Below are positions 1-64,000 of a DNA stretch of 64,000 bases, piece by piece. The stretch's first letter is position 1, and each line of letters starts with the position of its first letter. Both the position numbers and the translations under genes were made by a program. The DNA is from Candidatus Babeliales bacterium (GTDB lineage Bacteria; Babelota; Babeliae; Babelales; JBFXEV01), in contig JBFXEV010000001.1 of the NCBI GenBank assembly GCA_050179755.1, positions 677,940 to 741,939 on the forward strand. The letters are read 5' to 3'. The notes beneath the pieces were generated by a model that was not told where the DNA came from, searched no databases, and saw only the letters and a program-made list of their open reading frames with translations.

Positions 1-1956
1 TTCTGGCTCTCTTGGCGGACAAGTTTCAATTGCAGGAGCTTTCTCGTCAATCTTGGTGTCTACAACACAAGCCAATTCTCTGGTATAAAATCGTTCTATT
101 TCCTGCTTAATTATTACAGTTGGCTGGTTTGTTATTATTGCTTCATACAGAGCTTGGATTGATGGCTGATATCTATAACAAGTATTATTTTTAATGCTTG
201 TGCAAATAAGGCTGAGCGCTTCTTTTAGAACAGATTTTTGTGTTGTATCTTTTTCAATATTGTATGCATAGATTAATTGATTGTATTGATGGCAAAGAAC
301 ATGGAATTCTGGTTTTAAGAGCGAGGAGTTTGCTCTCAATTCTATATTCTGATACTGAGCAATATCTTTTAAGATGCCGCAAGGCTCAAAGAAAGCATCT
401 ATGAGTTTTTCACGCTGTTTATTTTGCGGTGAAATAATCTTAAAAATAGTATCAATTAATACAGGAGTAGCAGTTATTCCTACAAGTTGATAAAGTGCTG
501 CATGCACGGCATTATGTGCATCATCAGGAATTTGCCATGCCTCTTGTAGTCGTTTTTTCCAATCAAGGCGCATAAGCAACTCTGTATTGAGCGCATCTTG
601 TTTTTCCTTGTTGTTTTTTAGTGACTTGCGATCCTGCTCGCTTATGATTGCCCAACGAGGATCTTTTGTTACTTCGCGATAAATGCCATATTCATTGTAA
701 GTTGCAGAAAGGTACTTTTTATAATAATAATTATATAAATCTGCAGCATAATTTGGGCAACAAGAGCGGTATTCTTGAGCAACATGCCAATCATTTTTTT
801 GGCATGCATTAATGAGTTCAAGTAAATTACGATTTGTTTGATTGCAACGAATTATGGTTTTCCATTCGTTTGGATCACGATCATAAAAGTTTTCTTTGAT
901 CTTATAGCTAATATTGATAGGTGCAAAAGCGCACCAATTGACTGCGCGTGCAAAATAATCTGGATCTTCGAGGCGAGCAATAGCTCGAAATAATTTTTTT
1001 TCTTTTAGAATACTGTGCGCATTCTTTGTACCGAAGATTGGTAGTATAAAATTATTTAAAATAATATATTCAAATTCATCATTTGCATAATAGGGTTCCA
1101 GACTTCCATCTGCTCTAAAATAATATGATAACAATGCATTAATTGCATTGTGTAAATGTGCTCCATATAACCCAGGCAACCGTAAATTAATACACTTTAA
1201 ACGAGCTTCCACGTGCACGGATGGATCATTGGCATTTGTTTTAATAAGAACGTCTAAACAATATGATAGAGCTTGTGCTAAATCTTCTTGAAAATAAGGA
1301 TCATTAATCCAATAACGATTAATAAACTCTTGCTCTTGTTCATATTTACTTTTTCGCTTAGGAGTGGCGATTGGTTTGAACTGCATTTGAAAGTAGCCAT
1401 TACCTAACGTTGTTCTGAATCCATTTTGAATAGCAAAAGTATGTGGTTCATAAAAAGTATTATCAAACTTATATTCTATTGGCTGTGTACATAAGGGGTG
1501 GTGTAGTGTTTTAGGTGCTATGTGGGAATCTATGGTATTGGCAGTGCATTGCGCACTGATTTGGTTTTGCACATGAGCAAGAGTAGCAACGGCAGTTGGT
1601 TTTTGTATAATTTCTTGTTTTGGCAATGTTTGTGGATTAATGTAGTGCGCATATTCTTTGCCAAGTGCGGTGATTGCTATACCTTCTTTAAAAGGTTCTT
1701 TTTGTTGTTGCGCTGCAATATAAGAACAAGCAACTTCTGCTGCCGCATGGTTTATGTGCGTTTCTTGCATATTTTCAGTGAGAATGACTGCTCCTAAAAG
1801 AAGCTCGCATACCCCGAGCGCTTCAGCTGCAGAAATTGCTAATACCGCACCTTCATATATTACCAACGCCATTGGGCGAACGGTAGTTACAATAAGTTCA
1901 TTGAGTATAAAAAGGATACAGAGTGAAAAGACTAACTTGTTTAAATGCTTTTTCAT
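1..1956 (-). CDS. Large hypothetical protein with hydrophobic N-terminal leader; 3' end leaves the window (partial)
   Basis: Absent from the ORF track because it runs off the window. Reverse-strand reading from ATG at 1956..1954 stays open to base 1 (652 codons): MKKHLNKLVFSLCILFILNELIV... No recognisable catalytic motif. Confidence 0.6.
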   Translation of the reverse strand, partial: MKKHLNKLVFSLCILFILNELIVTTVRPMALVIYEGAVLAISAAEALGVCELLLGAVILTENMQETHINHAAAEVACSYIAAQQQKEPFKEGIAITALGKEYAHYINPQTLPKQEIIQKPTAVATLAHVQNQISAQCTANTIDSHIAPKTLHHPLCTQPIEYKFDNTFYEPHTFAIQNGFRTTLGNGYFQMQFKPIATPKRKSKYEQEQEFINRYWINDPYFQEDLAQALSYCLDVLIKTNANDPSVHVEARLKCINLRLPGLYGAHLHNAINALLSYYFRADGSLEPYYANDEFEYIILNNFILPIFGTKNAHSILKEKKLFRAIARLEDPDYFARAVNWCAFAPINISYKIKENFYDRDPNEWKTIIRCNQTNRNLLELINACQKNDWHVAQEYRSCCPNYAADLYNYYYKKYLSATYNEYGIYREVTKDPRWAIISEQDRKSLKNNKEKQDALNTELLMRLDWKKRLQEAWQIPDDAHNAVHAALYQLVGITATPVLIDTIFKIISPQNKQREKLIDAFFEPCGILKDIAQYQNIELRANSSLLKPEFHVLCHQYNQLIYAYNIEKDTTQKSVLKEALSLICTSIKNNTCYRYQPSIQALYEAIITNQPTVIIKQEIERFYTRELACVVDTKIDEKAPAIETCPPREPE

Positions 1957-2331
1957 TGAGCTTTCCTTGGTGCAAACCTGTGATGATGCATAAGTTGTAC
2001 TCTATTTTTAAGGGTCTTTCAAGAGCAGGGTAATCTTCAAAATGGGCAATGACAGCAAAAAATGGCGTAAATAAAGAATTATTAGGTGAAAAATATTTTT
2101 GTAGGGGAAAATGGGTTTCAAAGCCAAATTAGCCTTTTTGGCTTGTTTTTACGTATATATTCTGTAGCAGGTACTATCCCTGTTCTTTTAGTCGCAAAAA
2201 GCGCTAAAAAGCCAAATTTCCTTTTGACAAAATTTACAAATTGTCTTATGATGAGATATATCTTATAGTTTATAAGGTTTGAGTAGATTTAAAAATCAAA
2301 CATTCTTAATTTTTCAGGGAAAACCAGTTAT

Positions 2332-4029
2332 ATGATTAGTTCATTTAAGGACATTGCGCTTGCTGCCTCATTAAAAAGAGCTCTTGAAGAGCTTGGCTTT
2401 ACTACGCCAACTGAGATTCAAGCCAAAGCAATTCCTCAGCTCATTGATGCAAAAAATATAGATTTTCATGGCCAAGCCCAAACAGGTACGGGTAAAACAC
2501 TCGCGTTTGGCTTGCCATTACTGCATCACATTGACCCAACAAATAAGCAAGTACAGGCATTGATTGTAGCACCAACTCGTGAACTTGTAGTGCAAATTGC
2601 AGAAAGTTTACAGCAAGTTGCAAAATATAGTCAAATTAAAATCACCACAATCTATGGTGGTGTATCAATGCAAGATCAATTACACGTACTTAAAAATAAT
2701 GGCGTGCAAGTTGTTGTTGGCACTCCAGGTCGTCTTAATGATCATTTACGCAGAAAAACATTAAAGCTTAATGTACTTCAAACTATCGTGCTTGATGAAG
2801 CTGACATTATGCTTGATATGGGCTTTAAAGAAGAGATTGATGAAATCCTTAATAACTGTTCAAAAGAGCGTAACATCTGGTTATTCTCAGCAACGGTTAA
2901 AGGTGGTATTGAAGATCTTAAAAATTCACACATGCGCAATCCAATCTCAGTGCGTGTATCAAAGAGCGATGTTGGTAACAAACAAGTAAAACAATATTAT
3001 TGCATAGTGCCATCGCGCAATCGCCTTGCAGCACTTTCTCGTTTTATTGATAAATCACTTTCATTTTATGGTTTAATCTTCTGTCCAACCAAAATTTTGG
3101 CAGGCGAAGTTGCTGAAGTACTTCTTAAACGTGGCTATAAAGCAAGTGCGCTTCATGGTGATATGAACCAAGCGTCACGTAACCGTGTAATTAAGCGTTT
3201 TAAAGACAATCAAGTACAAATTCTTGTGGCTACTGACGTGGCAGCACGTGGTATTGACGTTGCAGATTTAACGCACGTTATAAACTATTGTATCCCTGAA
3301 GACCAAGAAAGCTATGTTCACCGTATTGGTAGAACGGGCCGTGCTGGTAAAGAAGGAACTGCGATCACCTTTATTAATCCGTCAGAAATTAGCCGTATCA
3401 AACGTTTACAACAACGCTTTGGCTTAGACATTAAACCTATTGATGTGCCGAGCATAGAAGACATCGCAGGGGTTCGCGTGCAAGAAGCTGCAGAATATGT
3501 GGCGCTTTCTTCTCATAAAGATAAACATTCTGGTGCGTACCTTGACACGTTGCGTGGCTTGGTAACAGAATATGAGCAAGCGGATCTTATTAACGTAGTA
3601 GTTAACAGCTTGCATGATCTATTCTTTAAGCATATTAAACAAGAAACAGATATTTCATTCACACCAGCAAGTAAGTTTAGTGATTTTGGTGACGAATCTG
3701 AATCACGTGGCCGTGGGCGCCGTGGTGATCGTAATGATCGTGGCGGTGAACGCCGTGATCGTGGGGATCGTGGGCCGTCTCGCCTTGCTGATGGTCATGA
3801 AGAACTTGCATTAAACGTTGGTTCTGATGATAAAATTACTAAAACTGATTTAGTTACGTTCTTGACTCAGAATGCAAAAGTTAATGGGCAAGATCTTGGT
3901 AAAATTAAATTGATCAAGCGTTGCAGCTTTATCAGTGTGCCGTCTCCAATAGTCAATCGAGTGATTCAATCACTTGATGGCAAAAAGTTCGGCGGCCGCC
4001 AAGTGCGAGTTCGTAGAACTGGAGAGTAA
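2332..4029 (+). CDS. deaD: DEAD-box ATP-dependent RNA helicase with C-terminal DbpA-type RNA-binding domain
   Basis: Motifs AQTGTGKT, PTRELV, VLDEADIMLDMGF (DEAD), SAT, HRIGRTGRAG. RG/RD-rich linker (RGRGRRGDRNDRGGERRDRGDRG). C-terminal ELALNVGSDDKITKTDLV...GGRQVRVRR. Confidence 0.93.
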   Translation: MISSFKDIALAASLKRALEELGFTTPTEIQAKAIPQLIDAKNIDFHGQAQTGTGKTLAFGLPLLHHIDPTNKQVQALIVAPTRELVVQIAESLQQVAKYSQIKITTIYGGVSMQDQLHVLKNNGVQVVVGTPGRLNDHLRRKTLKLNVLQTIVLDEADIMLDMGFKEEIDEILNNCSKERNIWLFSATVKGGIEDLKNSHMRNPISVRVSKSDVGNKQVKQYYCIVPSRNRLAALSRFIDKSLSFYGLIFCPTKILAGEVAEVLLKRGYKASALHGDMNQASRNRVIKRFKDNQVQILVATDVAARGIDVADLTHVINYCIPEDQESYVHRIGRTGRAGKEGTAITFINPSEISRIKRLQQRFGLDIKPIDVPSIEDIAGVRVQEAAEYVALSSHKDKHSGAYLDTLRGLVTEYEQADLINVVVNSLHDLFFKHIKQETDISFTPASKFSDFGDESESRGRGRRGDRNDRGGERRDRGDRGPSRLADGHEELALNVGSDDKITKTDLVTFLTQNAKVNGQDLGKIKLIKRCSFISVPSPIVNRVIQSLDGKKFGGRQVRVRRTGE

Positions 4030-4633
4030 TCTTCATTGAGCCCAGTGCTCAAAAATTAAGTAAGGGTTTTGGTTAGTGCGTAAAAGCATTAGTATCAGAA
4101 CCCTTAATTTTAGATCAAAAAACCTCTACAGCCGGTCTCAGGCTGGTTTCCTCCTTTGTTTATCCGGGCCTTTAGGGTCGGCAAACTACGAGAGGAAAAG
4201 TCCTCCTGCTCTCCTATACAATGTTGATTTTACCCTATAATCTCAGAGATTATTTACCTTTTAGCCCTCTGTAGACCCTTGAATTTTAACCTGGCTTTAT
4301 GTTACAATGAGAATATAGAATAGGCTCCGGTGCTTAATATAGGGTATTCTAAAAAAATTTACTCTGGCTGTATGAGTATTAGTTGCTTAATAAAGCACTC
4401 AGCATTCATAAAAAAGTTATGCGTTAATGGTAGTTAATGCAAGCATGCCATTTGGCGCTATTAAAGATATTTCCATGCAAGGTGATTTCTCATTGGTCGC
4501 TTATATGATAACGCCGATAGGCTAATGACAGAGAAAGTCTTTTTTGCTCTCAAAAGAAGAAGAAAAGTTTGAAAGAGCGTCAGCAGATTTTGATGTAGCA
4601 GTAAGTAAAGAGCACAACTAAAGGAGATTGTTA

Positions 4634-6202
4634 ATGTTGAGCAAAAAATTAGTTCTGTTTTGTGCTTTTTTCTCTCTGGCCAATCTTATGGGCATGGAGC
4701 AAGTGACTATTCAAACGGAAGAAGGTCAAGAATTTATTGTAGACGCAGACCTTGCAAAGCTTTCGGAAACTTTAAAGAATTTAATAGAAGATGCAGGAGG
4801 GGATCTACTTGAGAACTCATTGCCATTGCCTAATATTACAGGGGCCACATGGGCGCAGATTCAAAATTTATTACCCGCTGTTCGCGATATTATAGATGGC
4901 ACTCAAGATGCTCAGCAAAAAAAAGATGGCATTATTGCCGCATTAAAACAACTTGATGGCACTAATCTCATAGCATTTATTATTGCAGTTAATTATTTGG
5001 ATATTCGTATTCTATTAGAGTTAGCAATTGATGTTGCAAAACAGATTGATGTTAAAAAGATAACTCCCGCACAAATTGCTGCACTACCCAAAGAAATTCG
5101 CAATCCTATTATATTTGCACAGACATTAAATATTTTGGGTCCATTGAGTGACAGCTCATTGCAGGTTAAGCAAACTGCCGGTAAACGTTCAGTATTTTCA
5201 GTGGATGTATCGCCTGACGGCAGCAAGATGGTCTCAGGATCTAATGATAGAACCGTACGTATATGGGATGTTAATAATTTTAACTTACTTAAAACATTTT
5301 ATACCGTAAATATGGTGAGAGCGGTTTGTGTAACACCAGATGGCCGTAAGCTTGTTACTGGTTCAGACGATGGCGTTGTCCGTCTACTTGATATCAATAC
5401 CGGTGGGCTCCATCGGGTGTTTATGGGGCATATATTTCCTGTGACATCAATCTCTATAACGCCAGATGGTAATCATATAGTTTCAGGTTCTGCTGATGGT
5501 ACAATTCGCATATGGGATATTATGACAGGTGAACTTGTTGCCGTGTTGCGAGATTCTGTAAGCAAAGCGATCAATGCAGTCTTTGTAACACCTAATGGTA
5601 AACATATAATTTCAGGGTCCGATGATTATTCAGTTGGCATATGGGATATTGGAACATATAAGCCATTAGTTAAGCTAATAGGGCATACCGGCCCAGTTAA
5701 GGGAGTGTGGGCAACGCCAGATGGTGCCTTTATTGTTTCAGGGTCATTGGATGGGACAGTTCGTATTTGGGATAGCAACACTCACCAACAATTATACGAG
5801 CTAAAAGCCGATGGTCCTGTGAATTCTGTTGTTGTAACGCAGGATGGCAGTAAAATACTCTCAAGCTCTCAGAATGGCATACAAGTATGGGATAGAAATA
5901 ATCGTGCGTTACTTGTACATTTTATTGTTTTTCCTCATATGATTCGGGTTACGCCCGATGGCAAAACTATTGTGGGTTCCAGTGGTAACTTGTTATTCAA
6001 ATTTGATATGTCAATTTTGGATCGCTTTCCTGCTATAACACTACAGCAGGCTGAGTTCATTTGGTCGTATTTACAAGGCAGTCATCGTGAAGACTGGAGC
6101 CCTATTTTAAACCTTCTGGCACTTAGGCCAACAATGTTACAAGGAGTAGCGGGTGTGCAGGAAGTGCAGCCGCCCACAAAACGCCGGCGGGGTGCTCAGT
6201 AA
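4634..6202 (+). CDS. Leader + SKP1-like (POZ) domain + WD40 propeller fusion protein, paralog 1
   Basis: AAGGAG at 4621-4626 sits 7 nt before ATG 4634; the track start 4628 is TTG. Leader is LSKKLVLFCAFFSLANLMG. SKP1-collinear block: MEQVTIQTEEGQEFIVDADLAKLSETLKNLIEDAG...LPLPNI...IIAVNYLDIRILLELAIDVAKQI. WD blades: GSNDRTVRIWDV, GSDDGVVRLLDI, GSADGTIRIWDI, GSDDYSVGIWDI, GSLDGTVRIWDS. Confidence 0.85.
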   Translation: MLSKKLVLFCAFFSLANLMGMEQVTIQTEEGQEFIVDADLAKLSETLKNLIEDAGGDLLENSLPLPNITGATWAQIQNLLPAVRDIIDGTQDAQQKKDGIIAALKQLDGTNLIAFIIAVNYLDIRILLELAIDVAKQIDVKKITPAQIAALPKEIRNPIIFAQTLNILGPLSDSSLQVKQTAGKRSVFSVDVSPDGSKMVSGSNDRTVRIWDVNNFNLLKTFYTVNMVRAVCVTPDGRKLVTGSDDGVVRLLDINTGGLHRVFMGHIFPVTSISITPDGNHIVSGSADGTIRIWDIMTGELVAVLRDSVSKAINAVFVTPNGKHIISGSDDYSVGIWDIGTYKPLVKLIGHTGPVKGVWATPDGAFIVSGSLDGTVRIWDSNTHQQLYELKADGPVNSVVVTQDGSKILSSSQNGIQVWDRNNRALLVHFIVFPHMIRVTPDGKTIVGSSGNLLFKFDMSILDRFPAITLQQAEFIWSYLQGSHREDWSPILNLLALRPTMLQGVAGVQEVQPPTKRRRGAQ

Positions 6203-6328
6203 TAATTACCTGAGCTACAGGTAAAAATAGCTTATTTTACCCAAATTAATATTTTCTATTTGACATAATTTATACCTGTGATATACTGAATATACCCTAT
6301 ATTATTCAGGTTTAAATGGAGTATTATT

Positions 6329-7966
6329 ATGTTAAAGAAATTACTATTTTTTTCATTATTAACGGTCTCTTGCGCTTATGCCATGGAACCAGTGCCAGGT
6401 AAGCGGCAAAAACGTTATGATAATCCTCTAGAAGATGGTTCAAGTGAGGTTGACGCTTTGCCCAGATATTTATCAATTGAGCAGCCGGCATTCGTAAAAA
6501 GCGATGAGGACGTTGCTATTCAGACAGAGGATGACCAACACTTTATAGTTCCTATTCAACTTATTAAGTTATCTGAGACACTAAAAAATTTAATCGAAGA
6601 TGCTGGAATAGATCATCCAATTCCGCTACCTAATATTACTGCTTATACATGGCAGTTAACCCAATCATTGCTAGAGCGCGTGAGTGTTCTTTCGGGAAAT
6701 GATGCAGCCTTAGCGCCTCATGCAAAAAATTCTATTATAGCAACTTTACAAGATCTTAGATGCCAGGATCTTGTTGATTTTATTACAGCAGTTAATTACT
6801 TGGATATTCCAATTTTACTTAATATTGTGCTTGATGTTGTAAAGCAAGCAGATGTTTCTGTTATGACCCCGGAGCAGCTTATTCAGCTGCCAAAAGAAAT
6901 TGCCAATCCCATAGTTCTTGCGCATATTTTGCGGGCGTTAGCACCGTTACAAGGGCAGCAGCAACAAGTTATTAAGGGGTTTAAACGAGCGATTGCAGGA
7001 CTTTGTGTTAGTCCCAATGGTAACAAGATATATACCACGCATATCAATGGTATTGCGCGTATTTGGGATATGGCAACTGGTCAGCAGTTAAGTCAATTCG
7101 GGCATGCATCATGGGGGCGCCCAGGCTTGGGCTTATTGCCTGATGAAAGTGCTGCCCTATTAGGTTTTCATGCAAAGCCAATAATAATGTGGGATCTGGC
7201 AGCGAATAAGGTTTGTGAGAATGTTACCTTTGAGCGTCCTGATAATGCATTTTTAGGCGTACATACATTTCAAGTTACCCCTGATGGCACTAAAATTGTG
7301 TGCAAGGTGCACACGGGTTTCATCATTGTATGGGATCGTATCACTGGTAAAATTATTCATCGTATTTTAAGTGACGCAAGGCTTGTTTGTGTATCATCTG
7401 ATAGCAAGTATCTTGTTTTATGTGCGCTAAATGGTGCAATAACTCTACATGACATGGAATCAGGAGTACGCGTTGAGTCATTTCCTAAAATTGGAGATGG
7501 CAGTTGTGTTGATGGTGTTTTAATAACGCCAGATCAAAGCAAAATAATTCTAAATTATGCTGGTCGCGTATTATTTATAAAAGATTTTAAAACCGGTGCC
7601 GATCTTAACCGCATAGGCTATGATGAGCAAATTAGCGCAATATGCGTTACGCCAGATAGTTCTTATATATTGATTGGGCTTGTAAATGGTAACATACATA
7701 TGCATGAGCTTGCAACGGGTACATTAGTTGCCTGTTTTAAAGGTCATACAAAGGCAGTTTGTAATCTTAAAGTTGTGTCACAGGGTAGTCGTTTTGTTTC
7801 AGCATCTATGCTGGATAAGACCATGCGTATATGGAATCTAGATATATTTGCTCGCTTACGTGCATTATCTAAAGAGCAAGCAAAGTATATATGGACTTGC
7901 TTATATAAAAAAGAGATTGATAAGTGCCGTGTATATGTTCAAAATATTATAGTGCCACAAGACTAG
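6329..7966 (+). CDS. Leader + SKP1-like (POZ) domain + degenerate WD40 propeller fusion protein, paralog 2
   Basis: GGAG precedes the ATG. Leader is MLKKLLFFSLLTVSCAYA. SKP1-like block: VAIQTEDDQHFIVPIQLIKLSETLKNLIEDAG..PIPLPNI..ITAVNYLDIPILLNIVLDVVKQ. WD-like blades: GIARIWDM, PIIMWDL, GFIIVWDR, DKTMRIWNL. Confidence 0.82.
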   Translation: MLKKLLFFSLLTVSCAYAMEPVPGKRQKRYDNPLEDGSSEVDALPRYLSIEQPAFVKSDEDVAIQTEDDQHFIVPIQLIKLSETLKNLIEDAGIDHPIPLPNITAYTWQLTQSLLERVSVLSGNDAALAPHAKNSIIATLQDLRCQDLVDFITAVNYLDIPILLNIVLDVVKQADVSVMTPEQLIQLPKEIANPIVLAHILRALAPLQGQQQQVIKGFKRAIAGLCVSPNGNKIYTTHINGIARIWDMATGQQLSQFGHASWGRPGLGLLPDESAALLGFHAKPIIMWDLAANKVCENVTFERPDNAFLGVHTFQVTPDGTKIVCKVHTGFIIVWDRITGKIIHRILSDARLVCVSSDSKYLVLCALNGAITLHDMESGVRVESFPKIGDGSCVDGVLITPDQSKIILNYAGRVLFIKDFKTGADLNRIGYDEQISAICVTPDSSYILIGLVNGNIHMHELATGTLVACFKGHTKAVCNLKVVSQGSRFVSASMLDKTMRIWNLDIFARLRALSKEQAKYIWTCLYKKEIDKCRVYVQNIIVPQD

Positions 7967-7988
7967 GACAAACTAGAAATTAACTTTC

Positions 7989-9362
7989 TTATAATGCTTT
8001 TTCAATAATCTTAATCGAATCAGCAAATCCTTTTCTTAATCTTAATAAAAAAGACTTGCAATTTGAAAGTTCCGCAATAAGGTCTTGAATGCGCTCGTCT
8101 GTTAATCCAATCTTTTGCGCTTGTGCTTTGGTTAACCCATATTGATCGAGTGTGCCATCTAAAAATGCCTGAGCAATGCAGCGTGAGGGCACGGTTTGCA
8201 AGATATAGCTATATTGGCGCAATTGATAATAAAGATCACTTGCTAATGAACCGTTTTCATAGGCAACTTGTATTGCTCGCCACTGTGCTGCAAACTGTTC
8301 ATCCGTTACATCGTTTATTTTTAGATTTGTTCTTCCAAAAAAATCTGCCATAGTATTTTCTACTGATGCACTATACTGCCCCATTTTTGCATATGTTAAT
8401 AAAAATTCTTCAGTGAGCGTTAGGTCTTGCGTTAAAATACATTGTCTCAATGTTGCAAAGCAAATTTGATCTCGTTCAAGTGCTGTAATGTTGGATTCAA
8501 CTTCTTTATGTAGTGCAACTAATTGTGCGTGTAATTGCACGAGAAGCTCATTAGTTTTTTCATCTTCTTTAGTAATTCTTTTAAGAAGTTCTTTGCCGTG
8601 TGTTAATGCTTTTTCATACTTCCTATGATTCAATTCTTCTGGATTTGATTCTTGCAGAGGTTCTTGCATTTCAATTTTTTCTACTGCTTCAATCACTGGC
8701 ACTGATTCTGATGTTTGAGTTTGCTGCGTAGCAGCAATAATACTTTTAAATGGGGCAAATGAACCCCTTATTTTCTGTGCAAGAAACCGCCAAGCAGTTG
8801 ATACTGGTGTTGCTGTTTGTTCAAGTGTGGAGTGCTTAGATGATTGCTGCTCGGCTGCAGGTATTAATGAAACTGCGCTTGCATTATCAAGTGTGGCTAT
8901 ATACGTAATTTCACTTGGCGCTTCTTGCTGTTCTTGAGTTTTTTGCATTGTGTGAGCATCATAATCATCAACAATAAGGAGCAGTGGTTTTGGGCTATCT
9001 GCAAGATCTAACGTTCTTAACAACGCATCTATGGGTGATGCTTCATGTAAGCGCACAACAAATTCAGCAGGAGCTGCTCTATTAAATGGTAATTTGCAGT
9101 GATTAAAGAGTAATTCAATTTGGCCATGAATAGTGCGCGTGCAGGTGTTTGCTGCTTTGCATAATTTTTGTAAATCGCTTAGTGCTGGCCGTTCCGCATG
9201 CATGGATTTGCCAGCGGTATTAATGATTATCCAGCTTTTTCCCATTAGATTATCATCAGCATCTGGTTCCATGCAAAAAGTATTGGTTGTGATAACGCAT
9301 ATGATGATAAATACAATCTTTTTGCTAGTTGGCATTATATGACCAGCGTTATGATCTAACAT
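7989..9362 (-). CDS. Hypothetical leader-bearing protein, helical/coiled-coil rich
   Basis: 457-codon ORF with AAAGGA upstream of ATG 9362. Hydrophobic segment KKIVFIIICVITTNTFC is followed by MEPDADD. No recognisable domain. Confidence 0.6.
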   Translation of the reverse strand: MLDHNAGHIMPTSKKIVFIIICVITTNTFCMEPDADDNLMGKSWIIINTAGKSMHAERPALSDLQKLCKAANTCTRTIHGQIELLFNHCKLPFNRAAPAEFVVRLHEASPIDALLRTLDLADSPKPLLLIVDDYDAHTMQKTQEQQEAPSEITYIATLDNASAVSLIPAAEQQSSKHSTLEQTATPVSTAWRFLAQKIRGSFAPFKSIIAATQQTQTSESVPVIEAVEKIEMQEPLQESNPEELNHRKYEKALTHGKELLKRITKEDEKTNELLVQLHAQLVALHKEVESNITALERDQICFATLRQCILTQDLTLTEEFLLTYAKMGQYSASVENTMADFFGRTNLKINDVTDEQFAAQWRAIQVAYENGSLASDLYYQLRQYSYILQTVPSRCIAQAFLDGTLDQYGLTKAQAQKIGLTDERIQDLIAELSNCKSFLLRLRKGFADSIKIIEKAL

Positions 9363-9410
9363 GGAAATCCTTTGCGTATAAAGTTTAAAACCTTAAGGTT
9401 TTAATAGTAG

Positions 9411-19196: not shown

Positions 19197-20541
19197 CAAG
19201 AGAATTGTGATGGAACATAAAGAAGCAATAGATTTATTAGAAAAGCACATGCATGTTTTGCAGAACGCGCCAGATGATTATACTCCTCTTCTTAATTACA
19301 TTGGCAATGCATCACTAGTATTGCTTGGTGAAGCCACCCACGGCACGCATGAATTTTATGAAGCACGCGCGCAAATTACTAAGCGTTTAATCCAAGAAAA
19401 AGGATTCACGCAAATTGCGATCGAAGGCGATTGGCCCGATGCATACCGTGTGAACCAATATATTCACCAACGTACGGCCACTAGCGCTGTGCATGCACTT
19501 TCTGATTTTAAACGATTTCCTGCATGGATGTGGCGCAATGCTGAGATGGTGCACTTTATTGAATGGCTGCGCATACATAACACCAATGTGCGTGAGAATC
19601 ACAAAGTTGGTTTTTACGGCTTAGATCTTTACAGTTTGCATCGATCTATGGAATTAGTTGTTACCGAGCTTGAAAAGTTCGATCAAGTAAGCGCGCAAAA
19701 AGCACGTGAGCGCTATGCATGCTTTGATGCGTTCCCTGATCCGCAATATTATGGCCACCATGCAACGCTCTATCCTAATGATTCTTGTAGGCAAGCAGTG
19801 CTTGATCAACTTGTTGCATTACAAAAAAAAGAATTAGATTTTTATAGAGAATGTGCCATGCCCGCGCGAGAGTGCCAATTGTATATTGAGCAGAATGCGT
19901 TGGTGGTTGCCAATGCGGAGCATTATTACCGATCTCTTTTTGAAGGTCATCGTGCAGCGTCATGGAATATACGTGATGCACATATGGCACAAACGGTTGA
20001 TGCATTACTGAAATTTGGTGTTCGTGGCAACGAATCTCCCAAAATTGTTATTTGGGCGCATAACAGCCATCTTGGCAATGCCAGTGCCACCCAAATGGCA
20101 AGTTTTGGTGAAATTAATGTGGGGCAATTACTCAAAGAACGATATGGTGCAAAAGTAGTTTCTGTTGGATTTAGCACGTATCATGGCACCGTGAGTGCTG
20201 CATCAAATTGGGGGAGTGCCGTTGAGCGCAAAATTGTACGCCCCGCGCTGCAAGGAAGTTATGAAGCGCTGTTCCATGAACTACCATTTGAAAAGGTTGT
20301 GCTTTTTACACATGATGATGAGCGTATTAAGCAGTTACTTGCGCCAGAGCGTTTGCAGCGAGCGATAGGTGTTATTTATCTGCCAGAGCGTGAGCGAGCC
20401 AGCCATTATTTTTATGCAAGTTTGCCCGCGCAGTTTGATGTAATGATTCATTTTGATACTACGCATGCGCTGGAGCCGCTTGATAAAAGTGCTGAATGGG
20501 AACAAGGTGAGTTGCCTGAAACGTATCCATTTGGAACGTAA
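19189..20541 (+). CDS. Erythromycin-esterase-family protein
   Basis: LLGEATHGTHEFYEARAQITKRLIQEKGFTQIAIEGDWPDAYRVNQYI and IWAHNSHLGNA are typical of the Ere/succinoglycan esterase-like family. Confidence 0.8.
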   Translation: MNSKRIVMEHKEAIDLLEKHMHVLQNAPDDYTPLLNYIGNASLVLLGEATHGTHEFYEARAQITKRLIQEKGFTQIAIEGDWPDAYRVNQYIHQRTATSAVHALSDFKRFPAWMWRNAEMVHFIEWLRIHNTNVRENHKVGFYGLDLYSLHRSMELVVTELEKFDQVSAQKARERYACFDAFPDPQYYGHHATLYPNDSCRQAVLDQLVALQKKELDFYRECAMPARECQLYIEQNALVVANAEHYYRSLFEGHRAASWNIRDAHMAQTVDALLKFGVRGNESPKIVIWAHNSHLGNASATQMASFGEINVGQLLKERYGAKVVSVGFSTYHGTVSAASNWGSAVERKIVRPALQGSYEALFHELPFEKVVLFTHDDERIKQLLAPERLQRAIGVIYLPERERASHYFYASLPAQFDVMIHFDTTHALEPLDKSAEWEQGELPETYPFGT

Positions 20542-21537
20542 CTATTTTTCTTGTGTTACCAATTTTGCAGGCTTATCTCTACGTAATCCTTTATATGTTG
20601 GATGGCGTAACTTATTATATTTGGTCCATTCAGTAAAACCAACTTCACACACTAACTGTGGTTTTACCCAATGCACGCCTTTAAGTGAATCGTCAAAGTT
20701 TACAAATGGATTTTTGTTTGTGGCTAATTTATTAAATTTATTTGTAAGATAGAGAAGTTCTTCTGTATCAAAGCCGGTGCCAATTTTACCAGCATAGTGT
20801 AATTTGCCGCGTTTATAATAGCCCACTAAAATTGCACCAAATCCAACGCGAGATCGTTGCGGGTCCGTGTAGCCGCCAATCACTAATTCTTGTTCTTGCA
20901 CACATTTGAATTTAAGCCAATCGGTAGAACGTTTGCTTTGATAGGTACTATTTTTATATTTTACTACCAATCCCTCCCATCCTTTTTTGCAGATAGTTCT
21001 AAAATAAGAGGCGCTTGCTTTGAGTTTGTGTTGTGTGTAACGTAATGGTTTTTCAAAAGTCATTACCTTACGCAATATTTGCTTACGCGTGATCAGTGGT
21101 AATTGAGTAAGGTCGTAGCCATCAAGATACATGATATCAAAGATATAATAATACACGGGAACGCGTGTTTTGGTGGCGGCTTCTTTGGTGCGGGCGTGCA
21201 TGCGCTGTTGCAAACGCGAGAAGTCAGAAAGGCCGTTTTTAAAAGCTACAATTTCTCCATCAAGAATCACGTTTGCTGGTATTTGTGCGATGGCATCTTG
21301 CACATCAGGGTAACTAATATTCATTGATAGGTGATTGCGTGATTCAAGAGCAACTTTTTTGCCTTTTTTTATGGCAACGCAACGCTCGCCATCAAGTTTG
21401 TGTTCGTAAAGCCAATCTGAGTCATAGAAGTAATTGTGGGTTAATGTTGCAAGCATTAAATTAAACGTGGAGGGTTGTGCTTTTTTTTTGAGTAATTTTT
21501 TTTGTTCTGGTGGTAAGTTTTCTAAAATGGGATTCAT
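20542..21537 (-). CDS. ATP-dependent DNA ligase (LigD/LigC-type ligase core: adenylation + OB)
   Basis: Motif I EHKLDGERC (catalytic Lys), then EGLVVK and WLKFK motifs. 331 aa. Confidence 0.85.
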   Translation of the reverse strand: MNPILENLPPEQKKLLKKKAQPSTFNLMLATLTHNYFYDSDWLYEHKLDGERCVAIKKGKKVALESRNHLSMNISYPDVQDAIAQIPANVILDGEIVAFKNGLSDFSRLQQRMHARTKEAATKTRVPVYYYIFDIMYLDGYDLTQLPLITRKQILRKVMTFEKPLRYTQHKLKASASYFRTICKKGWEGLVVKYKNSTYQSKRSTDWLKFKCVQEQELVIGGYTDPQRSRVGFGAILVGYYKRGKLHYAGKIGTGFDTEELLYLTNKFNKLATNKNPFVNFDDSLKGVHWVKPQLVCEVGFTEWTKYNKLRHPTYKGLRRDKPAKLVTQEK

Positions 21538-22225
21538 GTATGCTCCTGTTTTATACTGTGAGATTACAGAAATGTGTGAAGAGTTTACAAGTGTTTTATA
21601 GAAATATTGGATTCTATTTTAATGCATTATAGAAGTTTGCTTACTTATTAAAATTATTATATAGTTCCAGGGATTTTCTTTAATGTATGAATGCTTACGC
21701 TTCGCGCCTGTGCGGCGGGCATGAGACCTTTTGCTTCTCCAAAAGATCTCAACTAAAAGGAGCCAAGCTAAAGCTTGACCGGTCGGTAACGCCTAACCTT
21801 CCACGTATACAGCCTGCTAACGCAGCCTGTAACGAGAAAATAGGCTACCTAAAGTACTTTTACGGTAGGATTTTTAACTGACTATTTTACAATAAGTTTT
21901 CCGCCTCAAACGGCCGGCTGGGCCGACTTCATAAACTACCCTCCTTTAAATTTACGATTATATACCATTGTATAAGCAATGGTTTTTGTGACATTGATAG
22001 TTAAAAAATCCTGAAAAAGGGATACGTAAAGGATTCCCTCTTTTAGCTTCACTTTTTTACAGCGCACCATTGTAGCGCATTGGCACGATGAAACTTGTGG
22101 GTTTTTTGAAAATTTTAATAAAGAAGTCTGATGGAGCTGCAGCACTACTGCGCCTGAATAGGCGTGCAGTCAGGGCAAAGCGCATGGGCGTGACGAAACT
22201 CTTTATGCTTTTAGGAAATTAATAA

Positions 22226-22422
22226 AGTAGTTCTTATGCGCGCTGCGTGCATACTTCGTCGTGAAACGACGTGAAGTATAGCGCTCAGCGATCGAGCGGA
22301 ATGGTCCAGCGGAACGCTGGTGCTTTTTTGCGTCCTTTTTTTGCACAAAAAAAGGCATGCGCTGCCGCGCGTAGCGGTACCAGGGATAATGATTGTAAAA
22401 TGGTAAAGCGAACTTCTACATT
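22226..22422 (+). repeat. Structured roughly 200-nt repeat element, copy A
   Basis: Near-identical to 63015-63223. Contains four local hairpins, e.g. ccagcg-gaa-cgctgg and cctttttttg-ca-caaaaaaagg. Confidence 0.85.
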
Positions 22423-22561
22423 ACTACTGGAAAGTAAAGAACAATCTCTAGTGGCAAAACAAGACTCAGCATTGTAAATTAAATGGTCTGCTAGAAGTTA
22501 TATAAAATCTGGAATTATTTTTTACATTCTTTTTATTTAGGTTATAGTTATATGAATTTAA

Positions 22562-22897
22562 ATGTTCTTAACGAAAGTATTTGCCATGAAAAAATTAATT
22601 TTATTGGTTTGGTTGAGTGCATTTTCAGTAAACCTGATAAAGACGCAAGATCAAGAACAAGCATGTGATCCTTGCGAAAGAGCTTATTATTATATGTTGC
22701 GTACCGTGCAAGCAAAACCAGAACAATTTCAAGAATTATATGATAAAAGTTTAGAATATAAAGCGGAATGTAAAAAGCAACAAGAACAACAGATTAAACA
22801 GTTTGTAAAAACTAAAGATTACCAAAATTATGTTTTATCCTTTGGTTTAGGACTTGCTGTTGGTGGTGTTCTTGTTAAAGCTTTATTATCAAGCTAA
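22562..22897 (+). CDS. Small leader-bearing protein with C-terminal membrane anchor
   Basis: Likely true start is ATG 22586 (MKKLILLVWLSAFSVNLI). C-terminal hydrophobic SFGLGLAVGGVLVKALL. Confidence 0.5.
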   Translation: MFLTKVFAMKKLILLVWLSAFSVNLIKTQDQEQACDPCERAYYYMLRTVQAKPEQFQELYDKSLEYKAECKKQQEQQIKQFVKTKDYQNYVLSFGLGLAVGGVLVKALLSS

Positions 22898-23661
22898 AAA
22901 GATTGTTTTTTGTTATTGCGCGCAATAAACAACCAATCTTGTTCGATCGAATCGATTATGGATAAAGTCTTAAACGTATTCCAACTCGTGCGAATAATCG
23001 GCGTTGGTTTATGCCGATGCTTCCACACATACAACCGCGTTTTAGGATCACCAGGGCTTCCACTACCAAAATTGCCATAACGCTTTTTAAGACGTTCATA
23101 TTCTAAATCTGAAGCAGATTTTGCCAGTATTGATGCAGCACCCACGATGGTGTGATTTTCATCCGCGCGATGCTCAGGAATAAAATGAACTTTGCGTAAA
23201 TTTCTACGTTTTAGAGAGACTTTAAGTGCATCAAGTTGCGCTCGTGTTTCTTTGCTTAATAAATGGTTAAATCGCTCAAAAAATAGCTTTTCAGAGACTT
23301 CCCAGTTATCAATAATAACACTACCAAGTTCGGTGCTTGTTTGCTTTTGCAGGTCTTCCACTATTTTGCATACCACAAGCATTTCCCATGCGTTGAGATT
23401 GAGAGCTTTATTGTCGATCATATGGGGTTTTAGCTTGCGCACTGAGAAGGCGATTGCCGTTTCTTTAATGAGCTTTGCAAGTTCGTCTCGCTTTTTGCGG
23501 GCAATGAGCTTGCTGTCTTTTACACCCTTCTCGTGCCAAAGAGCAACGGTTGCAGGGTCTGCTACCACGCCTGCGATCATGATTGATCCAATAACGGGGC
23601 ATTTAGTGGCATCATCGATGCCAGTGATTAAAGTTGAAGGGTTAAGAATGACTTGTTTCAT
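22894..23661 (-). CDS. rnhB: Ribonuclease HII (type 2 RNase H)
   Basis: ITGIDDATKCPVIGSIMIAGVV matches the GIDEAGRGPVIGP block, with Asp in place of Glu. Start re-set to ATG 23661 (MKQVILNP). Confidence 0.75.
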   Translation of the reverse strand: MKQVILNPSTLITGIDDATKCPVIGSIMIAGVVADPATVALWHEKGVKDSKLIARKKRDELAKLIKETAIAFSVRKLKPHMIDNKALNLNAWEMLVVCKIVEDLQKQTSTELGSVIIDNWEVSEKLFFERFNHLLSKETRAQLDALKVSLKRRNLRKVHFIPEHRADENHTIVGAASILAKSASDLEYERLKKRYGNFGSGSPGDPKTRLYVWKHRHKPTPIIRTSWNTFKTLSIIDSIEQDWLFIARNNKKQSF

Positions 23662-23790
23662 AATGAGCTCTAGATCATAGTATCCGAATATGCTTAAGCC
23701 GTCAATTACTATTTTGTAATAATTCTTGCACAATGAAAATAGCTTTTTGTATACTGTTACTAGGTACTATATTCAAAAAGGAGTATTCTT

Positions 23791-24279
23791 ATGAAAAAAT
23801 TAATGCATGCGACTAAAAACAGCTTGCCAGAAAACCAACGTGTTGAGCTTTGTGCCATTCTTAATAAAACACTTGCTTCTACCACTGATCTTTACGTTCA
23901 ATGTAAACAAGCACATTGGAATATTAAAGGCATGAGCTTTATAGGGCTTCATTTGCTGCTTGATAAAATAGCAGAAGAAGTTGAAGAACAGGTAGATGTT
24001 GTGGCAGAGCGTGTGACCAGCCTTGGCGGCACGGCACTTGGCACCATACAAGAAACAGTCAAGAATACTCAGTTGCGTGAATATCCGGTGGATATTTTTG
24101 ATGAAAAAGATCATATTGCGCATTTAACGCATAATATTGCGATCTTGAGTGAGCTTGCGCGCACTGATATAGAGAAGTCAGAAGAATATGGTGATATGGC
24201 AACTAATGATCTGTATATTGATTTAGTGCGTATGCTTGAAAAGAATTTATGGTTCTTAGAAGCGCACGTGCAAAAGTAG
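23791..24279 (+). CDS. dps: Dps (DNA-binding ferritin-like protein)
   Basis: LYVQCKQAHWNIKGMSFIGLHLLLDKIAEEVEEQVDVVAERVTSLGG. AAGGAG precedes the ATG. Confidence 0.88.
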   Translation: MKKLMHATKNSLPENQRVELCAILNKTLASTTDLYVQCKQAHWNIKGMSFIGLHLLLDKIAEEVEEQVDVVAERVTSLGGTALGTIQETVKNTQLREYPVDIFDEKDHIAHLTHNIAILSELARTDIEKSEEYGDMATNDLYIDLVRMLEKNLWFLEAHVQK

Positions 24280-24297
24280 CAGCTTTTAAAAAATAAA

Positions 24298-24342
24298 TCC
24301 CGTGAAAGATAGTATAATTTAACATTCACGGGACTTTTTTTT
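24298..24342. terminator. Bidirectional rho-independent terminator between dps and the convergent 69-aa gene
   Basis: 9-bp stem tcccgtgaa/ttcacggga, flanked by an A-run on the left and T8 on the right. Confidence 0.75.
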
Positions 24343-24347
24343 ACTAG

Positions 24348-24557
24348 TTACTTAGGTAGTCTTGATGCCCACCATAATAAAATGATAACAACAAGCGTAG
24401 TAATTACTATTCCAGTTATGAACAGCTGAGAGGTAATCTCAGTTCCAAAAAAAATATTCGTTGGTAACGCACCAGAAGCTAAAGCTAACAAACTCCCTAA
24501 AATATAAAACGTTGCCGCGCCTGCCAAGAAAATAAGACAATCACGTAATCTAAACAT
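24348..24557 (-). CDS. Small two-helix membrane protein
   Basis: 69 codons, two hydrophobic helices (CLIFLAGAATFYILGSLLALA; LFITGIVITTLVVIILLWW). Confidence 0.5.
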   Translation of the reverse strand: MFRLRDCLIFLAGAATFYILGSLLALASGALPTNIFFGTEITSQLFITGIVITTLVVIILLWWASRLPK

Positions 24558-24665
24558 ACGGTCCTTTTTTGGTTTGAACGATTATTCTGTGGTTATATTA
24601 AAAACTTTTTATACCTTCATCTTTCTAGTTTGAGTATATTACTAAGGTGATGATTTTCTAAAACA

Positions 24666-25172
24666 TCATTTGTTTTGTGCATTTAAGGTCGCAGCGAGAT
24701 GTGCTTTCAATAGAAAAGATAAAACTTGTTCGTGCCCAGGCAAACAAAAACCAACTGATCCATCTTCTTGAGGATATGCTAAATAACCCTTTTTTGCATA
24801 GTCTGCAATTAATTTTGGTGTACTGCATGTGGAAAATATAGCTGGTGGTTTTTCTCCTTTTGGTTGCGGGTTTTCTGTTTCATATTTAGCGCGTGCTTGT
24901 TTGAGAGTACTAATCAAATCTTCTCTTGATATTCCTTCTTGTCCACAATCAATAGTACCATGGCCGTACTCAACCACCTCTACTTTGGGAACTTCTTGAT
25001 TGCCACTTTCTTTACGTAACGTTTGCTCAAGACGCATTGCCATCATGCGTGCTTCAAAAGCTTGCTCTCGTTGTTCCTTTTCTTTTGCTGTTAATTCATT
25101 AGGTTTTTTCATTGCAAAGCTTGCGCTTTGTACTAAACATGCTGCTATTAAAAAAAAAAGTGCTTCATGCAT
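24666..25172 (-). CDS. Hypothetical secreted protein
   Basis: Leader MHEALFFLIAACLVQSASFA followed by MKKPNE. No known domain. Confidence 0.55.
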   Translation of the reverse strand: MHEALFFLIAACLVQSASFAMKKPNELTAKEKEQREQAFEARMMAMRLEQTLRKESGNQEVPKVEVVEYGHGTIDCGQEGISREDLISTLKQARAKYETENPQPKGEKPPAIFSTCSTPKLIADYAKKGYLAYPQEDGSVGFCLPGHEQVLSFLLKAHLAATLNAQNK

Positions 25173-25181
25173 ACTCCTTAA

Positions 25182-25556
25182 TTACATTGAATCGCTATCG
25201 CTCGCGCATGGGCCTACTTCTACATGTCCCGTAGAGTTGTATCGGTTAGCTCTGGAAGCGGGTGCTGTTGCTTGCTCCATTCTAAATTGTAAAGCAAACT
25301 GTCTTTGTGTTGCATCCAGTGCTTCATAATCTTGAGCGGCAGCTTGTTCAGTTAATGTAAGTGCATGAGCGCCAGGTGCTCCACGCAATACTTGTACTTC
25401 TGTTTCCAAAGTAGCTATACGATCCTTAAGTGACCCAATAATTCGAACTTCTCTTTCCAAAACTACCACACGTTGCATTAATTTTCTTACATCATTGTCC
25501 ATGGTATAGCAATTGCTTATCATTAAAGACGCTGCAAAGAATGTATATTTTTTCAT
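25182..25556 (-). CDS. Small secreted coiled-coil protein
   Basis: Leader MKKYTFFAASLMISNCYT followed by MDND. Heptad-like VVLEREVRIIGSLKDRIATLETEVQVLRG. Confidence 0.55.
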   Translation of the reverse strand: MKKYTFFAASLMISNCYTMDNDVRKLMQRVVVLEREVRIIGSLKDRIATLETEVQVLRGAPGAHALTLTEQAAAQDYEALDATQRQFALQFRMEQATAPASRANRYNSTGHVEVGPCASDSDSM

Positions 25557-25660
25557 GATGGCCCTTTAGTAATGAGTGTTTTTGTTGTTAGGAATACTAT
25601 ACCAAAGAGTGCGTAAGGATGGCAAGTTAGTATTGCAGGGCAGCGCGCGTTGTTTGGGCA

Positions 25661-26677
25661 TTAGTCAAGCCGCGCGGTCTGCTCATGATATTTTGTTGCA
25701 TGGAATGTGCTTATTTGTGCATCTTTATAAAGTCGCTGCTCCATAAATTCAACAAGTTGATCATGATAGCGTGGGTCTCTCATGCCATTTGCAATAACTG
25801 CTTTCATCCACCCCAAAGGGTTACCAGTATCGTGCCGTTCACCTTGCACAATATACGCAATCACGCGCTCACCACTATTTTTAAGCATGTGAGCAATGGC
25901 ATCGGTTAATTGGAGTTCGTTTTTGGTAAGCATATTATGTGCTTGCAGATATTTAAGAGATTCATACACTTTTGGAGAAAGCACGTAACGGCCTACAATG
26001 GCTAGATTTGAAGGGGCTTTTTCTCGTGCCGGTTTTTCAACTAAATCATTTATTTCAAAGGTAAGTGGATCAATTTGTTTACTAAAACTTATTACACCAT
26101 AATTTTGCACCATGTGCATAGGTACTTCTTGTACGGCAATTACAGAGGCCTGTTCACGCTCTGCAATGCGCATAAGCTGACCTATAGCAGGATCATCTGC
26201 AAGATAAATATCATCAGGCAATATTACGCCAAAGTAATTGTTTCCTATTTCTGGTTCAGAAAGTAACACTGCGTGGCCAAGGCCTTTTGGTGCATCTTGC
26301 TCAACATAAGTAAATGAAAGATTGGCGAGCGCTTGCTCATGCGCTTCTACCATGTGATATTTGCCTAAAGGTTTTAAAAATTCAGATTTAAAAGGATCAA
26401 AATAATTTTTGAGTGCTTGTTTAAAATCGCTGCTTATCACCACAAGATCAGTAAGGCCTGAACCCTGGGCTTCTTCGGCAATAAAATGCATGGCGGGTTT
26501 TTCAGTAAGCGGGATCATTTCTTTGGGTATTGCTTTAGTGAGTGGTAAAAAGCGAGAACCTATTCCTGCTGCGGGAATGACTACTTTTTTTATGAATTTT
26601 GCTTCAATGCGTGGTGCTATAAACATTGCCACCCCAAGTACTATTACTCCATACTTTTTCATTTCATTCTCCTCCAT
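25661..26677 (-). CDS. galU: UTP-glucose-1-phosphate uridylyltransferase
   Basis: VIPAAGIGSRFLPLTKAIPKEMIPL, KGLGHAVL, VEKP. The N-terminus is uncertain; an internal ATG at 26626 would remove a hydrophobic 17-aa extension. Confidence 0.88.
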   Translation of the reverse strand: MEENEMKKYGVIVLGVAMFIAPRIEAKFIKKVVIPAAGIGSRFLPLTKAIPKEMIPLTEKPAMHFIAEEAQGSGLTDLVVISSDFKQALKNYFDPFKSEFLKPLGKYHMVEAHEQALANLSFTYVEQDAPKGLGHAVLLSEPEIGNNYFGVILPDDIYLADDPAIGQLMRIAEREQASVIAVQEVPMHMVQNYGVISFSKQIDPLTFEINDLVEKPAREKAPSNLAIVGRYVLSPKVYESLKYLQAHNMLTKNELQLTDAIAHMLKNSGERVIAYIVQGERHDTGNPLGWMKAVIANGMRDPRYHDQLVEFMEQRLYKDAQISTFHATKYHEQTARLD

Positions 26678-26688
26678 TGTTGATGTTA

Positions 26689-29406
26689 TTATCTTAATCT
26701 TTGTTCTAAATTTCTCAAATTAATCTGTAATTGTTGTAGGGAATTCACCAGCGTATTTTGAGGCTTAACTCCACTGAGAGGTGGGGTTTGAATACGAGGT
26801 TTGCTTTCTTTTTCTATAGTTTTTTGCCACGCCTCAAATTCTGTTTTAGTAAGCGTTGGTGTTGGAGTGGTAGTTTCGCTTGGATGTATAATGCTTATTA
26901 TTTTGCGTTCATCTGGGGTGAGTGAAGTAAGCCAGGCGGCAATACCTTGCGGATTGGTTTCTTGTAGCGTTTTATATTTTTGCAACACTGGTACCGCTTT
27001 TTCTTGTAGGAATGTTTGTATCTTCTTGCGCCCTGCAAGTTGTTCAGTACGCTTTACTGGAGGTTTGCTTGCGGTACTAAACAGTTTTTCAATCGTGTTT
27101 ATTAATTGACCAGCTTTAGGGTCGTTGGAAGAAAAAAAAGTAAGATTAGGAATGTTACCAGAGGATATGGTGTCAGTTGCTGGCCAGAGAGCCTGATGTG
27201 GTATATTTTGGCTTTTAAACGTATGGATAAAGAGCACAACGTTAACTTTTTTTGTAGAATCAGAGGTGAATAGTTTTGTATCGTTGTTTATAATAACTAC
27301 GTTATCAAGTGTAATTTCAAATCCCTTGAGATTTTTAATAAGTCCTTCATACTTTGGATTTTTATCAACTAAGCACGTGAGCCTTTTAATAAAAAATCGC
27401 TTAGTGAATTCTTGTTTTTGTATAGGCATGAATTTTTGCACAACTTCAGACAATGGTATCTTGGGTGCAGATATTTCTTCAAAGTAATGATCAGCATTAC
27501 CACCAATCATGGAAAGCACTGCAGGCATTCTATCTTTCATTATTTTTACTGGAACAGGAATATGCTCAGTGTAAAGTAGTAATGCATTTTGGCCTTGAAT
27601 GGTAAATGGTGTATTACTCGCAAGATGCGTTATCGCTGATTGCTCAGTAATTGTTGCAGTGAGTGGGCCAAGTTTTGAGCCAAATACTTTTGTTTTTGGC
27701 ATATCTACTACTCTAAACCATTCAGTATTTGGAAATCGAACCAACGGAATATTCTGCATTTTATCGAGAGTCCAAGGCGACTTGAACTTGTGGATATTGT
27801 TTAAGATATCTGCTAATGATGGTGTTGATTTGCCCGCTTGAAAGGCTTCCAACTCTGTAAAGTATTTAGTAAAATCTTGATTGAATTGAATTCTTAACTC
27901 AAGTGCAATTGCGGTTGGCGTGGCCGGTGACACGCCAATTTCTGGAATCTTGACGGTAGTTGGAGCATCAACACTTGCTCCCGAAACAAGAGTATAATTA
28001 TAGTTGAGGGGCATGTTCTCATATTGGTAGGGTGCTTCTAAGTTTTTACCACTACCAAAGCACGTATTATAAAAGAATAACCCAGTTTTTACGAAGCTAT
28101 TAAAAAAATTGAGCACTTCCTTAAAGTTATCTACAGATAATCCAGCAATTGATGCACCAGTATCACCAGTAGCTATTTTTTGTTTCAACTTATTAACTTG
28201 ATCTTGTAGTGCTTTTACAAGTTCTTGATAAGCGCTTACTGCCTTCTGAGAGCTTAGAATTGTAGCAAATATACTCTCCTTAGATTTAGCATAATATTTT
28301 TCTTGCGTGCTGCCAATTTTTGCTTCCCTCCATTTCTTTTCGATCGTTTCTTGTTCTTTTTGATATGTTGCTAATTGGTTTTGAGTTTCTTTTAATTTTT
28401 TTTTTGCTTGCGCAAGCTCTTGCTCATTTTGTGCAATTTTTTCTTGATAATATAATGTTCTATCCGGCCAGCCATGGCCAGTGGCATACACATTCCACAT
28501 CCCCAAATAATTTTCATGTGATTCAGGAGCTTTTATCTTGGAACTTGGTGCAATCAAGCCAAGATCTTGTCGCGTGACAAAGAGCTGCCTGAGGTCAATT
28601 TTTTCGCTTATGTTAGCTTGCTGGGCGCTGACTGATTCTTTTGGAGGGGTGAGAGGATCAGTTATTGTTGGCATATGATCTATTTTAAGGCCTAGGATAA
28701 GCTCACGATTAGATATGTTTTGGAATGAAGGCAGGTTATTGGTGTTTACCTGTTTGGTCACTTGTTGTTCATATGAGTTTGGCACTAAAAGATAGGCAAA
28801 ATTTGGGATGTGGCGTATTGTCCAATCTAAAGGATTGAAGCGAGTTGTATATGCTATAAAATCAAAATTGATTTCCTTTCTAATGGGGTGATCTTGTTGT
28901 AATTCTTTTTCATGAATAGCTATTGTTTTAAAGAAATCATTAAAATCGGTTGATGGTGGTTGGTTGCCAAACGTTTTGAGTGCTTGCTCGAAATACCCAT
29001 AATGGGCTGCATACAGTTGGTTCAGTTTGTTACGGAAGGTTAGAATATCTTTTCTGTAATCATACTGTGGCCCGATAATAGTGGTAGCATATTTTTTTAA
29101 TAAATCAGTTAATAAGTTGCCTCCTAATGGGCCGTTGTCTTTTAGTTGCTGATAGCGGTGACGCCTGGTTACAAAGTTATGCCAAAGTGATTCGGAAACG
29201 AGTAGAGGAGCTGCTTGTTGCTCAACCCCAGCAACAAGTTCAGACATAAGAGCAAAGCTTCCTGTTTGGGAGGTTTCTTGGCCGTGAGGATCAAAGAGGA
29301 TAAACAATCTGCGAGGTCCAAAAGTTCCTTCCATGGACCAACTGACTGATGCCCATGCAAGCTGTGATAGAGTGTAAAAAGCAATAACATATAACTTCAT
29401 TTCCAT
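26689..29406 (-). CDS. Very large secreted hypothetical protein (about 905 aa)
   Basis: AAAGGGAG lies 5 nt upstream of ATG 29406 (MEMKLYVIAFYTLSQLAWA). The track's earlier start is upstream of this Shine-Dalgarno sequence. Central coiled coil; see findings for an HG...C dyad. Confidence 0.65.
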   Translation of the reverse strand: MEMKLYVIAFYTLSQLAWASVSWSMEGTFGPRRLFILFDPHGQETSQTGSFALMSELVAGVEQQAAPLLVSESLWHNFVTRRHRYQQLKDNGPLGGNLLTDLLKKYATTIIGPQYDYRKDILTFRNKLNQLYAAHYGYFEQALKTFGNQPPSTDFNDFFKTIAIHEKELQQDHPIRKEINFDFIAYTTRFNPLDWTIRHIPNFAYLLVPNSYEQQVTKQVNTNNLPSFQNISNRELILGLKIDHMPTITDPLTPPKESVSAQQANISEKIDLRQLFVTRQDLGLIAPSSKIKAPESHENYLGMWNVYATGHGWPDRTLYYQEKIAQNEQELAQAKKKLKETQNQLATYQKEQETIEKKWREAKIGSTQEKYYAKSKESIFATILSSQKAVSAYQELVKALQDQVNKLKQKIATGDTGASIAGLSVDNFKEVLNFFNSFVKTGLFFYNTCFGSGKNLEAPYQYENMPLNYNYTLVSGASVDAPTTVKIPEIGVSPATPTAIALELRIQFNQDFTKYFTELEAFQAGKSTPSLADILNNIHKFKSPWTLDKMQNIPLVRFPNTEWFRVVDMPKTKVFGSKLGPLTATITEQSAITHLASNTPFTIQGQNALLLYTEHIPVPVKIMKDRMPAVLSMIGGNADHYFEEISAPKIPLSEVVQKFMPIQKQEFTKRFFIKRLTCLVDKNPKYEGLIKNLKGFEITLDNVVIINNDTKLFTSDSTKKVNVVLFIHTFKSQNIPHQALWPATDTISSGNIPNLTFFSSNDPKAGQLINTIEKLFSTASKPPVKRTEQLAGRKKIQTFLQEKAVPVLQKYKTLQETNPQGIAAWLTSLTPDERKIISIIHPSETTTPTPTLTKTEFEAWQKTIEKESKPRIQTPPLSGVKPQNTLVNSLQQLQINLRNLEQRLR

Positions 29407-29522
29407 ACTAGCTCCCTTTAATTCTGATTTTAGAGTACCAAAAACAGCACATAACGAGCAACGGTTAAAATAAGTGTACGTTGCATGCATTGTATGCATG
29501 GTATGCAAAAAGCTATTCTTTT

Positions 29523-31043
29523 TTATATCTTGTGGTTAAAAAAAATTGCTCCACCTTTTAACCGATATATAAACAGTTGATAAAAAAGAGTTAAGGGGTC
29601 TTGTTCGTCGGGATTTTCAGCAAGCACCGATGCAAGAGGCTTTATTACTTTGAGCATGATGTTTAAATTCCGAATGTATAAGTGGGGATCAACGAGTGCT
29701 TGCATGTGCGCTGACCGCTCTAAGGCCTGTGCCATTTGGAGTGGTGTTTGCCCTTGCTCTGTTGCGGTGCAGAGTAATCGAGTAATATTTTGCAAATGTT
29801 TTTTTGCATAGTGCCATGCAAGAATTTGTGCAATTTTTTGCTGTTCATCTGGGCCAAATGATGTAACAAACGTACGCGCAGTTGCAAAGTTCATAAGAGG
29901 AGCCAGATCTTCACTTACATCTACAGGTATATTATATACAAGTGGTCCATTCCAAAGGAGCGTCAGAAGATCTTGGCGTAATAATGTGCTCGCCGTAAGA
30001 TGTGTTTCTAAGAATTTTTGAATGCATAATGTTCTGAGTGTTGGCACGTTGCTTTGGTTTAATGCCTCTAGAATAGAATCAAGAATTGCGATAGGGTCTT
30101 CATGTACCGTAGCTTCTGCAGGAGGTTGATCGTTATTATTGTTATTAGCCGCTGCAGGTAATTGATTGTTATTGTTATTGACATCAAAAGGTACTTGATT
30201 GTTGTTATTATTAATATTTTCAATAAGCTGGGGCAAGGGCGGCGCCAGGGGCTCGGGTGGCGCAGGAATTGGAATAATGGGGTCTATGCAATATAAAAGC
30301 AATGCAAGCAAAGAATAGAGTTTATTATTATCTATGGCAGTATGCAGCGCGGTGTGTTTATTAACATCAGGGCCCACCCATGCGCGATGTTCAAGTAAAT
30401 GACCAATACAAAATGGATGTTCTTGTGTTATACCAAATACTATGGGAGGATAACGTTCTTTATTATAAGTATCAATATCAATTCCCGCTTGGTAAAGTAA
30501 CAGCAAAAGTAACTGGTCAAATCCTCCTTCAGCGGCAACATGTAGTGTTGAATTTTTTGTTCTTGGGTGCATGGCTTGGGGATTTATTCCTTGCAAGAGC
30601 AGACGTTGGACTTTAAGCATATTATTTTGCCGTACTGCCGAAAGCATGGCAAAAACTTCTGCTCGTTTTTGCGCTTCTGTTTTTAGGGGCGGTGGCGCTT
30701 CATAGTGCACATATTGCCGAGGGCGGGTGGATACCCGGAAAAATTCTTTTTGATGACGAGAAAGTGCTGTTTCTTTTTCTGCTGCAGGCTCAGGTTCTTG
30801 TTGTACTTCTTTTTTGGTTTTGCCTTGTGCAAAATTGGCAAAGTGCTGTGTAAGTGGCGAAGGGTTTTCTTGCTCTGGCGATGGTGTTCGCGAAGGAGCG
30901 CCTTTGCGCACTTTCCCTTCTTTAAATTTTTTAAAATGAGTAAAAAAATCTTCGTCAGGCGGCTTGGGAGGCTCCATTGCACGCATTATGTGAAAACTGG
31001 TAAATAAGAGAGTAAGAATAGAGGAGCGTACACGGTGTGCCAT
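29523..31043 (-). CDS. Ankyrin-repeat protein with leader and poly-Asn triple repeat
   Basis: AAGGAA precedes ATG 31043 (MAHRVRSSILTLLFTSFHIMRA). ANK units (NSTLHVAAEGGFDQLLLLLLYQAGIDID; HTALHTAIDNNKLYSLLALLL). NNNNNQVPFDVNNNNNQLPAAANNNNND. Confidence 0.75.
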   Translation of the reverse strand: MAHRVRSSILTLLFTSFHIMRAMEPPKPPDEDFFTHFKKFKEGKVRKGAPSRTPSPEQENPSPLTQHFANFAQGKTKKEVQQEPEPAAEKETALSRHQKEFFRVSTRPRQYVHYEAPPPLKTEAQKRAEVFAMLSAVRQNNMLKVQRLLLQGINPQAMHPRTKNSTLHVAAEGGFDQLLLLLLYQAGIDIDTYNKERYPPIVFGITQEHPFCIGHLLEHRAWVGPDVNKHTALHTAIDNNKLYSLLALLLYCIDPIIPIPAPPEPLAPPLPQLIENINNNNNQVPFDVNNNNNQLPAAANNNNNDQPPAEATVHEDPIAILDSILEALNQSNVPTLRTLCIQKFLETHLTASTLLRQDLLTLLWNGPLVYNIPVDVSEDLAPLMNFATARTFVTSFGPDEQQKIAQILAWHYAKKHLQNITRLLCTATEQGQTPLQMAQALERSAHMQALVDPHLYIRNLNIMLKVIKPLASVLAENPDEQDPLTLFYQLFIYRLKGGAIFFNHKI

Positions 31044-31317
31044 GATATTCCTTTCTTTGTATAGCATACTGTTTCTTTAAATATATGCACAAGAGTTACC
31101 CCCTAAAGCTCTTTGTGGTACACTAAAACAACGATACTATAGATATTTGGCCCGCTTTTATATTTTCTAGCCTACGTCGGCCGACAGGCGATAATTTTCG
31201 CTCACCTTTCCCTCGATACAAATCGCTACGCGATTCACTTGGGATGAGCGGTGTATCGACTTTATTCGATGTAGCCTTGGTGAGGATGGAAAAACGAGCG
31301 GTCCCTTAGGAAACATT

Positions 31318-33765
31318 ATGAGTTACGACGTAAGCAGTATAGAAAAAAAATGGCAGCAACGGTGGCAAGAAGATCCTTATTGGTATGCAAAACCAGCAGG
31401 ATCAGGTAAAAAATACTATTGCTTGGATATGTTTCCGTATCCTTCGGGTTCGGGGCTGCACGTAGGCCATTGGCGCGGGTATGTACTTTCTGATGTGTAT
31501 GCTCGTATTAAAATGCTCGAGGGTTACAACGTGCTCCATCCTATGGGGTGGGATGCTTTTGGTTTGCCTGCAGAAAATGATGCTATAAAAAAAGGCATAC
31601 ACCCTAAAGAGGGTACCTATAAAAATATAAGCAATTTTAAAAAACAGCTAACGCAAATTGCTGCTATTTATGATTGGTCAAAAGAATTAAGCACTACTGA
31701 TCCAGAGTATTATAAATGGACGCAGTGGATTTTTTTGAAAATGTATGAGGCGGGTCTTGCCTACCAAGACAATATGCCTATTAATTGGTGCACGTCATGT
31801 TTGACTGGTCTTGCCAATGAAGAAGTGGTTGATGGCCATTGTGAACGGTGCGGTTCACACGTGATACAAAAAGAGGTGCGTCAATGGGTGTTACGCATTA
31901 CTGAATATGCAGAAAAATTACTTACTGGTCTTGATACGTTATCGTGGCCTGAAAAAGTAAAAACAATGCAGCGCAACTGGATTGGCAAATCTGAAGGTGT
32001 TGAAATTCATTTTACTGCAGAAGATGTTCATGGTAACACGTACTTGGTGCCGGTATATACTACGTGCCCAGAAACTATTTTTGGAGTTACCTTTTTGACC
32101 ATGGCACCTGATCACGAGCTTGTTGAAAAGTTAGTTGATCCTGCACATCAAGCAGCAGTAAATTCATATCAAGAAATTGTTTCTGGCATGTCACCATTTT
32201 CGCGTGAAACAGGCAAAGATAAAACGGGTGCGTTTATTGGTGCGTATGCAATCAATCCGTTAACGCACGAAAAATTACCTATTTTTATTTCAAGCTATGT
32301 TTTAAAAGAATATGGCACTGGTGTGGTGATGGGTGTTCCTGCGCATGACGAACGTGATTTTGATTTTGCACGAGAATATGATTTGCCAATTACACAAGTG
32401 ATTTCATCACCATTGGTGCAGTATGATGATGCAGGTGATTTGGCAGCATGTTATCCTGGTGATGGTGTGCTTATTAATTCTGGATGGTACTCAGATTTAC
32501 CTGCAAAAACAGAAGGCCGTGCAAAAATTAGCGCAGATTTAATTGCGCGTAATAGTGCATTTAAAAGAACGCACTACAAATTACGAGATTGGATTTTTTC
32601 CCGTCAACGCTATTGGGGAGAGCCTATACCGCTTCTACATTGTATGCGCTGTGGCGTGGTGCCGGTTCCTGAATCTGAATTACCGGTCAGGCTTCCAGAG
32701 GTTAAAGAATATCACCCTACAGGCACTGGTGAATCGCCACTTGCAGCAATTGAACATTGGGTAAACACCAAATGTCCTTCATGCGGTGGGCCTGCCAAAC
32801 GAGAAACAAATACTATGCCACAATGGGCAGGTTCGTGTTGGTATTATTTGCGTTATCCAAATCCAACATTAACTGATAAACCATTTGACACACAAGATAT
32901 GAACTATTGGTTACCGGTCGATTTATATGTGGGTGGTGTGGAGCATGCTATTTTACATTTACTTTATGCGCGTTTTTATACTAAAGTATTGTATGATTTA
33001 GGCTATTTGCCATTTAATGAACCGTTTAAACAATTGTTTAATCAAGGAATGGTTAATAAATTTTCTGAAATTTCTGGTGCTGTTGAAAAAATGTCTAAAT
33101 CAAAAGGTAACGTAGTTAATCCTGATGACATGGTGGCACAGTATGGTTCTGATGCATTACGCACGTATATCTTATTTATGGGGCCGCCTGAGCTTGATTG
33201 TGAATGGCAAGATACTGGTCTTGAAGGCGTTAAAAGATTTTTGCAGAAAGTTTGGAATTATTCGGTTGATAAAAGTACGTTACTTTTATCCAATGAAATG
33301 GAAGATTTACAAGTTACTAAACGCGTGCATCGATTTTTAAAAGAATATCAAGAACGCATTGCGCATTTTAAGCCAAACACGGCAGTTCCTGCTGCAATGG
33401 AATTATTTAACGATTTAACTAAACAAAAAGCACGCTTATCGCGCGATAGAATGGAAAAAATACTTGTCTCGCTTTCAGTGATGGTGCCACATATGGCAAG
33501 TGAATTGTTAGAAGTTGTTTTGCAAAAACGCTTACAAGATTGTGTATGGCCAACGTATGATCAAAAATTAGCGCAGCAAGATGAAGTAACCATGGCAGTG
33601 CAAGTTGATGGCAAAACGCGTGCAACGATTGTGGTAAGCCAAAATGTTACTAAAGATAGTGCTGTTGACCAAGCGCGTGATGCTGCAAGCAAATGGCTTG
33701 AGGGCCAGGTGGTTGATAAAGTGATTTTTGTGCCGGGCCGCATGATTAATTTTGTGATCAAGTGA
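31318..33765 (+). CDS. leuS: Leucyl-tRNA synthetase
   Basis: HIGH motif ([10 protein letters not shown]), KMSKS (EKMSKSKGN), CP1 editing-domain insertion, 815 aa. Confidence 0.95.
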
Positions 33766-34159
33766 TCATGAAAAAGGGTGCAAATAAAGGTTTTTTAGCG
33801 CATCATAAATTATTACGTTGTGTGCCAAGTGTGTATTGTTGCAAATGCATGCTTGGTATGCACTGTGTGTGAACGCATATATTGTTGGTAATGTAGGAAT
33901 GGGCATATTTGTAATAATCGCATGCTAATGAATATTTGTATGCATTTATTCAAGGTAAACAATCGCTGACTTTGTTTACATAGTTTGTATGGTAAACAAT
34001 GTGGGCAATGTAATACATGTAACAGAGCGCATTGCAGGTATTTTTCCGCATTACTTATATTTGTATCTGAAAAGGTTTCTATGGAATAAATATATTATAA
34101 AAGAGGATCGTGTTTTGAGCAGAGTTCCTAAAAATTAATTTTTACAACAAGGTTTTTTC

Positions 34160-34882
34160 ATGAACAAATATATTATACATATTCACATTTTTTTATTAAC
34201 TGTTTTTTGCTCAGCTTCTCCTGCTGTTGACCCAATAAAAGCATTGTTTGCCAATAGGCCCTGGGATTTTGTGGAGCAGATTTTTGTCATTGAGCCACAT
34301 GCTCAACTCAACGCTTTTAGCAGTAGCATGAAGCGCTGGATTCCTGCGCTTGCGGCTGGAACTGCAGCGGGCTATGGTACCTATAAATTAGCTGAACATG
34401 CGATTTTAGAACAGCAAGAAACATTTAAATGGAAAGAATTTACTCAAAAAGTTGGTTCGCCAATAGTTGGGGTTATTGGTTTATCTGCTGTGTATAGAGT
34501 TGCGCGTGCCTATACTGAGCGTAGTATTGATTTACAAGTATTAACGCAATTTATTGTAGAATGGGAAGAAAATAAACAATATACTCCTATTGAATTGCAT
34601 GAATCATGTGACGCATTATATCAATTATTTATGCAAGAAGGCGCAACTGCTCGTTATAATGAAGTTGCTCATAAAATAGCACCAATATTAAAGCGAACTA
34701 TTTATCAGCATTTTCCTAACAAATACCGCGAGCAACTACAAAGTTTGGAACGCGCTTATTTTTCCGACAGTATAATGTTTACGGTATTTCATTTTGAAGT
34801 TGATGTGGCGCGAGTTTTAGAAGTAACCGCTCGTATTGTGCGGGCATTTTTTGTTGATCCTGATCATCGAAAGAACAGATAA
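34160..34882 (+). CDS. Hypothetical membrane-associated protein
   Basis: Leader MNKYIIHIHIFLLTVFCSA plus two hydrophobic segments. No known domain. Confidence 0.5.
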   Translation: MNKYIIHIHIFLLTVFCSASPAVDPIKALFANRPWDFVEQIFVIEPHAQLNAFSSSMKRWIPALAAGTAAGYGTYKLAEHAILEQQETFKWKEFTQKVGSPIVGVIGLSAVYRVARAYTERSIDLQVLTQFIVEWEENKQYTPIELHESCDALYQLFMQEGATARYNEVAHKIAPILKRTIYQHFPNKYREQLQSLERAYFSDSIMFTVFHFEVDVARVLEVTARIVRAFFVDPDHRKNR

Positions 34883-34943
34883 TATTAATGTTAATTAAGG
34901 GCAGGTGATTTTGGGTTGACTGCTTTTTTAAAAAGGAGAGTAT

Positions 34944-35816
34944 ATGGAAAGAAAGGTAGGAAAGCACATAATCACCACCACCAATGAAGATGTAATTTGG
35001 TTTCCAAAATCAAAGATAACCAAGGGTGACGTGCTTAATTATTATGAAAAAATTGCACCAATTATGGTGCCACACATGTATGGTCATCCGGTAACAATGC
35101 TTCGGTATGTCGATGGCATACAAGGTGAAGGGTTTTATCACAAAGATGCGCCAACGTATTTTCCAAAATGGATCAAGCGATGTAATGTTGCAAAAAAAGA
35201 AGATGGCACAACAAGTTATGTGTTGTGTAATGAACCCGCAACGTTAGTTTATTTGGCACAACAAGCATGCCTTGTGCCACATCTCTGGCTGAGTAAATGT
35301 GATAAGCTTAATTCTCCTGATCTTTTAATTTTTGATTTAGATCCGGCAAAACAACCATTTTCATTTATTTGTGATGTTGCGTTACGATTAAAAGAAATCT
35401 TAGAAGCGAATAATTTGGTGCCATTTATAAAACTTACTGGCTCCCGCGGTTTACATGTTACCGTACCCATAAAACGTTTGTATACGTTTGATTTTGTTCG
35501 TGATTTTGCAAAGGAAGTTGGCCAAATTTTGGTTGAAGATGATCCTAAAAATCTTACCATGGAAATCAGAAAAGAAAAAAGAAAAGGGCGGTTATTTATT
35601 GATATTAATCGTAATGGATTTACCGCAACAGCTGTGGCGCCATATGCCATTCGTGCATATGAAAAGGCGCCGGTTGCAGCACCATTACTTTGGGATGAAG
35701 TGAAGAAAAAAGGTTTGACCGCTCAAAAATATAACATCTCAAATATATTCAAGCGGTTGTCGCGTATCGGCGATCCATGGCATGATATACAAAAGCATGC
35801 TACAAAGTTGCCGTAG
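34944..35816 (+). CDS. Stand-alone LigD-type polymerase/primase (PrimPol) domain protein
   Basis: ITKGDVLNYYEKIAPIMVPHMYGHPVTMLRYVDGIQGEGFYHKDAP, LIFDLDP, TGSRGLHV, AVAPYAIR. GGAGAG precedes the ATG. Confidence 0.85.
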   Translation: MERKVGKHIITTTNEDVIWFPKSKITKGDVLNYYEKIAPIMVPHMYGHPVTMLRYVDGIQGEGFYHKDAPTYFPKWIKRCNVAKKEDGTTSYVLCNEPATLVYLAQQACLVPHLWLSKCDKLNSPDLLIFDLDPAKQPFSFICDVALRLKEILEANNLVPFIKLTGSRGLHVTVPIKRLYTFDFVRDFAKEVGQILVEDDPKNLTMEIRKEKRKGRLFIDINRNGFTATAVAPYAIRAYEKAPVAAPLLWDEVKKKGLTAQKYNISNIFKRLSRIGDPWHDIQKHATKLP

Positions 35817-35885
35817 AATATCTGTTGTTATTATATAAATATGGTATACTTTAAAATATATGATTTAGCTGTCCAGGAGGCCCTT

Positions 35886-36098
35886 ATGAAACTACCATTA
35901 CCAGATTTAGTTCCTCAATATATCGTTGACAAGTCAGGCAAAAAAACTAGTGTTGTTATTGATATAGCAAGATTTGAGCATTTTTTAGATGAAGTTGAAG
36001 ATATGTATCTTGCTCTTCTTGCCAAAAAAACTCTTGAAGAAGATGACGAGTATGTTTCACATGAGGATGTGCGGCGCATGAGCGGAGATAAAGAGTAA
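35886..36098 (+). CDS. Phd/YefM-like type II antitoxin
   Basis: AGGAGG lies 5 nt before ATG 35886. QYIVDKSGKKTSVVIDIARFEHFLDEVEDMYLALLAKK. Ends 4 nt before the toxin gene. Confidence 0.75.
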   Translation: MKLPLPDLVPQYIVDKSGKKTSVVIDIARFEHFLDEVEDMYLALLAKKTLEEDDEYVSHEDVRRMSGDKE

Positions 36099-36102
36099 TT
36101 TC

Positions 36103-36375
36103 ATGCAGCATGCTAAAATGAAAAAAGTTATTTGGCGAGCAAAGGCTTCAAAGCAATTTTTGAAATTACCTCGTTATGATCGTGATGCAGTTATTGGAAA
36201 GATAGATCTCCTTGCTTCAGGCGCACTTAATTTAGACATTAAGAAGCTGAAGGGTTACGACTTTTATAGGCTACGAGTTGGTACTTACCGAGTTATATAT
36301 CAACTCATTGATGGGGAGTTTTGCATCGTGATTATAGGCGTTGGGCATCGAAAACAAGTATACGATGATTTATAA
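36103..36375 (+). CDS. relE: RelE/ParE-family type II toxin
   Basis: YRLRVGTYRVIYQLIDGEFCIVIIGVGHRKQVY is the canonical RelE/StbE C-terminal block. Confidence 0.85.
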   Translation: MQHAKMKKVIWRAKASKQFLKLPRYDRDAVIGKIDLLASGALNLDIKKLKGYDFYRLRVGTYRVIYQLIDGEFCIVIIGVGHRKQVYDDL

Positions 36376-36471
36376 TTTTTTATTGATTTTCTTACGTTCA
36401 AACTCATAAAATCTACATCAACCCACTCACATTTTTGTATAACTAGATGTAAGTGGGTTGATAAAAAATCC

Positions 36472-36792
36472 TTAACCTAACGGCCTTCCGCCTTTTAAAT
36501 TATGATCAGTTCTTTCAGGGTATTTTTCACCACGTTTTTTCTCTAATTTTTCAAGAGCCTTTTGGAGTGCATCTTCTGCAAAGGCAGTGAGTGTTAACCC
36601 CGGCTCCCAATAGACTGCATCTTTTACCTTATTAATGAGGTCGGTTGAAAGATGAATGGTTACTCGTTGCTTTGGTGAAACATCACTTGTATCATTTTTT
36701 GTTTTTTGCGCTGTGCTATTTTTTTTAGGCTCAATTTCTTGAGACAAGTAAGCCATTAACGGATTACTGCCAATTGTTTTTTTATTACTCAT
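36472..36792 (-). CDS. Small ribbon-helix-helix (ParG/CopG-like) protein, partner of ParA
   Basis: Basic disordered N-terminus, then an RHH pattern KQRVTIHLSTDLINKVKDAVYW..LTLTAFAEDALQKALEKL. Located directly downstream of parA. Confidence 0.65.
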   Translation of the reverse strand: MSNKKTIGSNPLMAYLSQEIEPKKNSTAQKTKNDTSDVSPKQRVTIHLSTDLINKVKDAVYWEPGLTLTAFAEDALQKALEKLEKKRGEKYPERTDHNLKGGRPLG

Positions 36793-36873
36793 GTAAACTC
36801 CTTGCTTATATAATTCCTTAATAATCCCGCGAATGTGGTATTTTGAAAAAATGACAAAGTTATTCGAGAGATT

Positions 36874-37650
36874 TCAAACAATAACTGTTTGTTTCTGTTC
36901 CTGCAAAATCACTTCACTTGCCAAACTTCTATAATCGAATGCACCATACGAGCGTGTATCATATTCAGTAATTGGTTTGGTAAATGAAGGCGCTTCAGAA
37001 AGCCGCACGTTCTCACGAATTGCCGTTTTATAAAGCATTCCCTTAAAGTTAGATTCAAGCGCAGATACTACTTCTTTTGCATGTTTGGTTCTACCATCAA
37101 CACGGCAGGGCACAATGCCTGCAATATGCAAATCTTTATTTAACCGTTCTTTAATTACATCAATAGTTTGCATTAATTGTACCAAGCCGCTCAATGCCAT
37201 TACGCGTGCTTCTACCGGAATAATCACTTCTTGCACGGCAGTGAGTGCATTGATGGTCAATATTCCTAAATTGGGTGGGCAATCGATAAGCACATAATCA
37301 TACTTGCCGGAGAGTTTTTTGAATTGCTGTTTTAAAATTGTTTCTGAGCCAACTTCATGCGCCAAGGCTTTATCAAGGCCAAAGAGCCAATTTGATGCAG
37401 GAACGGCATCAAGATATTCAACTTCTGTTCTGGTGATAATGGCATCAATGTGTACTTTGTTTACAAATACATCATAGAGGCTTTTACCATCACCGTCTGA
37501 TACGCCAAGCCACGAGCTTGTAGATCCTTGCGGATCAAGATCAATGAGTAATACGTTTCGTTTGTTTTCAGCAAGACCTGCTGCAAGATTTACGGCGGTA
37601 GTTGTTTTGCCACTGCCACCTTTTTGATTAATTACCGCAATTGTGCGCAT
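36874..37650 (-). CDS. parA: ParA/Soj-family partition ATPase
   Basis: Deviant Walker A VINQKGGSGKTTTAVNLA, then LLIDLDPQGS and YVLIDCPP. AGGAG precedes the ATG. Confidence 0.9.
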   Translation of the reverse strand: MRTIAVINQKGGSGKTTTAVNLAAGLAENKRNVLLIDLDPQGSTSSWLGVSDGDGKSLYDVFVNKVHIDAIITRTEVEYLDAVPASNWLFGLDKALAHEVGSETILKQQFKKLSGKYDYVLIDCPPNLGILTINALTAVQEVIIPVEARVMALSGLVQLMQTIDVIKERLNKDLHIAGIVPCRVDGRTKHAKEVVSALESNFKGMLYKTAIRENVRLSEAPSFTKPITEYDTRSYGAFDYRSLASEVILQEQKQTVIV

Positions 37651-37761
37651 TCACTACTCCTAGTATAAAGTTAATCATAACTGATATAACTTTATGATAA
37701 TAGGAGTGTTGTTGTCAATGATTACTATGCAGACAAGGTGTACGTTGTATTAGCGAGCAAC

Positions 37762-38682
37762 TTACTGTTCATGTTTTTCAAGTAATTGTGCAATATCAGT
37801 ATGGCCTGCTTCTTGTGCAAACATGCGCGGTGTTTGGCCTTTGTTATCGTTTGTGTAAACATCTGAGCCATGCGCCAAAAGTAATTCCACAATCTCTCTG
37901 TTTCCTCCATACGATGCATAATGGAGTGGAATTCTACCGAATTTATCTTTTATATTTACCTGAGCACCATGAGCTATAAGCAATTGTGGGGTTTCTAAAT
38001 TATATTGAATATGTAACGCCGTTCGGTTAAGGTCATCTTGAGCATTCACTTTCGCACCATGAGTCAGTAGTAGTTCAGTGATTTCTACATTTCTTGCACC
38101 ATGCAATGCTCTCCTGCCATCAACGTCTTTTGCGTTCACGTCAGCGCCATGGATCAATAGTAGTTTAACTATATCTTTCCAGAAGAGGTGGGGTGAATGA
38201 GTGTGTAAGGCTGTTTTGCCATCCATATCTTTTGCATTTACATCTGCGTTATGTGCTATCAAGAAAGCAGCCATTGGTGGAGTGAATGCGTAATGGAGTG
38301 CTGTTTTGCCACGATTATCTTTGGCATTTATATCTGCACCATGCTCTAGTAATAATTTAATGATGTTAGGGTGCCATGCCAGGTGAATTGCTGCATTTCC
38401 GTCATCATTTTTTATATTCACATTTGCACCGTGCGCTAATAATACTTTAATGAGTGATGTTTTCTCACTGCTACCCCATAATAATGAAGGATTCTTTAAA
38501 GCTTTTTTTAATAGTTCAGTTGCATCAGCACCAGCAGCTAACTTTTTCTTGATGATGAATATTTTTACTTTGTTAATGATAGTAACAATATAGTGCTGAA
38601 TGCGCGTCCATATATGTCTTGCAAAGATTATACCACCAACCAAAAGAATAAATCCTATCAAATAAATTAATGCGTTCTTCAT
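37762..38682 (-). CDS. Membrane-anchored ankyrin-repeat protein
   Basis: ATG 38682 has AAGGTG upstream; the track start is GTG. TM segment ALIYLIGFILLVGGIIFA. Six or more ANK units (GKTALHYA..LIAHNADVNAKD etc.). Confidence 0.85.
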   Translation of the reverse strand: MKNALIYLIGFILLVGGIIFARHIWTRIQHYIVTIINKVKIFIIKKKLAAGADATELLKKALKNPSLLWGSSEKTSLIKVLLAHGANVNIKNDDGNAAIHLAWHPNIIKLLLEHGADINAKDNRGKTALHYAFTPPMAAFLIAHNADVNAKDMDGKTALHTHSPHLFWKDIVKLLLIHGADVNAKDVDGRRALHGARNVEITELLLTHGAKVNAQDDLNRTALHIQYNLETPQLLIAHGAQVNIKDKFGRIPLHYASYGGNREIVELLLAHGSDVYTNDNKGQTPRMFAQEAGHTDIAQLLEKHEQ

Positions 38683-38884
38683 ATACACCTTGCATGAGAT
38701 ATTTGGTTTCTTATTTCTGTTCTTATCAAATACTTGGCATGTTATATTGGCAGAAGATGTATTTTGTTATTTGGTTATTGTTACCCGTATAGCTTGCCCT
38801 TTTTTAGTTTTTTTATCGCAAGCCCGTGAGTGAACATCGCTTGCGGTATGAATAAAGAGTTGTTGTATTCATGAGTTATTACGA

Positions 38885-39253
38885 TTAGCCAACAGGTGGC
38901 ATATAATTATCAACAAATACGCTAAAACCAAGCGGTGCAGCTGGCTTCAATAAGATGTCTATTCTGGTAATATTACAGTCTGGTATCAATATTAATTCAT
39001 TGCCATTGCCAATACCAGTTAACTTTTTCACCGTTAATTTGGTGGGGCATGGAAAATTTAGAATACCCGTAGGTTGATGAGGGTGAAATCGTTGCACTAA
39101 TGTTTGGCCATTTTGTGCTTCAAATTTTATTTCTATTATGCCATCAGTAAAGTTTCGAAAGTTTCCCGGTTGAATTACAAATGCTTGTATTCCAGAGGTA
39201 GCTATTAAGGTTAAAGCTAGTGTTAGTGCATAGATTATTTTATTATTTTTCAT
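38885..39253 (-). CDS. Family B small secreted two-Cys protein (B1)
   Basis: AAGGAAA precedes ATG 39253 (MKNNKIIYALTLALTLIATSGIQA). NFPCPTKLTVKKLTGIGNGNELILIPDCNITRIDI aligns to B2. Confidence 0.7.
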   Translation of the reverse strand: MKNNKIIYALTLALTLIATSGIQAFVIQPGNFRNFTDGIIEIKFEAQNGQTLVQRFHPHQPTGILNFPCPTKLTVKKLTGIGNGNELILIPDCNITRIDILLKPAAPLGFSVFVDNYMPPVG

Positions 39254-39272
39254 GATTTTCCTTTTTAAGGTA

Positions 39273-39300
39273 ATCATCCACGAGTTTCCTCGTGGATGAT
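39273..39300 (-). other. Perfect 12-bp stem / 4-nt loop hairpin between A1 and B1
   Basis: atcatccacgag-tttc-ctcgtggatgat. No U-tract follows on the minus strand. Confidence 0.6.
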
Positions 39301-39322
39301 TTAATTTACTATTCTCTTTTAC

Positions 39323-39976
39323 TTAATTTGCTGCGTTAAGATCACCTTTAAGAGTTGTTCCAAAGAAATTAGGTATCTGGTATGTTCCATCATTTTGAAC
39401 ATTGATTTTTAAGTTACCAAAATCTTTTTTGAGCGGTGTGTAAATAGTCAAAGTTTCAGTCCATTGTTTTGCACGAGGGCCTTTTGCATATACTTTGATA
39501 GCTGTATGTCTTTTTGGATCAGCTGCTTTTGCATCTGTGGCTTCTTGTGCTACTTTTGCAGGCGTTCCTTCGGGGAACGATTCATCAAGACTAAATACGT
39601 AAAATAATATTTTATACGGTTCGTTTGGATACGGCCCTTTAGAGAAAGTTATTGCATACAATTTTTTGCCAACATTGGGAACAGGTAATATAATTTCTTT
39701 ATTCTCAGTGATGGTGCGAAAATTTGTAATATTCTTTTGTGCTTCGAGAGTATTATAATCTTCTCTATCACCAGCAGAACCCATTACTTTTGAGGCTGAG
39801 TGTCCTTTTGCTGTTATAACTTGCTTGCAACCAGTTGCGCCTTCGCCGCAAATTATCTGAACTGATTCTATATCTTCTTTTTTAATCTCAACTTGGTTAC
39901 TGTCTTGTTTTGCAAAACTCATCTGTATGAGAGCCAAGCAAGCAAGAGCGGCAAGGGTTGTTATTTTATTGTTCAT
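39323..39976 (-). CDS. Family A secreted protein (A1)
   Basis: AAGGAG precedes ATG 39976 (MNNKITTLAALACLALIQMSFA). GKKLYAITFSKGPYPNEPYKILFYVFSLDESFPEG aligns with A2-A5. Confidence 0.7.
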   Translation of the reverse strand: MNNKITTLAALACLALIQMSFAKQDSNQVEIKKEDIESVQIICGEGATGCKQVITAKGHSASKVMGSAGDREDYNTLEAQKNITNFRTITENKEIILPVPNVGKKLYAITFSKGPYPNEPYKILFYVFSLDESFPEGTPAKVAQEATDAKAADPKRHTAIKVYAKGPRAKQWTETLTIYTPLKKDFGNLKINVQNDGTYQIPNFFGTTLKGDLNAAN

Positions 39977-40103
39977 GAGAACTCCTTTTTTATTTAGTGG
40001 CATATTGTATCATAGTGATAAAGATTATCTATGTACAGATAAGGCCTAATATCTATCTTCTATCCTCATTGTAACAAAATTTGCCTCTGGAAATCAAGGG
40101 TTT

Positions 40104-40532
40104 TTAAGGTATTGCTTGGTCAAATATAAGCCCATTGGGGCCGTCCCCTACAATAAGATTAATGGCGTTACAATTTTGCCTGGTCCAAAAAGAGCTTATT
40201 TTGCCAGCTCCCGTACCGGTAAGCTTTTGTATTTTGATTTTGCGTGGGCAAAATGGAAAATTGGTGGTTCCTGATTCACCCTTGCCATAATATAATATGG
40301 TAGATGCTTCAAAGCCTTGCTGTATTCTATCATTCGCTTCTTGTTTGATTCTATCTAGTATTATGTCTGCAAAGGGATTTAGGCTTGAAATGCCACCAAG
40401 TGCTTGCTGTGATAATGCATCAAGTGATAATTGTATTTGGCCGTCTGTATTATTTTGCACATTAAGCGTGAGTGCTTCTATGCGTGTATACAATGCATTA
40501 CTGATTGTAAGAATTAGTATTATTTTTTTCAT
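40104..40532 (-). CDS. Family B small secreted two-Cys protein (B2)
   Basis: Leader MKKIILILTISNALYTRIEA. LNVQNNTDGQIQLSL; NFPFCPRKIKIQKLTGTGAGKISSFWTRQNCNAINLIV. Confidence 0.7.
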   Translation of the reverse strand: MKKIILILTISNALYTRIEALTLNVQNNTDGQIQLSLDALSQQALGGISSLNPFADIILDRIKQEANDRIQQGFEASTILYYGKGESGTTNFPFCPRKIKIQKLTGTGAGKISSFWTRQNCNAINLIVGDGPNGLIFDQAIP

Positions 40533-40542
40533 ATCTATCCCC

Positions 40543-41160
40543 CTATGTTATGGTATTTAAATCGTAAGTAATTGGCGCAGGTCTTACTAAGTTACCTGTG
40601 GTATCAGTATATGGTTGTGGATAATAAAATAATTTTGCTTCAGAATCAACAGTAATAAGTGGTTTAAGTGCGGTAATAGGTTTTTCATTAAATGAAGTTA
40701 ACAGGTATGTCCATTGATTTTGCTCTGGCAATTTATAATAAACTTTTAACACGCTTTTAATTTCTGGATGTTTTGTTTTTATATCAGCAATTTCTTGTGA
40801 GAATTTTGCATCTGATAACTCTGCAGGGATGTTATTAATATTAAATGCATAAAATAACAATTTAATTTGTTGATTGGCATACTGTTTTTTGGTTGGGGTG
40901 AAAGCTATTATTTTTTGCCCCGAAGCTGGCAATGTTAATTCTGTTTCTTTTGTTGTTTTAATGGTACTTAAATTTTGTACATCAATGTTGATCTCTTTTG
41001 GTGAGAATTTATCGCTTGCACTTCCAATAGTCACATCGCCTGCCACGCAATCTCCTTGTGCTCCTACGCAAAAGAGTATTTCTTTGCGAACGGCAAAACA
41101 AAAAGAGCAATTAAATACGGTGATAATGATAATTGCAAAAGATTGAAAAGTGTGCTTCAT
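40543..41160 (-). CDS. Family A secreted protein (A2)
   Basis: AAGGAAA precedes the ATG. GQKIIAFTPTKKQYANQQIKLLFYAFNINNIPAE...LKVYYKLPEQNQWTYLLTSF. Confidence 0.7.
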   Translation of the reverse strand: MKHTFQSFAIIIITVFNCSFCFAVRKEILFCVGAQGDCVAGDVTIGSASDKFSPKEINIDVQNLSTIKTTKETELTLPASGQKIIAFTPTKKQYANQQIKLLFYAFNINNIPAELSDAKFSQEIADIKTKHPEIKSVLKVYYKLPEQNQWTYLLTSFNEKPITALKPLITVDSEAKLFYYPQPYTDTTGNLVRPAPITYDLNTIT

Positions 41161-41177
41161 AATTTTTCCTTATCCTA

Positions 41178-41543
41178 TTACGACATATTAATGCCTTGTG
41201 AAGGATCAAATGGTGCTGCTTTTAGTACAGAAGATTCGTTAAATTTAATTGAGAACATATCGGCTTCTTTTGTAATAACGATTTCATAATTATCACAATT
41301 ATTGCCTGCCCACATTTGCTTACCATTGATGGTTATTTGTTTTAAACAGTCTTGCTCTTGTCCAAAATTATAATCGCGCGTTGTCTGTGGGTCTACGTGA
41401 AGTACAGCAAAATTTATTGCTGATTTAATTAAGCCAACTTTAAGCGGTTCTTTGGTTTGATTGAGAATTTTTATATAGTTTGTTGCATATGCATCATATG
41501 CTATGCATAAGAATGCTAAGAATACTACAGCTAATTTCTTCAT
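41178..41543 (-). CDS. Family B small secreted two-Cys protein (B3)
   Basis: ATG 41543 (MKKLAVVFLAFLCIAYDAYA) has AAGGAA upstream. The track's longer N-terminus overlaps the predicted promoter. IKILNQTKEPLKVGL; DCLKQITINGKQMWAGNNCDNYEIVI. Confidence 0.7.
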   Translation of the reverse strand: MKKLAVVFLAFLCIAYDAYATNYIKILNQTKEPLKVGLIKSAINFAVLHVDPQTTRDYNFGQEQDCLKQITINGKQMWAGNNCDNYEIVITKEADMFSIKFNESSVLKAAPFDPSQGINMS

Positions 41544-41595
41544 GATCTGGATTCCTTGTAAAATACCTACAATAGAGGCTCTAATCTCCACTTTT

Positions 41596-41625
41596 AGTAT
41601 AGCATTTTTAATTTCTATTATGCAA
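41596..41625 (-). promoter_or_regulatory. Sigma70-type promoter for B3 (TTGCAT-N18-TATACT)
   Basis: The minus strand reads TTGCATaatagaaattaaaaatgcTATACT. The same architecture recurs at 48420-48449 and 49297-49326. Confidence 0.6.
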
Positions 41626-41691
41626 TATTTTGCAGGGTTGGTAAGGGTTCTTGCAGGTTAAACAAAGATAGGCAAGGGGGGAGGGGGGGTT

Positions 41692-41722
41692 AAAGCCGCT
41701 CAGTCTAGTGATGAGCGGCTTT
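41692..41722 (-). terminator. Strong hairpin after the esterase-domain gene (putative terminator, weak U-tract)
   Basis: 11-bp stem aaagccgctca/tgagcggcttt with a 9-nt loop, 16 nt downstream of the stop at 41738. Confidence 0.5.
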
Positions 41723-41737
41723 ACTTATCAAACTCTA

Positions 41738-44170
41738 TTAGGCAGAAGGATTAGGAATTACTTCACATGGTTCAAGATCATATACACTAATTAATTCGCG
41801 TGTATCACCAAATGTTTCCACCCAAGCACCAATGGCACCTAAATCTAAAATCTTTGGTATATCAAGTTGCTGGCCTAATTCAAATGGTATATCGCTTGTG
41901 CGCACAATGGTGGTACTGTTTTCAATAATATCTAAATACACAAGACGCAGTTCATCTTCTACCGTTGCAATGGCAGCTGATTTGGTACCTTGATCAGCAT
42001 ATACTTGTGCGCCAATAAAGGTACTAAAATCTATTAAGCTGCTGGTGGTAATTTCATAGATAGGGTCAGTGCCACGATCTTCCAATTGTTTTGCTGATGC
42101 CAAAACGTTTCTAAATGATTTATTAAAATAAAATCCTGTAGAAGCCATTTCTTCTTTATAGAAAAAGTCATCAGTGCTTGTAGCAGTGTCAATAAAATTG
42201 ACAGGGCTTGTAGTGCGAATGCCGCCTGGTTCAAGAATTCCAGCTTGGTCAATATTAACCGGTTGCATGCGCCAATTATCAGGAAGCGTTGCAAGGTTGG
42301 CGCCTCCCAGCACGTTGCCAGTTGGAAAGTTAACTCTAAATGTATAATTATCGGCAGGCCCGAGCGCAAATACAGCAGCAGCATCTTCAAGGCCTGAGGC
42401 AATTTGATTATGCTCAAATACACCTTCTTGAATATCAAGTGTTATTTGCGTCAGATTACGCAAACCGCTCATTCCTTGATAGTTAGAACTATCAGGTGGC
42501 ACGATTGGTTGCCCTAGAAGGCCTGCACCAATGCCAAAAAAGCCTTGTCTTCCAATTTTAAATAATGCACCCGGCCCATTGATAATAATAGACGCTTGAA
42601 CACTGTTATCATTAAGCGAAGGATCTGCAAAGGCTCGTGCTTTGCTATATAAATTACCAATTTGAAAGCCACCGCCAGCTCTTGTCTCATCACCAATAAG
42701 TACTTTACCATTATCAAGTATTTGTAAATTTATATTGGTAGCTTCTACTTCTGGAGGCAGCGTTTCTATGCCAAGTAATGTTCCTTTTTCAACAAATAAT
42801 TGCGCATTTTCTTCAATAATAATGGTACCCGTGCCTATTATTTTAGATCGTACCACGTTAGGGTCTTCTCCATTTTGAGAAAATACGGCAGATAGCATTT
42901 GGAATACTGTTCTGTTGCGTGAACAATTTTCATTAACAATGCAATCTGTGTGTTTGCCATTATAAAGAAGATATTCATGATCTACTTGTTCGTTTGCAAG
43001 TTTTACCGAGAGCATGCGGGCGCCACGCGCATTAATGAGTTCTAAATTACCACCATCAAGAAAAAATGCTTGATGTTGTAACGTTTCAATAACATCTGGA
43101 TCGTTTGATACGAACCAAGGATCTTTTTCTCGCCAACGCTCAATAGCAGTTTGACTTAATACTAATGACACGGGAAATGTTATTGGTGTCCCGGGGATTT
43201 CTGTGCTGGCACCAATAAAAGGCCCCGGAGTAAATACCGGCGTGCCATCACCATTTACCTGGAAAGGAAGATCCACAAAGTAGGTATTTACGAATGGGTT
43301 TACAAATTCACCTCGAATAGCAGCTAAGTTTGGGCTAAGTGCACCTGATAATGAAAAAAGTAAAAAGGTATTAGGGCCATTGGTGGGAGCAATTCTGCCA
43401 GTATCTGGGCCCGAAGTTGGTATTTCTGGTTGCACAAGACTGTTTAGTGAAAATAGCGCCCCATCAAGAATGCCTGCAGTATTTGTATGTGCAAGATCGG
43501 TTGTTGCAATAGCCCAGAGCGGCGTGCCGCTTTCAGAGCCAAATCCAATAAATTTATCTGGGTGATTCATGGCCAGTAATGTAGAGCCATAGCCGCCCAT
43601 TGATTGGCCTGCAAGCGCTCGATACGCTCTATCTGCTTTTGTGCGGAAATTTGCATCAATAAAATTGACGGTATCTTCCACCAAAAAATCTTCAAAAAGT
43701 CCTGGCATTCTATTTACGCCATTTAATTCCGAATTAACATACCATGCTGAGGCATAGTTTCTCAAGCCATCTGGAGTTACACCATTAATTAAGCTCGCAT
43801 CAACCGATACTACAATGATAGGCGTAATTAATTTATTGTTAATTAAATCATCTAACACCAATTTATCGCCGCATACAAAAAAAGTATGATCACCTTCAAA
43901 GCCGGGCAAATAATAAACGACCGGGTAACGTTCTGTGCTTGTCTCATATCCTCTTGGTAGATAGACAATTGCCAAACGAACATTATCTCCTTCGGGTGCC
44001 AAAGGTGATGGTGGAACTTTGTCTAACGTGGGTATACCAACAAGCACTAGTAACCCCCCATTGCCAGGGTTGTTTATATCACCGCAAATGTTGGGGTCTA
44101 TTGGATATATTATTGCATGAAGATGCGTTGTCATCAGTAGGGCAAGCAAAAAAGTTATGATGTATTTCAT
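41738..44170 (-). CDS. Secreted esterase-domain protein (putative-esterase / esterase D-like fold) with a roughly 400-aa beta-rich C-terminal extension
   Basis: Leader MKYIITFLLALLMTTHLHA. VRLAIVYLPRGYETSTERYPVVYYLPGFEGDH. Nucleophile elbow AGQSMGGYGS (Ser codon at 43603..43601). The C-terminal half is Gly/Asn/Ile-rich and repeat-like. Confidence 0.7.
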   Translation of the reverse strand: MKYIITFLLALLMTTHLHAIIYPIDPNICGDINNPGNGGLLVLVGIPTLDKVPPSPLAPEGDNVRLAIVYLPRGYETSTERYPVVYYLPGFEGDHTFFVCGDKLVLDDLINNKLITPIIVVSVDASLINGVTPDGLRNYASAWYVNSELNGVNRMPGLFEDFLVEDTVNFIDANFRTKADRAYRALAGQSMGGYGSTLLAMNHPDKFIGFGSESGTPLWAIATTDLAHTNTAGILDGALFSLNSLVQPEIPTSGPDTGRIAPTNGPNTFLLFSLSGALSPNLAAIRGEFVNPFVNTYFVDLPFQVNGDGTPVFTPGPFIGASTEIPGTPITFPVSLVLSQTAIERWREKDPWFVSNDPDVIETLQHQAFFLDGGNLELINARGARMLSVKLANEQVDHEYLLYNGKHTDCIVNENCSRNRTVFQMLSAVFSQNGEDPNVVRSKIIGTGTIIIEENAQLFVEKGTLLGIETLPPEVEATNINLQILDNGKVLIGDETRAGGGFQIGNLYSKARAFADPSLNDNSVQASIIINGPGALFKIGRQGFFGIGAGLLGQPIVPPDSSNYQGMSGLRNLTQITLDIQEGVFEHNQIASGLEDAAAVFALGPADNYTFRVNFPTGNVLGGANLATLPDNWRMQPVNIDQAGILEPGGIRTTSPVNFIDTATSTDDFFYKEEMASTGFYFNKSFRNVLASAKQLEDRGTDPIYEITTSSLIDFSTFIGAQVYADQGTKSAAIATVEDELRLVYLDIIENSTTIVRTSDIPFELGQQLDIPKILDLGAIGAWVETFGDTRELISVYDLEPCEVIPNPSA

Positions 44171-44182
44171 TATGATCTCTTT

Positions 44183-45970
44183 TTATAGGAAAAACTCTAA
44201 GCCAATATACCAATCTGTATCTTGTGGTGTATTTTTACCACCAACCACGCCGCCAACGCTTGCAAAAATGCCAGCAGTAATGCAATCAAATTCATGCCGT
44301 AAACATATTTCACCGTAGAGTTTATGCGTGGTAACGTCTGTGTTAATTCTTAGATTGTTAGCATTAAGCAAGTTGGTGCCCGTTGGTATGCATGTGCACG
44401 CATTTGATTGTAAGCTAATAGAATCTCGTGATTTGATATACAGTTCATAACCAAAACGCATAAGGGCATAATCCTTGCAGGTGATAGGGCGTGCAATAGA
44501 AGCTTCTGCGTGGCCTAAGAAATAGTGCCAATTTACGTTGGCAGGAACGCCTGATCCAATGTTTTTGATCGTTGCTCCTTGCAGCGGTAATGCCACATTT
44601 TCTGCGCGTTTAAGTACTACAGAAAAGAGGGCATCTGCTTGTAGCAATAACCAATCATAATCATGCCAATAGGTTCGCGTGCCAATCATAATTTCTGGGT
44701 GTCCGTTATTGCCAAGTGATTGCAATGCGATCAGGCCTGGAGCCACTTGTGCGCCGGCCGTTGGTAAGCGCAATGCAACATTACCTTCTACAAAAGAACA
44801 CTGATTCCACCAATATTGGGTGAAAAACTGTGCATCAATATCACCAAGCCCGCCATGACTTCGCGAATTAAAATTAATGCCAGCTCTTTCAAAAAATGCA
44901 TTAATTTGTGTGGCTGGTGATCCGATTAAAAGATCAACGCGTTTTTTGATTATGCACGCGGGATCAACCAATTTAGTGACCGTGGGCGTTGATATAAAGG
45001 TTGGTTCAATCCACAATTGCTCCCGAATTTCTTCTTGTTCAGGAGTATTGGCGCCAAGTTCACCATAAGGTGTTGTGATGAGAAAGCGTGCGCGCCCGCC
45101 GATGGGCACAGGACTACCACTGCCTGGTAAGCCATCAAACGATTGTGCTTGGTCTATTGGTTGCGCAAAAGGGGGAGTTGGTGCAGTGCCCAAAGGTGGT
45201 TTAAAAACAGTAACTGGGTTTTGGCGTATTTGATTGAGCGTATTAAAGTTATTGGTGACATCAACATTTGCAATAGTTATAGGATATGTCACTGGATTTG
45301 CTGGTGGATTGCCTTTGAATCCTGTATCTACATAATCAACTAGCCGCACCATGAGGCCTGGAGGTGACCAGCTTTCAGGTAATTGATGCAAAAATTGTAA
45401 ACGATATGCAAATGTTTCCACCGGTGTGCTGTTAGTGCCTAAAAACTCTACTTGTTCGCGTACGTTAGCATCAAGAATTGCAGGGTCAATTTGGTTATTA
45501 ACAATCGGGCCTTGCGTTAAGCGCATGTTAAAATTGCGAAAGGGGATAGTTACACGGCCACCAACAACCACGTTGCAGCGCACCGCATGAGAACTTACTA
45601 ATCCAAGCACTACGCCGCGATCGGTATAGGTATAACGGGGTGAGAGTAGAGTTGAAAAAAGAATATTAATAGGTGACGTGGTTTGCGTTGCAAAAATATC
45701 ATTTACTGGAAAATCTGCTCTGTTAAATAATAATGCGGATAACGGGCTTTTATGTGTATCAGTAGTTTCAACATTAAGTGCGGTATCACATTTGCGCTGA
45801 TAATAACCTGCCCATGCATAAAATTGTGCTTGTTCACATAGAGGATTAAGTGGTTCAGTGTGCAGCCAATAACGTAATAAAGGAATGGGTGTTCTAAATT
45901 CACGCGCAGTAAGTGTTGTGCTTATGCATGTGGCAATTACTAAACTGTATATAAGATAGTTGTGCTTCAT
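44183..45970 (-). CDS. Putative outer-membrane beta-barrel protein (family not assignable)
   Basis: Leader MKHNYLIYSLVIATCISTTLTA. No hydrophobic helices. Aromatic/Gly-rich amphipathic segments. Aromatic C-terminus DWYIGLEFFL. Gaps of 12-15 nt to the flanking genes. Confidence 0.45.
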   Translation of the reverse strand: MKHNYLIYSLVIATCISTTLTAREFRTPIPLLRYWLHTEPLNPLCEQAQFYAWAGYYQRKCDTALNVETTDTHKSPLSALLFNRADFPVNDIFATQTTSPINILFSTLLSPRYTYTDRGVVLGLVSSHAVRCNVVVGGRVTIPFRNFNMRLTQGPIVNNQIDPAILDANVREQVEFLGTNSTPVETFAYRLQFLHQLPESWSPPGLMVRLVDYVDTGFKGNPPANPVTYPITIANVDVTNNFNTLNQIRQNPVTVFKPPLGTAPTPPFAQPIDQAQSFDGLPGSGSPVPIGGRARFLITTPYGELGANTPEQEEIREQLWIEPTFISTPTVTKLVDPACIIKKRVDLLIGSPATQINAFFERAGINFNSRSHGGLGDIDAQFFTQYWWNQCSFVEGNVALRLPTAGAQVAPGLIALQSLGNNGHPEIMIGTRTYWHDYDWLLLQADALFSVVLKRAENVALPLQGATIKNIGSGVPANVNWHYFLGHAEASIARPITCKDYALMRFGYELYIKSRDSISLQSNACTCIPTGTNLLNANNLRINTDVTTHKLYGEICLRHEFDCITAGIFASVGGVVGGKNTPQDTDWYIGLEFFL

Positions 45971-45985
45971 AATTTCTCTTTATGT

Positions 45986-46411
45986 TTAAGATTGCACGGG
46001 AATAAATAGGCTGTTGCCACTCATACGCAGAATTGGTTGTAAATCAGGAAATTGTAAAATAGCTCCCGGCAGAACTTGTAGTTGGGCATTACCATTAAAT
46101 GTGATATTGAGCCCAATTATCCAACGTGCCGATGTGCTAACAATAAAAGCGCCGCTAGTACTTGATGTCAAAGTAACAACATCGGTTTGCAGATCAAACC
46201 CTGGCCCTGCTTCAATGAGCAAGCACCCGATAGTATCGGTAATAACTATATCTTCATCAAGAATAATGGTACTGGTTTCATTAGGGCGAAATGGATTATC
46301 GCACGAATAGAGTTGATTAAATTCGCTTGCAGTTATAATAACACTAAGTGATTGGGTGCAATAAAGCGATAGTGCAATACATGTTGCACTCAAAAGGTAA
46401 TTGTTCATCAT
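45986..46411 (-). CDS. Small secreted beta-rich protein, first gene of the OMP/esterase operon (D)
   Basis: Leader MMNNYLLSATCIALSLYC. ITFNGNAQLQVLPGAILQF resembles IIEENAQLFVEKGTLLGIE in the esterase protein's C-terminal half. Confidence 0.6.
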   Translation of the reverse strand: MMNNYLLSATCIALSLYCTQSLSVIITASEFNQLYSCDNPFRPNETSTIILDEDIVITDTIGCLLIEAGPGFDLQTDVVTLTSSTSGAFIVSTSARWIIGLNITFNGNAQLQVLPGAILQFPDLQPILRMSGNSLFIPVQS

Positions 46412-46485
46412 ATGCTCTCTTTAAGTTATATATAAAATTTATATACAACTTAAGTTCAGCAGATGATGAACAACTTGTCAAGCGC
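46399..46485 (-). promoter_or_regulatory. Duplicated promoter/leader module, copy 1 (TTGACA-N17-TGcTGAACT plus start-codon-occluding inverted repeat)
   Basis: The 87-bp block is alignable to 51275-51360, and its distal 36 bp match that copy at 35 positions. -35 at 46476-46481, -10 at 46453-46458. Arms at 46462-46476 and 46399-46413. Confidence 0.6.
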
Positions 46486-47109
46486 TTAAGAATTTGGGTT
46501 TTTCATACCCTCGAGCACAGATTCTTTTGTTGTGGGAGGTGGCGCATTTTTGGCAGCCTCAGCTTGTTGCTCTGGGGTAAGTTTAGGTTTAACTGGGTCG
46601 CCAGCTTGGGTTGTGAATGTACCATCAGGGTTTCTAACCATGCCTACAGCGCCTTCTGGTAGTGGTTCTGGTGGTTTTGTATAGTTAAACGTTGCAACAG
46701 CTGCGCCATCTTCGCGCGTGAGAATAATATTTTGATTAGGGCAACCTTTTTGTGTATTGTTTTTTGGAATAGCTTTTGCAAATTCTGTTTGATCTTGGAA
46801 TTTTACCATAACTGATGATACACAGAAGCCCATGCGTGCGCCTTCTTTAAATGTATAGGTAGTAGATTCATTGGGTTGTAAGTTACGGTACTGACCTTCA
46901 GGATCAAGCCTGCCTGTTTGATCATATGCTAAATTTCCCTGACTTCCTTTACTCACATAACTATAGCCAGCAGCGGTAATAAAAACTTGTGCGGGCGTTG
47001 AAGTATTATTTGTTATGGTAAAAAGTCTTGGCGTGGGTTCTGCTGCAAACGCATGTAATGAAATGGTTAATGCTAGTATGGTAAGCGCAATGTTATGTAC
47101 TCTATTCAT
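46486..47109 (-). CDS. Family C secreted protein (C1)
   Basis: ATG 47109 (MNRVHNIALTILALTISLHAFA) lies 1 nt after the A3 stop. FTITNNTSTPAQVFITAAGYSYVSKGSQGNLAYD aligns to C2. Pro/Ala/Lys-rich tail. Confidence 0.7.
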   Translation of the reverse strand: MNRVHNIALTILALTISLHAFAAEPTPRLFTITNNTSTPAQVFITAAGYSYVSKGSQGNLAYDQTGRLDPEGQYRNLQPNESTTYTFKEGARMGFCVSSVMVKFQDQTEFAKAIPKNNTQKGCPNQNIILTREDGAAVATFNYTKPPEPLPEGAVGMVRNPDGTFTTQAGDPVKPKLTPEQQAEAAKNAPPPTTKESVLEGMKNPNS

Positions 47110-47110
47110 A

Positions 47111-47704
47111 TTAATCCTTGCCAAGTTCAGCAGTAAGCGGTGTAGTACCAATTTTTGGTGTTGAACTATCCTTTATTGCTTTTTGGAATGCAGGCAATGT
47201 TGCTACTACTTTGCCGTTACCGGTAAGTACAAGCTTTATAGCGCCTGGTTCTTGTAAATCAGCTGGCGTATCAATAGAAACCATTTGGTCTACTGAAGTC
47301 CACATAGTTTCATTTGGCTTTTGCACAAATATGCCCACTATTGTTTTGCCCTGATCACCAATATTTGGATCATTTTTAGCTTTTTTAATAGCAGCAAGTA
47401 AGTTTGCTGGCGCATCAGTGGGCAATGGTTGAGCGAGATCGAGCATGTAGAATAAGCCTTTAACTTTTTTGCCCGTGTATCTACCTTGTGTTGGGATTAT
47501 TTCAATTATTTTTTTACCGCTTGTTGGTAGTGCAATGGTAGCAATCACTTGTTTATTAATAATGCCATAATCTTCTGCCTGAATATCGGTAGTATCAATA
47601 GTTGCTTTTGCGGATTTAATGGGGCCAAGATCTAAGTTCATTGCAAAACTAAATTGAGAGATCAAGCAACTGAACAGTGTGCTTATGAGTAAGTTATTTT
47701 TCAT
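47111..47704 (-). CDS. Family A secreted protein (A3)
   Basis: AAGGAA precedes the ATG. GKKIIEIIPTQGRYTGKKVKGLFYMLDLAQPLPTDAPANLLAAIKKAKNDP. Confidence 0.7.
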   Translation of the reverse strand: MKNNLLISTLFSCLISQFSFAMNLDLGPIKSAKATIDTTDIQAEDYGIINKQVIATIALPTSGKKIIEIIPTQGRYTGKKVKGLFYMLDLAQPLPTDAPANLLAAIKKAKNDPNIGDQGKTIVGIFVQKPNETMWTSVDQMVSIDTPADLQEPGAIKLVLTGNGKVVATLPAFQKAIKDSSTPKIGTTPLTAELGKD

Positions 47705-47731
47705 GATAGAGTTCCTTTTTTATTCATATTT

Positions 47732-48370
47732 TTAAAATGCTTTAGCCAAATCAGTAGTCATAACGCTAGCAGGAACAGTGTTTCCTTGCCCATCTTTATG
47801 TGCTGGTGAATAAATTTTTGCGCGTCCATCGGGAAATATCTCAGTAGCAATAGGCTTCATTTTATTAAAGGGGTCATCACTGAAAGAAGCAATGAGTTCA
47901 GCCCATTGTTTGCCAGTCGAACGATATACTTTTAACATAGTAACCGCCCAAGGGTATTCCTTTTTACCGTCAATAGCTTCTTGATAGATGTTTGGATTTG
48001 ATAATCCTTTAGGCATGTTATCAAGCTCAAATGCATTAAATAAAATTTTAATTTGTTGTTCTTTAAGTCGACCTTCAGTGGGTGTGAAAGTAACTATTTT
48101 TTTGCCACCTGCAGTCATGTCTATATCGACTTGGCGTTTTGCAGTAATGCGACCTAATGGTTGTACTTTTACACCTGTAGTAGTAAAGGTTAGTAAGTCG
48201 CCAGCTTTACCAACTGTAGCCGATTTTACTACAACATCGCCTACTGAACAATTTTCAATTTCCCCTTGGCAGATGTTGGCAGTTTTACTGTTATCGTCTT
48301 GTTTGGGCAAGGTCATGTTTGTAGTAAGTGCCAGCCCTATAACCGTTAATGTTATAATATAGTTTTTCAT
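47732..48370 (-). CDS. Family A secreted protein (A4)
   Basis: GGKKIVTFTPTEGRLKEQQIKILFNAFELDNMPKG...LKVYRSTGKQWAELIASF. Confidence 0.7.
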   Translation of the reverse strand: MKNYIITLTVIGLALTTNMTLPKQDDNSKTANICQGEIENCSVGDVVVKSATVGKAGDLLTFTTTGVKVQPLGRITAKRQVDIDMTAGGKKIVTFTPTEGRLKEQQIKILFNAFELDNMPKGLSNPNIYQEAIDGKKEYPWAVTMLKVYRSTGKQWAELIASFSDDPFNKMKPIATEIFPDGRAKIYSPAHKDGQGNTVPASVMTTDLAKAF

Positions 48371-48419
48371 GGTACTATCCCTTAATTAATCTAAATTTTT
48401 CATTATTCTTTCCACCTTC

Positions 48420-48449
48420 AGCATAGCATTTTTATTGACTATTAAGCAA
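48420..48449 (-). promoter_or_regulatory. Sigma70-type promoter for A4 (TTGCTT-N18-TATGCT)
   Basis: The minus strand reads TTGCTTaatagtcaataaaaatgcTATGCT. Homologous to the B3 and A5 promoters. Confidence 0.55.
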
Positions 48450-48455
48450 TAGTTT

Positions 48456-48496
48456 AAAAAAACATACTGCCCCAAGTGATTTCTCTCTTGGGGCAG
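48456..48496 (-). terminator. Rho-independent terminator after A5
   Basis: 10-bp stem ctgccccaag/cttggggcag, followed on the minus strand by U7. Confidence 0.8.
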
Positions 48497-48522
48497 TGTT
48501 ATAAACTACGTTTTGATTAAGA

Positions 48523-49230
48523 TTACTGTGCTGTTTTAGGGAGTTTTTGAATCTCATCAAGTGTCATACCAAGTTCAAGTTGAAGTGGTGGAGCACTTAC
48601 TTTTTTGGTTGTGCCATCTGTTTGTGGCGCAAGGAACGATGGAAGATATGCAATTACTTTACCACCTGGTTGAATTACAAGTCTGATACCTTTACCTTGT
48701 GCTAAATCTTGAGGCGTATCACTACTTCCGTCAACATAGAATGGCGTCCAAAGGCCTTGTTCATCAGGTCCTTGGCGGAACGCACCAGTTACTGTCTTTA
48801 AATCAGCAAAGTTAATTTTTGGATTTGCTTTAGCTTTTTCTATTGCTTCTTTCATAATAGAAGGAGCATCTGCCGGCAACGGCTGGCTTAAATCAATTGT
48901 ATATAACGCTGCTTTGATTTGTTGGTTGGCATAGCTGCCTGTAGTTGGCGTAAATGAAAATATTTTTTTACCGGTTGCAGGAATAGCGATTGTTTTTTGA
49001 GTCATTCTGGTAATAACGCCAAATGATTCAACGGGAACGCCTACTGTGTTGAGCGCTTCAGGTTGGAACGCACCACCCATAGTAATATCACCAGTTATAC
49101 AACCACCAACTACGTAACCTACGCAGTTAAGAATTGTTTTTACGGTTGTATCACGCCCTGAAGCGTAACCTAACTGTGAAAACGTTAAGCAACCTACGAT
49201 TGCTAACATGATTGAAGTTTTGTTATTCAT
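48523..49230 (-). CDS. Family A secreted protein (A5), possible lipoprotein
   Basis: MNNKTSIMLAIVGC contains a lipobox-like IVGC. GKKIFSFTPTTGSYANQQIKAALYTIDLSQPLPADAPSIMKEAIEKAKANP. Confidence 0.7.
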   Translation of the reverse strand: MNNKTSIMLAIVGCLTFSQLGYASGRDTTVKTILNCVGYVVGGCITGDITMGGAFQPEALNTVGVPVESFGVITRMTQKTIAIPATGKKIFSFTPTTGSYANQQIKAALYTIDLSQPLPADAPSIMKEAIEKAKANPKINFADLKTVTGAFRQGPDEQGLWTPFYVDGSSDTPQDLAQGKGIRLVIQPGGKVIAYLPSFLAPQTDGTTKKVSAPPLQLELGMTLDEIQKLPKTAQ

Positions 49231-49296
49231 GATAACACTCCTTTATTATTAGTTATACTTTTTTTTGTTCTACTGTATAAGTATCTTTACACTTTT

Positions 49297-49326
49297 AGTT
49301 TACCATTATTAATTTCTAATATGCAA
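49297..49326 (-). promoter_or_regulatory. Sigma70-type promoter for A5 (TTGCAT-N18-TAAACT)
   Basis: The minus strand reads TTGCATattagaaattaataatggTAAACT. Confidence 0.55.
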
Positions 49327-49423
49327 TAGTTTTTCCTTGGGCGGGAAAGGCAGCGCAGGCTTGTTTAGAGGTATTCAGGTTAAAATCAAGGTAAGGCAGG
49401 AGGGTGGTTTTCAAGAATATATA

Positions 49424-49453
49424 TTGACTTTTTTAATACAGATTGAGTATTAT
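49424..49453 (+). promoter_or_regulatory. Sigma70-type promoter for B4 (TTGACT-N18-TATTAT)
   Basis: ttgact at 49424-49429 and tattat at 49448-49453. AAGGAG lies before ATG 49499. Confidence 0.6.
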
Positions 49454-49498
49454 TAAATTAGGTAGATCCTTAAAAAAAGCTAGTACTAAAGGAGTTTT

Positions 49499-49891
49499 AT
49501 GATGAAAAAACGTATAATTGCGCTAGCATTGTTAGTGGCGAGTATTTCTGGTTCACAAATGATCGCTATACAGATAAAAAATAATCTTAGGTATGGTGTT
49601 GCGGTGAGTGACGCTGATGGTGCCCGAATAGCAAATATTTGCACCATGGACACGGTAAATTGTGAAATTAGAGGTAAAGTTACACGATCTGGCGTTGAGC
49701 TTACCCGTGATCAAATGCGCGTGCGTCTCAATGTAAATGGTATTGATATTTATCCTGGTGAAACCAAAGAAGTGGGTTTTTGGGGTGATGGTTCAAGATT
49801 AACTGCATATTATGATACTACCGTGTTGCAATTTACAGCGCCAGTGCAAAATTCTTTAGAGTTCCCACGCGATTTTAAATTAGCCAGATAA
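49499..49891 (+). CDS. Family B-like small secreted protein (B4, divergent)
   Basis: Leader MMKKRIIALALLVASISGSQMIA. IQIKNNLRYGVAVS start strand. Two Cys (ICTMDTVNC). Confidence 0.6.
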   Translation: MMKKRIIALALLVASISGSQMIAIQIKNNLRYGVAVSDADGARIANICTMDTVNCEIRGKVTRSGVELTRDQMRVRLNVNGIDIYPGETKEVGFWGDGSRLTAYYDTTVLQFTAPVQNSLEFPRDFKLAR

Positions 49892-51244
49892 ATTAATTTC
49901 ATTTCCTGACGTATCAAAATATTTGGCATAGGCATACGAAATATAGAGTATATTGCGTTGCCACTGCACGGCTTTAAATCGAGCTGAAAGACACATTAAT
50001 TTGGGGATATTGGAATTTTTGCACCATATATCATTGGTTATTGCAAGTATGGTTGACCCTTTTTCATACCTATCGTCTGGCTTATCATTAAAAAAAAGTT
50101 CCGAACAAATATACGGTATAAATGAAACTCCTTCAAGAATATGGAGCATTGGTCGCTCATTTGTGGATGGAGTTATGCCCGGATAAGTACTGAAAAATAA
50201 CTTTTCAAACAATTTAAAATTATAAATTTCTGGCAATGCTTCAGTAAGGAGCATTGCATGCCGCTTATCAAAGATTTCTTTTAATTTCCCATTAAAAAAC
50301 CAATGTAACGTGTTGCGGTAAGAAGGGCCATCCCAGCGAAATGAGCCAAGTACAATATGTAGTGGCCGCAGCAAATCTTCTTCTGACCACATTGCGCAAA
50401 GATCAGGGTCTTTGCTTAAATGATCACAAAAAATGGATGACTCAGGCATAATAATAAGCTTGGCATCAGGTTGTAATACCGCTACATGGAAGAATAATTC
50501 TTGCGCCAATTTTGCTTGTTTTGTTAAATCAACTTGGCTTGAAAGTTTGCTTGGCAGGTAGGCTATTTCTTTGAGCCATGCCGGTTTTATCATCGGTGCG
50601 AGCGGAATTACCAAACTAATAAGCCAGGGGGCTGCGAATGCTATCACCCAAAAAAAAGCATAGAGAGATTTTCTTATATACAAGTAAACGAGTGATCCTG
50701 AAAAACTTATAAGTAATAAGATAAGTATTGTTTTGCCAAGATAAGGCAAAAGTGCAAGTAAGCGCGGTTCCTCTGCAAGAACAAGTACGGGATTAAAGAA
50801 AAAATGCCCTTCACAGCGCCCAAAGAGTATAAAGCAATAATGTTCCATAAAAAGAATAAAAAGTGTGTACGTACTAACCCATAAAAAGAGTCGCTGCCCT
50901 ACGCTGCGTAATGAAAAAAAGTTAATTATGGTATTATTGAGCAAAAACCAGCATGCCGCATAAAAAGCAGCGGTGGAGATGAGTACTAATGCGGGAGCAA
51001 GGCGTGCAAGAATTGAGCCTTTTGCAAAGTTATCAATACCTGTAATAACGCCAGCCAGGTGAAGAGTGAAGGTAATAATTCCCCATAGAAAACCACGTTT
51101 AAACGAGAGATTGTTATATACTGCTATATATAAAAGGGGTGCAGCGAAAATAAAAACCAAGGGCCAAAAATAGCTACTCAAAAGTAATGGCAGCGCATAG
51201 CAAATTGCAGAAAGAATAAAGAGTAGCCAATGAGCGAGTATCAT
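49880..51244 (-). CDS. lnt: Apolipoprotein N-acyltransferase
   Basis: Polytopic N-terminal half, then a CN-hydrolase triad context: IIMPESS (Glu), FDKRHAMLLTEALP (Lys), IPYICSELFF (Cys). Confidence 0.8.
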   Translation of the reverse strand: MILAHWLLFILSAICYALPLLLSSYFWPLVFIFAAPLLYIAVYNNLSFKRGFLWGIITFTLHLAGVITGIDNFAKGSILARLAPALVLISTAAFYAACWFLLNNTIINFFSLRSVGQRLFLWVSTYTLFILFMEHYCFILFGRCEGHFFFNPVLVLAEEPRLLALLPYLGKTILILLLISFSGSLVYLYIRKSLYAFFWVIAFAAPWLISLVIPLAPMIKPAWLKEIAYLPSKLSSQVDLTKQAKLAQELFFHVAVLQPDAKLIIMPESSIFCDHLSKDPDLCAMWSEEDLLRPLHIVLGSFRWDGPSYRNTLHWFFNGKLKEIFDKRHAMLLTEALPEIYNFKLFEKLFFSTYPGITPSTNERPMLHILEGVSFIPYICSELFFNDKPDDRYEKGSTILAITNDIWCKNSNIPKLMCLSARFKAVQWQRNILYISYAYAKYFDTSGNEINLSG

Positions 51245-51291
51245 TGTATGCCACCAAAAAGCAGCATTAAATAGAAGTTGTTCATCATCAT
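51241..51291 (-). other. 16-codon upstream ORF (MMMNNFYLMLLFGGIQ*) whose TGA overlaps the lnt ATG (ATGA)
   Basis: AAGGAAA precedes the triple ATG. The N-terminus is homologous to the start of gene D (MMNNYLL). Confidence 0.4.
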
Positions 51292-51360
51292 GCTTTCCTT
51301 ACAATATACAAATAAGTATATATTTTAAGTTCAGCAGACGATGAACAACTTGTCAAGCGC
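51275..51360 (-). promoter_or_regulatory. Duplicated promoter/leader module, copy 2
   Basis: -35 TTGACA at 51351-51356 and -10 TGcTGAACT at 51328-51333. 15-bp inverted-repeat arms at 51337-51351 and 51275-51289, with one G-U pair. Confidence 0.6.
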
Positions 51361-51396
51361 GGTCATATAGCCGCAGTGGGAATTTTGATCACCCGT

Positions 51397-51903
51397 TTAT
51401 GAAGACGGTTGCTTTCCTTTAGATGGCATCTTGCCAGCAGTAACACTTTCAACAGGTTCAGTTTTTGCAGTAAGTGATTCTCCACCTTCAAAGTTAATTG
51501 AAGGTTTACCATCTGCTCTTCGCGTTAAATTAATAGTTTGAGTGGTTCCTGCAGCTACTTTATTTTCTTTAACAGCGCGTACAAAATCTGGTTCGCCTGC
51601 AAATTTTACCATAAGATCTTTTAATGGCATACCTTGGCGTGCATCGCCACCTTCCCAAGAATAATCTGTTGATTTACCGGGTTCAAGAGTACGAGTTTTC
51701 CCTTTAGGGTCATCCAAATTGCCTTCCATATCAAACGCAAGGTTTCCTTTACTGTTTTTACTTATAAAATCATAGCCTTCCGCTGTGATATATATTTCTG
51801 CATTTACGGCAGCATTATTTTTAACTGTAAAATCAGCTAATATATGGTTGCAGCTTAACGTCATAAGAGCTGCGATAGCCATGTTGAGTGATAAACGTTT
51901 CAT
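51397..51903 (-). CDS. Family C secreted protein (C2)
   Basis: Leader MKRLSLNMAIAALMTLSCNHILA. FTVKNNAAVNAEIYITAEGYDFISKNSKGNLAFD. Confidence 0.7.
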   Translation of the reverse strand: MKRLSLNMAIAALMTLSCNHILADFTVKNNAAVNAEIYITAEGYDFISKNSKGNLAFDMEGNLDDPKGKTRTLEPGKSTDYSWEGGDARQGMPLKDLMVKFAGEPDFVRAVKENKVAAGTTQTINLTRRADGKPSINFEGGESLTAKTEPVESVTAGKMPSKGKQPSS

Positions 51904-51928
51904 AGTAAACTCCTTTAAGTCTTAAGTT

Positions 51929-52594
51929 TTATTTTTGTGTTTCGCCTGAGCGTACTTGGCGGTAATATTCAAGCTTTCTGGCAAGTGAATCACCTGGATC
52001 TGGTTCTGAAAATCCTTCTTTCATCGTATCGCCAAAATCTCTAAATCCGGCAGAAACTGTTGTTACGTTTTCTGCTTCATATTTTTGCCAGCCTTCAAGT
52101 ATTACTGAGGCCTTTTTGCTTGATGCAAAATCAGTAGCTTTTTTACCGCCAACAATAGTGAGTGCACCTTTGCCGTGGAGTACTGTAGCTATTTTTAAAA
52201 GCTCATTTTGTGCTGCATAGAAAAGCGCAGTCATGCCGGCATTGTTTGGCAAATTTAGCAATTCTGTGGCAGCGTCTTCTTTAGGTAGTTTTGTAAGCAA
52301 TCGGTTGATAATATCGGTGATATATTGCGTCGCTTGTGCTTCTCCATAAAGAGCTACCGCCTGTGGAAATCCCTTAATGGCTGCAGTAATGAGCGTATTG
52401 CCGTTAGCATCACGGGCAACATATAAATCTTCGGTGCTAATCAAAAGAGATTTTGCTTGATTGAGCAAATTTACATAATCACCTTTCTCTGCAAAGGCAA
52501 AAAACTTTGTAGCTTCATCGGGCGAGCCAAATGCGCCAAAAGATGAAAGCAGCATCATGCTTGCTCCAAGATAGGTTAAAAATTTAGAATTCAT
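51929..52594 (-). CDS. Secreted ankyrin-like repeat protein (paralog of 53284..53832)
   Basis: ARDANGNTLITAAIKGFPQAVALYGEAQATQYITDIINRLL; NNAGMTALFYAAQNELLKIATVLHGKGA. Confidence 0.7.
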   Translation of the reverse strand: MNSKFLTYLGASMMLLSSFGAFGSPDEATKFFAFAEKGDYVNLLNQAKSLLISTEDLYVARDANGNTLITAAIKGFPQAVALYGEAQATQYITDIINRLLTKLPKEDAATELLNLPNNAGMTALFYAAQNELLKIATVLHGKGALTIVGGKKATDFASSKKASVILEGWQKYEAENVTTVSAGFRDFGDTMKEGFSEPDPGDSLARKLEYYRQVRSGETQK

Positions 52595-52656
52595 TGGTTT
52601 TCTCCTGTTTTTTTACTATTTTTTACCCTCATAGGGCATGCTTCTATATCACCAAT

Positions 52657-52686
52657 AGTATATCAATTTTGTCATTCAAATAGCAA
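52657..52686 (-). promoter_or_regulatory. Promoter TTGCTA-N18-TATACT
   Basis: The minus strand reads TTGCTAtttgaatgacaaaattgaTATACT. The attcaaatagcaat core is shared with 53882-53911. Confidence 0.55.
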
Positions 52687-52747
52687 TATTATAGTATTTT
52701 TTTACTTCAAGTGTGCAGGTTAGGGTTGAGGAGGGCTTTTTTTTGGA

Positions 52748-53287
52748 TTATTTGTAATTGCTTTCAATCAAGGTAAACCCCTCAGTTTCTTCCTTCTCTT
52801 TAAGAAACCGTGCCAATTGTTCAAACTTACGCTTTTCTTTGGGGTTTTGTAAGCGCGATGCTATATCTTGTGCCCAAGCGCTTGCTGTTTTGCCTAAACT
52901 GTCTTTAAGGGTATAGTCTACGTGCGTCTTTGTATCTAAGTAGGTAATAACCGATTGTAGGCCAAAAAGTGCTGCCATCATAAGAGCAGTTTGCTGCGCA
53001 ACATTTTGAGCATTCACATTAATGCCTTTTAGGGGAATCAATTCTTTTATAAGCGATAGTGCTTGCTCTTCAGTAATAATATCAGTGCCAACCGCTTCAA
53101 GTACTGCGTGGAGTGGCGTGTTGCCTTTGCCGTCGCGCAATGTTGCTAAATTTTTTGATTGACTGATTAGCTTACGAGCCTGTGCAACATCTCCTTTATA
53201 AAGTGCTTGAAATAACTCAGTTGACCCACGTAGCATGTTTGGCGCGCAGATAATGCTTGTGCATATGATTATTGTTTGTAATTTCAT
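52748..53287 (-). CDS. Secreted ankyrin-repeat protein
   Basis: RDGKGNTPLHAVLEA; NVAQQTALMMAALFGLQSVITYLD. The start overlaps the upstream stop (ATGA). Confidence 0.7.
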   Translation of the reverse strand: MKLQTIIICTSIICAPNMLRGSTELFQALYKGDVAQARKLISQSKNLATLRDGKGNTPLHAVLEAVGTDIITEEQALSLIKELIPLKGINVNAQNVAQQTALMMAALFGLQSVITYLDTKTHVDYTLKDSLGKTASAWAQDIASRLQNPKEKRKFEQLARFLKEKEETEGFTLIESNYK

Positions 53288-53832
53288 TTTTTATCCCCCA
53301 CTAATACCCAGTCGTCTTCCAGATTCTCCCATTGCGCTAAAATTGTTTTAAGTTGCGCATTTTTTGCATAGGAAGATGCTTTTTTACCATCTTTTGTAAC
53401 TGAGAAGGCTCCTTTATCATGCAAAAGAACCGCTACTTTTAAAAGCCCCAATTGAGTTGCCATAAAAAGAGGCGGCATGCCCGCTTTGGTTGCCTCATTT
53501 ACCAGTTTAACTGCGTCTGCTTTATCAATCCTTAAAAGGAGCATGGAAAGTACGTCATAGAGTAATTGTGAGGCTTTTGGCTCGCCATATTTTGCTACCG
53601 CTAATTTGTAACCTTGTAAAGCAGCACTAATAAGCGTATTGCCATTATCGCGCGCGTTCATTATTTCTTGAGCAGTTAATTTGCGATTTTTAGTAAGATC
53701 GAGAAGCACTTGGTAAAAGCCTTTTTCAGAGGCTTGAAAGAATTTTTTAACATCTTCGTTTGAACCTAAAAGGGCAAGGGGTAAGCATAAAAAACTGCTT
53801 ACGGCGATAGTCTTTAAGATAATGGCTTTCAT
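53284..53832 (-). CDS. Secreted ankyrin-like repeat protein
   Basis: CAGGAG precedes ATG 53832 (MKAIILKTIAVSSFLCLPLALLGS). The predicted promoter lies inside the track's longer N-terminus. Confidence 0.7.
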   Translation of the reverse strand: MKAIILKTIAVSSFLCLPLALLGSNEDVKKFFQASEKGFYQVLLDLTKNRKLTAQEIMNARDNGNTLISAALQGYKLAVAKYGEPKASQLLYDVLSMLLLRIDKADAVKLVNEATKAGMPPLFMATQLGLLKVAVLLHDKGAFSVTKDGKKASSYAKNAQLKTILAQWENLEDDWVLVGDKK

Positions 53833-53881
53833 GAGAGCTCCTGTTTTTTGGCTTTTAATCTTGTGTAGCCTTGTTAATTTC

Positions 53882-53911
53882 AGTGTACCAATTTGGCTAT
53901 TCAAATAGCAA
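53882..53911 (-). promoter_or_regulatory. Promoter TTGCTA-N18-TACACT
   Basis: The minus strand reads TTGCTAtttgaatagccaaattggTACACT. Confidence 0.55.
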
Positions 53912-54014
53912 TAAAGGCAATGCTTGAATGGTGAATTAAGTCATTCATTGTTTTGTAATGCGTGAATTTGTTATAATTATGGTAGAAAGATGCCGTAAAT
54001 TGAGGAATAAGTTT

Positions 54015-54434
54015 ATGAAGCTACAGAGAATAACGTCTTGTTTTTTTTTATTAATCTTAGTGCTTTATGCACGCGATCAGTATGCTCAAACCAGTACTGT
54101 TAATACCATTATTATTAATAATGAGTCTGGTATGGATATTACCGTGTTACTTAATTATGAAGATAATACGTCGGTTACCCAATTTGTGATGAAGGGCGAA
54201 AAGAAAACATTTTATGCCCAAGATCAGTGCCTTTATGGCATTTCACTCTATAGTGAGCGTTGGCGTAATGTTACCGATATAGATTTTGACGATAAGCTTA
54301 TTATTCCGGTAACATGGAACAGGTGCCAGGGTTGGATCTTTACAATAAAAAAACGCAGCGATGGCACCGTGCACATAGCACGTAAGCAAAGTGTTCGCGC
54401 GCAAAGAGAACAACAGACTAAGGCCGGCACTTAA
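54015..54434 (+). CDS. Family B small secreted two-Cys protein (B6)
   Basis: GAGGA precedes ATG 54015 (MKLQRITSCFFLLILVLYA). IIINNESGMDITVLL; DQCLYGISLYS...WNRCQGWIFTI. Confidence 0.65.
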   Translation: MKLQRITSCFFLLILVLYARDQYAQTSTVNTIIINNESGMDITVLLNYEDNTSVTQFVMKGEKKTFYAQDQCLYGISLYSERWRNVTDIDFDDKLIIPVTWNRCQGWIFTIKKRSDGTVHIARKQSVRAQREQQTKAGT

Positions 54435-55452
54435 TATACCATCCTTGAGCAATAATATCCTGCACTTTTTCAAATTCGTGTTTAAATGCATGATCACATT
54501 CAGTCAGTCGTTTGAGCGTAGTGCCTTGCAATACTAACGGATTAATGCCCCTAAACTTGCCAATCATGTGAATATCGTAATCGTCTTTGGTGCTTAAACA
54601 AATGATATCCATAAAGTTTTTTAACTTATGCATATGCCCCTTTATTTCAGGGTCATTGCAGCTGGTGAGCTTCTGCCAGACTACGTCATCAATAGAAAAA
54701 TGTATGTCATGTTTATTAATGAGATCTATTGCGCATGCGCGATGCAGTGCTTGCGCTGCCCATTTATAGGTAATAAGGCCAGATGCTGACGCAAATTCAT
54801 TTTTGGTTAATGATAAAGCGCAATCTGCAAAAAGGCGTGCTGCATGTACGTCATCAAAATACCATTGATCATTTTTAGTTTTAAGATGAGATAATAGATA
54901 GGTAATATCTTCTTTTGTTATAATATTTTTTAATTGACCACCAAAAAGCACATATTCAAGCCGATCAGCACAAATTTCGGGAATATCTTGTTCAAGAAGT
55001 TTAAATTCCCCACTTTTATGAATAATATCTGCAATTTCATAGCCATATTTATGGAGCAGAGCTTTTAGTTCCGTTTGCTCAATAAACCAATGGTGAATGC
55101 TATCTTGATATGAATCGTTGTGTGACGCAGTGTATAAAAAGTCACCCACATGCGAGAACACGGTATGTGAAACATCATGGAGTAGCCCTGCAATTTGTTC
55201 TTCAAGGGGAGCGCCATACAATCGAAGTAGTACCATAACTCCCACTGAATGTGTGTAGCGTGAATATGGTGGTAAATTTTTTATAAATGGCGTAATGCCA
55301 TATTGATTAATATGCTCAAGGCGCTTCATTGAAGGTGAATGTAATAACTCAATGAGAACTGGTTCGGTAATGGTTACGGTGCCATAGAGTGTTGTGACTG
55401 TACTAGCGTTTGGAAGCTTGTTTTGTAAGCTTTGGGGTTTAATTGTAATCAT
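54418..55452 (-). CDS. HD-domain metal-dependent phosphohydrolase
   Basis: RYTHSVGVMVLL...AGLLHDVSHTVFSH. AGGAGG precedes ATG 55452; the track start 55488 lacks a Shine-Dalgarno sequence. Confidence 0.75.
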   Translation of the reverse strand: MITIKPQSLQNKLPNASTVTTLYGTVTITEPVLIELLHSPSMKRLEHINQYGITPFIKNLPPYSRYTHSVGVMVLLRLYGAPLEEQIAGLLHDVSHTVFSHVGDFLYTASHNDSYQDSIHHWFIEQTELKALLHKYGYEIADIIHKSGEFKLLEQDIPEICADRLEYVLFGGQLKNIITKEDITYLLSHLKTKNDQWYFDDVHAARLFADCALSLTKNEFASASGLITYKWAAQALHRACAIDLINKHDIHFSIDDVVWQKLTSCNDPEIKGHMHKLKNFMDIICLSTKDDYDIHMIGKFRGINPLVLQGTTLKRLTECDHAFKHEFEKVQDIIAQGWYIKCRP

Positions 55453-55637
55453 ATCCCCTCCTGGTGTTATTGATATCTTCTTTTTCATTTTTAGTGTAGT
55501 TGATTTGCTATGTTTTAAGGAATAGTTTGCAGCGCATCATTGTTTTGTTAATGCAATTAGTTTAAATGTTGACTTTATTTTATAATTTTAATTACAATTA
55601 TAATGAGTAGATGTTTTGTGTTTAAAAAGGAACGATT

Positions 55638-56006
55638 ATGAAGAATATTTTTTTTGCCATGCTTTCTGTGCTTTTAACTAGTTTTAGTTTAAACCTTATG
55701 GCAGCGGCAGTTGATTTTCATTTTGAAAACAATACGGACGAAGCAGTAACATTAGGAGCGGTTTTTAGTGGTAAACAAGGCCCAAAAAGTCGCACCATAA
55801 TGCTTGCTGCGCATGAATCAAAAAAAGAAGTTTTTGAAGGCTGTTTGCAAGAAGTGCGTACCGAGCCTAACGCAGATTTGGCGATCAAGGGCATGGAGCA
55901 ACAAACGATATGGAAGCCAAGTAAAAAATATGGTTGCAAATCAATGACCACGAGCGTGCATCAAGCAACTAATGGTGCGCTTGAGCTTGTTTTTGTGTAT
56001 CAATAA
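55638..56006 (+). CDS. Family B small secreted two-Cys protein (B5)
   Basis: AAGGAA precedes the ATG. Leader MKNIFFAMLSVLLTSFSLNLMAA. FHFENNTDEAVTLGA; GCLQEVRTEP...YGCKSMTTSV. Confidence 0.65.
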   Translation: MKNIFFAMLSVLLTSFSLNLMAAAVDFHFENNTDEAVTLGAVFSGKQGPKSRTIMLAAHESKKEVFEGCLQEVRTEPNADLAIKGMEQQTIWKPSKKYGCKSMTTSVHQATNGALELVFVYQ

Positions 56007-56092
56007 AAGCATACGATTCTCAATTACTTAAGCGTATTGCATAGACACTTTGTGTGTATGTGATACGCTTTTTTTATATTCAAGGAGATTTT

Positions 56093-56755
56093 ATGAAATT
56101 ATTTATTGATACCTCAAACTTACATGACATCAAACGCTGGTATGATATGGGCATTCTCGATGGCGTTACAACAAATCCCACTAATTTATCAAAAGAAGGT
56201 GGGGACCCCAAAAAGCATATACAAGAAATGTGCGCGCTCATGAAAGATCACGATATAAGCGTTGAGGTAACTGAAGCAGACCCACAACTTGTCTATAAAC
56301 AAGCTAAAGCCATTGCAGCACTTGCCAAAAATGTGGTAGTAAAAATTCCTTGCCATCGCGATTATTATGCGGTAATTAATAAGTTGGTACAAGAAGGCGT
56401 TGCTCTTAATATCACCCTTGTTTTTACCGTGCTTCAGGGTATGCTCATGGCCAAAATGGGCGTGCGTTATATTTCACCTTTTGTTGGCAGATGGGATGAT
56501 ATTGATGTTGACGGTAATGAGCTTATACATGAAATGCGTTCTATGATAGATGACTATTGTTATCAAGATACTGCTATTTTGGCAGCTTCGTTGCGTACGG
56601 TGCGCGATGTGCATAATGCCGTTATTAATGGGGCTGACGTTGCAACGCTACCTTCATCGTTACTAGAAAAAATAACTGATCATCCATTAACCAATCGTGG
56701 TATAGAATTGTTTACTGAAGATTGGAAAAAATTAGGGATCAAACAGTTTCCTTAA
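56093..56755 (+). CDS. tal: Transaldolase / fructose-6-phosphate aldolase (short TalC/Fsa type)
   Basis: AAGGAG at 56082-56087 precedes ATG 56093; the track start is GTG. MKLFIDTSNLHDIKRWYDMGILDGVTTNPT; Schiff-base Lys context VVKIP. Confidence 0.88.
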   Translation: MKLFIDTSNLHDIKRWYDMGILDGVTTNPTNLSKEGGDPKKHIQEMCALMKDHDISVEVTEADPQLVYKQAKAIAALAKNVVVKIPCHRDYYAVINKLVQEGVALNITLVFTVLQGMLMAKMGVRYISPFVGRWDDIDVDGNELIHEMRSMIDDYCYQDTAILAASLRTVRDVHNAVINGADVATLPSSLLEKITDHPLTNRGIELFTEDWKKLGIKQFP

Positions 56756-57160
56756 TTAAATTTCTATACCTTCAAGAATATCGCGCATCATCTCATAAAG
56801 AGAAGTAAATGTTTCTAGCGTATCATGAGCATCTTCTTCCGATTCTTTTATATTTTTTTCGGTTATGTTTTCAAGATGTGCAGAAAGATATTTAAATTCT
56901 TTACCGGTAATGATTTTTTCTTTTTGAGCTGTATGAAGAATATCGTCAGAGGTAGGCGACTCTAAAGGAATTGCGCATATATTTTCAATGTAATCGGCTA
57001 AGAAGTTCAAAAAAAGATCGCGTGACTCTATATATGATTCTAGGAGCAAATCAAATGTTTCAGCTGAAATTTCATCGCTATCAATAGTATCAAGAATGTC
57101 TTGCATATCGGATAGCGCATGTAGCGCATCTTGATAAGTTGTGAGCATCTCTTCCATCAA
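56756..57160 (-). CDS. Acidic helical hypothetical protein
   Basis: 134-codon ORF, Asp/Glu-rich. No recognisable motif. Confidence 0.45.
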   Translation of the reverse strand: MMEEMLTTYQDALHALSDMQDILDTIDSDEISAETFDLLLESYIESRDLFLNFLADYIENICAIPLESPTSDDILHTAQKEKIITGKEFKYLSAHLENITEKNIKESEEDAHDTLETFTSLYEMMRDILEGIEI

Positions 57161-57602
57161 ATATCCTTGCTAAGGTAATTCTGTTTATTCCATTTTTGCA
57201 GCATTTGGCCACAAAGAGAACTTACTTATGCAAAAAAAGTATAGACGAAGTTGCTTTATTTGTCAGTAGTTTTTGATTCGAAATTTGTACCAAAATACTC
57301 TATAAGCGCCGCTGCTTGGGAAAGTTAAGTTATCTTCGTGGTTTGCCAGAGATTGACAGCTACTGACAGTATGCGCTTGTGTTTGAGATGTTTTATTATA
57401 TTTTTGCCATATAAGATTATTAATCGCGGTAAGTGCATTAAGATATCAATTCGCTTAGTTTGTTCCAATGTGTAATTTAAAGAAGGAGTAAAAGAAAGAA
57501 TCACAGTAACGAGTAATCGTATGAGCATAATATTCTTTCTTTTAAGGCTATACTAATATAAGGTATGAAGATTGTGATATTTGACGAGAGTGTAATGTTA
57601 GT

Positions 57603-58772
57603 ATGACGGAAAATAAAAATTTATCAATTGTATTTATTACCAATAATTGGATTCCTTTTAGTGCGGGAGTTGTAAGTTCCATTACAGCGTTTAGGCAAGA
57701 ACTTATGCGCCAGGGGCATCACGTGACGGTGGTAACTCTGGATTTTAAACGCTCTTTGCATGAGCCTGAAGATGGCGTGATTCGTGTGTATTGCCCTATT
57801 AAATTTTCATATAAAGGTATACCCCTTGCGGTGCCTTTGCGCGCCGATAAGCAAGTTCGCGATATTATTAATAAGTTACAACCGGATATTATTCATTCTC
57901 ATCATCCATTTTTATTAGGAATTTCAGCATTAAAGGCTGCAAAAACGGAGAAAATACCTTGTATTTTTACCTATCATAGCTTATATGAAAAATATACGCA
58001 TTATATTCCCATGCCGCAGCAATTATTAAAAAAGCTTGTGCGTTTTCGCGTAAAAAAATATTGCAAGCAAGTAGATGGCATTATGTTACCAGGTAAAGAA
58101 ACCAAACGACTGCTTATTCGCGATGATATTACAACACCGCATATAGTATTGCCAAGTCCCTTGCAAGAAGTCTATATGCGCAAGCGTGTGCAAAGTGTGC
58201 AACGTATACATAGGGCAGCAACACAACCGTTTCGCCTAATGACTTGTAGCAGATTTGTAAAAGAGAAAAATATTCCTTTTTTGCTTGAATGTTTTGCGCG
58301 CCTTGATCAAACCAAGTTCAGCTTTACGCTTGCGGGCTTTGGCAATGAACTAGAAGCATTGCAAACCTGTGCATACCAGACATTCAAGCTATCACCAACT
58401 ACGGTTAAATTTGCCATTAAACTGCCTTTGGAAGATCTGTGTGCTTTGTATGCAGCACACGATCTTTTTATTTTCTCGTCACTTGCAGAAACACAAGGGT
58501 TAGTTTTGGCAGAAGCAATGGTTAATGGGTTACCGGTGGTGGCCCTTAATGGTCCGGGGCAAGAAGACATTATAATACATGGTGAAAATGGCTTTTTGGT
58601 ACATAATCAAAAAGAAATGCAACAGGCTATTGAACACCTAGCAGGCGACGGTGATCTGCATTATCGTCTGCGGTGTAATGCGCTTGAAACTGCAAAGCGG
58701 TATACGCCTGGATTTTTAACGGAGCAATTGGTTGATTTTTATCGGCGTTTTTTGCCCGCGAGCAGTGAGTAA
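57603..58772 (+). CDS. GT4-family (group 1) glycosyltransferase
   Basis: ETQGLVLAEAMVNGLPVVALNGPGQEDII is the E-x7-E type GT-B C-terminal motif. 389 aa. Confidence 0.8.
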   Translation: MTENKNLSIVFITNNWIPFSAGVVSSITAFRQELMRQGHHVTVVTLDFKRSLHEPEDGVIRVYCPIKFSYKGIPLAVPLRADKQVRDIINKLQPDIIHSHHPFLLGISALKAAKTEKIPCIFTYHSLYEKYTHYIPMPQQLLKKLVRFRVKKYCKQVDGIMLPGKETKRLLIRDDITTPHIVLPSPLQEVYMRKRVQSVQRIHRAATQPFRLMTCSRFVKEKNIPFLLECFARLDQTKFSFTLAGFGNELEALQTCAYQTFKLSPTTVKFAIKLPLEDLCALYAAHDLFIFSSLAETQGLVLAEAMVNGLPVVALNGPGQEDIIIHGENGFLVHNQKEMQQAIEHLAGDGDLHYRLRCNALETAKRYTPGFLTEQLVDFYRRFLPASSE

Positions 58773-58837
58773 CCTAACTCGCGGTGCCAGCGCAGGCCTT
58801 TGCCAAAACGCCCATTTAATGCTATTATTGGTATGAT

Positions 58838-60817
58838 ATGAAAAAACTATTTAAGCTTCATGCTCCTTTTGAACCTGCAGGTAGTCAGCCTGAGGCTATT
58901 AAGAAGCTGGTGAAGTCTCGCCCTGGGATCTCTACCCTTATTGGGGTAACAGGTTCTGGCAAGACGTTTACTATGGCTAACGTGATAGCATCGCAGGGTA
59001 AGCCCGTTCTCATCTTATCTCCCAACAAAACCCTGGCAGCTCAGTTGTATGAAGAATTCTCACAATTTTTTCCTGAAAATAAGGTGTGCTATTTTGTCAG
59101 CTATTATGACTATTATCAGCCAGAATCTTATTTGCCCGCTCAAGACGTCTATGTAGCCAAAGAGACTAAGGTTAACAGTGAGATCGAGCGTTTACGCGTA
59201 GAAGCTACTGCGTCACTCATTAATAGAGAAGATACTATTGTGATCGCATCGGTTTCTGCCATCTATTCTTTGGGTAATCCAGGCGATTATCGCGATTTAG
59301 GGTTTGCCCTTAAAGTAGGTCAAAAAATTAAGCGCCGCGATCTTGTTGATCAACTTATTTATATTCAGTATCAGCGCAATGATGTGCAAAAAGCACCTGG
59401 CATGTTTTCAGTGGTAGGAAACACGCTTGAAGTGCGTTTGCCCTATCAAGACGCAGTGCTTCGTATTGAGCTATTTGGTGATGTTATTGAATCGCTTCAA
59501 TGGGTTGATAAAATGAATAACATCGTGCAAATGGCCCTTGATAATACTATTATTTTCCCGGCAAAACACTTTGTTACCACACCCGCAAAAAAAGAAATGG
59601 CAATGCGCAGCATTGAGCGTGAACTTGAAGAGCAATTACCGCAGATTCAAAATGTGGTAGTGCGCGAGCGTTTGAAACAACGCGTGAATCACGATCTTGA
59701 AATGCTTGCTGAGGTTGGTTATTGCTCTGGCATTGAAAATTATTCTGCTCATTTTGAGGGTAGACCATCGGGAGAGCCTCCGTATTGTTTATTTGATTTC
59801 TTCCCCAAAGATTTTTTACTTATTATTGATGAATCGCATATGGCATTACCGCAATTGCGTGGTATGCATGCAGGTGACAGGTCTCGCAAAACTTCTTTAA
59901 TTGAACATGGTTTTAGATTACCATCAGCGTATGATAACCGTCCGCTTAAATTTGAAGAAATTGAACGCTATTTTAAAGACGTTTTGTTTGTTTCTGCAAC
60001 GCCCGGTGATTATGAGCTTGCGCATTCAGATGCCGTGGTGGAACAATTAATTAGACCAACTGGTTTGGTGGATCCTATTGTTGAAGTGCATAAGCGTGAA
60101 GGCCAGATTGATCATTTGATTAACCAAATTAAAGAAACGAGAGATAAAGGATTCCGTTCACTTGTTATGGTTATGACTAAGCAATCTGCCGAGCAAATGG
60201 CAAACTATTTAGAAGAACGACAACTAAAAGTATGTTATCTGCACTCTGAACTTAAAACGCCAAAACGCACCGAGCTTTTGCAAAAATTACGTTTAGGCGT
60301 ATTTGATGTTTTGGTTGGTGTGAACTTGCTGCGTGAAGGGATTGATTTACCCGAAGTTGCCTTAGTTGCCATAATGGATGCCGATATTGAAAGTTTCATG
60401 CGTGATAAACGTTCACTCATTCAGATTATGGGCCGTGCAGCACGTAACACTGAATCAAAAGTTATTTTGTATGCAGATAAAGTAACGCAATCAATGCGCC
60501 TTGCAATGCAAGAATCTTCGCGTCGGCGCGAATTGCAACAAGCATATAATGAAGAACATAATATTACGCCACAATCTGTGCAACGAGAAGTCACTAAAAC
60601 TATTACTGACTTGCAAGCTGCCATTGAAGCGGCATCGAAATCAAATAAAAGCAAAAAAGCTCGTGAAGCAAATATGTCTGATACAGACTTGCATAAACGT
60701 CTTGTTGAAATTGAAGTTGAAATGCGAACCGCTGCTGAAAATCTTGATTTTGAAAAAGCAATTGCATTGCGTGAAGAATGGCGCAGACTGCACTCGCTAT
60801 CGTCTAAAAAAGACTAA
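58838..60817 (+). CDS. uvrB: Excinuclease ABC subunit B
   Basis: GVTGSGKTFTMA, DESH box (IIDESHMALPQ), YADKVTQSM, C-terminal UVR domain (LDFEKAIALREEW). Confidence 0.95.
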   Translation: MKKLFKLHAPFEPAGSQPEAIKKLVKSRPGISTLIGVTGSGKTFTMANVIASQGKPVLILSPNKTLAAQLYEEFSQFFPENKVCYFVSYYDYYQPESYLPAQDVYVAKETKVNSEIERLRVEATASLINREDTIVIASVSAIYSLGNPGDYRDLGFALKVGQKIKRRDLVDQLIYIQYQRNDVQKAPGMFSVVGNTLEVRLPYQDAVLRIELFGDVIESLQWVDKMNNIVQMALDNTIIFPAKHFVTTPAKKEMAMRSIERELEEQLPQIQNVVVRERLKQRVNHDLEMLAEVGYCSGIENYSAHFEGRPSGEPPYCLFDFFPKDFLLIIDESHMALPQLRGMHAGDRSRKTSLIEHGFRLPSAYDNRPLKFEEIERYFKDVLFVSATPGDYELAHSDAVVEQLIRPTGLVDPIVEVHKREGQIDHLINQIKETRDKGFRSLVMVMTKQSAEQMANYLEERQLKVCYLHSELKTPKRTELLQKLRLGVFDVLVGVNLLREGIDLPEVALVAIMDADIESFMRDKRSLIQIMGRAARNTESKVILYADKVTQSMRLAMQESSRRRELQQAYNEEHNITPQSVQREVTKTITDLQAAIEAASKSNKSKKAREANMSDTDLHKRLVEIEVEMRTAAENLDFEKAIALREEWRRLHSLSSKKD

Positions 60818-60857
60818 AGTTTAGTAGCCACGCCATAGCTTTTAGCGACGGCGGGCA

Positions 60858-60896
60858 GAAAAAATGATGCCCCTCTTTCAAGGGGCATATTTTTTT
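60858..60896. terminator. Bidirectional rho-independent terminator between uvrB and the ABC permease gene
   Basis: 8-bp stem atgcccct/aggggcat (60867-60888), flanked by A7 and T7. Confidence 0.8.
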
Positions 60897-61680
60897 ATAT
60901 ATAATCTAATCGTGTTTTAAGTCTCTTTAATCCATGCCATGTACACAGTATGGTAAACAATGCAATCATTACACAGCAGAACCAAAAGTTAAGTGATCCT
61001 TCTTGCCCAAGTACTGATGCACGCATGCCTTCCATAACATAGAGCATAGGATTTGCCAAGCTTACGTATGCCATAATGGGGCTTACTTGATGCAACACTT
61101 CATATGAATATTGGAATCCACCAAGAAACCATATGGGGTATACAAAACGCATCCAAATACTGCCAATTTGTTCCATGCCTGAAATGCGCGTGGTGATCCA
61201 CAATGCAAATGCTGCGGAAAAAATGTTTGAAAGCAAAAACACAATACAAAATTTAAATAAGCTAAATTCAGCAAGGCTAAATTCATTCCATACCAGCAAC
61301 TTGCTAATAGGTAAAATCAATATGCTAATCACCGTTGTGTTAATGGTCATATAGACCAATTTTTCTATCCACACTAACCATGATGGCATGGGTAGCGTTA
61401 GATAAAACGATGTTATATTAAGTCCAGTAAAGTCACTTATAAAATTAGTAGCACTTGAATAAACTTCAAAAAGTCCTGCACTGCCAATTAAACTCGCGAT
61501 TAAAAAACCACTATAATCTTGTGACAGTCCAAATGCGGGCATAAGGTACGTGTTCACCAGCACCATAGTGATAATCCAGATAAAAAGATCTATCAATTTA
61601 TCTTTGATTGTTTGTTTGAGTAGTAATAAGTCTGTTGCAAGCAAACTTTTGAAAATTGGTACATAAGATAATAATTGCAT
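60895..61680 (-). CDS. ABC-2-type transporter permease
   Basis: Six hydrophobic spans, 261 aa. Lies 8 nt downstream of the ATPase gene. Confidence 0.75.
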   Translation of the reverse strand: MQLLSYVPIFKSLLATDLLLLKQTIKDKLIDLFIWIITMVLVNTYLMPAFGLSQDYSGFLIASLIGSAGLFEVYSSATNFISDFTGLNITSFYLTLPMPSWLVWIEKLVYMTINTTVISILILPISKLLVWNEFSLAEFSLFKFCIVFLLSNIFSAAFALWITTRISGMEQIGSIWMRFVYPIWFLGGFQYSYEVLHQVSPIMAYVSLANPMLYVMEGMRASVLGQEGSLNFWFCCVMIALFTILCTWHGLKRLKTRLDYI

Positions 61681-61688
61681 TGTGTTCC

Positions 61689-62426
61689 TTATTCTTTTGG
61701 TTCTTGTGTAAGTTCCAAGAATACATCTTCAAGACGCCCCATTTGGAACGTTTTCATTAAATTAGCTGGCGTATCAATCAATTTAATTTCACCACTTGCC
61801 AAGAGCACTACTCGATCAGAAAGTTTTTCAGCTTCTTCCAAATAATGTGTAGTGAGCAATATACACACACCTTGTGATTTGATTTGCTCAATGTAATACC
61901 AGAGTTGATTTCTAATTGCAGGATCAAGTGCCACTGTTGGTTCATCAAGTACAATCAATTTTGGTGAATGCATTAATGTTCGTGCAATCATATAGCGTTG
62001 CTTCCAACCACCAGAAAGTTCATCTGGCTTTGCATGCAAATATTGATTAATACCCAAATAGTTATTAAGCTCGGCAAGCCGTTGTGCAATTGCCTCATCA
62101 CTCATGCCATAATATTTACCTGCAAACTCTAAATTTTGTTTGATGGTAAGCATAGGGTTAAGATTAGGCTTTTGCGGGCAATAGCCAATGAGCTTGCGGT
62201 ATTCAGGGATATCTTTATATATTGAAACATCATTATAGAGAATATCGCCTTTTGAGGCAGGGTGGAGCGTTGCAATGATGGTTGATAACGTTGTTTTACC
62301 CGCACCATTAACGCCTAAAAGCCCTACTACTTCACCGGGGTATAAATCGAATGATACGCCTTTGAGCGCACGTGTTTGACCATACTGTTTTTCAACAGAT
62401 CGTATGGATAATAATGGTTTAGTCAT
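61689..62426 (-). CDS. ABC transporter ATP-binding protein
   Basis: Walker A GVNGAGKTT, signature LSGGWKQR, Walker B LIVLDEPT. ATG 62426 is preferred over the TTG at 62450. Confidence 0.88.
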   Translation of the reverse strand: MTKPLLSIRSVEKQYGQTRALKGVSFDLYPGEVVGLLGVNGAGKTTLSTIIATLHPASKGDILYNDVSIYKDIPEYRKLIGYCPQKPNLNPMLTIKQNLEFAGKYYGMSDEAIAQRLAELNNYLGINQYLHAKPDELSGGWKQRYMIARTLMHSPKLIVLDEPTVALDPAIRNQLWYYIEQIKSQGVCILLTTHYLEEAEKLSDRVVLLASGEIKLIDTPANLMKTFQMGRLEDVFLELTQEPKE

Positions 62427-62768
62427 GTGGTTGACCTTGGTTATAATCAACTTTTAAAAAGTTGACGATCGTGTATAAGCTAATTTGCTACAGCTTTAAG
62501 CAAGCGCAGAAAAATAACTTTATTAAACTTTAATAAAGGGAATATCATTGCCTTAGCGGCAATTTTTAAGACATCTTAAGTTATTGGAACTTAAGAGATT
62601 ATGCGGGTGGTGGTTTTCATTGGCGGCGTACTCCTATAGTATTAGCCATGTTAGTTTCTATTATTAATATATTTTATTGTTTGAGAACAGTCAAGGGTAT
62701 TTTGATTGCAAAGTGAAAAGTTCCGGTTTTTATAATGATTCTAGATTGTTTGCAGAGGCTTTGGTTAC

Positions 62769-62866
62769 GTAGAAGTTCCACTGGAGTTTTACCTGTATTA
62801 TCACTGGTGCCGCTGCGCGCGGCGGCGTACGCCTTTTTTGTGCAAATAAGGGTACAAAAAGCACTT
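62769..62866 (-). repeat. Truncated, diverged, inverted copy (3' half) of the structured repeat element
   Basis: The reverse complement gtgctttttgtacccttatttgcacaaaaaaggcgtacgccgccgcgcgcagcggcacc...ggaacttctac aligns to the 3' half of copies A and B. Confidence 0.7.
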
Positions 62867-63014
62867 AAGGGCATGCTATCCCTTAAGAATCCCCATACCT
62901 TATCAAGTAGATTATTAAATCAACTGGGTTAAATCTCGCCGTCCATATTTTTTGGTTTCTATGCATACTATTGTGTGGGTGGATGGATATTCACTGGCTC
63001 ATAATGAAAATTTT

Positions 63015-63223
63015 AGTAGTGGTTCCTCTGCGCGCTGCGTGCATACCTCGTCGTGAAACGACGTGAGGTATAGCGCTCAGCGATTGAGCGGAATGGTCCA
63101 GCAGAATGCTGGTGCTTTTTTGCGTCCTTTTTTTGCACAAAAAAAGGCATGCGCAGCCGCGCGTAGCGGCACCGGCAATAATGCTTACAAGTAATCAGCG
63201 GAACTTCTACATTTTATTTTAGA
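63015..63223 (+). repeat. Structured roughly 200-nt repeat element, copy B
   Basis: Aligns end to end with 22226-22422. Differences include two compensatory base-pair swaps. Confidence 0.85.
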
Positions 63224-63299
63224 AACTTGCGCTATTGTCTTCTTTGGTATAAGGCAAGTATATTAATAATGATAAGTTGATTTTCAAAGAGGTAGCAAA

Positions 63300-64000
63300 A
63301 TGAATACCAACAGAATTGTTCTCTTCTTGTCTCTTGTTTCATCACTCTCTGTCGTTACGATGGATCAAAGCACATACACCCAAAGCTTAACTTCAGACAC
63401 CAAATTATTACAGGCAATTTGCCAAGGCCCAAAACCAGAAGATCATATTTTTTGTGAAGCACGTGTTATAAAAGTAAGCGAAGAAAATTCTTTTGATGCA
63501 ACCGTTATGCCTCCAAGCGAAGATACTATGAATATGTCTATCATGGAATTTGGAGGAAAATGTCTAGAACCTGCTTTTGAAGCAACATCAACTGCCATTA
63601 CATTTAAAACCCATCCCGTGTTGCAAAGTTTAAAACGAGCAGGCACTCTCGCTTTAATATGCGTACACGGTACCTATTCAAAAGATATGGGATTTGGGGA
63701 TAAGATTGAAAGAAAATCCACGCATGCGATAATAGACTTGGCTCATACTTTAGGTATTTCATATAATAAATCTGTAGAAATTATTTCATTTGCATGGTCT
63801 GGCATATTAGATATCAAGGCGCGAAAAGAAGCAGGTAAGCAACTTGCTGATTTTTTAATAGAAAAGAAAAAAGCATACGATCTTGTTTGGACTATTGCAC
63901 ATTCACATGGTTGTAACGTAGTTAATTGGGCAGGGCTTGATATGTTAAAAGACGGGCATCAAGTGCCCATAGATACTGCAATTCATCTGGCATCACCCAC
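63300..64000 (+). CDS. Secreted alpha/beta-hydrolase (lipase-like), 3' end leaves the window (partial)
   Basis: Not in the track. GAGG precedes ATG 63300. Leader MNTNRIVLFLSLVSSLSVVT. LICVHGTYS... and nucleophile-elbow-like WTIAHSHGCNV. Confidence 0.6.
   Translation, partial: MNTNRIVLFLSLVSSLSVVTMDQSTYTQSLTSDTKLLQAICQGPKPEDHIFCEARVIKVSEENSFDATVMPPSEDTMNMSIMEFGGKCLEPAFEATSTAITFKTHPVLQSLKRAGTLALICVHGTYSKDMGFGDKIERKSTHAIIDLAHTLGISYNKSVEIISFAWSGILDIKARKEAGKQLADFLIEKKKAYDLVWTIAHSHGCNVVNWAGLDMLKDGHQVPIDTAIHLASP

Follow-up and report, generated by a model that had tools for sequence, protein, structure and literature searches.

A duplicated leader block in a Babeliales chromosome with a putative promoter whose spacer is complementary to the downstream start codons

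The locus described here raises the question of why the spacer of a putative bacterial promoter should be complementary to the translation start lying downstream of it, and why this arrangement should occur twice. The window, that is, the whole 64-kb stretch of DNA analysed, contains the 36-mer GCGCTTGACAAGTTGTTCATC[A/G]TCTGCTGAACTTAA exactly two times (46450-46485 and 51325-51360), where shuffled sequences are expected to contain none. The two 36-nt copies are identical at 35 of 36 positions (97%), with one A/G difference. Beyond the 36-mer, weaker homology continues through the leader up to the ATGATGAAC start, and a 51-nt repeat is conserved at 86%. The first-pass annotation had described the two blocks as homologous, with a single mismatch in the distal 36 bp, and had placed each of them behind a gene of family C; both statements hold, with C1 and C2 lying directly upstream. 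All of the genes around both blocks are located on the minus strand:

41738-44170, minus strand: esterase gene of the D operon
44183-45970, minus strand: OMP-like gene of the D operon
45986..46411, minus strand: gene D, encoding a 141-aa signal-peptide protein, first in the D/OMP-like/esterase operon
46399-46485, minus strand: module block, copy 1
46486..47151, minus strand: gene C1, upstream of copy 1; stop codon 4 nt before TTGACA, no terminator between
49880..51244, minus strand: lnt-like gene, 454 aa, a divergent apolipoprotein N-acyltransferase homolog
51275-51360, minus strand: module block, copy 2
51397..51903, minus strand: gene C2, a paralog of C1, upstream of copy 2; 40 nt from stop to TTGACA, no minus-strand terminator

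The products of C1 and C2, the genes flanking the blocks, share 39-40% amino-acid identity. Neither the lnt-like protein of the window nor D, the OMP-like protein or the family C proteins matched a Pfam model; the lnt-like assignment is based on homologs, some of which carry PF00795 or the name apolipoprotein N-acyltransferase. The protein collection contains D in a 140-aa version that is 100% identical (P0005). The D/OMP-like/esterase gene order is kept in the related contigs L006, L009, L012, L013, L016, L017 and L018.

Each block contains the elements of a sigma-70-type promoter (TTGACA, 17 nt, TGAACT, upstream TG), which in copy 1 would drive the D-OMP-esterase operon and in copy 2 would drive the lnt-like gene through a short coupled upstream open reading frame (uORF):

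46476..46481, minus strand: copy 1 -35 hexamer TTGACA, invariant in 16/16 modules
46459-46475, minus strand: copy 1 17-nt spacer
46453..46458, minus strand: copy 1 -10 hexamer TGAACT, 17 nt past the -35; the slot is occupied by TATTAT in L019
51351..51356, minus strand: copy 2 -35 hexamer TTGACA
51328..51333, minus strand: copy 2 -10 hexamer TGAACT

Related Babeliales contigs contain 16 module instances (15 distinct sequences). TTGACA (6/6) and the 17-nt spacer length are found in all of them. The full TTGACA-N17-TGAACT with its upstream TG is invariant in 15 of the 16, the spacer sequence itself varying, and the organisms concerned have D proteins down to ~50% identical. The sixteenth module, from L019, has TTGACA-17-TATTAT, an 11/12 match to the consensus. 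The notation TTGACA-N17-TGcTGAACT of the first-pass annotation is right as to the hexamers and the distance of 17 nt, but slightly loose, as the TG is situated inside the 17-nt spacer. From these elements we infer promoter activity and a transcription start approximately 7 nt past TGAACT.

The -10 element is peculiar. TGAACT matches the consensus TATAAT at 3/6 positions, with G at position 2 and TG upstream, and a consensus scan gives no call. Sigma-70 promoters almost always have A at -11, where TGAACT has G, and the promoter may therefore be weak, activator-dependent or served by another sigma factor. Other promoters of the window have TATACT, TATGCT, TAAACT and TACACT as -10 elements (TAxxCT, ending ..ACT), and TG precedes three of these four. 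The L006 module has a canonical terminator (an 11-bp hairpin and T7) after the upstream gene and directly before TTGACA, so that a new transcript must start inside this module. An IS-like insertion appears to split C1 from the module in the L009 organism. Several other assignments were compared by eye with their consensus sequences and rejected, as no conserved partner element at a fixed spacing was seen in the 16 modules; these were ECF/sigma-E (GGAACTT-N16-TCAAA, with TGAACTT as the -35), sigma-54, sigma-32 and sigma-28 promoters, LexA-type GAAC/GTTC boxes and Fur-box-like hexamers. A second promoter employing TATAAY just upstream of the Shine-Dalgarno (SD) region was also dropped, having no -35 at a constant distance.

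In both copies the AGCA..AUGAUGAACAA start region is the complement of the spacer. In terms of function, the spacer would pair with the stretch running from just past the Shine-Dalgarno region through the AUG codons. The arms and the hairpin between them are arranged as follows:

46458..46476, minus strand: copy 1 5' arm, which is the promoter spacer (AAGTTGTTCATCAT, C, TGCT) and includes the extended -10 TG
46421..46453, minus strand: copy 1 inner A+T-rich hairpin of 15 bp, which would lie close to or at the 5' end of mRNA made from the promoter
46415..46422, minus strand: copy 1 purine-rich Shine-Dalgarno region AAAGAGAG, 3-10 nt before ATG
46399..46416, minus strand: copy 1 3' arm (AGCA, U, AUGAUGAACAAUU), containing the gene D start codons
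51333..51351, minus strand: copy 2 5' arm, which is the promoter spacer (AAGTTGTTCATCGTCTGCT); 19 pairs in the fold, one G.U
51298..51329, minus strand: copy 2 inner A+T-rich hairpin
51275..51294, minus strand: copy 2 3' arm (AGCA, U, GAUGAUGAACAACUU), containing the uORF start codons

An inverted repeat of 13-15 bp had been claimed in the first reading of this DNA. The repeat is real but longer, comprising 13 + 4 and 15 + 4 pairs. In copy 1, 46463-46475 pairs with 46399-46411 (13 pairs, one G.U) and UGCU at 46458-46461 pairs with AGCA at 46413-46416 across a 1x1 mismatch; in copy 2, 51333-51351 pairs with 51275-51289 and 51291-51294. The arm difference of copy 2, an A-to-G change, gives a G.U pair and so keeps the pairing, as had been supposed. 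The RNA of each whole module folds into one long hairpin, with predicted energies of -42 kcal/mol (copy 1) and -36.8 kcal/mol (copy 2). The fold z-scores are -8.4 and -7.6, respectively, and none of 200 shuffles was equally stable. The stems run for about 35 bp as near-perfect helices interrupted by internal loops. A search of Rfam 15 gave no window match at the gathering score, the only hits being models of plant and animal miRNA hairpins, far below their thresholds. By eye, complementarity between the spacer and the ribosome-binding site is absent from another conserved promoter family of this genome (41587, 48411, 49288, 55484), which speaks against a general genome habit.

The two copies differ in what the paired AUG codons begin. 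In copy 1 they are the start codons of gene D, in agreement with the original proposal that the masked AUGAUG is the start of the downstream gene. This part of the proposal does not stand for copy 2, where AUGAUGAUG opens a 16-codon uORF, not the lnt-like gene:

51241..51291, minus strand: 16-codon uORF MMMNNFYLMLLFGGIQ*, whose TGA overlaps the lnt-like ATG (51242-51244) as ATGA

L001, L020 and L021 have an equivalent uORF whose end reaches or overlaps the lnt ATG; in L017 it stops 13 nt short of this ATG. In copy 2, the uORF is a remnant of the 5' end of D.

The distribution of the module is narrow. All 16 instances lie directly upstream of a D-OMP-esterase operon or an lnt-like gene. With a covariance model, no sites other than the D and lnt starts were found in 194 kb, and a regular-expression scan agrees; the suspicion that the block might be one of many copies of a generic repeat thus finds no support there. 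Exact and degenerate DNA-pattern scans of genome and metagenome contig collections without the clade gave nothing or one chance match each (Saprospiraceae L007; L008). The module tracks the downstream gene, and the upstream gene differs (Ank-like) in L012, L013 and L016.

The helix is retained in 16 of the 16 modules and the ATG is paired in 15 of them. In L019, the most distant ortholog, the arms are entirely different in sequence; the spacer is unrelated to the others and forms a perfect 17-nt complement to the sequence ending 2 nt before ATG, so that the stem pairs the SD region and stops 2 nt short of the start codon. This module is an almost perfect 51-nt palindrome and, at the level of sequence, is the strongest evidence that spacer and start site may pair. 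The fold z-scores for L006, L001 and L019 range from -4.9 to -7.0, and an inner hairpin of varying sequence is present in every module. Changes that keep the pairing can be seen as well: the GTTCATC and GATGAAC of the other modules are replaced in the L017 lnt module by GTCCATC and GATGGAC, and L012 has CATTAT with ATAATG, L013 being a U.G intermediate. With its own 3' arm, the 5' arm of the L017 lnt module forms a duplex of -24.5 kcal/mol; the non-cognate 3' arms visible in its matrix row give -7 to -11 kcal/mol. On average, the arm duplex has an energy of -16.6 kcal/mol for cognate and -13.2 kcal/mol for non-cognate pairs, and 87% of cells are paired; sliding the partners lowers this share to 28-54%. 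In 13 of the 15 distinct modules the fold is better for the sense than for the antisense strand, which indicates the use of G.U pairs and, therefore, RNA rather than DNA.

Within the close clade (15 sequences), column-wise covariation is weak and not significant: its score was reached by 59 of 500 shuffles, and the number of pairs with double changes by 140 of 500. Several substitutions are uncompensated, in L001 (two C-A mismatches), L006, L009 and L018. Among more distant relatives, the D-type modules have no distal stem (AAGTTG with CAACTT) any more and are left with only 9-12 pairs. Some of the conservation is not due to pairing, because the 3' arm serves coding and initiation and the 5' arm serves promoter function.

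The predicted energetics suggest what the pairing could do. When the read-through and promoter-derived leaders were folded, a check proposed in the first-pass annotation, the mean cost of opening the region from SD to AUG was 15.5 kcal/mol in read-through RNA, 5.1 kcal/mol in promoter-derived RNA and 5.7 kcal/mol with a shuffled 5' arm. In no module did more than 2 of 50 shuffled 5' arms reach the real opening cost. By this prediction, about 10 kcal/mol of the cost of opening the ribosome site is due specifically to the 5' arm. Upstream transcription can enter both window copies, given co-directional genes that stop 4 nt short of TTGACA in copy 1 and 40 nt short of it in copy 2, and no called terminator on the same strand; this does not apply to L006, which has a terminator. 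Hairpins are located upstream of the L006 and L017-D modules, and there read-through would already be limited.

The following mechanism is proposed. The 5' strand of the helix is the -35/-10 spacer itself; hence transcripts of this promoter, given its predicted start site, are without that strand. Such transcripts would have only the small A+T-rich hairpin at their 5' end, and their ribosome site would be open. Polymerase reading through from C1 or C2, which we infer along with its effect on translation, would produce RNA with both arms, folding into the long hairpin. Since this hairpin would bury the start codons, the downstream genes would go untranslated from foreign transcripts. A U-run stands behind the stem in the lnt-type modules, and in these the hairpin may stop transcription as well. 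Probably, then, only transcripts from the embedded promoter are translated, in both envelope-gene units. The claim that the spacer is the 5' arm of a helix burying the start site in read-through RNA only is supported in silico by the conservation, the L006 terminator, the retained helix and the opening energies. We consider each block to be a self-insulating promoter and leader cassette, a reading that combines the promoter, fold-back masking, uORF coupling and the duplication history, and to which we assign a probability only a little above one half (roughly 0.55).

Other explanations attribute the hairpin to a different stage of expression. It might be mainly an overlapping terminator and promoter, in which the hairpin and T-run end the upstream transcript by intrinsic termination or stabilise its 3' end, and masking is a side effect. 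In four of the five lnt-type modules (L001, L020, L021, L017), the stem is followed directly by 8 nt of which 6-7 are T, L020-D also has 6 T there, and no separate terminator lies between the C gene and the module in either window copy. Against this, most D-type modules have only 1-3 T, with the T-runs 9-12 nt away and within Phe/Ile codons; the window copies, each with 4 T among these 8 nt, receive no terminator call (G+C-rich stem and U-tract); this organism group uses short G+C-rich terminators, such as that of L006; and the module goes with the downstream gene, not the upstream one. As the principal function, termination is unlikely, and it can coexist with masking as a second level of insulation. 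Alternatively, transcription could start further upstream, with TTGACA..TGAACT inactive, so that the hairpin would persist in the mature leader as a regulated switch or RNase III site, opened or cut in response to a protein, helicase or temperature signal. The near-perfect helices of ~35 bp with internal loops resemble RNase III substrates, and the -10 is non-canonical. The -35 and its spacing are, however, perfect and invariant, L019 has a canonical -10, the L006 terminator is directly upstream of the module and no Rfam family matches, which together make this quite unlikely.

The arms could also act as DNA, either as operator sites for a repressor looping over the -10 and start site or as a cruciform that makes the promoter sensitive to supercoiling. 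Their centres are 62-64 bp apart, or about 6 helical turns, the DNA between them is A+T-rich and flexible, and the near-perfect palindrome of L019 would suit such an element. An operator, though, would be expected to conserve its sequence, and L019 keeps the same architecture with unrelated arms; the 'looping operator' offered earlier as an alternative is disfavoured for this reason. Neither arm has internal dyad symmetry, and changes through G.U pairs and the better folding of the sense strand are the expectation for RNA, leaving a role at the DNA level very unlikely. Finally, the blocks might be functionless, as a passive relic of segmental duplication or a dispersed repeat. The second copy did clearly arise by duplication of C, the module and the first D codons. 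The 36-nt block, however, still matches at 97% of its positions, although the C genes duplicated along with it encode proteins now only 39-40% identical; at least five lineages have separated since the duplication; and the two copies in 64 kb are both at gene starts, with no others in 194 kb. This highly improbable reading is largely refuted.

The preferred reading, that of a self-insulating cassette, includes a history. The cassette (the 3' side of C, the promoter, the hairpin and the first D codons) would have been duplicated when the lnt-like gene left the D operon, and the copied D start would persist as the uORF, handing ribosomes to the lnt-like gene. The duplication is older than the split of at least five lineages. 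The arm sequence AAGTTGTTCATCATCTGC is also present in L021-lnt, with near-identical versions in L001, L006 and L020; on account of this, the 35/36 identity of the two copies represents retained ancestral sequence. Gene conversion as its cause was considered and judged unlikely on the same grounds. The history, with C, the module and the D start copied before the lnt-like gene, provides a clear example of a gene leaving an operon yet keeping its regulation. In practical terms, annotation pipelines overlook the uORF, and read-through RNA-seq coverage at this locus need not mean protein.

A wider and doubtful interpretation, put forward here tentatively, is that the module is a portable cassette of the Babeliales clade that insulates by termination and translational silencing. 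It would have been copied with its 3' neighbour gene to re-equip the departed lnt-like gene, its start codons becoming the uORF, and would define a small, strictly promoter-gated envelope regulon, possibly specific to an intracellular stage. Independently of this wider interpretation, if the module works in the way proposed above, the shared promoter cassette would tie an outer-membrane operon to lipoprotein N-acylation, and the module would be among the first cis-regulatory elements to be reported from the Dependentiae, which are uncultured and depend on hosts.

Several known systems resemble the module. The simplest is a plain intrinsic terminator followed by a promoter, which likewise sits between co-directional genes; L006 has exactly this upstream of its module. 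The window copies differ from it in that no G+C-rich stem with a U-tract is called and the helix spans the promoter spacer and the start codons of the next gene. The left end of IS200 has a terminator against impinging transcription and an SD-sequestering stem-loop (PMC4513863). Its two-level insulation by termination and SD sequestration is comparable with the hairpin and U-run of the lnt-type modules, but IS200 has two separate hairpins and its SD hairpin is present in the element's own mRNA, whereas in the module one hairpin would do both jobs and be absent from the gene's own mRNA.

A closer likeness is found in IS10 and IS50. According to work associated with Davis, Simons and Kleckner (in 1985) and with Krebs, Schulz and Reznikoff, these elements (of Tn10 and Tn5) are reportedly protected from external promoters by fold-back of the read-through transposase mRNA. 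As in the proposed module mechanism, the incoming RNA carries a segment from upstream of the element's own start that pairs with the transposase translation-initiation region, and the element's own transcripts are without this segment. A passage of 10.1101/2025.01.24.634351 mentions the sequestration of translation initiation signals in IS10 and IS50. Unlike them, the module is not mobile; it occupies orthologous positions in all relatives, has no transposase and is associated with envelope genes as the protected genes.

[quoted passage not shown] Long transcripts from upstream promoters hold both strands of the helix hiding the SD and/or AUG, and the gene's own promoter, in or after the 5' strand, gives transcripts that are without that strand and are translated, as is predicted for the module. 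The arrangement is kept among related phages despite sequence change, as it is here. There is no sequence homology between the two, the module being known from its sequence and predicted folds. The module differs in belonging to a cellular chromosome and the envelope genes of Babeliales, not to a phage temporal programme; in having its 5' strand formed by the 17-nt spacer of a sigma-70-type -35/-10 promoter, where T4 uses the late TATAAATA box; and in being duplicated in one genome, where one copy would act via a coupled uORF. The logic of a promoter within a masking hairpin is, thus, already known from T4 e/soc/49/I-TevI and from IS10/IS50, and here it would operate in cellular genes. If the module works as proposed, chromosomal operons, too, beyond phages and insertion sequences, tie translation to which promoter made the mRNA; in the wider interpretation as a portable cassette and envelope regulon, the module would be the cellular counterpart of the phage T4 and IS10 devices.

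The genes concerned all lie on the minus strand, and on that strand the two blocks share one anatomy:

46485 down to 46399, minus strand: copy 1, starting 4 nt past the stop of its upstream family C gene, C1
51360 down to 51275, minus strand: copy 2, with TTGACA 40 nt past the stop of the paralogous gene C2

Copy 1 reads GCGC-TTGACA-AGTTGTTCATCATCTGC-TGAACT, then an A+T-rich palindrome, AAAGAGAG and, at its end, GCAT-ATGATGAACAATT, the start of gene D, which opens the D-OMP-esterase operon. Copy 2 differs by one A-to-G change in the spacer and by its A+T-rich middle. The duplication described in the first-pass annotation is confirmed: the 64 kb contain exactly two copies of the 36-mer (none expected by chance), and TTGTTCATC and its complement are present at both arms of both copies. 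The flanking C1 and C2 share just 39–40% protein identity; the non-coding block has thus been kept constant during the decay of the genes duplicated with it. The C and lnt-like (apolipoprotein N-acyltransferase-like) proteins are recorded as hypothetical proteins of a Candidatus Babeliales bacterium MAG (locus tags AB7F19_04805, _04830 and _04835).

Relatives were collected as contigs encoding homologs of C, D and the lnt-like protein. Together with the window they supply 16 module instances with 15 distinct sequences; 11 precede D orthologs and five precede lnt-like orthologs. The GTDB-representative and JGI metagenome collections yielded two chance matches only, no Rfam family matched the module, and no paper on promoters or leaders of Dependentiae was found. 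In 194 kb of window and loci, a covariance model built from 15 modules matched only the known sites, their antisense mirror images and, weakly, the most distant relative, L019; within that sequence, the block is therefore not one of many copies of a generic repeat.

Several features speak for a promoter. Fifteen modules share TTGACA, the 17-nt spacing and TG(C/T)-TGAACT without change, even though identity among the D proteins drops to about 50% and the spacer varies in sequence. L019 carries TTGACA-N17-TATTAT (11 of 12 consensus matches), which pins the −10 element to the slot filled elsewhere by TGAACT. The weak point of TGAACT is the G at the −11 position. A second promoter family of the window, preceding paralogous secreted-protein genes (A/B families), illustrates the normal −10 of this organism:

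41587-41631, 48411-48455, 49288-49332 and 55484-55528, minus strand: conserved module AAACTATTGCAT-N18-TA(T/A/C)(A/G)CT

Here TTGCAT-N18 is followed by TATACT, TATGCT, TAAACT or TACACT, with an upstream TG in three of four, which puts TGAACT a single step away from a −10 normal for this organism. The C gene and TTGACA of L006 are separated by an 11-bp G+C-rich hairpin and T7, and D must therefore have its own start inside the module. On the antisense strand of L019 (358-386, minus), promoter-like ATGACT-17-TATAGT mirrors the sense promoter, because this module is an almost perfect palindrome. The sequence suggests that an IS-like insertion separates C1 from the D module in the L009 organism. 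About 25 nt (ttacgctgactatccattac) are shared in inverted orientation by the contig end of L001 (10900-10944) and the contig start of L009 (~121-160); the two contigs come from sequencing runs with adjacent accession numbers.

As RNA, each module folds into one long hairpin (copy 1, −42 kcal/mol, z = −8.4; copy 2, −36.8 kcal/mol, z = −7.6). The promoter spacer and the initial T of the −10 hexamer make up its 5′ strand, which thus includes the TG of the extended −10; the 3′ strand is AGCA, the AUG codons and the following two or three codons. An internal loop holds GAAC of the −10 and the purine-rich Shine–Dalgarno (SD) region, and the A+T-rich inner hairpin caps the structure. The sole arm difference between the copies does preserve pairing, as had been claimed, through a G·U pair.

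All 16 modules adopt the same fold. The strongest case for selected pairing is L019 (−33.7 kcal/mol, z = −5.9), whose spacer CTAATCTTTCAAAGTTA bears no relation to those of the other modules and is nevertheless a perfect complement of TAACTTTGAAAGATTAG, a stretch that stops 2 nt short of the ATG. In the lnt module of L017, GTTCATC/GATGAAC is replaced by GTCCATC/GATGGAC and the proximal helix is re-registered; its 5′ arm pairs at −24.5 kcal/mol with its own 3′ arm versus −7 to −11 kcal/mol with the non-cognate 3′ arms visible in its matrix row. CATTAT pairs with ATAATG in L012, L013 is a U·G intermediate, and arm changes in L020 and L021 pass through G·U pairs. In 13 of 15 distinct modules the sense RNA folds more stably than its antisense counterpart, which favours coding-strand RNA over a DNA cruciform or a protein site. 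Covariation reached 0.171 in a 12-sequence alignment versus 0.130 in shuffles (0/500 as high); in the 15-sequence alignment 59/500 shuffles were as high (140/500 for double changes). Further evidence against selected pairing is that several changes in L001, L006, L009 and L018 are uncompensated and that D-type modules of distant relatives lack the six distal pairs. From the 15-sequence result and these losses, the helix within the close clade is conserved mostly because both strands are.

Opening energies of the SD-to-AUG window were averaged over modules, assuming a start site 7 nt after the −10. The predicted cost is 5.1 kcal/mol in promoter-derived RNA versus 15.5 kcal/mol in RNA beginning 60 nt upstream. 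Shuffling only the 20-nt 5′ arm lowers it to 5.7 kcal/mol, and at most 2 of 50 shuffles in any module reach the real value. The mechanism proposed in the first-pass annotation, in which the spacer would mask the start codons in read-through RNA and be absent from promoter-derived RNA, is retained as the best-supported reading, at slightly better than even odds (about 0.55). Two corrections, the reading frame of copy 2 and a possible terminator role, apply to it. Six or seven of the 8 nt after the stem are T in four of five lnt-type modules and one to three in most D-type modules; neither window copy was called as a terminator. Termination is not what the modules have in common, though it may give the lnt-like gene a second layer of insulation.

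The AUGs of copy 2 do lie in the 3′ arm, but they belong to a 16-codon upstream frame (uORF) that had been missed: ATGATGATGAAC opens MMMNNFYLMLLFGGIQ*, whose TGA stop and the start codon of the lnt-like gene (454 aa) overlap in ATGA. Such uORFs of 9–17 codons, relics of the D start, are unannotated:

window, 51241-51291, minus strand: uORF before the lnt-like gene
L001, 2365-2418: the same
L020, 3938-3991: the same
L021, 1301-1348: the same
L017, 4339-4368: the same

Four of the five stop at the lnt ATG or overlap it, three of them as ATGA and that of L020, where a 1-nt indel shifts the frame, as ATGACTAG; the uORF of L017 stops 13 nt before this codon. The end position is kept rather than the peptide sequence, which points to translational coupling with the lnt-like gene. 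Between uORF body and lnt ATG, the window and L001 have a small hairpin whose loop is U-rich; in L017 it is weaker.

Three relatives have lnt-like genes within the D operon, immediately after the esterase gene:

L012, 11993-14752; L013, 14669-16057; L016, 14132-16900: one or two lnt-like paralogs

The lnt-like gene has another location in L001, L017, L020, L021 and the window, where a C2 ortholog, a module of its own and the uORF stand before it. Taken together, these placements indicate that the unit of C, module and first D codons was duplicated before the lineages split. What precedes the module in L012, L013 and L016 is an ankyrin-like gene rather than one of family C; together with the lnt-like genes behind the esterase gene, this is evidence that the operon was rearranged in the lineage of the window.

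Other repeated elements were noted in the window:

22226-22394 and 63018-63186: two copies of a G+C-rich block (~150–170 nt), 92% identical, with unrelated flanks
37829-38445: ankyrin-like tandem coding repeats (period ~90–100 nt)
5199-5776: WD40-like tandem coding repeats (period ~126 nt)
51929-53904: several ankyrin-repeat genes

The coding repeats and ankyrin-repeat genes are typical of amoeba-associated bacteria. The G+C-rich blocks stand in a 38% G+C genome and have T-run hairpins at the block end; their few differences include apparently compensatory pairs (ACTTCGTCG..CGACGTGAAGT versus ACCTCGTCG..CGACGTGAGGT; CCAGCGGAACGCTGG versus CCAGCAGAATGCTGG). No Rfam family matches them, and they may represent an unknown structured RNA or a small palindromic mobile element.

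IS10 and IS50 are protected from outside transcription, and the predicted logic of the module is the same. Sequestration in both elements is noted in 10.1101/2025.01.24.634351. Phage T4 e, soc, 49 and I-TevI follow this logic too: a late promoter lies within the region encoding the 5′ strand of an RBS-masking structure (PMC3014915). IS200 has both a terminator and an SD hairpin (PMC4513863). The module is homologous to none of these systems; it would be a new cellular case of a known device, the logic of which was already known.
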